A stretch of 64,000 nt of DNA. It comes from Octopus bimaculoides. Its lineage: Eukaryota. A model generated the notes under the pieces. It had not been told where the DNA came from and did not search any database. It saw only the letters and a program-made list of their open reading frames with translations. The stretch covers positions 38,363,298-38,427,297 of the forward strand of contig NC_068989.1 in assembly GCF_001194135.2 (NCBI RefSeq), in the 5' to 3' direction. The translations under genes and the position numbers were made by a program. This document shows, one piece after another, positions 1-64,000 of the stretch (the first letter of the stretch is position 1; each line of letters begins with the position of its first letter).

Positions 1-2028
1 ATATAAACACTAGTGGTATCTATAATTTATTGGCATATTTACATTTATAGTATCTAAACTTGTAGGAAAGTAATTGTCAGAATTTGATTGGTTAAAAGAT
101 TGTATGGGGAAGGGTAGAATAGTGACATGGAAGTAGTAATGTTAAACTAATTATTAACAAAGGATTTAAGATTTAATCAAAGTTAACTTTTGATGTTACA
201 AAAACAAAAGAAAAAGAACGAAAGAGTATTACTTATCTAAATTTAATCAGATCATTGTTAAAGAGGTGCTAATTTATATCTGTTACAGCTTGATTGTGAA
301 TTTGTTTACTTTGTCCAGTATTTTAGTGTCAACTCTAACATTAAATCTAAGAAATCTATTAGCATTATTGATTGGTAGTTGTTGTTAAACTATTATGTAT
401 TTAAGACCATAATTAGCTTGACTAATGTTTCAAATCTATAATTAACCTATTGAAAAAGGATAGCAGCTTGAGTTATCTAAGATTAGTTACTTACCTTTTC
501 ATCAGACAGAGATAGCTGTGTATAGCTATAAAAACATTTCATTTATCCATTGATTAAAAACTAAACTGTTTCAGAAATATACACCAACACACACACAAAT
601 ATTTGCTGATACATATTTGCAACCATTTTTCAGTGCTACAATAATGGTGAGGTGATGTTTAATAGATTGAGGTTTAGTGTAAAGACTTCTCAAGAGAGAT
701 TGTTTCCTTTTGGACATGTTCCCTGACACAATTTAATCAGCTGTTTATTTATATTTTAGACAGTCTGAATCTATTAGAGCGAATACATCTAAAGATTCAA
801 TTCATTTGTGCAAGCCCTTATTCTTGAAAATATGGTCTTCTTAGACTTTCAACTCCTCATAGAGTGTAGGTTGTGAAGACATACCTTCCCAATTTTTCTG
901 TCCAGGCAATCCTTTCTAACAACTTCCAATCCTTTCCATTTCATTCATGGTCCTATTTCTCAGGAAATTATGGTACTTATGAACCATGTGACAGCATGAG
1001 TGTTATGCTTTTTGTGTATACATTTCTGTTTATGTTCTGAAGCCAAAACAAATTCTATCATCTCTAGCAGAGCCCTGACCAGAAAATAGTTTCTTTTATT
1101 TGAGATGCCTTCTGTTGCTATTAGCAAGAAATATTTTTATGCAGTAAGGCTAGTAAACCTATAAATAACACTGGAGTGAAAGACAAGGTCTGAGCTTAGA
1201 GACCTTTAAATGTATCAGAATCACAGATAAACACTTGGATGGCAATCTTTGTATATTCTGGATGGAATCCTCGCCTACATAGAAATCTTTCTTTCTCTGT
1301 GCATGTGTGTTTACACACACACACACAAATACGTATGCACACACGTCTGAAATTCTCAGTTATATTCTATATTTATGTTTAATGTGTATAGTGTGCATAA
1401 GTTCACAATACATTAGTTCGTCCTCTGCTCCCATCTCTGTTGTCACACTTGCTCTTTCCTTCTACATCACCACCCTCGTAAGACCTAACCACTACCACTT
1501 CTACAGAAGGACTCTTTCTGTTGCACATCCATGGACGTTATGTATATGCTTAAATGTACTTTTGCAATTCAATGTATATTGGGCTGTCAACTGACTCTCA
1601 ACTGTCTGATAGGTTTGCAGAGTAATTCAGGGACAGTGAGCCATCTGCTACTTGACATTTTTGCTCCACCAACCACTTCACACAAAACTTTTTCTTTGGT
1701 TATCAAAGCTGAATGTTCTATTTCCCTCTTTCACAAGGACCAGGAGCTTGTCTTGTTTCTACAAACTTTTACACTAACATACAACTATCAAAACACTCAT
1801 CCCCACATCTTTTCTTTACTTCATCTCAAAAGGTACCATTTTCTCCTGGTTTTCAGCCCTTCTGTCTTCCTCCTCTGTTTTCTATTCTTTCTGAAAAATA
1901 CAATGTCCTAAACATAAAAGACATTCAATTCTTCCAAACATTAAACTAATACCCTTTCATCAAACATTGTTTTTTCCTTGGGATTTTTTCTATGACTTTT
2001 ACTTGTTTATGACTTTTCATTTATATTA

Positions 2029-2520
2029 CCATCATGAGATGTTTATATTCCATTCTGGCATGGGTTGTACAGGTTTTCAACATCCCAGTCAATTTTTACT
2101 CAGAAAACCTAGACGGATTTGAGGACCATGTTTTGCCTAAACATTTCATTTTTGTCTTGGTTTCTAAGGCTGGATTTCTTTCTTAACTCTATACAAATTG
2201 TCCTGGAAGCATTTTATTGTGGCACCAGCATGGGAAAGTTTCTCATATCCTCAGCAGAACTAAAGGGTTCTCTTGATATAACACTTTCAGAGCATATTAG
2301 ATGAATTTCCTCTTGGCAAATGCACTAAAGCAGTCGTCATTTCTTTGACAAGACCGATCTTGTCAGATTTATGCCACTTTCACTCAGGCCTGCTTGACAC
2401 ATGCCTCATTTCTCTTATAATCAGTCTTACCCTCCAGATCTCATAATGAGTGCTCTGCTCAATCTTTCTTTCTCACAGTGTGAACTCTCACACCATTCTT
2501 GTTTTCCCTGATCATCAACT
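2029..2520 (-). mobile_element. Decayed RTE LINE 3' end
   Basis: Minus strand ends in ACCCATGCCAGAATGGAATATAAACATCTCATGATGG, matching the tail of the RTE copy at about 50385-50428; upstream sequence is stop-riddled RT C-terminus-like. Confidence 0.55.
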
Positions 2521-2929
2521 GACCAAAGTTTAAATTAAGATTGAATAACAGCTATATTGATCTCAGGTGGCATGTGAAAATTATTGGCTCTGCCTCATAC
2601 AGATGAACGACATTTGAATGTTATTGATACTGCCGCTTGTAGAGTGCAGTGAAGGTTATCAATGCTGCCTCACCCCTGTCTAAATGATAAAGATCAACTA
2701 GACGCAGTTGATGATTTTGCTGAAGATAAGAGCATGGGAGTAAGTCTTCAGTAGAGATGAAGTTTCACCAACGTTCTCTCTATTTTCCCTCACTGGTCTC
2801 CACTTGAGGTTTTCAACTTAGTTAAGTAACAAAAACTGTTGACGATTTACAATTTTGTTACATTATGTTTAAATTATTGAATCTTCAGTTTGAGGGTGAT
2901 GAAAGGTTAGCATGATCAAGTTTTTAAAT

Positions 2930-3400
2930 TTCATGTGAAAAAGCAGGTAGAGTTGTGTAGATAGAGAAGGAGAGATGGAAATGAGTATTACTGAGATTGT
3001 TCTGTATGAAGGTCAAAACAAAGTTGGCAGGAAATGTTGAGTCTTTTTCAGAAGTTGTGCTGCTTAATTCATCTTGGTTTAGAAGTGATGAGCAGTAACA
3101 TTTGGTAGAGTAAAGACATATTCTTTGCAAGAGATTTGAAGTTTATTTTGTAATTTGTATGTGGGAGATCTTGCAGGTTGTATAATGTCTTTGTTTTTCA
3201 GAATAGTATCAGTGGGTAAAAAGTCTCCAAGGTGAAAGGCAACCTCCAGATCACGTAGGAGGTATTCTTTGCTTCAGCCTTTTGTTGGATATACATGATA
3301 AAGGAGGAAGAAATTTAACAGATTAATGAGGGAATTGAAAGTTGGCAGCAGAGGAACTGCTGTAGGTGATCCATCAACATGTCTCTAGTTTGAGATATGA
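2930..3400 (-). mobile_element. Highly decayed LINE (CR1/Jockey-like) AP-endonuclease fragment
   Basis: Minus-strand translation LLRDLEVAFHLGDF resembles the APE 'xxLGDFN' motif; many stops and frameshifts. Confidence 0.3.
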
Positions 3401-4379
3401 GTTAGTTATTTCAGAATATAATGCAAATAACCAGTAATCTTCCGGAAATTTATGACAAATAAAGTCTGATGCATGATCATGAGAAGCTATTGATTAAGGG
3501 ATTCACAAGTGACACTGCAACTTACATCAACTTATAATAAACATAATGCAATTTTCACCATCACTCAGTTAATTTCATCCCCACTATTTAATCATACTCT
3601 CAAGTGTATATATGTGTGTGTGTGTGTTATTGGATGAAATTGATTGGAATGATGAGTTACAATGAAGCAAAAATGAAATATAAATGTAAGTTGATCATTA
3701 TGGTAATTGATTCAAAACAAAACAACACCATCAACACGTGAGAAAAAAAAGTACAAGAATGCAAAAAAAAAAAACAAAAAAAAAAACAAAAAAAACAGAG
3801 TTGATGAATTTATTAACTTTAAAAATAGTAAGAATAGAATACTATGATAGATGAATTGAGTTAGATACAAAGCATATGAAATGAATGAAATAATACAAAG
3901 TTTGAGACACTTAAATAGACACCAACAGTGTGAGAAGGAGAATTTTTCCTGAATGGTAGCTGCATATTGTAATTTTAGTATAAATGATTTAGTAGACCTT
4001 CATAGTGCAAAGAATGCAGAGATTATTGTTCCCATGTATGCTTTATATAAAGTATATTCCCTCTTACTTGGAAGAATATTGAATTCTGTTTTAATGAAGT
4101 GTGCTGAATTCTCAGTTTATGCCTGTCATAGTTTTTAAAAGAATGCATGTAATAATAAAATCTAGATTTAAAAGGATAAGCTTTAGAATTATTGATAGTA
4201 GTAACTAAACATTGGTACATTATGCCTTTAACCAAATAGATTCTAGAGAACAGTTTTTGATATCTGTACAGTTTCAGAGACTGGTGCAATATCATTTACT
4301 AGTTTTATTAGATCTAAGCTAAGATGTGTTAGAAAAGGCTAAATTATGGTCAAAGTTTGATACCATTTTTATTAAAGAT

Positions 4380-4650
4380 ATGATGACATCTACAATTTAA
4401 AGGGAAATGCTTTTAAAGAGTTTAAGGAAGTTTTGAGTTGTGTAGAGACTGAATGGATTGAAAACACCTGGCAATGCTTATTTCTCTGCTATTGTTTTAA
4501 GTGGAGTGGGAAATAGATATTGTTGCATCAAAGACACTTCTGGTTGAGGCATCAGTGTAGTATTGGGATGCATTATGGGAAATTTGTTTATTGGCCGAAA
4601 GTAGAGAAAATCTAAGTGAGAACTTTGAAGCCAGGTTATGAATTGTATGT
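4380..4650 (-). mobile_element. Highly decayed LINE (CR1/Jockey-like) RT fragment
   Basis: Minus-strand SQYYTDAST sits in a context resembling 'HSYADDSTL'; degenerate. Confidence 0.3.
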
Positions 4651-5814
4651 CTGAAGTGAGTTACTATGTCTATAAATGTAAATATCTCATTAATTTTGTG
4701 TTATAATTGATATAGTGAATTAGAGGAGTCATGAGCAACATTGAGTTATAACCATTAATCACAAGAAACCTGTGTTCTTAAAGAAATTGCAGAATGCTTA
4801 CAGAATTAATAATAACTAGGATAACTAGTCTATTATCGTGATAAAAACTATCTGTGATTTTAATTTCCTGTACGATGTACAAATCAAGGAGGTAGCTGAT
4901 TTCAGCTTAGTCCTGAGCACTTATGGTAACATTGTAATATAAATACTTTCTTTTTGACAGTGGCAACTTCTGTTTTCACCAACAGATTTCATTCACTGCA
5001 CACACAAACATATATATAGTTACACATTCATGTTTTTTCTTTCCTCTCACGCATACACACATGCAGACACTTATACCAGTGAATAAGTCCACTAAGTTAT
5101 TTTGTTAATAATTACTGATTATTTCATTAAACTCTAATGTTTACTGTTCATTTTATTCTTTGTTATTAATTTTCCTTTCTTGAACTGCTATTAAGTTGAA
5201 AATTTATGACCACACTTATTGATATTTAAAATATAAACAGTAGATTCATTAGAGAGAGCTATTTTTCACAATTATCTATCTTTTATCCTTTATTTATGTC
5301 TTAACTTTATTTCTCTCTCTTTTTGTCTGCCTGTCTCACATTCTTTATCCTCTAAATAAATCTCCCTTTCTTTCCCATACTTTGTATATATACATATATG
5401 CTTATGTGTATGTGTGTGTGTGTGTGCATATCTGTGTACATGTATATGTGTGTATGTCAGAAAGAGAGGGAGAGAGAAAGAAAGTAGCTGGTTGATCATC
5501 TCAAACTGTATAGTTCCTGTTATACACTTACTTTATTATTGATAAACTGACAAGTGAGTTTAAAGAAGTTTATCTGATTTCATTTAATTCCTTGCAATGT
5601 AAATAGTGCAATAAAAACTGTTGTGCACAGAAGACTCCATGAATTATTTCAATAAATCAATGACATTGAGTCATATGATGGTACAGACAGAAAACCCACC
5701 AGTTAGGCAGATAAACAGTTTTATTATTAATGCTCTACTTATCATTATTGTTGTTGTTGTTACTATTATTATTGTTATTATTATAATTATCATCATCAGC
5801 CTTTAGTGAGAGAA

Positions 5815-6040
5815 CAGTGATGGAATCAGTGAAGTGTTAGAGCAAAAAACATGATGTGACTTTTGGTATTTAGTTATGTCTCTTTAGGTTCTGAGTTCAA
5901 ATGCTGACGAGGTCATGTTTCACTATTCAGAGGCCACCAAAATAGATATTAGTTAAATATTGGAGAAAGAGGAAATTTGCAACCAACTATTACATCCTTA
6001 CGTACCTCCTACCCACCCCAAGATATGTGGCTTTGTGCCT
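5815..6040 (+). mobile_element. Decayed tRNA-derived SINE (Deu/Nin-domain-like family)
   Basis: TTCTGAGTTCAAAT B-box-like motif followed by GAGGTC...AAAATA, shared with copies at 16.8-18.0 kb and 60.3 kb. Confidence 0.5.
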
Positions 6041-6079
6041 AAGTGACAGATTATTAATTAGTAGGTGTGTATGTGGGAT

Positions 6080-6620
6080 CTGGCAGCCAACTTGATTTTT
6101 ACATACCACTCAGACAGTGGTGTGGATGAAAGGGGTGTTCTGTTTGAACATTTGTTACTTGATGCCAGTGTAAAGACTTTCTGTATGGTCTGTAACATCT
6201 GAATCTTCTTCAAATCAATGTCATAAACATACAAAAAGATCACAGCTGGAACACTTTTTATCAAATGTCTGCTTAATCAGAACTGAAACTGGGGTTTAAC
6301 AGCTTGGAGAATCTGTTTGTTGGTTCCAAGGATTTTCAGCTTTGAATGAGAAAAAACTTTCAGCAAAGTATTTAGTGTGAAATCTGGGGTCAAGCTGAGG
6401 TACACTAAAGATAACGGGAGGAGGAGATACATGTGAATCTGGTGAGTTGGATTCAAGTTTGTGTGCAACTTGCTGGGTCAGAGAGAATTAAAGACACAGA
6501 AGAAATAGAATTTTGGTAGGGGACAGTGGTTGACATGTTTTGGTAACTGAATTGTTGAAGATCTGCCAGATGGCTTGCTTTTAGATTTAGACTAGGATGA
6601 GTGAGAACTGGATAAACTCA
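6080..6620 (-). mobile_element. Decayed LINE (CR1/Jockey-like) RT N-terminal region
   Basis: Minus-strand CSNRTPLSSTPLSE resembles 'PSNYRPISLTPVLSK'; C/A-rich strand composition typical of LINE sense strands. Confidence 0.35.
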
Positions 6621-6684
6621 GAGTTAAATGATTTAAGACATGACTAAATTTATGAATCAATAAATTGAGAGAGGGAGAGAAAGA

Positions 6685-6691
6685 AAGAAAT

Positions 6692-6720
<29 letters not shown>
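6685..6720. repeat. (GA)n microsatellite
   Basis: Direct inspection. Confidence 0.9.
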
Positions 6721-6722
<2 letters not shown>

Positions 6723-7224
6723 CAGCTGAATATATTGATAAATAATTTGAGTGGTAGTTGATTAGATATAGATAGAAAACAGAAAGAGATTGCTTGTAGA
6801 TGGAGAAAGAAAAAAAAAGTAGATAAATGGATTGGCAGATAGATTGATAAAGATATAGACAGATAAGAGTATTGTTTGATAGTAAGACAGCTGGTTAGTT
6901 TAAATGAAGAATGGATGTGTAGACAGATTAGATACAGTAATCGACAAATAAGAAACTGCAAACAGGTTTAATGTTTAATGAAGAATGTTTAGAATTGGGG
7001 AAAAATTATGTGCACTAGATGCACTGAAATTATAAAGAGACTAAACAATTGTGTATTAACAAGCATGAGCTACCTGAATGGCTTATATAAGTTCTATTAT
7101 ATGGAGAATATCATTACTTGTGGATATAAAGGGGTTAAGTTTAAAGTAACTGGGAGAATTGTTGTCTCTAGTCTTAAAAAAGATGTTCTCTTTCTATGAA
7201 ATTAGACATGTGTGAAACGTGACT

Positions 7225-7420
7225 TTTGTTGTTGTTTAACCCTAGGTTAGTCCTTTTGAGCTGACCTATACTCAAGTGTTTCAGCTATAACCATCTTGTC
7301 ATTCTTATAGGAGTTATTTTTTTTTGGAACTACTTTGTCTAATGGTTCTCACTTTTTGAGATAATAGGGAACAATTTGAGAGCAATTTGGTTGCTATTTC
7401 TAACAGATCTGGTGAATATG
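7225..7420 (-). mobile_element. Interspersed repeat (SINE-like family with GAAATAGCAGCCAAAT-type head)
   Basis: Reverse complement resembles the copies at 10190-10400 and 58575-58780. Confidence 0.5.
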
Positions 7421-7607
7421 TTGAGACTCACACATTCTACAGCAGTATAATATTGGTATAAATGAAGACTTGTCATAAATCGATTCCAGTTTATTTTTGT
7501 TGTACTTTTAGAATTAACAACATATATATATTGTAGCTCAATGTGTGAAAATAATTGCTACATTTCATGTTGCAGATGGAATAATTTTTTCATGAAGTAT
7601 TTTAAAT

Positions 7608-7850
7608 TATCATCATCATCATCATCAATATTTTTATACTATTTTTTTCCTATAATGGTAAGGGTTGGATGAAGTGATTGTTCAGCTAGAGAATCCTCCC
7701 TACCCTATATTGATTCCTAGATTAGTTAGCTGCCATATCTCACACTTATCCTCCATTTTCAGCATGGTTTCTGTAGCTGGATGCCTTTCTTACCACCGAT
7801 TAATTTAGAACATGCTCTGGGTGCATTTTATCAGGTCACTGATTCTAGAG
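7608..7850 (-). mobile_element. RTE-derived 3'-UTR remnant
   Basis: (CAT)n tail plus AGCTGGATGCCTTTCTTACCACC, related to segments at 20.9, 51.3 and 57.1 kb and to the RTE 3' UTR at 50.3 kb. Confidence 0.5.
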
Positions 7851-8184
7851 AGATTGTCCAGCATCAGACAGTAATTTCATATGGTAAAACATCCCCGATA
7901 CAATGATGAATATAGTCAAGCTGATAAGGGAGGCAAATTTTCTCCAAGTCACATCTATATGTGTCCTTCCTTTTGTTAAAGCATGATGCATCAATGTTTT
8001 TTGTTTTTTTTTTAAATAAAACGTTATATTAAGAAAGATGGGACGGGAGAAAATGGAACACATATGATAATAGATATACTTGATCAGAGTGGACCAGTTA
8101 GAAGCTAAATAAGAGCAACAACAAAAAGAACATAGTAATGACTTAATAATTACAATAACATGACTATAAAGGCATACAAGATAT

Positions 8185-9072
8185 AGATGCAATATGGACA
8201 CATGTTTATCTGAGTTTTTGTTTCCCTCATACTCCACTAGTTCTGGAAGACCGTTGTTCCAAATTGCTCCCCAGACCATCACAGAATAGATATCGTATTT
8301 AATTGTTGGCTGCAATTTTTTCACATCAAATTCTTGATCACAGTGTCTCCAGACCCACACTCAACCACTGGCAGAAAACACAGCAAATCTGGACCCATCA
8401 GAGAATATGACAGTGTCCCAAAATGCTAGTGGCCTCTCCAACATCTCACTAATCCAATCTTTTCTCTGCTTGATATTAGCTGGTCAAAGAAGTGGCTTCC
8501 TTCTTGCTGCTCTGCTATAGTAGTCAAGTTTGTGGAGATACCTGACAACTATTTTGGGACTGACAACAACTTGTTCTACTATGTCAGAGGCTTTGCAATG
8601 AAGATTATCCTCCACACTTCTCTTAACAAAGTGAAAGGTCTTGTCAGAAGGCTCTGGTTGACCTGGGTGAGGTGTTGCAGACACCTTCCTATCTCTGGTG
8701 AATTGCACAGTCACTCTATTAACTGCAGAAAGTGGGATCCCAAGGTTTTTTGTGATTTTACACTGACTATGTCCTCTTTCAAATTGACTCACAAAACAGC
8801 CTCTTTGAAATTCAGACAGTTCCAAGGCTTCTTGTGTATGTGGCATGATTAAACAGTCACATATAGAACCTGAAACATAAAAATGTCAATTAATAAAAAA
8901 TATAAACCTTTTCAAGTTAAAATAAACATAAAACGATGTTTTATGGGGTGTCTATTTCTGTCATGCCTGTGTGATTCTAAGTTCAATTTAAACTATGAGG
9001 CATCTTGGGCAAGTGCCTTCTGCCACACACATTGGAATAACTTATTTCAAAATTGTGCAATGTGCATGTATG
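8185..9072 (-). mobile_element. Tc1-family DNA transposon relic, 3'-truncated
   Basis: ORF 8484-8846 gives the Tc1 paired HTH domain (LSEFQRG...LGIPLSAVNRV...AARRKPLL). Downstream are VIFSDGSRF (first catalytic Asp) and VMVWGAIW. Stops and frameshifts present; no second D or E. Left boundary approximate. Confidence 0.85.
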
Positions 9073-10029
9073 TATTGTGTGATGTGAAGTGACAGGCTTG
9101 GAAAGACAGGAAAAAAAGGGCATCAGCAAACAAAAACAAGTTTGTTGAAGATAGGCTGGATGATTGGTATATTTTGTTGGTGCAATGTAAGGAACAGAGG
9201 TGTGAAAGTTTTGGGTTGCAATACAGTGTGCTGTTGTAAAGTGAGGTATTGTTAGGAAATGTAAATGATGTGCTTGCCCCTACTAAAAAAAAAATGGTGT
9301 GGAAGAGCAATTGTGGGAGACTATTAATAAAAAGAATTTATAGGAGAGAGAGAGAGAGAGAGAACCTCCTCAAGTAAACTCAACAAGGGTACCAGCCATA
9401 CAAATATTGTAGATTAAACACAAGAAGACAAAGAAGACAGCTGAACCATCAGGTATAGTCGATGAAATGTCCTACATATCTAGCAGAGTACTAATTAATT
9501 GGTTATGTTTGTCACATGCATAGTCATTCAAGAAAGGACATAAACCAATGATTGATGCAGTAATACAGAAGGGGCCTCAACCAATGAATGATGAGGAAGG
9601 CTCATAAGAAAGGGTTGTTGCAGTGGCAACATTATCACTGTGACAAGCGTAAAGATGCACAAGAGAAATGTAACTATGGCGTGTCCAACTGATTGCTTGC
9701 AGTCTGTTCTATTGTTGGTTGTTTGGAAGTGACATCTAATACGAAAAATGAAGATATAAATTTTAGGAAGACTTCACAAGCATTTACTGTTGTTGTTCTC
9801 CTCCTTCTTTGAAATTTGCAAAACTTGTACTCTTACACATTTTAAAGTTCAGGGCCAATTTCAATTTCTTGACTCTTGCTTATACTCTCTCAATATCTTG
9901 ACCCTTGCTTATATATACTATTATCAAGCCCTGTTGTCTTCCTCTTTCACCTCAAATGAATCTTTGTTGATTTTCACTAATTTAATTGAGTTACTATAAA
10001 AGTCTCCAAATATTTTCTTTAAAGTATTT

Positions 10030-10400
10030 TTAGCAGTAAGAGGTGCCATGAAAGGATCCCTTGACTACTAGAAGTGGTAACTAAATTTCCTGTAAATGGC
10101 ATTATACTGTCTTGAATAAAGTCATATTGGAACCTGTAGACTTAATATGCCTCTGAAAATATAAAATCCAAGAAAGGATTCTCTTTGGTTAGAATAGTTT
10201 TTCATGCTGTTAAGAATAGCAGTAAAGTCTTTCTTAAATTGCACTCTGTTGTCTTAAAAAAATACAATACAGATTAGATAATGTGATCCACTGCTGAGGG
10301 AAAAATAAACAATCTGGTCATAATTGAAACATCTTTGATTGTATGTCTGTTCAATCAGGATTGACTAGAGACTAAACAACAACACGATGAAGTACTCAAG
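10030..10400 (+). mobile_element. Interspersed repeat, two partial copies in tandem (SINE-like)
   Basis: GTCTGTTCAATCAGGATTGAC...CTAAACAACAAC (about 10343-10385) matches 58725-58770. Confidence 0.55.
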
Positions 10401-11629
10401 GATCTTGGTTTGCTTGCTTGGGTAGACTGTGACAAGCATTTGTAAGATTATGACAAATGACATTGTGATGATCAATAGTTTAGGACCTAAAACTTTCTGT
10501 TACTTTGTATTGAATATAATGAATAAACAGTGGTCACTGAAGTTTATAAGTATCTGTAATTTCTAATTTTTATCAGAAGAAGCATGTAGATGTTCAGATT
10601 AATGGCCTGTAAAATACTTCCAATAAATTATTGGAGGCAACTATAGTTGAGCTAGCAACCTAAAGACAGTCTGGCTAGAGGACATTGCTGTTTAAATGGC
10701 TAAGATGGAAGAATAAGTGAAGAGATCCTTAATTATTCAGACATCTTAGCCAGTTTATTAAACGAGGTAAATTTGATGCTTTAAATAATTTTCTCCAAAA
10801 TTTAGATTACATATTTGTATATACATGCATGTGCAAACACAGACCTAAAAACATTCATTGGAAATTTAAGGTAGGTAGAGAGAGAAACACAAGTTTGAGA
10901 TGGTCAAATCCAGTACCAACAAAAATAATTACTGGACTTGATATGACCAAGTTAAACATCTTGAAAACAGTGATCCCAACATGGCCACAGTTTACAGAAT
11001 GAAACAAGTGAATACTTAATATAAACTCACAGAAAACACATGGAAATACATTACTGCACAAAAACGTAAACTGTAACATAGACACTTGCATTCAGGAGAA
11101 AATGCTTATACACATATATGTTACTCTTTGAAAGACTAGCTACTCTGCTCTTTGATAGATTCCATGAAGTACTAAGTTCAGATGGGAATGGGAAACGAGC
11201 CCAGAGTTGGAGTTTGCACCTTGCATCAATGAGATTGGGTCTCAACTGTAATGATTAAGCTACAGAGTTCCTGCCACTACACTTACTCATAATAGCGATT
11301 GTCTGCCATGTAATTCACAATGTAATTACCTCACAAGCTCTAGAGGCATGGTGTCTGTTCAATAGAGCTGTTTCTCTATCTGACACTAATTGTTATAAAA
11401 TCTCAGCAATTCATAACACTGCCTGAATCATCAGTTTCACTTGCTGAGAACAGTTTACACTTTGACTTTGTTTCTGGTGAGGAGAGAGAAAATTCAACAC
11501 CCAGCTGTTTGTAAAATTACTTGTTTAAGCAGTATGTAACAGTCCATTTTCAAAAACTGTCCAACTCATGCTAGTACTGAAAATTTGAAATAAAGTAACT
11601 ATATATAGGTTCAAAAAAAAGGAAAAAAA

Positions 11630-11815
11630 CAGCAACAAAAAACAACAACGTGAGGACGTGATACAGATTGTGTTACTAGACGCTGGGGAAAGGAAAGAGA
11701 GAGAATATGACGTTTCGAGTGGAGCTGTTTGTCGGAAACAAGGAAAGTTCAAAGAAGGGAAAAACGGAGGAAGAAAAAATATATAGCCACCGATGTCCAC
11801 GAGGTTACATTGTGG
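11630..11815 (-). mobile_element. Putative PLE terminal (pseudo-LTR-like) repeat carrying a decayed hammerhead motif
   Basis: CpG-rich island; minus strand reads TTT-CCGACAA-ACAGCTCCACTC-GAAAC-GTC at 11738-11709. Confidence 0.5.
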
Positions 11816-11885
11816 AAGGACCGGAAGGGGAAGGGGTGGAGGAAAAGTTCTTTCTAAGACAGGAGAGTGCAAGAGGGAGGTAAGT

Positions 11886-12214
11886 ATGTGTGCGTGCGTG
11901 CGGGTCTCTGTGTGTGTGTGTGTGTGGTTTGGCTGTTTATCTGTTAATGTGTGTGTGTGTGTGTATCGTGTGACGTAGTGGAAGGAATTAGTAGCTGGAA
12001 TAGTTTGGGAGTGGTTGTGGACAATGGTCAGTAGAAAGAGGGCTGACAGTTTTTGAGTATGTGTGTGGGCGTGTATGTGAGTGTTGTGTGGGTGTGATTT
12101 TCTAGCAGTGTGTGCCTGTATTTTTGTGTGCGTGTGTGTGTGTATATATATGTGTGTATACGTGTGTGTGTATATGTGTGCGGTTTGCTCTGTGGGTCGC
12201 ACGTGGGTTATTTC

Positions 12215-12246
<32 letters not shown>

Positions 12247-12812
12247 ATATGCGCAGTATGTGTGCGTGCATGTGTTAATGTTTGTTGTGTGTGTATGTGT
12301 CTTGTGTGTGCCCATGTATATGTGTGTGTGCGTATGATGTGTCTGCATGTATGTATACTTGGGTGTGTGTGTGAGTGCGTGTTGTGTATGTGTAGGAGTT
12401 ATGTGGGGTTCATTTGCATGTGTGTGTATGTGGGTTCGTTTGTGTATGTATGTGTATGTGTATATTGTGTATGTTTTTGTGCGTGCGTGTGTGTTTGTAT
12501 GTGTGTGCATGTTGTGTATATGTGCGTTCCTGTGTACGTGCGTTTGCTTCTGTACGTGCGTGCATGTGCGTGTGTTGTTTATGCCCATGTGTGTGTGATT
12601 GTATGCGTGTCTGTGTGAGTGTGTTGTGTTTGTGAGAGGTGTGTGTGCGAGTATGTGTGCGTATGCGTGTGTATGTGTGTGCGTGTGTTTATGTGCGTAT
12701 GTATATGTGTGCGTGTGTATGTGTATGTGGGTGTGTGCGTGTGTGTGTGTATGTGTCTGGATGTGCGTACGCCTGTGTGTGGGGGATAGTGAGTGTTAGG
12801 TACGTGTGCGTC
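11886..12812. repeat. Compound (TG)n/(TGCG)n/(TATG)n microsatellite, about 930 bp
   Basis: Direct inspection; source of the many C/V/Y and H/T-rich spurious ORFs. Confidence 0.95.
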
Positions 12813-12819
12813 GGAGCAA

Positions 12820-14220
12820 GGGTAATACATCTTTTGGTAGCAACCATAATAAACAATTTTTTAGAAACAGGTGTGATAAAGACAAGAATAAAATAAATAG
12901 GTACACGAAACGAAATAGTACTAATTTTGGATAAATAAACTGAATGGTTCACGACCCAGAATAAGAGAGGTAATTTGGTTCCCCTCCCCCCTCTCTTTCT
13001 CTCTTAGGGTAAGAAATTTACCCAGGATGTTCTTTAGGATCCTGGAGAATAACTTCCCTAAAGACCATAAATACTCTAGTATCTGCAACAGATCTTCAAT
13101 TAAGCTTTCCTATTCTGGAATGCCTAATCTAGCATCGATTATTGTCTCTCTTAATAGAAGCAAATTAAATAAGCTAAAACAATTTGAATATCCTTGCAAT
13201 GGAAACCTCGGTTCTGATAAAACCAGTTGTAGGTCACACAATGATAGTGGGACGTGCTCTCCATTCCTTCTGATTGTGCCGAAACCCGGGAATGGGAGGA
13301 ATGGAATTGTAGATAAGGATAGACTAGCAAGTGCTGTTACTGGCGCTGAAAATAAATTTAGGGGTAGCCAAAGTAAATTATGTAATTGTAGAGACCCTCT
13401 ATTATGTCCTTTTGGCGGGCTCTGTCTGTGTATAAACGTCGTTTATAAATGTACTGTCAGGGACGAGAACAAACTAGATAAGTTTTATATAGGAAGCACG
13501 AAGGATTTTAAGGTTAGATATAGAGCGCATATGAGTTCGTTTTCAATTGAAAAATACTGTAGCTCTATCACACTCGCCTCTTATTTGCATGACCTCAAGA
13601 AGAAGAATATAAAGTACTCTCTTGAATGGTCTATTATATCGAGAGCCCCCTACTTTAAGGCAAATATTAGTAAATTTTCCTTATGTATTAGGGAATCCCT
13701 TGTGATACTCAGGTCTTTTGGACTAAAAACCTTAGATAAGTTCACCGAAGTAATCCCCTTCTGCAACCATAAGTTTTCCTCCACCTTCTTGAAACTGTAT
13801 AGAAATAAAAATAAATTTAAAAACAATAGATAATAACAAGTGTAATAGTTTGCGTTAGGGTGATTTGAAACCTCGAAGATTGGTTTTGATACTGCAGCCT
13901 GTTTGACTATTCTAAAATAGCACTTTTTTTTTTTAATCTTTCCATTATTTGCATGGGCTTGTCTAAGGCTGGTCCATATTTCTTATTCTTTTATTTATTA
14001 TTTCTCCTTACGTTATTTTTCTTACGTTATATCTTCCTATTCCTTATGCTTGACGGATTATGTTGTATATCTTATATATGTTCATTGAGGGGTGTGATAG
14101 GTTGAGTCGTAGACCCAGCGTTTTCTATAACTAATATTTTACTCTTGTCTCAAATTTTCTGAGCACTTCTCCTTGCAGCCCTGTATAAAATCTATTGGTT
14201 TCAGAATAAGAAACCATTAA
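12820..14220 (+). mobile_element. 5'-truncated Penelope-like element (linker + GIY-YIG endonuclease + 3' tail)
   Basis: Starts directly after the (TG)n tract and ends at a (TA)n tract; encodes the PLE C-terminal domain (see next feature). Confidence 0.85.
12925..13833 (+). pseudogene. PLE ORF C-terminus: GIY-YIG endonuclease domain
   Basis: The frame is open from 12925 (upstream of the ATG at 13027): VIWFPSP...NNFPKDHKYSSICNRSSIKLSYSGMPN...CNCRDPLLCPFGGLCL..NVVYKC...FYIGST..FKVRY..H...LEWSII...LCIRE. This is the diagnostic PLE linker plus GIY-YIG. A frameshift near 12920 separates an N-rich upstream part; no RT present. Confidence 0.85.
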
Positions 14221-14246
14221 TATTATATATATATATATATATATAT

Positions 14247-14412
14247 TATTGTGTCTGGGGAGAGTCATTCTGTTTTAATGCCTTATTAATTAACGCATTC
14301 TCCGGTTCGATTTCCACTCATTTACTTATATATTTTTTCTAAAATTTTCATTGCTTCTTGCAACCACTTCAGTAGTCACTGACTCTGTCCGTTATCGGAA
14401 CTGCATTCTTTT
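14247..14412 (-). mobile_element. Short repeat ending in (TA)n, with a hammerhead-like motif (putative PLE terminus)
   Basis: Minus strand CTA-CTGAAGT-G-GTTGC-AAGAA-GCAAT-GAAA-ATTT-TAG at 14375-14339; tail-to-tail with the PLE across (TA)n at 14221-14246. Confidence 0.5.
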
Positions 14413-14440
14413 TGTTTGTTTGTTTGTTTGTGCGCATGTG

Positions 14441-14659
14441 TACTCTCTTTACTCTTTACTCTTTTACTTGTTTCAGTCATTTGACTGCAGCCATGCTGGA
14501 GCACTGCCTTTAGTCGACCAAATCGACCCCAAGACTAATTCTTTGGAAGCCTAGTACTTATTCTGTCGGTCTCTTTTGCTGAACCGCTAAACTACGGGGA
14601 CGTAAACACACCAGCATTGCTTGTCAAGCGATGTTGGGGGAACAAACACAGACACACAA

Positions 14660-14735
<76 letters not shown>

Positions 14736-14860
14736 GGCGGGCTTCTTTCAGTTTCTGTCTACCAAATCTACTCACAAGGCTTTGGTCGGCCCGAGGCTAT
14801 AGTGGAAGACACTTGCCCAAGGTGCCACGCAGTGGGACTGCGTGGCATCTTGGGCAATGT
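14441..14860 (-). mobile_element. tRNA/CORE-type octopus SINE, young copy, with 5' fold-back
   Basis: Tail (CTCTTT)n-ACTTGTTTCAGTCATTTGACTGCAGCCATGCTGGAGC, central (CA)n(TA)n, CORE-like GACACTTGCCCAAGG; CpGs retained. Confidence 0.9.
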
Positions 14861-14870
14861 GTATATATAT

Positions 14871-15281
14871 TCTTTTATTCTTTTACTAGTTTCAGTCATT
14901 TGTCTGTGGCCATGCTGAAGCACTGCCTTTAATCGAGCAAACTAATCCCAGGACTTATTCTTTGTAAGCCTAGTACTTATTCCATCAGTCTCTTTTGCTG
15001 AACTGCTAAGTTATGGGGGACGTAAACACACCAACATCGGTTGTCAAGTGGTGGTGTGGGAGACACACAAATACATACATATATATATGACACACAAATG
15101 CATACATACATATATATATGACAGGCTTCTTTCAGTTTCCATCTACCAAATCTACTCACAAGGCTTTGGTTAGCCTGAGGCTATAGTAGAAGACACTTGC
15201 CCAAAGTGCCATGTGATGGGACTGAAATCAGAACCATGTGGTTGTGAAGCAAGCTTCTTAGACACAGCCGCTCTTGCACCT
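14871..15281 (-). mobile_element. tRNA/CORE-type SINE, full length
   Basis: Same family as 14441-14860; includes the tRNA-like head with A/B-box-like motifs. Confidence 0.9.
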
Positions 15282-15309
15282 ATATATATCTGAGTGTGGC
15301 ATGTCTATC

Positions 15310-15599
15310 AACTATATGTATAAAGGAGCACTCTATCAGTTATTATGACGAGGGTTCCAGCTGATACAATCAATGGAACAGCTTGCTCATGAAATTAGTG
15401 TGCAAGTGGCTGAGCATTCCACAGACGTGTACCCTTAACGTAGTTCTCAGAAAGATTCAGCATGACAGAGAGTGTTACAAGGCCAGCCCTTTGAAATACA
15501 GGTACTACTCATTTTTGCCAGCTGTGTGGACTGGAATAACGTGAAATAAAGTGTCTTGCTCAAGACACAATGCACCTTCACACACACACGCACATACAC
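15310..15599 (-). mobile_element. SINE of a second family, flanked by a 24-bp direct repeat
   Basis: Reverse complement CTTGAGCAAGACACTTTATTTCACGTT matches the plus-strand copy at 25447-25500; flanks ATATCTGAGTGTGGCATGTCTATC at 15286-15309 and 15600-15623. Confidence 0.75.
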
Positions 15600-15661
15600 A
15601 TATCTGAGTGTGGCATGTCTATCTACAATCTATCTACTATCTATCTATCTATCTCTCTCTC

Positions 15662-15710
<49 letters not shown>

Positions 15711-16764
15711 TATACAGGAGTAAAATGGTATATTAAATTGTGATTTTATGCCAACAAAAATAAGTAAAATGTTGATAAATAGATTGATAAAATAATTATC
15801 AGGCAAAAATAAGTTTGGTATGATTACATTAACCTTTTGTAGATGGTGCTCTGGCATAGCCATAGGACAATAATAAAACCACTAAAGCCCTATTCTGTAA
15901 CTGTATGCACACATGCACATTCCTACAGAAAATCTACAAAGTCATCAGACACCATAGAATTACAAATGAAGAAATCCTTCTGCAAAACAAATCCCAGCCA
16001 CTGTAAACATTGATGTTGCTTCAGTTTCAACCTGGCTGGTTTTATTTTATGCCTTACCAGTCAGTTGGCATAGAAAGAACTGCAGCAGATGAACCACACT
16101 GGAGGAAGCTTGCTACTGCATGCATCTCACAACAAAGGGGAGCTTAAGTCTCACTGATTTTATATATTGAATGGGACTGAACAAATGCTCAATTCATTTC
16201 ATATATGTGGATGATGAAAATGAATCTTCATCTTGCAGCTTGAGTTTCATGCCACCCTGAACTTCAGGCAATGTGTGTGTATGTGTATATAAATATGTGC
16301 ATTTCAAAACCTGTAGATAAAAGTCATGTCATTATTTCCCTGCCATCATCTACTGCTACTATAATAATTCCTACATCTTTTAACTAGCAAGTCATGTGCT
16401 ATTTCTCATTTTTCCATCATCCTTTCCGTATCTCAGCTCTCAAACCTTAACTAAACATTCTGTGCAATAGTTTGTCACCACAAGAACGGCCCACTGGGAT
16501 TCATTCCATCTTCATCAGTCACATCGATCTCCCTAGTCTAGGAATCACTGCAAAGATCATTGACATCTTCCACTTTACTGCTTAAGCAATAAAAATCAAT
16601 TTGTGTGTAAAACATCATGAGCATTAATCTCCAGTCAATCTCATACTATTACTACTTGTACTGCTACAGCTACTACTACTGCTGCTGCTGTTGCCATCAC
16701 TGCTGCTGTTGCCACCACAGCTGCTTAACCCTTTCTACCACCACAATCATCATTATCATCACCA

Positions 16765-17970
16765 TCAAGATAGTAGGTTGGCAGAATCTTTAAATGTCAT
16801 ATTGTTCTGATTCTTTACATTATGAGTTCAAATACAGCCAGGCAAAGTTTGTTTTCTGGATTTGATCAAATATAATACCAGTCAAGTACTGGGGTTGATG
16901 TAATTCCCCACCCTCTCTTACCAAATTTCTAACCTTATTACCAAATAGAGGAACAACTATTAAGTGTCATCATTAGAGTGTTGGAAAAAATGCCTTTCAG
17001 TATTTAGTTATGATACTTTATGTTTTGAGTTCAAATTAACTTTTGTCATTCTAGTTTCCAATACTGGGGTAATTTTAAATGATTAACCCTCTCCTCAGAG
17101 ATTTCTGATCTTGCATCTATATAATAGATCATTAATATTATTAGAGCAATTAAGGCGGCAAGCTGCCAAAAATTTTAGCATGTTGGACAAATTGTTGTCT
17201 TTCTTGTAACTCATTACATTCTAGGTTTAAATTCTGTCATCCTTCTGGGGTCATTAAAATAAAGTACCAGTTAATTACTGGAGTTGGTGGTATTAAAGAA
17301 CCTCTGTTGGTTATGTGTCAAAATTAGAAAAGATATTGTTAGGGCTGTGAATTGGTTGAATTTTTGGACAAAATATTTTGTTCTCTCCCTGAGTTCAAAT
17401 ACTACTGAGATCAACTTTGTCTTTTGTTTTCAGGGACCAATGTAATCAGCTGCTCTCTGCCTCCAAATTCGAAGCATTGTGTCTTTAACAGAAATTACTA
17501 TAATTATTATTTGCTCAGCTTGTCACAGGGATCCTGTGAACAAGCTGGGTGGAAGGGTACTCTAGGATATGTGGGTTTCTTTAATTGATCCTAGGTGGTT
17601 ACCCATTATTGGGACATCCCAATTCCTTCAATTTCTATCCTTTGATTTGCTTGCCTGTTTATGTTTCATAATCTGGTCTGCATTCTCCAACATCTACAAC
17701 CATCTTCCTCACAGCAAATACATCATTAAAATAATGTAAATAATGTAAAACATTATTGTCGTATTATTAACCTGCTATTGAGAACTAAACAAAATGTTTT
17801 GTATTATTTAGTTACATTCTGAGTTCAAACACTGCTGAGTTTGACTTTATCTTTCATCCTTTTGTGGTCAATAGAATAAGTACCAATTGTGCACTAGGAT
17901 CAATGTAATCAACTAGCTCCCCTCCCATCTCAGAATTTCAGACCTTATGCCTATAGTAGAAAGAAACATT
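16765..17970 (+). repeat. Head-to-tail array of about 5 decayed tRNA-SINE units (Deu/Nin-like)
   Basis: TGAGTTCAAA(T) recurs near 16823, 17027, 17390 and 17820, with a variant near 17222, each followed by AGTACCAG/ACTGGGG-type motifs; the first four are about 170-200 bp apart. Confidence 0.65.
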
Positions 17971-20599
17971 CAGTTACCTTTTGGGATCAATTCTTGCTAG
18001 GAATTGATAATAGTGATTTAATCAGCTACAGTTTCTCCTTACAACGTTTGTAACATTGAGCCACAACGAGGAATTAATGTCAATGTATGTGGCTTTAAAA
18101 TATCTTTGATATTTATATATGACAAAAATCACCTTTCGCTAAAGAGTCATTTAATCATTACAACCTGATATTCAATTAATTTATCCTTAGTTCAGTTTCT
18201 ATGATTTTCAAATTATTTCTCTCCATTATTGAAATGTTGCAACTAAAATCTAGGTTTCCACATTCATTTGCTTGAGATTCCTGGTTTTGGAATTACATTT
18301 TCTTTTCAAAGTGTATTAACAGTTTGCAGTATATATTTTAGAAGAATGTTTTAAATATTTTCCCTTATTATTTTAGAATTATTTTAATTATTTAAATCTA
18401 CAACCTAATTATTAAAGCCAAGGAAACTTAAAGCAAGATAAAATGCATTAAAAATTTAAAATTAATTTCTCTCATTAAAATATTAAACTTTTTCATGAAT
18501 GTACTTTTATTTGAGTCTTTAAATATGGAAGGAATTTGTAGTATTAAATTAAGAATGTATACATTATTGATATGAATATATGCTCACATGTATCATCATA
18601 ATCATCAATTATCATCATCATAATCTTCATCAACAACTTTCCCTCCTCCTCTGTCTTCTACTTCTTCAATTTCTTCAACTTCTCCTACTTCTCATCTTCA
18701 TTTTTCCGTGTTTATGATTTAAAGAAGTCTTGGGCACAGTTTTTCATCACTTTTGTAATCTTTTGTCATTTCCTTCACAAACTTGAACCACCTGAAAGTA
18801 GCTTTCCCCACTGCTACTTATGTCTTCCTTACTATTCCCATTTGGATCTCCTGGCACATCAATATGGTTTTAGCCCTGTATATGCAACTAAGGATTTTCA
18901 TTAATTCAACTAATTTCAAATGTGTTTTTACAACTGGATACATCTACTTTAGCAAATCACTTTATAAAATGAACTAACTGTATTTTAGTGTAGAACGTGC
19001 TCTAAAGAGGTTGTCTGACAGTATACAGCCCCACTCTATATGATACTGGTTCTTAGAGTTGGTGCTCTCCAAGATAAACTTGGAGAATGCACATCACCTT
19101 TGTGCAGATCTTTGTTTGGACTTACATCTCTACATGAGGGGCTGCTTTCACTGTGGTTCACAGAGTTCACATCTCCTTCATGCAAAATTTTATTTAGTTT
19201 TACTGCTTTTTTTAAGCAGTTACCAGAAAGTTCAAACTTCTAGTTGGGTCACTTTCAGTACAGCTATTATGCCACATTTCTCCATAATACTGAAATAACA
19301 GGGGATGTGATGCTAAAAGCAGACTGGCAAGTTTTATAGTTTCTGAATTTTTAGACTAGTTATACTTAAGTGCCACTGAACTACTGAAATAGTATCTCTC
19401 ACCCTAGTGGGTAGGGTATTTAATTACCAACAGGCCCTTGCTGTCTGGAGTAACTGGCTGTGAATGAATTTGTCTCCATGGCTCTATATAGATAGGACAC
19501 ACACACCACACACACGCGTGTGTTTGTATGTGGGTATCTCTTTTATGTCTTTGAATTCTTTGTTCTAGGAAGGGATTTGTCTGTAATAAGAAATAACAAT
19601 ACTGTATCATCTATTACAGACATCAGCAGATAAAAACATGCCAGATTGTTTATTTTTCTTGTTTTGTATGCCCTGTGTTTTTGGCCCTTTTTCTTTATAA
19701 CTATTTAATATCCTTCCTCCTATCAACCATTTTGCAGTATGACAATGCATTCAGTCATAACACTTTCAGAGAGTTGTTATCTACTAAGAAGATTCCACTA
19801 TTTTGTACTGGTTTTTATTCAGAATTACTTCTCTGATTAATAGGATACCTTCACAGCAGCTTTTAGAGTAGACATCTTGTTCCATTCCTTTTATCTTTTT
19901 GGTGTCAGTTTTTGGTGATAAGATGAAGTGGTACCTTTAGAATTGAATATTTGACTTATGATTCATTCTAGCCAATGTTACCATTGTTTTAATATAGTTA
20001 TTGATAAGTATTTTCCATAATCACCATGAAAATTTTGTATTTTATTTTTCCCCAAGAAAATTCAGCTATAAAATGAAATTATATATGAAGATGAAGGAAA
20101 ACTCCGATTGTTTTCTATAATTATTTTCCCCTTTTATTTACTAAACATATGAATTATTTATTACTTTGCATTCCTCTATTGATTCTGTTATGTTTGTCTA
20201 TGACTTTTCTGCTAATATATTAATTAGTAACTCAAGAAAATACACTTCTTTTACATTGGTATGCCTATTTTCTTTCATCTTCTCAGAACTTTCTACCAAT
20301 ATATAAATTAGTTACTCCAAAAATTGTACCATTTTTATATTAGTACAATTATTTTGGTTCTTTCTTCTGGAAGTTTCTATTAATATGTGAATTAATCATT
20401 CCAATGTTTATTGCATTTATACGATAAGTACTTTCATTTGCCTTCATTTTTATTTATTTATTTATTTATTTATTTAACACCACTAATATGCAAATAAGTA
20501 ATTTCATAATTTTAGAAGATGTCACATCATCACCTAAATAACATTACTTCCTGCTGCATTTTTATGTTTTTCCTTAATATCTAGGAATATAGTTGAGTA

Positions 20600-20705
20600 A
20601 TTAAGAAGTTCACTTTGCAGCCACAAGATCCTGGGTTCAGTTCCACTGTATAACTTCTTGGGTAATTGTCATTTTCTATAGCTTCAGGTTGACTCTCATC
20701 ATTAT
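20600..20705 (+). mobile_element. Decayed SINE head
   Basis: CCACAAGATCCTGGGTTCAGTTCCACTG B-box-like motif, then TTCTATAGC. Confidence 0.6.
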
Positions 20706-21600
20706 CTTTTAATGTCCGACTTCTGTGCTGGCATGGTTTGAACAGTTTGTCAGGAGCCGGCCAAGCAGGAGCCGGCCAAGCAGGAGCCTGCACCAGACTT
20801 CTGTGACTGTTTTGGCAGGGTTTTTACAGCTGACTGCCCTTCCTAACACCAGCCATCCAGTAGAGCAGACTGAGCACTTTTTATGTAGCACAAGCAAGGT
20901 CAGTTTTGACATGGTTTTTTACAGCTGGATGCCCTTTCAAATGCCAACCACTTTACAGTGTGGACTGGATGCTTTTTATGTGGCATCAGCACTGGCGGGG
21001 GTCATCAAGTAACTTGTACGACAAAAATTCTTTGAGAGGGGAGGGGGAATTGGAGGAGATGGTCTTGTATCAGATGATGAAAAGTTATAGTAAGAAAGAC
21101 AGATAGAAACAGGTGTCTTGTTGTAGAGGAGGTATATGGTTACCTGGCCAGAGAGAGAGAGAGAGAGAGAGAGAATGAGGACAGAAACAGGTGTGCTGCT
21201 ATAGAGGAGATACATTGTTACCCAGCCTGAGGGAAGATCAGGAGAAGGAGAGAGAGAGTGTGGGAGACAGCAAGTATGCAAGAGGGAGCAGGAGAGATGG
21301 TGGCAAAGTGCTGGGCATACTCACTAGGGACAGGGACCAATACATAAATGAAATGGTTGAGTAAAAAAGAAAGAGATAGAGGGAGGCAAGTGTCAGGGCA
21401 TACTTTTGAGGTACAGAGGTCATAGTATAAGTGGCAGGGCATTGGCAAAGAAGCATGAATAGAGAGTGGGAGGGGAATGCAATGAGTGGTGAAAACCTGG
21501 GTATATAGAGGGGTGGGGGAGGGCTAATGGACAGCAATGATACAGTGAACAGGACTGGGGAGTGAGAATAGCACAGTGCATGAAAGAGGAGATGTAAAGA
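20706..21600 (-). mobile_element. Non-autonomous RTE 3'-UTR-derived repeat with internal duplications
   Basis: TTTTACAGCTG(G)ATGCCCT...CCA(A/G)CCA occurs twice (about 20820 and 20918); 15-bp tandem duplication at 20751-20788; duplicated AGAAACAGGTGT unit at about 21106 and 21184. Confidence 0.65.
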
Positions 21601-21641
21601 ACAGAAGAGATGTAGTTTGGTTTGTTGGGAAAGGGTGTGTG

Positions 21642-21813
21642 AAAGGTTTTCTTTGTTATTTCATTGTACCTTGTGATATAATGGAATCGTTTGAAATATC
21701 AGACTGGAGTAATTTGTTTTCCTTTGCAACATTTATGAATCTGACATAATGGTTTACTGTTTTTTAGATATTAAAATTGTAACGTTTTCCATGATATTCT
21801 ACACAAATAATAC
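21642..21813. mobile_element. 172-bp MITE-like insert between 21-bp direct repeats
   Basis: TTTGTTGGGAAAGGGTGTGTG at 21621-21641 and 21814-21834; imperfect subterminal inverted repeats. Confidence 0.4.
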
Positions 21814-23095
21814 TTTGTTGGGAAAGGGTGTGTGGAATGCACAACGCTTCTAGAATTGAGTTTCGCTGATGTGGGCAGGTCTACTCAAGAACTTCATATC
21901 ACTAGACATCTCAGTCCATTGCCATTTCCTCTTGTGGGTAAAACTGAGCAGACAGAAATTGTCTTGAAGCCCATCAGGTGGGTTGTACTTGTAATTCAGT
22001 ATGACAATCTTGGTCATATGATACTGTGTGAGAATTACTTTAAGGTTACACTTCTTTCTCATTCAATGTACCTAATAATTCAGATGATCAAACAATTGGA
22101 TCCTCACTGTTGAATGATGGAAATTCATCCATCTTACCCTCTGTTATCTAAATTAATAATATAGAAAATATTGCATTTCCATATCATAGAAAATATTTCC
22201 TTCTCCTTGTGAATAGTGAAGAGTTAAAAATAAAATACATGCAAGCACACAATTAGCTTTTGCAGTATGGTTTTTGTATGTGCACATATATGCAAATATT
22301 AGGGTATGTGTATGTTATCTGATCAAAATCTATAACTGTGAAATGCTTAATTTTCACATTATATATTAGTTTCATTTTATTTTTTTGCATATAAATTTAT
22401 TTAAGATTTCTTTAGTTTTCATCCTTGATTCTCTCTCTTTATGGTATTTATTCCAGAATTCAACTTATTCCTTAAAGAAATAGAAAACACCTTCTCCCCC
22501 AAACCCCCGTCTCCCCCCCCCACACACACATACACACACACACCACTTATAATTTGTCATACATCAGTGTGTACTTGTATCTAAATCTGTACATATTTCT
22601 ATCCATGTATTCATATTTTCACATGGTTTGTGAACATAAATTGTTTTCACTTGTATCAATCTTAAATATGTATTTTTACCAAAACTTCAACAATTTCAAC
22701 GTGATTTTTTCAATCAAATAATTTACTTTAATGTATAAAGTGAGAAATAAATAGAATAGGCCAGAAAATTACAAATTTTGGAGAAAAGAATTTCCCAGTT
22801 GATTTATTCCTGCATCTATCTTTTAATGCATTTTACCTTTCTTATTTAGTTTCCATTTCATCATCATCATCATCATCGTCGTCAGTGTTACGTGTGTATG
22901 AGTATGTAACTATGTGTGTGTAACTATGTGTGTGTGTGCATTGTTTGCCTCGTAATATCCAAGCTATTATTATTGAGATGCCAATAGCATTTTATTCATT
23001 TAAAACCTATTTAATATATCTTAATGCTTACAAAATTATCAAAGACATCATGTATACACACATATACACACGTATTTATATAAATTCATATATGC

Positions 23096-23158
<63 letters not shown>

Positions 23159-23275
23159 ACACACACTTATGTTTATATGTATGAGAGGAGTTGAGGATGC
23201 ATGCATAGTGTATGTATTAATAGGTGTACATACTGTTTAAGTGTTTGTGTGTGGGGAAGAGATAGGAGGGAGGAC

Positions 23276-23313
<38 letters not shown>

Positions 23314-23399
23314 TAGGAGAGAGGATATATATATATATATACTTACACAGTATATATTTGAATATGATTGGACTTCTGTTAATTTAAATGTTTCAGAAT

Positions 23400-23940
23400 A
23401 TATTTAAGCAAGAGATTTGCTGTGTGTTTGAGCAGGACACAAAATTCTCTGTTTCAGTTTATTGTAAAGAGGAGGAGGGACAGAATCCCTTGACAGATTA
23501 ATTCAGTGTAGTTGATTTTTATCTTGAACTTCTGCAGTTTGAAAGGAGAGAATTCTAAATAGGCGAGTTAGTATAATGTGCAAATTGTTTAGTATTGGGT
23601 TTTTGAGGTGTCAACTAGAGTGGTTGTAGGGAGGTGAATGGATGAAGTAAGCTTTGAGCAGAGATGATACTCAGCTTACAAGTTCAGTGGAAAAGAATTC
23701 ATTGCAGAGAGTTAGAAGAGGTTGGTATGATTTGTGATATATCAATAGGTTCTAGTGTAATGGTTAGTGAAGCCTTGTCTCTCAGCTGGATGGCAGTTTT
23801 GAATATAACTATGCATGTATAGAAGCACTACTATTGTTCAGATTCCAGATATGAGAAATTGCTTAATGTAGATTGTTTTCAAGATATGTAAAAGATCAAA
23901 AACTGAAAGATGAAATATACCTTGCCTGTGAAGATGAAAC
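23400..23940 (-). mobile_element. Decayed CR1/Jockey-like LINE 3' region
   Basis: Minus strand is C/A-rich with remnants resembling the post-RT C-terminus (HPF...PNTKQF); many stops. Confidence 0.4.
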
Positions 23941-24569
23941 ATAATCTTTATGATGTAAATTTGGCAATATTACGATACTGCATTTTTCACCTCTCTCAGA
24001 TGAAGCAGTTTTTTTGCTTTCATCATTTAGTCAGTAAGTAAGGCAGTGTTCATGAAACTTTACAAGGTCTCTGAGACACATGTGGGAGAGAATGGAAGGT
24101 ATTTTTCAACCTGATATCTGGCACAAATGCTTGCAATAGAGCAGACTCCACTAGAAAGAAACAAGGACCAGGAAGTAGTATTAATCTGGGCAATGAACTC
24201 AGTCAGCCACCAATACAAAAACCATAAAACAAACATTTTTCCTTGTTTCTATTCATTGTCAGATTAAATAAAGTCGTTGAGAAAATCACCACCTCACCAA
24301 AACATACACACATACACTCTCTCCCTAAATAAGGGGGAAAATGAAACTTTCTTTTGGTTGAGAGGTCCATGTATAATAGTGCAGAACCTCGGTAGGATGG
24401 AATATTTGGCAACATCATGATATTGTATAGGTTAGTGTGGTTAGTGTGGTTTTATCACTTTACTGTAACTTTTATATTTTTCTTTTTTAAGTAGCCAGCA
24501 ATGGCTTCTAGCTGATGCAACACTGAATATACCCACACACGCATGCATGTATAGTGTGTGGTATATTTG

Positions 24570-24611
<42 letters not shown>

Positions 24612-25324
24612 TACACATATAATGTACATATTTAATATGTAACCTATTGTAAAATATTTGGCCAGATTCCTTGCTCTTGTTTGTTTTCTTTTAGTTCTGT
24701 TTGTGGTTTTGCCATGGTTTCCAGTTCCTATATTATTGTGGTACCACTATTATATAAATAAACTAATTGAATAATGAAGTAAAACTTCTGAAACTAAAGT
24801 GGAAAATGAATAGCATTCTGTAACTTAATACTTTTTTTTACATTTCACTCTCATATTTTTATAACAATCATGGCTATTAAAGCATTTTTATTTGAACACA
24901 GTATTTCAAATCTAAACAATAATATATTACTATAGCAACAGTTGCTATAGAAACAATTCAACCTCTGCTTGATGAATGTCCATGCTTCTACAGCAATGGA
25001 TGAAATGAATGTTCAACAGATAACAGTTTATAACAGAAGTAACATACATAATCACATTGTTTCCTTTATAGATATAGATATTGGTGTAATTAGGTACATT
25101 GCTTTATGGTTGATTAAAAACATAAATAAACATAATCAAACATTTTGATTACATTAAATCATTCCCATATTTTTGTCATGTTTGCATTAATGTAAACAGG
25201 ATATTACGTGAACTTTGTTTACTAAGAGTTGTTAATGACTGTAGTTGCTCATAGCAATGGTAATCCCATCATCAGAATATAAAAGCAGCATTATCATGGT
25301 ATTAGTATTAACATGATAAGTGTA

Positions 25325-25640
25325 ATATGGCAGATAGGTTAAGCAGTTTGCTTTTCAATCATGAGGTTTGAATTCGATCACACTGTGTAACATCTTGGAC
25401 CAATATCCAAAGATCACAAGCTCAATTCTTGGAGACATGCCATGTCCTTGAGCAAGGCACTTCATTTCATGTTGCTTCAGTCTGCTGGACTGAAAATGAG
25501 TATCAGCCATCTGCAGATGCAGCTCTTTCTTTCTCTAGCTGTCACATCCTTCACATTCCGCTGAGTCATCAAGGGGGAGAACTGAGACAGTGTTGAAATA
25601 TGCTCATGACTACATCTGAAACAATAAGTGAAAGCAAAGT
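25325..25640 (+). mobile_element. Decayed SINE head plus second-family CORE-like SINE
   Basis: B-box-like GGTTTGAATTCGATC; CCTTGAGCAAGGCACTTCATTTCATGTTGC matches 15310-15599 in reverse. Confidence 0.6.
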
Positions 25641-25776
25641 ATATGTAACCAAGTAATACTTGCTTCCAAGTGATGGGTATATTTTTTCATATGTATATTG
25701 TGTATATGTGCACACACACATATTGATGGATTTTTTGTTCATCTCTCTCTCTCTCTCTCTCTGTGTCTATATATAT

Positions 25777-25811
<35 letters not shown>

Positions 25812-25924
25812 GATATCCTTGTGTATATATATATGTGCATGCATGTACACAGAGTATACAAATATATGTGAACTACAGCAAGTCATGAAGGTAAGGTGAC
25901 CAAACAAAATGTTATGCACCAAAT

Positions 25925-25996
25925 AATATAGAAAATATTGCATTTTCATATCGTAAAAAATATTTCCTTCTTGTGAAGAGTTAAAAAAACAAATAC
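25925..25996 (+). repeat. 72-bp dispersed duplicate of 22158-22238, flanked by a 16-bp direct repeat
   Basis: ATGTTATGCACCAAAT at 25909-25924 and 25997-26012; the insert aligns to the 22.16-22.24 kb sequence with two short gaps. Confidence 0.8.
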
Positions 25997-26493
25997 ATGT
26001 TATGCACCAAATTCCTGGGACCAGAAATGCAACAGAATTGATTATAGGCAAAGGAGTTATGCTCAAGAGTGTTTTTTCAGTGCAATGGACTGTTCTCACA
26101 AAATTTAGGCCCCTAAAAACTTTGAATTTAAGTACGACACATGCACACACACACACATATATGGGTGCATGCACACACATATACAGGCGCATGCACATAC
26201 ACAGGCTCGCGTACACACACAAGCCTGTTAGATAAATGCTTAGATGAATATTATTGAGACATTGATTTACAACCACATGCCTTTCCTCGTGCTAACCCTT
26301 ACCTGTTTTCAACTAAAGCTTTGAAGGCATAAAATGAGTGGATGATATTTTGATAAAAGAAAGACACCAACAAAGCAATGCATGAACATCATGACTTTTG
26401 AAAAAGCAAGTGGCAGATGTAACCAAATGCATACATGTATGCACACACACAACAAAGTACAAGGTATGTTGGTGTCCGTTTAACAAATTCATT

Positions 26494-26620
26494 CACAAGA
26501 TTTGGTTTGCTAAGGGTTATAGCAGAAGCACACACCCAAAGTGCCACATAGTGGGACTGAGTTCAAAATCATATGGCTGGAAAACAAACTTATTAACTAC
26601 TAGCGATACCTCTGCACCTA
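26494..26620 (-). mobile_element. SINE head fragment
   Basis: CCCAAAGTGCCACATAGTGGGACTGA matches 14817-14840 and 15201-15225. Confidence 0.7.
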
Positions 26621-27429
26621 AACACACAACTAGTGTAACATTTTAAGAAAATTTGCTATGAAATCAAACATGATATTCATCCTCTGTCCTTCTTCACTTT
26701 TCATATTTTCTGTTCATCAATTTCTTTACCTATTTACCTTTGTTTGTTTGTATATATATATAAATAGCAAGATAGTTGACTCTATTTTGTTAAAAATGTA
26801 GCGCAACAGTTGGCTGACACAGAGAGTCAAGTTCTCTGTATCATAGAACTATGTTTAACACTATTTTTAACAGATCAATAATCAACTGCTTTTAATGCAA
26901 TTTGTTTTTGGCATAATCATCTCTATTAATGCAGATCTTGAGAGGAACTTATGTGATATATAAGCAGACAATACTACTCATTGCCAGCCATTTTGTTGCT
27001 GATATATTCAATGTCATAAACTCTCCCAACTTCTACCAGATTTGCTTATTAAAAGTTCTTGTTTCTGAATTTTTGTGCTGCTTTTTATATAGTTTCTCTC
27101 GCATGCATTTTTGTTTATAATGAAATCTGTCTTGCTCACACATCTTAGACAATTTACTTCTCAGCAAACTTATATTTGCTGTAACCCTTTACTTTTTTTA
27201 TATATTGCATAAAAAAATACTGTTTACTCACAACATTGCTTTGTTCTGCAAAAGGTTTTAGTTAAGTATGCTGTCCATTCTTTTAACATGAAAATTCATT
27301 TATACTCACTCAAACAATGCATAAATGAGGGTACTTTTTTTTATATGTCACAAAAATACACTGTAAAAACCACATCCACATTGCAATAACTAAGTCCCAT
27401 TCACAAGGTGATCCAAAAACATAGAAATT

Positions 27430-27670
27430 TGTAAAGCAAAACTTTACAGTCATTCTGATAAACATGTATCCATGCTTGTATGAATCATATGAAATATCTT
27501 GAGGCAGATTTTCTGCCATCAGATGCACTTCCAGTTGACAACTCTCACTTGTTTTGGAGCAAGATAATGTTTTCCCATGACTGAATATGTTTTCTTCTAT
27601 GATTGGAAATGAATGATACACTTGCCTGATGGTGACACTCATTTACATCCATCATTCTATGACAAGACAA
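27430..27670 (-). mobile_element. SINE body with RTE-type tail
   Basis: Reverse complement matches the plus-strand copies at 30900-31130 and 33510-33770. Confidence 0.65.
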
Positions 27671-27699
27671 AAAAAAAGCACAAGCACATACATACATAC

Positions 27700-27975
27700 T
27701 TCGCATCGAAGGTTGTCGATTGTCGTACGTTGAGGACGGGTAAATACCCAGAAACTCGAGTCCGTACGTATCGCAGATCAAGATGGGAAGGATGACTTCC
27801 CTTTGCAAATACAGACAGGACACAGATGTGTGTCGATAGCCAGCTGGAGGAGATGTTCTCCTGGGGCTAAAAGCAACAGTAACATCCACCCTTAGGGGTC
27901 AGCCACATTTAAGTGGCAAATATACTTCACCTTGTGCAGTTACTGTTAATACCTCATTCAGAGATTTAACATTAT
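27700..27975 (+). mobile_element. ORF-less, CpG-rich, hairpin-rich element carrying a hammerhead ribozyme (retrozyme or PLE-terminus-like)
   Basis: High CpG density against a depleted background; hammerhead plus at least four further hairpins; runs into the assembly gap. Confidence 0.6.
27717..27773 (+). ncRNA. Type I hammerhead ribozyme (predicted cleavage after GUC, C27762)
   Basis: Helix I CGTACG 27724-29/27763-68 plus CGAT/ATCG extension; core TTGAGGA 27730-36; helix II GGGT-AAAT-ACCC 27738-49; GAAA 27751-54; palindromic helix III ACTCGAGT 27754-61; C17. Deviations from consensus: U3 instead of C3, and a C.A mismatch closing helix II. Confidence 0.7.
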
Positions 27976-28041
27976 NNNNNNNNNNNNNNNNNNNNNNNNN
28001 NNNNNNNNNNNNNNNNNNNNNNNNNNNNNNNNNNNNNNNNN
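27976..28041. other. Assembly gap (66 N)
   Basis: Run of N. Confidence 1.
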
Positions 28042-28104
28042 AAGAATGTACATTAAGTACAGGACATTGCCAGTGAGTGAAAAATGTGTAACACACACAC
28101 ACTC

Positions 28105-28235
28105 GATGAGCTTCTTTCAGTTTCCATCTGCCAAATTCATTTCACAAAGCTTTGGTTAATCCACAGCTGTAGAAATTTGGTAGAACCGGGAAACAGGTGG
28201 TCAAAGGCAAGCTTCTTCACCACACAGATAAGCTT
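28105..28235 (-). mobile_element. SINE head fragment
   Basis: GCTTCTTTCAGTTTCCATCT...CACAAAGCTTTGGT...GCAAGCTTCTTCACCACACAG. Confidence 0.75.
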
Positions 28236-28399
28236 GTATCTGTATACAATGCCCCCCCCCCACCACCCCACCGAAAGAAATATTTATATATATGTGTGTG
28301 TGTACTATGTTATGATACTAAGTGCCCAATTTACAATCATGATGCTCAGTTCATGTTCCAACATTCCAGGTTTAGGTTCTATAAGATTTCACTGTTTTG

Positions 28400-28740
28400 A
28401 CATCAATTGGACTGGCTGAAAGCTGATATCACACATTGAAGATTTTGTAAATTCTTGGGATATTATCTTGGGAAACAGGCACTTGAACTGAGTCATCAGT
28501 CAAAGTTCCACATATTGTGGGACTTCCTGGTAGATATTTACCTTGATATTTTCAACAATCCACTATGCAATTTTGTGTGAATATACACACCACTTGTGGG
28601 TTTACTTGTTGTCTTTTGAAGTACACTACCCCAAAATAATGTAGATAGTAACAGACCAAGTAAGTACACAGCCTTGTTTGACTCCATCAGTGATAGAAAG
28701 GTGGTTGAACTGTTGCTTGCAAGAGAGGTTGTAACAGACA
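28400..28740 (-). mobile_element. RTE/BovB-like RT fragment
   Basis: Minus-strand frames give DGVKQGCVL and GVYIHTK...GLLKISR, matching the BovB-type RT region before 'LFADD'; frameshifted. Confidence 0.6.
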
Positions 28741-30714
28741 AACAGTTATAAAATTACTTGACAACATATGTAATATAAATGTGTTTTTATGTATATATAT
28801 GTACATTTGCATATATATGTACGTATATCAGTATATAGATATGTGTGTGTGTATGTATAAATGTATGTTTGCATGTGATTTCTTAACTTCATTTCTACTT
28901 AGGACTGAAGAGTTTGTTCATTGAATGTTTCTATTAGTGGTTCCCAAAACAATGATTAAATAAATCAAGGTAGTAGAAGATGTAATATACAAAGACAGGA
29001 AAAAATGTTCTAGAAATTTTTCCAATAACCAAAATAGATCCTGTTTAAATTAATGTTCTATATTTTCGAAGATATTATATTCCAAATATATCTCTTCAGC
29101 AGCAACATCATCGAGAATAATAGCCATGCACCCCATCCCAACCTTCACCAAAAAAAAAATTTTAAATGTTCTTGGAAAAATTATTTTATAACTCATATAT
29201 GTTACAATAACAACAAAAAAACCTTGACACAAAAAACAACAACCTGAATAAACACCATTAACAACTCCAATCACCTCAAAACATGAATAATAACAACGAA
29301 ATCTGTGAATAAAATAAGTATCCCATGGAAGAAGAAAATATTTAAATGTGTAGCAGGAACATTATAGTAACATTAACAACATAGCAGCAACAAGCAGTAA
29401 CAACTCCAACAGGAAAGATGATGATGATAACTTAAATAATTGCTTCTTCTTACACAGGAAAGATGCTTGAGATTTTTAGAGAAGGTTAAATAAGAAAGTG
29501 TGATGTTCATATATCGTTACCTTGAGCATCAGTCATGTAAGCAGTGAAATGAAGTGGTTTCAGCTGCATATCTGAAACGGTAGGTGATTTTGACACCCTG
29601 ATAATTTATCACTAAAATACATAAGAACATCTTCTCATGCACGCAACATAACTGTGTATGGCATTTTTTACAGCAGCAGCAAATGTAACAAAGGGACCCT
29701 ATATAGACACTCACCTTGCTAAAAATTGGTGACAAATCTCCCACAGATCTCCAAAACTCCACATTCACTAGCTAGAAAAGGATACTCTAGATAATGTAAC
29801 TTAAGATATGCTATCTCTGAATGAAAGACTAGCTGGTCAGTTGGAATATATATATGTTGGATAAGAACTGATCTGGATCTAAACTACAATCTATATACTA
29901 GGTGCTAAAAACTAACTGTATCACTCAGCCTACACAAGCATATACATCTATATATATATACGTTGAAAGGTTTTGGCCAGTATTGGCCAGTATTGGCCCA
30001 GGCCACATCTAACTTAATAGCACCACCTGGCAAATATATTTTTCTTCTGCAAACTTTTAGGAATGAATTTTTCCAGATGCTGATCACTGCTAGTTTCCTT
30101 GTATCTGTGATTTTTCCAAAACACATACAAACACAAATATAGAAACACATAAATACACTCTCCTACACACACACACACACACGCATGCACGCATGCACGC
30201 AAGCACACACACATACACACACAGTCACTTGCACACATACACACGCCATACACATGCCACATGCACACACACACATACACATAACAGGCATATATGTACA
30301 CGTTAACTGTTAAAGATCTGTAGTACTCAGTTTTGTTAGAAATTCAAGTTTTTGATAAGAGGTAGTCCATGGAAATATGACTATTGCATGCATTGACATA
30401 AAATTTACTCATGGTCATTGGTAGTCACTGTGAATATGATTTTTACCCATTGTTGATTTTTACCTGTTGTCAAGTCACTTTCACAATGTAGGTAGAATAC
30501 AGTTGTAGATTACATATGTTTTCACATATTTACAAGACATCAATGGATATTGACTTCCTGCTTAAATCAGGAATAGATAAATCATTGATAAATAATATCA
30601 CTGGATTCTAATTCACCACTTGGGATATTAATGGCTATTAAGTTCAAAAATCAAAGGAAGAAAAATTTGGAGAAATTTATTTGATAAATCATTAAATATA
30701 AAAGATATGGCTAT

Positions 30715-31130
30715 AAGTACAGGTGTAGTCACGTGGTTAACAGGCTTACCTCCCAACCATGTGATCTTGAATTCAATCCTACTGCATGGCTCCTGGTGCA
30801 TATGTCTTCTACACTGAGATAACCAAAGCCTTGTGGATGGATGGATTTGGTAGACAAATATTGAAAAAAGCCCGTATATGTGTGTGTGTGTGTGAGTGTA
30901 CCTTTGTCTATTTATTACATGATGGATGTAAATAAGCTTCACCATCATACAAGTAAGGTTGTTCATTTCCAGTCTTCTGTGAAAAGAATGTCTAACTCTT
31001 ACATGAAAATGGGTGGGGGTTGGCAGAAGAAAGGGCATCTACTTGTAGAAAATTTGATGCAAATCATTTCATTGGACCCATATGAACATGAAAAAGTAGA
31101 TGTTGAATGATGATGGTGATAATGATGACA
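30715..31130 (+). mobile_element. Full SINE: tRNA/CORE head plus RTE-type tail
   Basis: A/B-box-like head, CCAAAGCCTTGTG, (GT)n, then GACCCATATGAACATGAAAAAGTAGATGTTGAATGATGATG tail. Confidence 0.75.
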
Positions 31131-31499
31131 TGATGCAAATGTTTCTAAAATGAGGGTAAACTTTGTTTCTCATACTGAAGACCACTTAGGTCTAGTTTTT
31201 GACTCTGAATAAAAGAACCCCACTATTTGAACTGTACTTTCATGCAGTTAAAGATTTGATGATTGGTGCAGATATCTGCTGTATAGGACTTTAAGAGTTA
31301 ATCTATCATCTGCACTTTAACTTCTCATCTCTCTGTCCCCTGTCCTCTTAACCTCCCCTGTTCTCCCTCTCTCCTGTCAACTGTAAGACGCTCTGTTTCC
31401 TCTCAATCATGCTCTCACTTCCTTCTTACTCTTCTCTTCACTGTTTTGGTAATGTTGTATCTAATGAACAGAAGACACTGCAGTGTTGATTTTTTAATG

Positions 31500-31815
31500 T
31501 TGCAGTTTAGAACACAGCCTCAGTAGTGCTGGTGTCATCATAAAATGCATCTAGAACACTCTGTAAGATGCTTACCAAAGGATCATAGAAAATGGTTGTG
31601 AGTACTCTTCCGTCAGTCCAAAGATACTACTGCTTCAATGGAAACATGTTTTTTATGAAAACATATCCAGACTAGGGTATGATATTACCTTACTTAGAAA
31701 CAGGTGGAGGTTAGTGAGCATTTATGCATAGAGTGTCTGTCTCAACAAATCTCAACAAATCCCACCTGACCTTGCGAGTATGGAAAAATAGACATTAAAA
31801 TAATGATGATGATGA
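31500..31815 (+). mobile_element. RTE 3'-derived repeat
   Basis: GTGCTGGTGTCATCATAAAATGCATC and tail GAGTATGGAAAAATAGACATTAAAATAATGATGATG. Confidence 0.55.
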
Positions 31816-32369
31816 TATATAAAAAGTATATATTACTAAAATGTTGATAAATCAATCTTATATTTGTAAAAATAAGAAAATATATTTAATAATACGACTT
31901 ACTTTGGTTGCTACTTCTGCTATAGGAAATATGTAACTCATATGTGTGTTTGTGTGTCTATAAATATGTAAGTCATATGACAATAGTATGTACGAATGTG
32001 TATATGTTGGCATATATGTAGGGTGCTTGAGGGAAGATAAAATATAAATGAATACCAAATATTTCTATTTGTAATATTTTTCCTTTTTGCTAATTTGTTG
32101 AAGCTGATTTACTTGAGCATTTGGATTTAGAGAGCAAAAAGTTGTTTTTCTTTTTAGTTAACATTTCAATTGAGTTTTTGGCTATATTTTATGAAGTAAA
32201 TAGTATCAAAATGGATTAGATTTGATATTATATAGGGAAAGGGTTAAATATACAACTATTTCAGCAATGCATAATATTTTGTTTATGACTATTCTTTCTT
32301 TTTTCTAATAATTTTTATATGAAAGATTTCTTTCACATTGACTTTATCTATCTTCATAACAATTTTACT

Positions 32370-33087
32370 ATGTCTGTGTGGTTAAGACGTTTGCTTTGCA
32401 ACCACATAGATAGGTAAGTATCCTTTATTATGGCCTCAGGCTCACCACTGTTGTGTAAGTGGAATTGGTACATTGGAAAAGGCAAATAAAAAGTCCATCC
32501 ATCCAGCCAGCCATACATGCATAGATAGATAAGAAAATTAAGGATAAACTGTTTCTATTTGTGTTTCACCTTTATGGTTGTTATAACATATATAAAAATA
32601 TACATTATATGTGTGTATGTTTCTTCTGCTTGTCTTAGTATTGTACATTTCATTAAAACAAGATCACTGTCCATGCCATGGTGTCATTGCATTGATCACA
32701 GTCTGCCATAAAAACAAGTTTGACCATTGAGCTGTTCAATGTTAAGAGAGAAAGGGAAGATATTACCTTACTTTGTAACGGGTTGGAGTTGTAGAAACAT
32801 TACCTCAGTGATTTTTGTTTGACCCATGCCAGCTTAGAAAAATGGACATTAAAACAGTGATGATTTTGATGATGCTGTATCATTAAATCTTAGTTTAACT
32901 AACCCATAAAGAAAATAAAAATTTAGAATTTCAGTTGATGAGACAATAGGTGCAAAAATGGCTGCATGGTTAAGAAGATTACTTCCTAACCATGGGAACA
33001 ACATATTGGCAATTGTCTTCTACTATAGACCTGGGTTATACAAAGTCTTGTGAGTGGGTTTGGTTCACAGAAGTTAAAAGAAGCTTG

Positions 33088-33138
<51 letters not shown>

Positions 33139-33770
33139 TAGTAATATGACCTACATTTATGGCAGCTAATTCCTCCCTTTGACCAGTGGGGTTAAGAAGT
33201 TAGTCTGAGCTATTTTTAGAACGATACTACCATGTGGTTGAATAAACAAATACATAAAAAACAAATTTTTTTCAGTTGGAATTATTTTCCATTTCAAAGA
33301 AATCAAATGCCCTGATGAAGCCCTTGATGGATTATAGCATCATGATGCACTAAATGATGCAGAGGATGCACTTTGATAGCGGTAGAAATGTTATGTAGGT
33401 GGAAATAGAAGAACATAGATGACTATATAATGAAGAATATTCTCTATTCTTTGTTTTCCTTAAACTGATTCATTACACACACACACACACATATACGTGT
33501 GTGTGAATGAGTGTGCCATTATCTTGACATTATAGGATAGTTGTAAATGAGGCTCACTGTTAATAAAGCAATAGTGTTCATTTCCGGTTTCCTGTGAGAA
33601 AGCCTGTCTGGCCATGGGGAAATGCTACTTGTTTGGGAATAGGGGAGGGTTGGTGACAGGAAGAGCATCTGGTTGTACAAAATCAACCTCAAAAAATTCT
33701 ATCTGACCTATGCAAGCAAGGAAAATGGATGTTAAAATGATGATGATGTTAATGATAATGATGATGATGA
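32370..33770 (+). mobile_element. Cluster of three decayed SINE copies (about 32370-32880, 32945-33135, 33490-33770)
   Basis: Head motifs at 32370 and 32950; RTE-type tails at 32820-32875 and 33700-33770. Confidence 0.6.
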
Positions 33771-34254
33771 GGAATTTATGAAACTAAGGCGATAAAAGTC
33801 TTGGCTCCCTAGAAAATAAAGACCTGAATTAATTTGTCAATATCTAAAATTTTGAGCTTAATGCAACAACATTAAAAGGCAGAATCAAAACAAAATCTGT
33901 GTGTCCTCAGTACCTGAGGATCAAGATACTTTTGTAGTCCCATCCATCACTATCTAATAGATATAATAGATGGGATGAAATTTCTGTAGCCCTGTACATC
34001 TGCATCTAGAGTTAAGGAAGGTACACCATTCCCTCTTCCTCCTCTAGCTATACTTCTGAGCAAAATGTTATATGAGAAGTGTAAGAATATGCAAGAGATT
34101 TCCAAGCATCACTGTATAGTTTTGAGATTGTATGTTCCATATTAGAGTTACATTCAGAAATAGAAAATTCAATTCCTCTCTGCATTTTAGGAACAAGCAA
34201 GAAGAGAACTTAAGGACTATGTAGATGAGTACCAGCTTCTGGAATTCATCTCCT

Positions 34255-35115
34255 GTTAAATACTAACAGGCTTGCTTCCTAATCACATGGTCCTGGGTTC
34301 AGTCCCACTTAGGGCAGGTGTCTTCTATGATAGCCTTGGGCTGATCAAAACCTTTGGATTTAGTAGATGAAAACTGAAAGAAACCTGTCATATATATATG
34401 CACGTGTGTGTGGATGTGCATGTGTTTGTGTCTTCATGTCTGTATTTATCTCCCACCATCGCTTGAGAACCAGTATGTTCACAGTCTGGCTCTTCACCAT
34501 AAAGTGCCCATATTTTGGTTGAGTCCCTCTAGCTTTACACCCCGTCATGTGACAGACTAGCCAAGTGCACTCCACTCAGCTTTATAAAGGAAGTTTTTCC
34601 TGCTGTTTCTTTAGTGAGGTAGATTTTGTATGAGTGAGTTCAGGTCTTTGGCAGAAAGCAAGTTTTATTTCATAGGCTGCCTCAGCTAACTTTTGCTGTG
34701 TACATTGTTCCTGTCCATCAGCAGAAGTTATGTCTTGTATGTGTTTTTCTTATTCTGTCCAGCATACATCATCATTATGTGCCATCTGCATGTTAAACTA
34801 TTGTGTATATATTCTGACTATTCCTTCAAGATGTATCTCTACAGCTTTTTAACAGGTTGAATAAATCATTGTACTTAATCCTGGTCTCTTCATTCTTCTT
34901 TATCTCTACACACAGCCTTACTCATTTATGAATTCAACCTTCAGCCACTAAAGTGTGTTTACATCCCCACAACTTAGTGGTTTGGCAAAAGGTATCAATA
35001 GAATAAGTACCAGGCTTAAAAAGTACTGGCATCAATTCATTTAATTAAAAGATCTTCAAAATGGTGCTCCAGCATCTCCACACTCTGATGCCTGAAACAA
35101 GTAAAAGATAAAAGA
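34255..35115 (+). mobile_element. SINE split by a 470-bp minus-strand LINE-like insert (34483-34952)
   Basis: The head and (TG)n run to 34482 and the SINE tail resumes at 34953 (GTGTGTTTACATCCCC...AAACAAGTAAAAGATAAAAG); the insert has RTE-like RT remnants. Confidence 0.6.
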
Positions 35116-38100
35116 TAAGCTTTTGATGAAGAGCATTGAATCTAGCATTGAGTCATAATTCAGCATCAGTGAAGCTCACTTAAACATACACTTCATATAG
35201 CTTCCTAGCAAACACCAGGGCTGTGGCAGAATTCCACATATATTGATGGGTTGCCATGTTCATAACTCTGGTGAGTAGTTCTATCAATGTCAATTCTTGC
35301 TTTACTAAAGTAATCTACAGTTTTACATAAATAGCATACAATGACAAAGACTAGTAAATCTAAATTGATTTAAGAAAATATCATGTATGTGAATGCACAT
35401 ACACAAACATGTGTGTGTGTGGTTGTCTGTGTGCATGTTAAAAATACTTCCAAGAAACATGGTTTATATATAAAAGCACTGCAGTAATATGTAAATCAAT
35501 GTAAAACCAGAATAACTTCCCCCATACATTCTATGCATGAAAATTATGTTTAACTTTTGTAACTGAATATAAAGTTATTATGACATTTATCTAACTGCCT
35601 ATATAATTACTATAAAATGAATGTAAATATCTTGCTTATATAGGCATAGTTATGAAATTTGATTCATAAGTATGTGGTTTCTGATTCCATTCTGTAGCAT
35701 CTTCAGGAAATGACTTCTACCATAAGTCACCCAATGTTTTGGGAGTAAATTTTAGTTGACAGAAAATATGTTGGAGAATGTTGGAGGGATTATTCCCATT
35801 CCTGGGTTGCAGTCTTAATCACCCAGTTTAACATGGGGGAATTTAGCAGAGTCATCTTGGGGGAATTTAGAAAAGTTGTCATGGAGGAATTTAGTAGTCA
35901 CCTCTGTTCCAAGCATGTGAGCTAGGTCTCTGATTTGTGGATAACTTTCTCCTTTCCTCCCACCAGTCTTGGAAGCCCTAAACATGCTCATAGAAACTTT
36001 CATTCTCTCACTGAACAAAATTCTTAGCAGCATTTTGCTTGTCTTTACATTCTGAGTTCAAATTTTCAGTTTCTATTATATGCATTGACTTTTAAAGGCA
36101 ATGCATATATTAAACATTTAATGGACAAGAGCAAAATAGTGAACAGTAGAGTGCTAACTATAAAACATCTGGTGTTGCAATAATTTTCCTTATAGTATGC
36201 ACGAAATATGTTAATTAAATACCTAATAATGTGACCAAAAACTTGGTTAATAACTATCTTTTGTGCAAGACATTGAGCTAATCTATTGCAGGTCCATATA
36301 TCTTTATCTCACATACATCGAAGAGAGCCTTTGCAGGGTCACTGTACCTTGTAGAATCAGCAGCCTTATTCCCTTACTTGTTGTCTTTGATAACCCCACA
36401 AAAATAAGGTTGTCAAAGTTAGTATGTCTTTAATCATATGCCTCCTCAGTGAGGGTTTACCTGTAGCTAAAAAAAGCAAGAGAGTAGTCTCTGAGGGATG
36501 ATTCAATGGCAGAGTGTAATGTAGAAAACAGGTTCGAAATACAAAGGTAATATGTTCTTTTTTCACTGTTACTGACTTATCGATATAAAATAGAAGTTGT
36601 TCTTCCAATTGAATCTGGATGTTTTCATTTGTAAGGTGGTAATACTAATATTTATCTTAGCTCAATCATTTATAGAGCTAAGTAGTGACATAAGGATTCT
36701 AAGCTTTCAGTTCCTTTCTTTTAGGTTTTGAAGCCTGAAAGGCATGCAGGACCATAAAATAGGAGCTGGATATTTAACCCATACATGTACATGATGGGCA
36801 TCAATTCATACCTGCATACCAATTGAACTTTTTGATGTGTGTCTGAGGACTAGGCTTTGTTAGAGTGAATCCTGCATAACAATAACCTTGTATTGTATTG
36901 TACATCAGATACATTTATTGAGTTTATGGAAAAAACTTACTGAAGGATCAGAAGTCAGCTGGTACCATAATGATGAAACATCAGCCTCAAAGAACATATT
37001 TGAATAATTAGTACAATTCATTCCAAGACCAAGCATCCTATTCTAACATCGAAATATTTGTGTAAAATTGTTAAACACATATCAAGATATTAATGACAAT
37101 ATACATGCCAAATTTTTCTCAGTCATTTCCAATAAATTTGAGTTTATTTGTATGGGAAAGACTAGTTATTTAATGATAAATTGTTTTCTAATCTCAAAAT
37201 TAAGTGACATTACTTTTTAACACAATGGAGTTAATACAATAATCTCCTGAGATATTATTTTGTCACTTAAAAACTCTGCTGTAATACCTCATCAAGCAAT
37301 CACTATTAGCTGCAAGAAGTAGTTTAACATTTAACTGATGATCAATGATCTTCCTATGTTAAACAGTGTGTTACTGAAGACACTTGGAATTTATCTTTCC
37401 TTATTTACCTATTATTTAACATATTTGAGAAGTTAGATACTTTCTTATCTGCCTGTCATGCAAGACTGATTGTCACACAAGTAATGCAATATTCTTCCTC
37501 ATCTCTGCTATCTTACATTGTCTTAGAGACCCTGAATTTTCTATCCAACAACAGATTACATTTGCTTATCTGAAGCAATTTTAAAATAAAATGAAATTGG
37601 CTCATAGTGAATTTAAAATTATAATGGCAAATGTAGACTTAATTTCTTGAAAGCTGCTTCTCTAATTAGTTATTTTACCATTCAAAATCAGTAGGAGACC
37701 TTTTGTGGTGCTATTTGTGTGAAACTTAGTATAAATGTTTTTTCCAGTTAGTTGAGGCAAAAACAGCATTTGTAACCCTTTATCTTTGGGCTGCCTCTGA
37801 GACTGGTGGTAAAGAAAAGGTGTGACTTTATCCTCAAATCTGAGATTAGGTTTGAATGCTTGCAATGCAGTGTATTCCAGCACTGCAGGCACCAAAAATC
37901 AGACGGTCATATAAGACTGGATAATAATTCAAGTTTGCACCCCAAAATTCCACTAGCAAGAGAATTTAATGACATAGAAACTATAAATATGAATAGTGCT
38001 ATATAAAAGTTTGCTGCATAAAATAAAATAGTGTTGTGTTCCATTAAGATACTTACATCAGTCTCCATAACATGAATTTATCTGATCAGGTGGGTCAACA

Positions 38101-40849
38101 AGAGATTTAAGTTGAGACTGTCCCAATGGTGTTGTATTTGGATTCATTTGTTCTGTTTTTTTTTGTTTATAAATAAAAGGTAATTGTTCTGTTAATAAGT
38201 GCTTGTGGTTATAATAGTATGAATATACAATTCCTCTATGACGAGAATTCAACTTTGAATATAATGGGACATAAGTAAATACTACAAGACATTTTGTCTG
38301 AACTCTACAGATTCTGCCAGCCATACCCTTCTTACCATTTTTAACATTGTTTTTCATTGTAGTCATCATCATCATTATCCTTAAATCATCATTAGTATCA
38401 TCATTTATGCATGTTTTTTTCCTGATTTCCTGAGTTGAACAAGTATTCTCCAAAGCAGTCTCTTCTTTACCTTCTTTACTCTGAATATGTTTACTCTGAA
38501 TATAATCAATCTATACTAGTTGTTACTTAGATGTTATTTACAATGTCTTTAATAATATATCATTCTACATATTGCATTTATCCATAATATCTACCATATG
38601 TGATAGATATCTACCAAGGGTGGTGGATTCACTGCATCACCAGGTTTGCCACCATCTTCTGGGCCTTGGGCATCTTTATCAGAGGTCGCTTCATTGCAAG
38701 TACATAAATTAGGTTTCTACTTTGACGATTCACACCTTCCTTCCTTCTACAGGTCTTGGAGGTCTTATAACAAGTCATGGGAATTGACCGTCTATCCTAA
38801 TTAAGCAATAAAATAAGTAACCTGAAAGCTTACCACATTTATTACATTATCTACAGCATATTGTGCTTATTATAACACTGGAAAATAACATGCCTTCCAG
38901 TAATTTTGCTCCTAATTCATGTAATGTTTATATTATATAAATTACATACGTATATAATCTGTCATTGTGTATAAATGGGATGACATCATCTGATATATTC
39001 TTTCCTCTTCCTTTTACAGAAAGAAAGACTAATATTTATAAAATAGTGAGAGAAAAACGGAAAAAATTAGTGAAATAACTTTGAACATTTATAAGAAAGG
39101 TGGAAATAAATTTATAACTTCTGTACTTCTATAATATTTGTTACCAGATATTATAAAGTGGGACATGTGAAAATACATTGCCTTGCTAGATAAACAATAT
39201 TTTCTTTATTTCTTTAAAATCATAATTGCTGTTAGAATATTGTTATGGCAGTAAATGCTAGACTGGCAGGTGGCAGTTACAAAGAAGTGAATTTAAGTTT
39301 ATAGATGGACACAAGATATAGGGGGAAATGGTGTCTGCAGCAAATGAAAGCTGTAAGCTATGAGTTTTGATCAAAGTTGTTATTCAAAATGAACAATAAA
39401 TGCAACTTTTTTATTAAAATATATCAAATGGAATTTTAAGATTTTACTCTAATCTTAAAAGGATCCAAAAAAGTTGTTTAACTTTTCTATTACATCGATA
39501 GATATCTGCATTAGCATCATTATATAGGATTTATCATATATTTATCAAAGCAATTACAATATCAAGGTAGTTATGCATAATGTTTACATAACAATTGCTA
39601 CTTATCATCTTTATCATAGTAGTTGATATTTTTCTTTTATCAAAAGTAACTCCATATCATATTTCCTCATAGAAGCTACCGTATTATATTCAACTGTAAC
39701 ACTTATTATATAGCACTCTCTTCTAAAGTCATTCTATCTTGAAAACTTACTAATTTCAATATTGTTGTTGTTGTTATTAAACATCAACAAAATGTATGAG
39801 AAGCCGTATTCATTCTATTCATTTTTGTTGTTGTTGCTGTTGTCTCTGTAGATTTCAAGTTATATTACAATTCAATGGCTTTCACTGCTAAACTGTCTCC
39901 TGCTTATTGGCTATTATTATGTCATGGTTCTAGAACATTCAGAAGCCAATTTTAGACCGTGTGTCTCCAACCATTCATGCAAAGCAGTTTAGGATGGCTG
40001 CCAAAACTGAAATTCCTTTAAAATTCATTATTGTGTTTCTGAAACTTATAAATACAACTTCCAATCCAGTTCCATGCTCCCCCGCCTCTTCCTTTTCTTT
40101 CCTAACCACTTCTCTTTCCGCTGTAGTTTCCTTTTCAGAGGAAATTTGCTATTAAAGAGATTCCATCCTTTGCCTATTTCACAATTAGCTCATGTCAAGA
40201 CTCCATTGATAGAATCTCAAGATCGAGAAGCAAGCCATTGCCATTCAGAGCTGCCAAAAAGCTTGTATCTTGCTACTAACTTTTCTACTGTAAAATCTGA
40301 CAGTTTCTTTTGTCAATCTACCTTTGTAAACACTTGACAACTCATTTTCTATCTGGCAAGAAATAGAGGCATCACAATTTCTAGGCATCTATTAGTTTGT
40401 TATGGTAGTTAACTCATTAAACCAACACTGTTGAGAGTAATGACCATTGCCACAGTTATGACAAACAAAATACATAAAGCTACATGATATAGCTGCATGG
40501 TAAGAGTTAGAGTTTTGTTTAGCAAATATGTATTACTGGGGTTCAATTCCAGTGGGAAGTATCCCTGGTAATGAGTATCTTTTGATGTTGCCTCAGCTTG
40601 ATTGGAGCTTTGTGAGTGGAATTTGAAGGAAACTATGCAAAAACCTGTTAGATTTATGTATAAATTATTATCATTAAAATTTTTTACTTCTGAGAGTACT
40701 TGGTTGATTCTGTGAGAGAAGACAGCAGCCTGTTGTCAGAGGTCTTACAGGGTCTCTTTCAACACATTATAAGCTTTGGTTGTTAATTATCATGGAAGAT
40801 ATTCAACACTCAAGTACCAATCTCAAAATCTGAGCTCAATTATTATTGC

Positions 40850-41055
40850 TGTAGGTGCAGGGATGGCTGTGTGGTAAGAAACTTGTTCCTGGCCACATGG
40901 CTCTGAGTTCATTCCCACTGCGTGGAACCTTGGGCAAGTGTCTTCTACTATAGCCACAGGCCAACCAAAGCCTTGTGAGTGGGTTTGGAAGACGGAAACT
41001 GAAAGAAGCCTGTCATAAATGTATGTATGTCTGTGTGTGTGTGTGTGTGTGTGTG

Positions 41056-41095
<40 letters not shown>

Positions 41096-41310
41096 TTTGT
41101 ATCTGTGTTGATCTTCCACTGCCACCTGACAACCAGTGTTGGTGTGTTTATGCATCTGTAACTTAGCGGTTTGGTAAAAGACACAGAGAGAATAAATACC
41201 AGGCTTAAAACAAAAGTATTGGGGTTGTTTTGTTCAATTAAAAGTTTTTGAAGGCAGTGCCCCAGCATGGCTGTAGTCTAATGACTGAAACAAGTAAAAG
41301 ATAAAAGATT
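40850..41310 (+). mobile_element. tRNA/CORE-type SINE, full length
   Basis: Head GGTGCAGGGATGGCTGTGTGGTAAG, CORE-like CCTTGGGCAAGTGTCTT, (TG)n, tail CTGAAACAAGTAAAAGATAAAAG. Confidence 0.9.
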
Positions 41311-41704
41311 ATTATTATTGTATATCTATAACACACACAAACAGTGCTTTATTGATATCTGCCAGGATATTTTAATCTTTTTTCTTTTAATTTTATATAT
41401 ATATATATGAGATTGTGTATTAGAAATAGAATTTTAGACAGTATCTTACATTTGTACTTGGCTTCTCTTATATCTAGGTCAAATTTTGCTTCCATTCTTC
41501 TCCATATAAGTCCCAGACATTGTAAGTGGGAATGAAAAGCCTTGAATATTAAGTGTTCCAGCATGGCCATGGTAATGTCACTGATACCAGTTAGAATAAA
41601 AGAAAAGTATGCTGTTAGTTTGTTAGAATGTTTAGTGTTATGAATGGCATGGAAATCCAATAAACGGTAAACAAAGATAAAGATAGTGTGTCCTCTGGTG
41701 TTGG

Positions 41705-41857
41705 GTGGCCAGACATGGCTGTGTGGTTGAAAAGCTTGCTTCTGAAACTAGGTGATTTTGAGTTTAGTCCCACGGCATGGTAACTTGGGCAAGATGGTAG
41801 CCTTGAACCAACCAAAATGTGAGTGAATTTTGTCGATGGAAACTGATAGAAGCCCCT

Positions 41858-41905
<48 letters not shown>

Positions 41906-41960
41906 TGTGTGTGTGTGTGTATGTGTGTGTGTATGTGTGTGTGTGTGCATATATATATAT
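41705..41960 (+). mobile_element. SINE head plus (TG)n
   Basis: ATGGCTGTGTGGTTGAAAAGCTTGCTT...CTTGGGCAAG...GGAAACTGATAGAAGCCC. Confidence 0.8.
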
Positions 41961-42206
41961 GAAAAGAGAGAGAGAGAGAGGTATACTGTCATATTTAGTA
42001 CGTTCATTTACTGCAAAAATTGTCTCAGGAGAAAAGATTTCCCTTATATATGGGAAAACACTCCATTGGGCTTTGAATGATGTCATCAGACTGAAGGATG
42101 CAAGCAATTCTGTGTCAGTGGTATCAGTTATGGATATAAAGTTGTCATTATTTATCAAGCTGGAATTAATTATATAGAGGTGTACTAAGTACTATTGAAA
42201 GAAATA

Positions 42207-43454
42207 TACACTGAAAAATATGGAGTGCATGAGGTGGTTCACAAAAGCCATTGACACCTGTGCCCACACCCTGAGGAAAGCTGCCTCCAGTTCCACACAA
42301 GCTGTTGGCCTTGGGACCACCTAGTTCAGCCATCCCTGGATTTCATCCCATAGCTGTTCAGTTGGATTCAGATCTGGGCTGAGAGCTGGCCACAGCATGG
42401 TTCTGATGTTGTTCTGATGCAGGAAGTCTACAGTGACTCTGACCATGTGGGGGTGGGGAGCATTGTCCTGCTGGAATACGTGGCTATGATGACACGTGAA
42501 GAAGGGCACGATATGAGGTCTTAGGATCTGGTCAATGTAGTGCCGTGATGCCATTCCCTCTGCCTGCACCAACATTTTGGAACATATGGGGCCCATTTCT
42601 CTAATTCAGGCCTATAACACCCCAAACCATGATGCATTGGCCACCCCATGCATCTGTCTCCATGACACGTGTCTCAGTAGTGTTCATCCCTCCTATGCCA
42701 TACCCTCATTCTGCCATCTTAGGGGGAAATGCAGTACCGGCTCTCGTCAGAGAAGACTATTGACCTCCCTTGTTGATGCTGCCAATGTTGGTACTGTGTA
42801 GTCCATTGTAGTCTTACCTGATGTTGGTGGGTGGTGAGGACAAGCCCTTGAGCAGGACGATGGCAACGCAGGTTGTTGGCAGCCAGTAGACGTCATACTG
42901 TGTCATTGCTGATGGGTCGCTGTCATGCTGGCTGGTCTGAAATGATCACGGTGGTGTTGCAGGTGGATAAAGTGATCCTGCCGGTGCATGGTCGCCCAGG
43001 TGCGCCCTCTGCAAGCACAGTCTGCAGTGCTGTTGGTATTGTATTGCTGTTGGACAGTGTAAGCTTTTGCAACAACCAGGGCATGCTGCCTTGCTTACAA
43101 TTGGCTGATAGCTTGTTCTCTCTGTGCCACTGACAATCCGGTCATACCTGATGTGTCCAAATTACGAAAGCCAGGAATGCGGTTCAAGTAGATTTTTATA
43201 CCCATAGCCTACACGAGATGCACATGCTTTTTGGTTTTCATGACAATTGTTTGCAACTGTCACCCACAGCATTCAACGCAGCTGTGCTTTGATGTCTCAT
43301 TTCAGAGAAAGTTGAATGGTTGCCTACAATTTGGGTCTCAGCCATATACCAGCATGTCTTGGAATATTTACTTACATACCCGAAATAAATTTTCAGAATT
43401 TACCATATAAAAAAGGCATTTGAAAAAATCGCATTTCTTTTGCGGTTCAGTGTA
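42207..43454 (-). mobile_element. Tc1-family DNA transposon, near full length, internally deleted at the 3' end
   Basis: Ends TA-CACTGAA (42207-15) and TTCAGTG-TA (43446-54); encodes a degraded transposase (next feature). Confidence 0.85.
42216..43145 (-). pseudogene. Tc1 transposase pseudogene
   Basis: MTGLSVAQREQAISQL* (HTH start, ATG at 43145), IVFSDESRYC, MVWG, FQQDNAP, WPALSPDLNPTEQLWD; several stops and frameshifts. Confidence 0.9.
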
Positions 43455-43629
43455 GATGTGTACAATTATATTTAACAAGTTTGTGTACCCTTAGATATGG
43501 AAATCATAGGCGATTTGTGAGAAAACAAACAACTGGGCTATGAATGATATCATCAAACCATACAGTGCACGCATTTCTTAATTGTTGCACCTCGTCAGCT
43601 ATGGTTACCAAGCTGTCCATCATATTCAC

Positions 43630-43850
43630 TAAGAACAGATTGTTCTTATCTATGTGTATACCCTTGTACTGACATCATACAAGGGTTGTAAACAAGCCTC
43701 ACTGTCATACAAGTGACAGTGTTTGTTTCCAGTTTTCTGTGAAGAACATGTTGGGCCATGGGGAAATATTAACTTGCTTGGAAGCAAGTGAGCATTGGCA
43801 ACAGGAAGGGCATCTAGCCATAGGAAATCTACTTCATTAAATTCTATCTG
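43630..43850 (+). mobile_element. SINE body (RTE-tail family)
   Basis: GGCCATGGGGAAATATTAACTTGCTTGGAA...CAGGAAGGGCATCTAGCC matches 33605-33680. Confidence 0.7.
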
Positions 43851-44372
43851 AAGGGAACATTAAAACAATGATAGCTTTTAAGCTTGTCTGACACCATGGT
43901 GAAGAAAGAAAACTTATATGGATGTAAATTCTATCTTGACTTAAATGAGAAGGAGGTAAATTATTCTGATAACTTTTCTTTTGCATTGAGATGGATTTAT
44001 TATCTGTCATTTTGAAAACTATGATACTAAAGGATGACAAAATCTCCTTGCACAATTTGTGGGGACATCAATATCAACTCATTAGTTTCATATTAAGATA
44101 ATTATTATTGAAATACCTGAAAACTTTTGATTAATGTTTCTGTGTGACAGATTCATACATATTTCGTTAATTCATTTTCTATTTTAAAGGTATAACAAAT
44201 AAATACTACCATGACTTTTGTCCTTTTTTAGTTTTAGATAATTTCTTTCAATATATCATAAAGGATTTGTTATACTGTTTCCCCTCAAAGTTGACTTCAG
44301 CAGAATACGAATTCAGAATGTTATGATGGGCAAAATAGTGCTAACTATTTCACTGCCAGCTTACCACCTTCC

Positions 44373-44375
<3 letters not shown>

Positions 44376-44403
<28 letters not shown>

Positions 44404-44708
44404 TAATTTTCTAATACTGGCACATGATCCAATTGAGTCTGTAAGTTATAGTTAGTACTTCTTTTATTGATGCCAGAAGAATAAAAGTTCTTAACTGAAT
44501 TGAAACTCAGGACATAAAAGGACATATCCAAATACCACCAGCTATTTTATCTGCCACTTTACCAAGCCTACTACACCATTGGCTTTCAGATAGATGGAAT
44601 TTTATTTACAATCATTTTAGTTTACACAATTTTCAAATTTACAAAGGGTGATGCAAATGTAATATTTAAGCTATAACAGCAACTATGGTGTTGGTGATGA
44701 TGATGATG

Positions 44709-44750
<42 letters not shown>
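44376..44750. repeat. Two (AAT)n tracts (about 44376-44405 and 44710-44748)
   Basis: Direct inspection. Confidence 0.9.
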
Positions 44751-45575
44751 TCTCTTGCCAAATTTGTATCATGGTTTATTGTTTGAAGCAGAATTGAATA
44801 AATTACTATTAAGGTTTCTTTGCCTCTCATTGAATCATAACACTACTGTAAACATATTTCTTTCATCTCCTTTCATTTTTACAGATACGCAAGTATAAGA
44901 GATATCAAAAAATACTTGCAGACATCTTCTGTTCATGATTTCTTCTCTTTGATTTTTGTCTTATGCATTAGTAAAGAACCTAACAAGAAAAGAAAACAAA
45001 AACAAACAAACCAGAAATAGCAACAAGAAATGCATTATACTGTCTTTATTTTCCCTATTGCATATGCATTTTACATTAAGCTTCTGTTGTATAAGTAATT
45101 TTAGATGGGTGACATAAAATATTTTAATACATGCACATGCATATCTATACAAACTCATTCAAATACACTGAGTTATCTAAGTGGGAATTTTTTAATTGTA
45201 AACATTTATTCACGTACACTAGCTTACATAATACATACTTACATGCATACATAATACTTACATACACTGATGCATGAATTTAATTAAGTGTTATGTATTT
45301 TTCTATAAACTATATCTTTATCTTATCCATATTTATATTACCCCTACCTATCTATTTTCCTACTCTCCCTCATTCCATTTTGTGTAGTTTTAAAATAAAG
45401 AATAAAATGCATCCACATACTTCATTACAAAGTGTATACCCTGATATCTAAACCATGAGTTGCCACCATGCATGATGATAAATTTGTATTTATGTCACAG
45501 GAATAACATGGAAATCAAACCCCTCATTCCACAATTACTAAATCTTATTAACTACAACGCAGCACCCCAACCCCA

Positions 45576-45619
<44 letters not shown>

Positions 45620-46338
45620 CCAACAGCAAGATATTACTTAGACCTTAAAAAATACACATAACATAAAAAAAATAAAACAACAGGAAAAGTTACAGTATAT
45701 GTGGATCTGAAATGGCAAATATACCTTCTTTTTTAATTACTGAAGGAGATTGACAAATAGCTCATCGAAATGTATTGATTCCATGCACAATTAGAAATAC
45801 AGAATGATTGCTATTGCAGGTTACTGGTTGCAGAAAAGAAAGCACATGCATACATATGCATGCATGTGTGTGTGTGTGTGTGCACACGTGTGTGTGAGTG
45901 TGTATATGTATGCCTGTATAAATGTGTCTGTATGTACATTTCTGTGCATGCATGCATGTATGTATTTATGTATGTGTGTGTGTGTGTGTGTGCATGTATG
46001 TGTATCATCTTCAAAATGTCAGCATGATGCCGTGGTTAAAAAGATATTCAGTGCTATAGGCTGGAAGTAATAAATCAAATGGAAACAAAAAATAAAAAAT
46101 AATCATCAGTAATGCAGATACTGTCTTTTTCTACCATCTGTGTGTGTATATACACACACACACACACACACACATGCATACATATCTATGTGCACATGAG
46201 TGTGTGTGTGTGTTTGCATTTGAATTTACAAACGAAAAAATTATGCTCAATACATGTAGTAGTCTATTCATTTATTCAAATCTTTAACTTCCTTCCGTTA
46301 CTATTTTCAGTTATGTGCCTTTGAGTTTTATAGTGATT

Positions 46339-46390
<52 letters not shown>

Positions 46391-47084
46391 GTGTGTATGT
46401 GTTTGTGCATGTGTGTGTGTGTGTGTGTGTGTAAGTGTGTATATAGCTGCACAGATATAAGTGAAGAAATGTTTCAATAAAAACTCATACAAAAGCATGG
46501 ACACACACATGTTTACAGTGCACTTAGTTTTGTGCTTCATTGCTCCTTATTAACTGTATCACTGTCAATAATATCCTTCTATTGCCACATCCAACATCAT
46601 TGCTTATTTCCTATGTGAAATGACATCTTACATTGACAGTGATGATACAAGTACATTAATATGTATGAAAGATGTAAATTGCCACAGGTATGACTGTGTG
46701 TTTAAGATGTTTGTTTCACTATCTTGTGATTGAACACGTCTTTCTGAGTAGATATGTAGATGGAAATGGACAGAAACTGATATATATATATATATATATA
46801 TAAATTTATAAATGACAATGAAGAGGAGTTATGTAATCACTTTCATTAGCTAATTGCTGTTTCTGCTATAAGGATCATTGTACTCAGACCTGAGTGCTCA
46901 TGCAACAAATTATAGCTTCCTCATAGCCATTAAAATGAAGTGTATAGTTATCATGGAAAGCATTTAAATACTCAGACTTCATTATATGCAACACTCACAC
47001 ACACACACAAACATGGCTGTTTGGTAAGAAGCTTGCTACCCATGGTAACCATTAACATATTTACATTATCAAAGATTTTTCAAC

Positions 47085-47410
47085 TGATATAATATTAATA
47101 TATACACAAATTAATATATGTATATGTATGTGTGTATGAATATATACATGTATGTATATATATGTATATATGTATGTGTGTATGAATATATACATGTATG
47201 TATATATATGTATATATATATATGTATGTGTATATGTATATATATGCATATATATGTATGTGTATATATATGTATGTGTATATATATGTATATATATGTG
47301 TGTATATGCATTTATACATGTATATATATAGATATGTTTGTGTATGTATATATATATATATATGTCTATATATATGTATATATGTATAATGTATATATCT
47401 GTGTGTATTT
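47085..47410. repeat. Compound (TA)/(TG)/(TATG) microsatellite
   Basis: Direct inspection; source of Y/I/M-rich spurious ORFs. Confidence 0.95.
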
Positions 47411-47670
47411 GTCTGTCTCCACCAACCCTTGTCTACTGGTGTTAGTGTGTTTATGTTCTTATAACTTGGTCATTCAACCAAGGAGACTGATAAGATAAAA
47501 AAAATAGACTTCAAAAATAAGTCCTAGGGTCAATCTGTTTGACTAACCACCTTTAAAGCCGTGCCCCAGCATGGCCACAGTCAAATGAAAAGTTAAAAGA
47601 TAAAAGATATATAGAACTGGTGTTGCTCCAGCATGGTCACTGCCTAAAGACTGAAATGTATAAAAATGTA
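47400..47670 (+). mobile_element. SINE tail plus a duplicated tail end
   Basis: GTGTGTTTATGTTC...GTGCCCCAGCATGGCCACAGTCAAATG; second copy GTTGCTCCAGCATGGTCAC at about 47620. Confidence 0.75.
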
Positions 47671-47924
47671 TACAAGTTAAAATGAAATTATAGTTTTAGT
47701 GATGAGGAAAAATATTCTTGTTAAAGGTTGTTTCATATCAATGAAAGGAAGGAGCTAAATTAATGAAATTTAATTATAAATAGTATGTGATGGAGAGTGA
47801 ATTTGGTCATTGGTAATTTGGTCATACCTTCAGACTGATGTAGTTTATGTTCTTGAATTAGGCCGTACTCTAATGGCTGAAACAAATGAAAGAAAATAAG
47901 AGAAAACTCCAAGTTGATGGAAGC

Positions 47925-48330
47925 TGATATTCTTCATCATCATTGTTTTAATCTTCACTTTTCCATGCTTGCATGTGTTGGATGGAGTTTCTCTGGATGC
48001 CTTTTCTGTCATCAACCATCTTTTGTTTCCAAGCATGTTTTCATGGAAGATTGAAAACAAAGGACAATGCTTGTATAATGGTGATACTCATTTACAGCTG
48101 CCACATAATGTTGAGACAAGGAGACTGTAACACACATGCACACACACATATATACCTACATGCATACAAAGCACTTCTTTCAGTTTCTGTCTACCAAATC
48201 CTTTGACAAGGCTTTGTTCAATCTGAGGCCTTAGTAGAAGCCTCTTGCCCAAGATACATTGCTGTAGGATTGAATCTGAAACCATATAGTTAGGAAGCAA
48301 ACTTCTCAACCACACAACTATGCTTGCCCC
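47925..48330 (-). mobile_element. Full SINE with RTE-type tail
   Basis: (CAT)n tail at 47930, CCATGCTTGCATG, head to 48330. Confidence 0.8.
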
Positions 48331-50430
48331 TCTAGAAAAGACATCCCTGGGGAAAGTGATAAGGGTGTGACCTGGAGGGAGACACAAAACTGTAATAAGA
48401 CCTGTGGAATGAGGACGAGTGGCTTGAAGTGTTTCAGTTTGCAAGACTGTGTCAGGTAAAAATCTTAATGTTTTTGGAGAGAAGTGCATTTACATGGATG
48501 ACGGTTCACTCTGCAAAGAAAGAGGCTTGGAAATGCCACTACAAAAGGCTGCTAAATGTAGAGAAAACATGGGAGAAGGAGAATCTGCCTAATGTGGATC
48601 CAACAGAGGGACCAGCAATCCAAATAGACAGTAACATGGTAGATAAAGTCATGAAGAATATGAAGACAGGCTTTCCCTGGCCCATCAAGAATCACCACTG
48701 AGATGCTTGAAATATCTGGCAGTGTGATTTATGGTCTAGTTACCTGTATAGATAATCAGGCTGTACACGAGGGAGTCATACACAATGACTAGTGTAGCAG
48801 CACCATAGTCAACTGTTACAAAAGTAAAGGTGATGCTTTAGACAGAAATAATTACAGAGGTATCAAATTGTTGGAAGTTAGTCTAGCTGAGATGCAGTTT
48901 GGTTTCGTGCCAGAGAGAAGCACCACTGATACTATATTCCTGGTAAGGCAGCTGTAGAAGTGCAAAAAATAAACCCCTGTACTTGGCTTTTGTTGACATG
49001 GAGAAAGCCTTCAACAGAATCCTCCACTTTCTTATCTGGTGGTCAGTGTGGAAACTAGGAATAGACGAGTGGTTGATGAGAGCTGTACAAGCTATGTACA
49101 GGGATGCTGTCAGTAAGGTGAGGGTTGGTAACGAGTGTAGCTATGAATTCAGTGAACAAGTAAGAGTTCACCAAGGATTGGTCCAATACAAGACTGGCTG
49201 CTCTTGGGAGCTCCTCTATGCTGATGACCTTGTTCTTGTAACTGAATCACTACCAGAACTGGAAAAAAATATTTCAGGAGTGGAAGCAAGGTCTGGAATC
49301 AAAGACTTAATTTAGCAAAAACCAAAGTAAGTAGGAAAGCAAACAAATCACAAATCCCTTCAGGGAGATGGCACTGCTTAATACGTAGAAAAAGCATTGG
49401 TAGAAATTCCATAAGGTGTACCCAGTGAAAACTATAGACACATAAGAGGTGCAGCAATATCAAAGAAAGGTTAACAGGGAAAACAGTCTTTGTGTGTGGC
49501 AGATGTACAAGTACAATAAACACTAGAACTGTATAGAAAATAGAGTCCATCAAATGCCAAGGGGGATATTTAGAGGTAGTTGATAGCTTTTGTTATCTGG
49601 GTGACCAAGTCAGCAGTGGAGGTGGTGCTCTGACAGCATAACTTCTAGAATAAGAATAGTCTGGGCAAAGTTCAGAGAGCTACATTTGTTGGTAACAAGG
49701 AACCTTTCCCTCGGAGTGAAAGGCAGATTGTATGATGCCTGTGTGCAAACGGCCTTACTAAATGGCAGTCAAACATGGGCTGTGACTCCAGAAGACATGT
49801 GACGATTTGAAAGAAATGAAGGTAGTATCCTTCACTGGATGTGCAATGTCAGCGTGCATGTATGACAGAGTGTAAGCATCTTGAGAGAAAAATTGGGCAT
49901 AAGAGGCATCAGATGTGGTATGCAAGAGACTGTGCTGGTATGGTCATCTGATACTTATGGACAAGGTCAGCTGTGTAAAGAAGTGTTGATCTTTAACTGT
50001 GGAGGCAACCTGTGGAAGAGGTAGACCCAGGAAGACATGGGACAAAGTGGTGAAGCATAATTGTTGAATGGTGGGTCTCACAGAGGCAATGACAAGTAAT
50101 TGTAGCCTTTTGTGATTTGCTGAGCTTGAGAAGATTTGTCAAGCCAAATGAAATCATAGTCATGGCCAGTACTGGTGATACATAAAGGCACCATGCTAGT
50201 GACGTATAGAAGGCGCCTGTGCTGGTGAAACATAGAAGGTATCCATGTCAGTGACATATAATGGGTATCCACAACACTCTTGGAGTGGTTGGCATTAGGA
50301 AGGGCTTCCAGCCATAGACACCGAGTCGAATCGGGCTAGAACCTGGTATAGCTCTACTGCTTGCCAGTTCCAGTCAAACTCTCTAACCCATGCCAGCATG
50401 GAAAGTGGATGCTAAATGATGATGATGAAG
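48331..50430 (+). mobile_element. 5'-truncated RTE-clade LINE (RT region, C-terminus and 3' UTR), decayed
   Basis: RNNYRGIKLL, QFGFVP, AFVDMEKAFNRI, VRVHQG, ELLYADDL, FCYLGD, VKGRLYDAC; (GAT)n tail at about 50417-50428; stops, frameshifts and an internal deletion after HQG. Confidence 0.9.
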
Positions 50431-51254
50431 ATATGTATGTATCAGGTAGGACTGAGTGAAGGTTGTAAAAGTTTAGCCAAATCTAAGGAACAGCAGCCAA
50501 TGTAGTAGAGGTAAAAGAGGCTGAGGAAACAGAATAGCCGTAGCCTGTGTTTTATAACATTTATTGCATGCTAGAGAATATTCTTTTTAGGTTTTGTTTA
50601 AATGCAGGTTGATTGCAGTCAGCAAGATTGGTGTCATAGAAGAGAGAAAGAAAGGTGTCAAAATATTGCAGATGGCTCAGTAGATATCAGTTTATTGACT
50701 CTGGATATATTTATTAACTCTGCCATTTTCACATCTCTAACTTGCCAGCATAATGAGAAAAATAATTACAATTATCAATGGTTTAATTATCCCTCATTAA
50801 ACATTTTAAAGGGCATGCTTATAATGCTAATAATAATAATATTCTATTTATCTCTGTTTCTCCTCCCATAACCTTCTTTCCCATTTTTCCAATCTACTTC
50901 ACTTTGCTGCACTGCTCCACACACACACACACGTGCATACACATGTACATAATCTTTCTCTCTTTCTTTTTCTGTGTCTTCATTCTCACTTTGTCATGCT
51001 TTTTCTCTTTTAGCTTTCACTTCCTCTTCTCTACTTAACCTATTTCTATTTTAAATAATTCTCCATCTCTCCTTTTCTCACTAAATTTCCCCACTTTTTA
51101 AATTTTCCACCTTCTCTCTCTCTCTCTCTCTCTCTCTCCCCCACCCCTCTCCTCTCTCTCATAATATATAGATATCATTCATCATTTTATATCTCCTGTC
51201 CATACTGGCTTATATTGAATGGGTCTACTCACTAAGGTAAATCAGGTGGATCTC

Positions 51255-51440
51255 ATCAATTTGGCATGATTTCTACAACTGGATGCATTTCTTAATGCCA
51301 ACTACTTTACTGAATGTACCAAGTACTTTTTTGTGCCACCAGCACAAGAGAGGTGCCATGGCTTCAACAAAACCAAATGATCCTCATGACCACACACTTT
51401 ACTTGGTGTGTTTTATTCTGACATCAGCACTGGAAAGTTA
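51255..51440 (-). mobile_element. RTE 3'-UTR remnant
   Basis: TTCTACAACTGGATGCATTTCTTAATGCCAACTACTTTAC matches 20918-20955 and 57112-57140. Confidence 0.6.
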
Positions 51441-51494
51441 GCTATGTCCTCATTATGACTAAAGAGACCTCAAGGCTCCAACATCATATGTGTC

Positions 51495-51509
51495 TATCTA
51501 TTAGTCTGC

Positions 51510-51587
<78 letters not shown>

Positions 51588-51642
51588 GTCCATCCATCTA
51601 TTAGTCTGCCTATCTGTCTGTCTGTCCATCCATCCATCCATC
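51495..51642. repeat. (TATC)n/(TGTC)n/(ATCC)n compound microsatellite
   Basis: Direct inspection. Confidence 0.95.
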
Positions 51643-51644
51643 CA

Positions 51645-52519
51645 GTTAATTTTTGCTCCTATTACTGTTTCATATTCTTTTAGTGTCTTGCTGACCAGGT
51701 CGATATGCCTGTGGCTTGACACTATGATGGTGACATCGTCCGCATATGCAGACACTTTCCTCCTGCATCCCACCTCTTGCAGGATGCCTCTCAGCATCAC
51801 CAGCTTCTGCAGTAGTGACTCAAGAGTCAAAACATACAAAAGCGATGAGAGAAGGCATCCTTGACGAACTGAACGCGTGATGTTAAATGGTCTGGACAGA
51901 TGACCATTTACACGAACTACTGAGCAGATGCCACTGTATAAGGCAGTGATCCAATTGCAGAAGACGGGACCAAAACCAGCCGCTCTAAGGACAGCCTCCA
52001 AGTAGCGATGGTCTACCCTATTGAACGCTTTTGATTGAACCAAATTGATCAGTGCCCCACCCATGCCAGGCTGCTTAACTGCCCTGTCTATGATGTAGTG
52101 CATCAAATGGAGGTTGTCATGGATACTCCTACCCAGCACAGTGCATGTTTGTGCCTTGTTGACCAGTTTCTCGATGACAAGCGCCGACCTCTCGGCTAAC
52201 ACCTTGGCCAAAATCTTCAAATCTGCGTTGAGCAGAGTGATGGGCCTGAAGTTATCTATGACGTTCCCTTTGTTTGGATCTTTCTTTAGCAGTGCCACTG
52301 CTCCTCGCTTTACAGAGACAGGGATACTCCCATTTTGCTGCCAGTTGCAGTAGACAACTGACAAGATGCCTCCAAACAAGTCTGGCATATGACAATAAAG
52401 TTCGTAGGGCAGACCATCCAAGGCTAGCGACTTGTCTCCTGCGCAACCTGCCATTGCATCCCATACATCCACGGCTGTGATGTGTCCTTCACAATACTCT
52501 GCCTCTCTTGCCGAAAGTC
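51645..52519 (-). pseudogene. L1/Tx1-clade LINE reverse transcriptase internal fragment, frame intact
   Basis: EAEYCEGHIT...KS.ALDGLPYELY...LLKK...NFRPITLLNADLKILAKVLA...GRSIHDN...QSKAFNRVDH...SVRQGCLLS.LLY...SAYADDVT...GAKIN; no stop in about 290 codons. The first catalytic Asp (LD..KAFD) reads LV..KAFN. Confidence 0.92.
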
Positions 52520-52644
52520 ATGTAATATATATAATAACAAATAATTTATAAATATATGCATATATCTATACATATATTTTTACTTTAATAGTTTCACTTT
52601 AATACTGAAACTATTATCTCACATATATATATATATACAGGCAT

Positions 52645-52677
<33 letters not shown>

Positions 52678-53300
52678 TATATAATATGCATATATTATGT
52701 ATATATATGTGTGTGTGTGTGTCTGTATACATCTGCACAAATGTATATATATAGATGTATATATATATGTATGTATATGTATAGANNNNNNNNNNNNNNN
52801 NNNNNNNNNNNNNNNNNNNNNNNNNNNNNNNNNNNNNNNNNNNNNNNNNNNNNNNNNNNNNNNNNNNNNNNNNNNNNNNNNNNNNNNNNNNNNNNNNNNN
52901 NNNNNNNNNNNNNNNNNNNNNNNNNNNNNNNNNNNNNNNNNNNNNNNNNNNNNNNNNNNNNNNNNNNNNNNNNNNNNNNNNNNNNNNNNNNNNNNNNNNN
53001 NNNNNNNNNNNNNNNNNNNNNNNNNNNNNNNNNNNNNNNNNNNNNNNNNNNNNNNNNNNNNNNNNNNNNNNNNNNNNNNNNNNNNNNNNNNNNNNNNNNN
53101 NNNNNNNNNNNNNNNNNNNNNNNNNNNNNNNNNNNNNNNNNNNNNNNNNNNNNNNNNNNNNNNNNNNNNNNNNNNNNNNNNNNNNNNNNNNNNNNNNNNN
53201 NNNNNNNNNNNNNNNNNNNNNNNNNNNNNNNNNNNNNNNNNNNNNNNNNNNNNNNNNNNNNNNNNNNNNNNNNNNNNNNNNNNNNNNNNNNNNNNNNNNN

Positions 53301-53345
<45 letters not shown>

Positions 53346-53448
53346 TATAGTTGTATATGTATACATGCATATGTGTAGATGTATATATATAGATGTACAC
53401 ATATGTATATACATGCATACACCAATAAACACACACACACACACACAG
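52520..53448. repeat. (TA)/(TG) microsatellite spanning a 515-N assembly gap (52786-53300)
   Basis: Direct inspection. Confidence 0.95.
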
Positions 53449-53607
53449 GTGCAGGTGTGGCTGTGCGGTAAGAAACTTGGTTCCAAAACACATGGTCCCG
53501 GGTTTAGTACTATTGAATGGTGACTTGGCATGTATCTTCTGCTATAGCCTCAGACCAGCCAAAGCCTTGTGAGTGGATTTTGTAGACAGAAACTCAAAGA
53601 AATCAAT

Positions 53608-53667
<60 letters not shown>

Positions 53668-53690
53668 TATATACACACATACATGTATGT
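53445..53690 (+). mobile_element. SINE head plus (TA)n
   Basis: GGTGCAGGTGTGGCTGTGCGGTAAG...CCAAAGCCTTGTGAGTGGATTT. Confidence 0.85.
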
Positions 53691-53707
53691 ATATCTGCAT
53701 ATTCATA

Positions 53708-54420
53708 TCTGTTATATAAAAGTCAATGTCTTTATGTGTGTTCATGTATTACTTATACATTCGAAAACTACTAACCAATCCTAATGAAATTTGGAACACA
53801 AAATCCAAGCCTAGGGATAAGGGTAATGCTGTGTGCTTCATACAATTTCATGGACAAAAATTACTGAATGGATCCTTATGATATTTGGAACTTAGATTCA
53901 ATGCATAAGGGTGGGTATAATGCAGCATGTTTGGTTTGAATTTAAGATGGCTTAAAGGGAGCAGAACCCCCATGAAAATTCATAAATTTTTGATGTTGAT
54001 GAAATTTCAACCATGCGTAATTGACACACACAAAGGAAGTATTGTCAAAGTTTCCACTTCTCAAGAGGATTCTGACACTCCCTAATGGGGGCCTTAACTC
54101 CCAAATTTTAGTAATTTTTTTATGATCCAGAACTATGGCAAAAGTACTGAATGGATCTTTATGAAATATGAAAATTATATTCTATGCATAAGGGCCATAA
54201 CCCCCATGAAAATTCATATATTTTTGCTGTTGATTAAATTTTAACCATAGATATTACACACAAATGAAGTAATATTTCTAAAATTTCATCTTCTTATAAA
54301 TTACAAAGACCCCTTCATGGGGACTTAACACCCACAGTTTAGTTATTTTATCTAAGCAAAGATGAATACAGTTGTACTCTCGGAAGCTGTAGGGTCACCT
54401 GAGCATAAAAGATGAGTGTT
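53708..54420 (+). mobile_element. Non-autonomous Helitron-like repeat with an internal tandem duplication
   Basis: Starts TC...TATATAAAA; contains GAAAACTACTAACCAATCCTAATGAAATTTGG, reminiscent of Lep1/HINE-type Helitron derivatives; internal unit duplicated (53862 vs 54145; 53966 vs 54200). No clean CTRR end. Confidence 0.4.
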
Positions 54421-54504
54421 ATTTGTAATTCATTGGTAGAACAGTGTAAGAGTTTGCTTTGAGATCTACTTAGATTGTAATTTCTGCAATGTGGTGCATA
54501 AATT

Positions 54505-54630
54505 AGAGGGCTTTGGTCAGCTAGGGGCTATAGTAGACAACACTTGTCCAAGAGTCCATGCATTGAGACTGAATCTGAAACCATGTGATTGGGAAGCAAG
54601 CTTTTTACAATACAGACATGTCTGTGTCTA
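54505..54630 (-). mobile_element. SINE head fragment
   Basis: GGCTATAGTAGACAACACTTGTCCAAG...GGGAAGCAAGCTTTTTAC. Confidence 0.75.
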
Positions 54631-56654
54631 TATGTGCAAGATTCTGTAAAAGATTTCATATACAAATGAAATAACATTAATCTCTATACTTTAGCACTGT
54701 GTACAAGAAACACATTCTAATATTACTACATCCTCATTTGCCTACATATGCACACGCATACATACACATTGCGTGAGCATCATTAGCTGCCTCAAACTTG
54801 TCATCATCAGCACTAGCACCAGCAGCAAATTCATACCTATAACACTAGTTTCAGGCATTTGGTTATCTGTTCCATCAACAATTCTTCTGTCAATTAACAA
54901 CTTTCTGATGTTTGGCAAACTTCTGCTTTCAAGGGAGTGCTTATTTCTCTACACTTGGGGTATATAGTTGTTAGCCATCAGAATTTTGCACCATATTAGT
55001 AGACCTTTCCTCAAGAAATTAAATTCTTTGTCTCTCTTTCTTTTTGTTACTTGTTCTTTTTGCCACTTGTACTCTTTGCTACTTTTGTTTTCTGTCTGTA
55101 CACCTCTCACTTTGATACTTTGTTCTTGTATTAATGAATATTCTTTTTGTCTTCCACTCTATGCAGACTGTCTCTACATACCCCCCTTTGTCTTTCTCCA
55201 CATTCACTCACCCACCAAAACATAATTTGGCTTTTCATAGAATGTAATTAGTAGTAATAAAAACACTGGTTATATGTTTACTGATCTTGTTTGGACTATT
55301 TTAGCTCTGTTCTTCACTTAACATCTCAAAGTTCACTTCTTTTAAGAAGCTTTTGTTTTATTCATAAATTATGTATTCGTACGTACTTGAATGTCAACAC
55401 AGACACATACACGTGTGTGTATGTCTGTGTGTATGTATACATGTGTCTGTGCGTGTGTGTGTGTGTGTGTATAAAATAGCCAATGAATATCTTTATAGAA
55501 ATTATATACATAACTTAATGTAAATAACGTTTATCTGTTGGTAAAATTATTAAGAGCGAAATACATCGAAGGAGATGATGACAAGTAAATGTGATTTGTT
55601 GAAACAGATAAAACAGTTTAAATATAAGGTTGCATAAATTACTGTCATCAATATTTATTTAGTTTTTTACGAGCTTGTTTTGAGATAGATTCAATATGAG
55701 CTACACAGAATATATGTGAAGTATTTGCGGACGATAGACTGCCAAGCTAAGCTAAATGATTGCATGGTGAATATTGTTTGCAAAATATTGTATTAACTGA
55801 TGGAACACACAGAGGAAAGAATGGTTAAGCACCAGGCTTAAAGCTACAAACTAATTATTGTAAAGATTACAGAAACATTCATTTTGATATAAACAATCAG
55901 CCCATTTGTCTTTATTTGTGTCAAATGGCAAAGTGCTCAAACTGAGCTAATGGATTCCAAATGAACTCCCGATGGACAACAAATACCAGAGGCTATCAAT
56001 TTACATGTTTCTGTTTTCATGTTGCAGTAACGAACCATTTTAGAGTTGGTTGTTAATGTGTTAATAATTGCAATTTCTAATCAGTAACAGCACATTGGTT
56101 ACATTGCTAGTTTTCATTTAGCATTTATTTAATTATCCTGATTTGGTCATGAGACTTTTGTAATCCATCTTTCTATTTACCAATTTCCTGTAAGATGTTT
56201 CTTAATTTCCTGAAAAATGTAGCAAATAAAGAATTGACCTATATATACTCACACACACAGACACACACACTCTCCCTCACACACACACACACATACCTAC
56301 ATACATATATACGTATGCATGTACGTATGCATGTACTTTTGTCTTTGTTATTGCTTATATGGATTAGATCTATCAATTGCTTATATTGCTTTACATAATA
56401 ATAACGTCAGCTACCTTTTTCCTTACATATCTCAAATATGTTATTAATTATCAGCTAATAATGAATCAGAATATTAACATCATGTTTGTTTGTTTGATTT
56501 ATTTACTCTGCATTCATTCAACTTGATTTCTTTTTTGTCTATCACCAGGTGACATATTTTAACATATCTGTATACCTTTAAGATAACAGTTTGATATATG
56601 GCCATTTATTTTAACTCAAACTAAATTTGCTCCACTTAATGGCAGGGTTATAGT

Positions 56655-56830
56655 TGTGACTGTGTAGTTATGAAGTTCACTTGATGACCATGTGGTCCAG
56701 GGTTCATTTCTCCATGCAGCACCTGGAATTGCTCAGTAAAAATTCTTCTATAATCTCAGGCTGACCAATGTTGAGTGAGTAGAAATGCTGGACAGAGACT
56801 GTATGGAAGCATGTTATAAATATATAGTTA
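56655..56830 (+). mobile_element. Decayed SINE head
   Basis: GACCATGTGGTCCAGGGTTCATTTC B-box-like motif, then TTCTATAATCTCAGGCTGACC. Confidence 0.55.
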
Positions 56831-56989
56831 TGGACATAATGACGTGTTAGTAAATGCAGTAAATTGTTCCCTGATGATCTGGTGTGGTTGGGCATCTAAA
56901 TGCACTTGGGGCACCTATTGCAGAGTTCCAAGCAATCATGATGGTGAAATGTATGTAGGAATTATAATATAAAGTTGTGTTTATCCTTA

Positions 56990-57200
56990 TATCATCACCC
57001 TCATCCTTATTATTTAGTATCTGCATTCTATTCTGACATAGGTGGGATGGTTCAACAGGATACAATGGGCCCAAAAACTGCATTGAACTCCAGTGTTTAT
57101 TTGGCATTGTTTCTATGGCTGGATGCCAACCACTTTACAGCTCATACAGGGTGCTTTTCACATGCTGTCAGCACAAGTAAGCTTGCCATGCAGCTTACTA
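56990..57200 (-). mobile_element. RTE 3'-UTR remnant
   Basis: (CAT)n-like tail; GGCTGGATGCCAACCACTTTACAG. Confidence 0.55.
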
Positions 57201-57334
57201 GACTATGAACTCCAAATGGAGAGGGAAAATAAGGGGTAGAGACAGATAAGGTACGAGAGAAAGAGCCAGAGTAGAATGGGTTTCTTGTTGAAGAAAAGTG
57301 ACATGACTACTCACATTTTAGAAGTGGGTGGGAA

Positions 57335-57470
57335 TAGAGTTAGGCACTTAGGTGGAGTCTTTGAGGGATATGGGTTTGAGTCCCATGACTGGCTGTTGAC
57401 AAATTTTTCCACCTTGTGAGGGTAATTTACCCAGTATTTCTGTTATTCTAATGGCCACTCTGCATTTGAA
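57335..57470 (+). mobile_element. tRNA-derived SINE head
   Basis: GGGTTTGAGTCCC B-box-like motif at about 57372; no tRNA 3' acceptor stem. Confidence 0.45.
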
Positions 57471-58574
57471 AAAATATCATCTTGTTTGTATCGTACAATA
57501 CACATATCAACACATCTAATAAAAAACACAAGTATCTGTTTGTTTACATTTATACAAACACAGTTGATTTTGATTTTTTGTTTTTTTTGCTTTATAGTGT
57601 AAGATGTGTATCTCATGCCAAACTTGATGCAGAAGATCTCTTATGAACTATATTCCAATCATGAGCATCTCATGAGTTTTTAAAATATAGAGTCTCAAAT
57701 TCAGTGGATTTCACTTCTATTAATTCAAATGATTATGCAGGAAGCTTCCCTCATTAGCCACCTACAGAAATAGTGACAAAATAATGGCAGAAAGATATAC
57801 GAGGTGCATTGCAGAAGTTTTGAGACATTTTAGGAGAATTTGTTGTATATGCACTAGATTATTGTAATTTTGGTATATCATTACTATACAGCCGATAAGC
57901 TTATCTGCCAACTTTTGTTATTCTAGATTGAAAGATATAATTCTAACAGCACTTTGAACTCACCCTAAGTATGTAGTCCAATGTTTGTAATTCCCAATTT
58001 ATTGATGTAAATACTTGATCATCCTGTCTGAGGAAAAGATAGGATCTTGAAAACAAGTGACAAAAAGAAGGAACAAAAGTTGACGACAATGGTCAGATTG
58101 TAAAAACTGCTAAATTTTGGCTATGTTTTCAGGGCTTAAAATATCTGTGCCAACATCTTTGGGGGGCTGGATGGAGAGAGAACAGGCTCATGGGTAATGA
58201 AAATGTAGATGGAACAATGACATCAGACACTTGAAAGAGAGGATCCTGGTGGAGTATTAGGTTGCAATACAAGACTGCAATGCATAGCCAGGAGTGGTAA
58301 CTGTGTCTGATGCCCCTAATCTTCAATATAAGCCTATTCATCATCATTACTAAACCCATTTCAGTTCCATTTAAGATTTGAATTCCTACATCTATATAAT
58401 TTTTGTTATTTGTTGCTTTTGTCCCTCCCTTGTTGATATCTGTATTGTTAATACTAATCTTGGCAAGCGTGCAAATAGCGAAAAGTATCTACTGTGGGAT
58501 AGAATAAAAAAGATCTTTGTGATAAGGGAATGTAATCTAAAACACAGGTATTAAACCAATGAAGGACCATCTAT

Positions 58575-58780
58575 GTGAGTGTTTGAGTTGCTGGAAATAG
58601 CAACGAGACCTCAGAACTTACTCTACTGCCTTAAAAACAAATGTTTCATTGGACAAACTAGTGTTAGATGTGTTTATCTGAATAAAAGAGGGAATGGTAA
58701 TGGTAAGAATGCCTTTGATCATGTTTGTTCAATCAGGACTGATCCAAGGCTAAATGAACAAGAACAACATCTAATGTATA
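58575..58780 (+). mobile_element. Interspersed repeat (same family as 10030-10400)
   Basis: GAAATAGCAAC...TTTGTTCAATCAGGACTGATCC. Confidence 0.55.
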
Positions 58781-60249
58781 TTTGTATTGAATGAGAAAAT
58801 ATTCATATATTATGGTGGTGGTGCAAGATATATGGGATGAACCAACAGAAATAAAGTAGTAAGATCAAATTTCAGAATCTAGTAAAATGAAGTTTCAATA
58901 ACAGAACACAAGATATGGTTTGAAGCAGAAAAATATGTTTTTGTGCAGATTTATGGTTAAATTAAGTCTGTGATATTGTGATCAATGAAGTGAGTGTTGA
59001 TAGTTTCTGAAATTACTGGTACAAAGAATATCTAAAGCTGTCTGGTGAATGTTTTATAATTACAAGCACTAAGTTCAACTCTTCCCACGAATTAGAATGT
59101 GCAATATTAGCTTCTTATTGCTTCTCTGCACCTAAACACCAAGAATTCCTTTTCTGCTAATGTTTTTCATGTCATCCTTGCATATATTGACTTGTAAAGA
59201 TTCATGAGAAATGTTATTGTCCTCAGTTTCATTGGCTTAGCAGGGTATGTAAAGGCTATGGGCACTGCCCCTTCTTCCTGATTCAGCAAGTATAAAAAAA
59301 AAACATCTCATGTTTTTGCTGTATAATGTAACTTTTCATTGTATCTACTTCTGACTGGGTAGAGTAGGACATTAAATGTTTAGAATTTGATAGCAGACTT
59401 ATCAGAGTGGTTTAAACATTCAAATTATTGAATTTTAAACCAGCACCTGAATGACTGGGTCAGCTATGACCCTCAATTTTAAAATCATGTATGGATTGAA
59501 TTAATGTTACACTTATTGTCTTGCTCCCACCACCTTCCTTTAGAAATCTTATAAATTATAGGAAATAACATGCATCTTTACATATTAATGAGAATAAAAT
59601 GTGTCCAGGCATGTATCCTTTCATAAATACATCAGATTATTTATGTAGTGATTCAATAGCTATGTGGATTATGTTTAGGTATCTAAGATCATATTACAAA
59701 TATCAAACATAGAAATGTTAATTCACATTCTGCTACAAGTGGTTTATTGGCATTAAAACAAGGCAATTAACTCTACTCAATTCTGTTTATTTAGCTGAGA
59801 AGTTAATCTGTACAGTGGAAACATTTGTTTGTCATCCATTTAACATTGCAGAAACTCTTTGTGATTCAAGAAACCATTTAAGAAACTCACGCATACAAAA
59901 ACACGCAAGACATATATAAGTAAATGCTTCACATATACATAAATACTCAATACATAGTAGTGAGAAACAAACATGTTATTATATTCTACTATAATTTTTC
60001 TTTGTTTGAAATTTAACAAACAGCATGTACATTGTAGAAGCAAGTATTTACACATGTTGCAACCATAGCTACTGAAATATAAAGCAGGGTGAAAGATTGG
60101 TGTAAGAACTACAATGTTTACTACAATGAAAAACAACTGCTATAGCAAAAGCTATTTGAAAATTCAATTCATCTTCATATATGTATTCAGATTAATAAAG
60201 ATAAGAATGTAGTATAATGGAAATAGTATGGAGGATAGAGATGTACAGT

Positions 60250-60345
60250 ATCCTGTTTCATGCTTGACAAATCTGAGTTCAGTTCCTGCCAAGGTTGACT
60301 TTAGTTTTCTCATCCTTCCAAGATTTTTGGTTTATTGCTTCTGCT
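60250..60345 (+). mobile_element. SINE remnant (Deu/Nin-like)
   Basis: TCTGAGTTCAGTTCCTGCCAAGGTTGACTTTAGTTTTCTCATCCTTCC. Confidence 0.55.
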
Positions 60346-61254
60346 TCCTTTACTGGGAGAGCAAGCATATTCAAGCATTAAAAAAAAGTGAGAGAGAGAG
60401 GAATACGAAAGAAAGGAGCTATACTGGAAGACATTTCTATTCTGGGAAAATATTATCAATCTTTTCAAGATTGTTCACATTTTCTTTTATTCTTTACAAT
60501 ATCTACATTTGATCTTACCTCTTTAAGAAAAATTTACTTCAATACTGCTACAATATTGGAGACTTAAACATAGTGAAAAACATTCAAGATATGCTTTGAA
60601 GCCTTCTTTTAACAGTGCCAAAATTATCAAATCATTATATTTTTTATTTATTCATTTTTTTTTTTTTTGTTTTGTTAAACTTCTAGTCTATGTTAACAAC
60701 TGCTGAAAGAATACATCAAATGAGTTAAAATTGCTGATAACACAGTGACCTTCATGTTTCTGTTTCTCAAGAATGATTTTACGATGTATTTTTTTTTTTC
60801 ATTTTTCACCAAAGTCATCTTTTTAAAAGGTATAGTATTGACATATTAGCATGGCTGTAGTACTAGATTGACATACATCGAAATAAAAGAAAAATAAAGA
60901 ACAAGAGACTAAGTAGATAGTTGGATAAAAATGGTTAAATGCAAAATCTACTAAGCTTAAAAAACAAGCAGCCAAGATTCCTTTCACAATGTCAGTGGCA
61001 ATGTCTTTAAAAAGTTATTTTGACATGATTTTGCATGTCTCTCTCTCTCCTGCTTTATGTTTCTCACTCTTTCTCTCTCCTTATTTCTTTCACACTTATT
61101 CTCTGTCTATCTCAGCCTTCCAGAAGGACCAACTGTTTTATCCTCACCTTCCAACAAATAATGACATTTATATTTTACCCTTTCATTCTTAAAATTCTGA
61201 TTCATTCCTTGTAGCTGGTGTTACTCAGTTTTTGTTGGCTCATGTCAAACATGG

Positions 61255-61550
61255 TTCATGCACATACATACATACATACATACATACATACAAACACACA
61301 CTCTCTTTCTCTCTCATACACACACATACTTTCTGTCTTATACACACACACACTCCCTTTTCTCTCATACACACATGCTTACACGCTTTCTCACACATGC
61401 ACTTACACACACTCTCTGTCACACACTCTCACCTGGGTCACACTCTCTCTCTCTCTCTCATACACACTTACACACTTTCTCTCTCTCACACACATATATA
61501 CAAGCACATGCATGCATACATTCTCTCTTTCGCTCTCACATACAAACTCA
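61255..61550. repeat. Compound (CA)/(CT)/(CATA) microsatellite
   Basis: Direct inspection. Confidence 0.9.
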
Positions 61551-62449
61551 TGCACAAAAACAACAAATATAAAAGGGGAAAAGCTCTTAACTCCCTACAC
61601 TCATCCTATTAAGAACAAGATAATTGAAGATAGCAAAACCTAACATGCTTAATTGTTGTTACATACAACAATCAGCACCAAATTTGTTTGGAATGGGGGA
61701 TTTGTTAAAAAAAGTTCAAAATTCTGTGAAAATACTAAAATGACAAATGAAGAATTTATGGCTATTTGAAGAGATGACTGTATATGCCAGTAAAATAGGA
61801 TCAAATAAGTCCTCAACAGTGTCAATACAAGATCAGAATTTGTTTCCTTTTCCTTTGCTTTTTTTTATTTTTTTATCTCATCTCCTCATTGGAAGATTTT
61901 TTAAATATTTTTGCTATACTTACTGTTAAGATTTAACATCTGTTGTTATAGCAGTCTCTCCTTTGAAGGGTCACTGATCTAGATCTTGTTAGCAGAGTTT
62001 TGCTGTATCTGTAGAGAAGTCAATATCACACTTCACACAGGGGAGGACAAGTAAATTTTAGAGTGTTATTATTTACTGCTATAAGCAATGTGGCTGTGAT
62101 GGTAGTTGACAAGAATTTTATTTTCTTGTCTGAGCTGATGTCTTTCTGGTGACTAAAACTTGAAAAGACTTTAATGTTATAGAAAGATTATATAGATTTT
62201 GATGTTATTAAAACAAGGTTCAAAACCTGATTGACGATTAGAAAATTATCAATATGCAAGAATATGATTTACTGGGTTTTTCCCTGAGCGTATTTAAGCA
62301 TAAAAAGTATCTTTGATATATTTAATGTAAGAATATCTACAGTTTAAATTTTAAATAATAAGCTTGATTTGTGTAAATAGAAACAGATATAAATAGATTT
62401 TGTTATTCTCTTTGGGTGTGTTTAAAGTGATATTTAAATTTTCATATTC

Positions 62450-63130
62450 TCATTTCTCATTCATTCTTCTAAGCTTGCATGGGCTGAATAGGTCTTTTCT
62501 TGCACAGCTGCTTGCCACTTGTTGTGGACACTTGTATGGATCTTCTCTATTATGGTTTCCTCACACTTGTTGAGATCTCTTGTTATTTCTTCACGAGGTT
62601 CAGTCATTGCTAATTCTTCTATGTCTTCTTCCTTCTAAAAAGTCTGTCCACTTTGATCACGTCACTTCTTTATCAAACTGCCATCTTACCTAATTGAACC
62701 TAGTATGGGCAACGCTATTTACTCTCTTGCACACTACAGTTCACACTTCTTTTACCTAGATTTTCTCTCAACACTGTTTCCTAAGCACACTAACATACAT
62801 CCAGCGGTGCATACTTGCCTCATTTCTTCCCGACTTCTACACATTCTCCATTTTTGATGTCCTGCTTTGCTACAAAGCAACAATCACACTTTGTAATCAT
62901 TATTCATAATACAATCTGCCTTTCACTTATAGAGGTAATCTCTTTGTTGCCATTAAAGGCTAATATCTCCGAGAATTTTCCCTCACTCCATTCTTATTCT
63001 CTTTACTCTGTTTTCAAAGCTCCTCACCTCCACTGCTGATTAAGTCAGGTAACAAATGCTGTTAACTACTTCTAGGGAGCCTTCCAAGCACTTGAAAGAA
63101 TTTATTCTATGGATGCTCTTGTTGCTAACT
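62450..63130 (-). mobile_element. Decayed RTE LINE 3' region
   Basis: Reverse complement aligns by eye with 49545-49740 (TCAGCAGTGGAGGTG; GTGAAAGGCAGATTGTAT) and ends CAGCCCATGCAAGC. Confidence 0.75.
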
Positions 63131-63802
63131 ACAACTGTGATCTGCTACATATAAATTATTCAAATATTAATTCTGCAACAACTTCCAAATATTATAATTG
63201 CTGTCTTACAATAACATTGTTCAAATGTAAAGAATCCTCAGAGCTTGTCAAAGCTTTCAGTTTTGTTGTTTTCTTCTCTTGAGAGCACAGTATATAAAGT
63301 ATCAAGAATTATTAATAATAGGCATAATAGTGTTAAATGATGGCAAATACCAGGAAAATATAAGAGGGAACCAGCTACATTAAACTGTTGTGCAGTAAGG
63401 TCAACAGAATAGTGAAAGAACTGATGATATTCTATATAGATATTATGGAACATGATCTTACAAAATGATGTAAGGGTGTTTGACCTTTAATTATTATTAA
63501 GTGAACTAGTATTTATAATAAACTAGGGAAAACTCTTTAGCATATGAAAGGGCACCCATTTAAGTATATATATATACATACACAGGTCCATGAATTTGTG
63601 AATAAATTCAACAATTTTTTTTTTCTGTATTTATGTGATTTATGTATTAACACAGCTATGCAAAATATATAAATTAAATTTTTTTGATGCAAAGTATCAC
63701 TAGTTTCATTGGATTCTGGATTTTACTGCCTACTGTTCCATATGCAACAGTATACTAATGTATTCTATATGTGACAGTTTTTACTTTTCTTGCTTATGAT
63801 AG

Positions 63803-63904
63803 CACATCAAAAGTGATGACAGCATCAATTCAAGACATTCATCTTCCTCTACCTCCAGCACAGTCTCTCATGGAAGTGGACATGGCTGACAATACTGATA
63901 CAAG
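63803..63904 (+). CDS. Candidate 102-nt internal exon of an unidentified gene
   Basis: Pyrimidine-rich acceptor TTACTTTTCTTGCTTATGATAG, donor AG|GTAGAC, length a multiple of 3, one frame open end to end (TSKVMTASIQDIHLPLPPAQSLMEVDMADNTDT). No homology recognised. Confidence 0.3.
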
Positions 63905-63943
63905 GTAGACAGATCTTGTGGCACTTACACTAATGCATAGTAC

Positions 63944-64000
<57 letters not shown>

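Follow-up and report, generated by a model that had tools for sequence, protein, structure and literature searches.

Hammerhead ribozymes carried by mobile elements are abundant and well described in animals. In the canonical animal hammerhead, helix I spans 6 bp and helix II 4 bp, and helix III is short and palindromic (Cervera & de la Pena 2014; PMC4209133). Several animal genomes each contain thousands to more than a hundred thousand hammerheads carried by Penelope-like elements (PLEs) and retrozymes (PMC4209133, PMC7229834); 235 matches to the Rfam Hammerhead_1 model were reported in the draft genome of the giant squid (PMC6962438). PLE hammerheads are mostly found dispersed and singly, which has been attributed to truncation of the elements, and in their minimal form display a conserved extra nucleotide after A9, low or dimer-dependent activity and covariation of positions 3 and 8 (PMC4209133). 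Retrozyme units are 170-400 nt long (PMC7229834). Natural hammerheads whose helix II lacks a Watson-Crick pair at its base are also on record: the axolotl HHR_Amex2, present in ~60,000 copies, has a U.U at this place and cleaves mainly as a dimer (PMC7229834), and U10.1.U11.1 hammerheads have been reported elsewhere (PMC3088659). Given such abundance, one more solitary copy is unsurprising in itself, and the sole unusual point of the locus described here is a recurring mismatch, C10.1.A11.1.

We analyzed a 64-kb stretch of DNA (hereafter, the window), a eukaryotic sequence of 35% GC with abundant microsatellites and repeats and two assembly gaps. At positions 27717-27773 of the forward strand, the window contains a candidate hammerhead that, judging from the resemblance of the motif, is somewhat more probably than not an animal type I hammerhead by descent, derived from a PLE or a retrozyme, now solitary and probably slow or dead. 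Read as RNA, the segment 27717-27773 consists, in order, of CGAU, UGU and CGUACG; UUGAGGA; C, GGGU, AAAU, ACCC and A; GAA; ACUCGAGU; C, followed by the predicted cleavage site; and CGUACG, U and AUCG. The features of the locus are as follows.

27685-27699, no strand assigned: (ACAT)n microsatellite abutting the CpG-rich block (sequence)
27699-27716, plus strand: 5' flank, forming with 27774-27791 an outward extension of helix I; the CpG-rich block begins here (111-nt fold)
27717-27729, plus strand: helix I 5' strand, CGAU + UGU + CGUACG (sequence, pair probabilities)
27717-20 / 27770-73, plus strand: distal helix I, CGAT / ATCG (sequence)
27721-23 vs 27769, plus strand: helix I internal loop, TGT vs T (sequence)
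27724-29 / 27763-68, plus strand: proximal helix I, CGTACG / CGTACG, 6 bp (sequence)
27730-27736, plus strand: core 5' strand TTGAGGA, positions 3-9 (sequence; consensus core from PMC3088659)
27737 and 27750, plus strand: C27737.A27750 mismatch at 10.1/11.1, the base of helix II (sequence)
27738-41, 27742-45 and 27746-49, plus strand: helix II hairpin, GGGT, loop AAAT and ACCC (sequence)
27751-27753, plus strand: core 3' strand, G12 A13 A14 (sequence; GAAA = 27751-54)
27754-27761, plus strand: helix III, the perfect 8-nt palindrome ACTCGAGT, from A15.1 to U16.1 (sequence)
27760-62, plus strand: cleavage triplet GTC, GUC in RNA (sequence)
27762, plus strand: C17, with predicted cleavage at 27762/27763 (hammerhead numbering applied to the sequence)
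27763-27773, plus strand: helix I 3' strand, CGUACG, loop U and AUCG (sequence, pairing)
27774-27791, plus strand: 3' flank, partner of 27699-27716 (folding)

Direct reading of the sequence confirmed all the elements that a first-pass annotation of this DNA had placed at 27717-27773 (+). The type I anatomy that it had recognized was borne out as well and is that of metazoan hammerheads, with a 6-bp helix I carrying an internal loop, a helix II of four positions and a short palindromic helix III (PMC4209133), and the two caveats it had attached, a U3.G8 wobble and a C.A closing helix II, are both correct. Base-pair probabilities range from 0.77 to 0.98 over all 10 pairs of helix I and from 0.87 to 1.0 in the helix II hairpin (27737-27750). 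In the canonical 4-position register, helix II reads GGG/CCC with the loop UAAAUA; A27750 sits between the last C of helix II and G12, and a core-adjacent G10.1-C11.1 pair is absent. G12 A13 A14, the A15.1-U16.1 pair (A27754/U27761) and H17 (C27762) are all as the hammerhead class requires, and the pairs 1.1-2.1 (C27763-G27729) and 15.1-16.1 (A-U) are both Watson-Crick. Within a monomer, helix III could form at most an A-U and a C-G pair around a UCGA loop, and between two copies the palindrome would provide 8 intermolecular base pairs. The two strands of proximal helix I are the same self-complementary hexamer, CGTACG. A 6-bp helix I with its loop, a helix II capped by a docking loop and a palindromic helix III of 1-2 bp are thus all present, as in canonical metazoan type I hammerheads, and docking may occur.

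The description of the candidate as near-canonical was nevertheless too generous, given that U3 and C10.1.A11.1 are each disqualifying under published screening rules (PMC3088659). In the core UUGAGGA, position 3 is a U, whereas the other five fixed positions are correct and position 7 is free, so that the invariant core departs at one site; similarly, C27737.A27750 occupies the place of a Watson-Crick 10.1-11.1 pair, the three helices being otherwise present. Perreault et al. (2011) rejected matches with a core mutation, C3 being among the positions listed, or with a 10.1-11.1 mispair, and termed such a reject a 'cryptic mutant hammerhead' (PMC3088659). The sole natural covariation reported for positions 3 and 8 is U3-A8, not U3.G8 (PMC4209133, PMC3088659). 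The Rfam search that had been proposed as a check was negative: with the hammerhead models concerned (Hammerhead_1, _3, _II, HH9 and HH10), no hammerhead was recovered at the gathering threshold in the whole window or at E<=10 in slices of 301 nt and 71 nt. The slices yielded only weak snoRNA/lncRNA noise at E 3-10, and neither a microRNA nor any other Rfam family. This is weak evidence against a hammerhead because the consensus-core motifs of the metagenomic loci L013, L005 and L023 (see below) were also missed at E<=10.

Thermodynamic folding, which does not include tertiary contacts, assigns -10.6 kcal/mol to the hammerhead fold vs -17.9 kcal/mol to the lowest-energy fold. In the latter, the core is sequestered, its positions 3-7 (UUGAG) being paired with CUCGA from helix III, and the result is a simple long hairpin with GGGU-AAAU-ACCC at its tip. 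U3 and G7 each strengthen this competing fold, and the pair probability of the monomer helix III is ~0 in the thermodynamic ensemble. Because U3.G8 is only a wobble, 10.1-11.1 is a C.A, the competing fold is 7 kcal/mol more stable and no partner copy is assembled in the window, the candidate is probably slow or inactive and unlikely to be an efficient ribozyme.

The chance expectation was estimated with an RNAmotif-like descriptor that allowed Y at position 3 and tolerated a single extra or mismatched nucleotide flanking helix II on either side, with minima of 5, 3 and 2 bp for helices I, II and III, respectively. The descriptor had been relaxed after the fact to admit the candidate, which a strict scan, without the helix II mismatch, skipped because of the C.A. 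On both strands of the window, the candidate was the sole match to the relaxed descriptor, and the same was true when it was relaxed further. Among 2,800 dinucleotide-preserving shuffles of the window, we found 17 matches (0.006 per window), one of which equalled the candidate in helix lengths (>=6, >=4 and >=3 bp for helices I, II and III, respectively; ~0.0004 per window). Extrapolated to a genome of a few Gb, an assumed size, this rate yields roughly 10-20 equally good chance sites, so that the per-window significance alone is not decisive.

Features outside the descriptor add to this picture. Loop 2, UAAAUA, is identical in 5 of 6 bases, and in register, to the CAAAUA of the Schistosoma-derived N79 hammerhead, which has GUCC-CAAAUA-GGAC at the helix II/loop 2 position (PMC12550524). 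The flanks lengthen helix I beyond chance: the 111-nt fold that includes them has an energy of -35.9 kcal/mol (z -2.7), and an equally good fold was obtained with only 6-12 of 500 shuffled flanks and with 5 of 500 random genomic ones. As for CpG dinucleotides, the earlier remark that they are retained in the candidate proved stronger than stated. There are 10 CpGs in 27701-27780, the highest count among all 80-nt segments, and the observed/expected ratio is 2.0 in the block vs 0.21 in the whole window. The edges are sharp, with no CpG in the 300 nt upstream and one in the 195 nt downstream; the CpGs of the 5' part are at 27702, 27707 and 27717, and the block ends at ~27775. This density and these edges indicate that the block is clearly not background sequence. 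Since the loop 2, flank and CpG features were picked after the sequence had been seen, their probabilities were not multiplied; together, they make a pure chance look-alike a minority reading.

The first-pass annotation had further suggested that the palindromic helix III allows the motif to act as a dimer. The palindrome itself is real, but the mechanism requires a second copy, and none was detected in the 64-kb window by exact, 3-mismatch or low-stringency blastn searches or with relaxed descriptors; thus, a tandem dimer cannot form from the assembled sequence. Tandem repeats, including the head-to-tail units of ~170-400 bp that characterize retrozymes, were likewise absent from the candidate locus, with a small doubt due to a 66-N assembly gap (27976-28041) located ~200 nt downstream, the only place able to hide a second copy. 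The sequence between the motif and this gap (27775-27975) is unique within the window, and that beyond it (28042 onward) shows no similarity to 27680-27975 and runs into an unrelated repeat. A SINE-like repeat is present in three diverged copies with ~70-80% identity, at 27480-27680 (-), 30876-31100 (+) and 33491-33700 (+); the first of these, upstream of the block, ends before it, and the alignment places the motif outside the repeat. The (ACAT)n run between them is likely an insertion boundary. PLEs have an insertion bias toward microsatellites (PMC8557442), which, by analogy, may have operated at this locus. Within several kb of the candidate, we found neither a reverse-transcriptase nor a GIY-YIG ORF, nor the pseudo-LTR arrangement of PLEs; the nearest Penelope-like ORF remnant is 14 kb away. 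However, most published motifs are solitary remnants (PMC4209133), and the lack of an adjacent ORF therefore does not exclude Penelope-like descent.

Several other elements were identified in the window. The remnant mentioned above is a 268-aa ORF at 13027-13833 (+) that contains a Cys-rich linker and matches GIY-YIG weakly (Pfam E 0.004); its two distant homologues, P0001 and P0002 (28% and 26% identity, respectively), are of the HTH_animal type. We interpret the ORF as the C-terminal portion of a PLE truncated at its 5' end. It directly follows a long CA/GT-rich microsatellite (~11.5-12.9 kb), and no hammerhead was found downstream of it (13834-14640) on reading or in a descriptor scan. A 296-aa ORF at 51582-52472 (-) encodes a clear reverse-transcriptase domain (RVT_1, E 3e-24) and is LINE-like; the second assembly gap, of 515 N (52786-53300), lies ~300 nt beyond it. 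Another short interspersed repeat, which we take to resemble a very abundant octopus SINE, has copies at 14480-14620 and 28100-28230. The 171-aa ORF at 7845-8360 (-), starting VMVWGAIW, had no Pfam match at E<=0.01; the motif is presumably akin to that of Tc1/mariner transposases. Finally, a 50-nt direct repeat (22155-22204 and 25922-25971; 94% identity, 3.8 kb apart) may mark the ends of an element. ARAGORN detected no tRNA or tRNA-like head in the window, and exact-protein look-ups with two window ORFs found nothing on record.

To search for relatives of the candidate, we scanned metagenomes with a pattern derived from it, TGANGANGGGTNNNNACCCNGAAAC, and obtained 24 loci. Most of these are GC-rich, ORF-dense prokaryotic contigs in which the match is evidently due to chance; L009/L011, L015/L022 and the other GC-rich, ORF-dense matches were judged to be chance or non-hammerhead. 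In L011 (~7570-7650, -) and L009 (~2110-2190, -), which are ORF-dense, prokaryote- or virus-like contigs, the match has the form CUGAUGA-A-GGGUAUUCACCC-A-GAAAC. In L011, it is the internal loop within an inverted repeat of 17 perfectly matched bp, which leaves no room for helix I; the core of this element is hammerhead-like, but the architecture is not. Two patterns had no matches among viral contigs, and bacterial and archaeal genomes gave 2 matches, of which the one inspected, L025, is not a hammerhead. The motif is spanned by a spurious ORF, with which a protein-word search returned no candidate paralogue, and a full-text literature search for GAAACTCGAGT strings was dominated by shRNA loop sequences.

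The closest relative is L013 (ERZ1740055 NODE_19508, motif at 578-620), a eukaryote-like contig with 36% GC and no long ORFs. Its motif reads ACUCU; CUGAUGA; C, GGGU, GAAA, ACCC and A; GAA; ACUCGAGU; A, followed by the cleavage site; and AGAGU. L013 shares with the candidate the C after A9, the GGGU/ACCC helix II, the A before GAAA and the identical CUCGAG helix III, and differs from it in the consensus CUGAUGA core, the loop GAAA, the triplet GUA and another, still complementary 5-bp helix I (ACUCU/AGAGU). The similarity to the window extends over 31 nt at 90% identity and is confined to the motif, the flanks sharing nothing. Because L013 and L005 were fished out with a candidate-derived pattern, their matches in helix II and the core are partly by construction; however, neither the C...A around helix II nor the CUCGAG of L013 was required by the pattern. 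The contig also carries a tRNA at one end (15-87, +; Rfam 42.5 bits) and, on the opposite strand, an 80-aa ORF (109-351, -) containing GLYRDNGL. This ORF is perhaps akin to the reverse transcriptase of the Penelope-like family that includes P0002; neither Pfam nor BLASTP against P0002 supported the likeness.

A second eukaryote-like locus was recovered from three samples (L005, L018 and L023), with the motif CAGCUC; CUGAUGA; U; GGGUGUCAACCCC; GAA; ACAUGU; A, followed by the cleavage site; and GAGCUG. L023 contains three hammerhead motifs, at ~3902-3946 (-), 10936-10975 (+) and 12609-12651 (+), in all of which A9 is followed by an extra U and helix III is palindromic (ACAUGU or ACACGU). Their helix I and helix III sequences differ and still pair. 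Two of the motifs share their orientation and are separated by 1.67 kb, as described for PLEs (PMC4209133), and the third points the other way. An additional motif was reached through a homologue of the GIY-YIG ORF of the window: in L027, a TARA ocean contig, a hammerhead motif at 1306-1368 (+) follows the stop codon of a Penelope-like ORF, of the HTH_animal/GIY-YIG type, at a distance of ~210 nt. Its helix I comprises 10 bp, its helix II, flanked by U/U, 8 bp and its helix III 3-4 bp, and its triplet is GUA. As the L023 and L027 motifs attest, hammerheads with an unpaired or mismatched helix II base are real and associated with retroelements.

Thus, we favor the reading in which the locus represents one dispersed copy, a CpG-rich, self-complementary block of ~75-95 nt (27699-27791) set against the (ACAT)n microsatellite and most likely originating as the end of a recently inserted, severely 5'-truncated retroelement; the presence of a Penelope-like ORF remnant in the same window (13027-13833) was counted in its favor. 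If transcribed, the block would form a helix I of 6 bp, the UGU/U internal loop and further pairing outward, together with a helix II, GGG(U)/(A)CCC, whose UAAAUA loop would be positioned to dock on the helix I loop, and a weak palindrome as helix III. G12 would then activate the 2'-OH of C27762, with cleavage predicted between C27762 and C27763. Cleavage by hammerheads leaves a 2',3'-cyclic phosphate and a 5'-OH. Descent, the mode of insertion and the level of activity are all parts of this scenario that we infer, the first of them from the likeness of the motif to described hammerheads.

The main departures from consensus can be read in other ways. The candidate might be a functional variant in which C10.1.A11.1 and U3.G8 are tolerated, or serve as conditional switches, and the RNA cleaves in vivo; trans-dimers with transcripts of sister copies, protonation to A+.C, or A-to-I editing of A27750 yielding an I-C pair could each provide a route. 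We regard this as unlikely, despite several points that speak for it. The C.A is common to the candidate and to L013, whose core is otherwise consensus, which makes two independent decay events unlikely, and the perfect helices and retention of all CpGs argue against a decayed copy. Furthermore, natural hammerheads with a U.U in the equivalent position are active, and loop 2 and helix I have the geometry that fast cleavage requires. On the other hand, C3 is an invariant core position with U3-A8, rather than U3.G8, as the natural covariation, the competing fold is strongly favored, no partner copy exists in cis, and the editing route presupposes a cephalopod host, which the repeats in the window may suggest. 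The lowest-energy fold, a plain long hairpin, also suits a chance look-alike, namely, an unrelated CpG-rich foldback hairpin, such as an inverted repeat or a microRNA-precursor-like structure, with internal loops resembling the hammerhead core. The self-complementary CGTACG in both helix I strands, the post hoc relaxation of the descriptor, the roughly 10-20 equally good sites expected in a genome of an assumed few Gb and the silence of Rfam all fit such an origin. We consider such an origin distinctly improbable, however: the core, GAAA, A15.1-U16.1 and H17 are all in place, and loop 2 agrees in register with the canonical docking loop at 5 of its 6 bases; in addition, the same C...A and CUCGAG recur at an independent locus, L013, and Rfam matched the locus to no microRNA or other family.

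A further reading turns on the 66-N gap, which could conceal the collapsed remainder of a tandem non-LTR retrozyme array with the candidate as its first unit, in which case the dimer mechanism would apply. The gap lies ~200 nt downstream, that is, within one retrozyme unit (170-400 nt, PMC7229834), and tandem repeats commonly break short-read assemblies, as has been stated for PLEs too (PMC8557442). Nevertheless, the sequence from 28042 is unlike 27680-27975 and enters an unrelated repeat, the CpG-rich block stops at ~27775, and no tandem signal is seen, leaving an array very unlikely.

Compared with these readings of the locus itself, a broader proposal concerns the mismatch: C10.1.A11.1, found in the candidate and in the unrelated contig L013, would mark an unrecognized natural sub-class of hammerheads with a conditional pair closing helix II at its base. 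We give this only the slimmest of chances. Such a pair could arise by protonation, as an A+.C wobble, which would make it dependent on pH. In a cephalopod host, which the repeats may point to, an I-C pair could instead result from A-to-I editing of A27750, an A opposite a C being a favored ADAR context, and, if this were true, the ribozyme would be switched on by RNA editing. Should the consensus of the family carry the C.A or U3, the list of tolerated natural hammerhead variants would be extended, and consensus-strict screens and Rfam models would be missing a sub-family.

Among described systems, Schistosoma Sm-alpha/N79, the newt and axolotl satellites and non-LTR retrozymes share with the candidate the order and spacing of the elements and the GUC triplet. 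As in canonical metazoan type I hammerheads, helix I has 6 bp and an internal loop, helix II has four positions with a 6-nt loop, and helix III is a short palindrome extendable in a dimer; by contrast with the canonical type, the candidate has U3 for C3 and C.A for G10.1-C11.1. It also differs from the satellites and retrozymes in being a single copy in 64 kb, outside any tandem of 170-400 bp, and in being unrecognized by the Rfam models. The minimal hammerheads of PLEs resemble the candidate in the palindromic 15.2-16.2 / loop 3, and C27737 can be read as the PLE-type extra nucleotide between A9 and helix II. However, the minimal hammerheads keep G10.1-C11.1, have a helix II of 6-8 bp and a helix I of 4-5 bp and lack loop-loop docking elements, whereas helices I and II of the candidate are of canonical size, A27750 stands before G12, and neither a pseudo-LTR nor a reverse-transcriptase/endonuclease ORF is adjacent to it. 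HHR_Amex2 and the U10.1.U11.1 hammerheads are similar to the candidate in that a non-Watson-Crick helix II base is embedded in an otherwise canonical type I structure, in their case with weak activity in the monomer and better activity in the dimer; unlike in these hammerheads, which have a U.U, the mismatch in the candidate is a C.A and is combined with U3.
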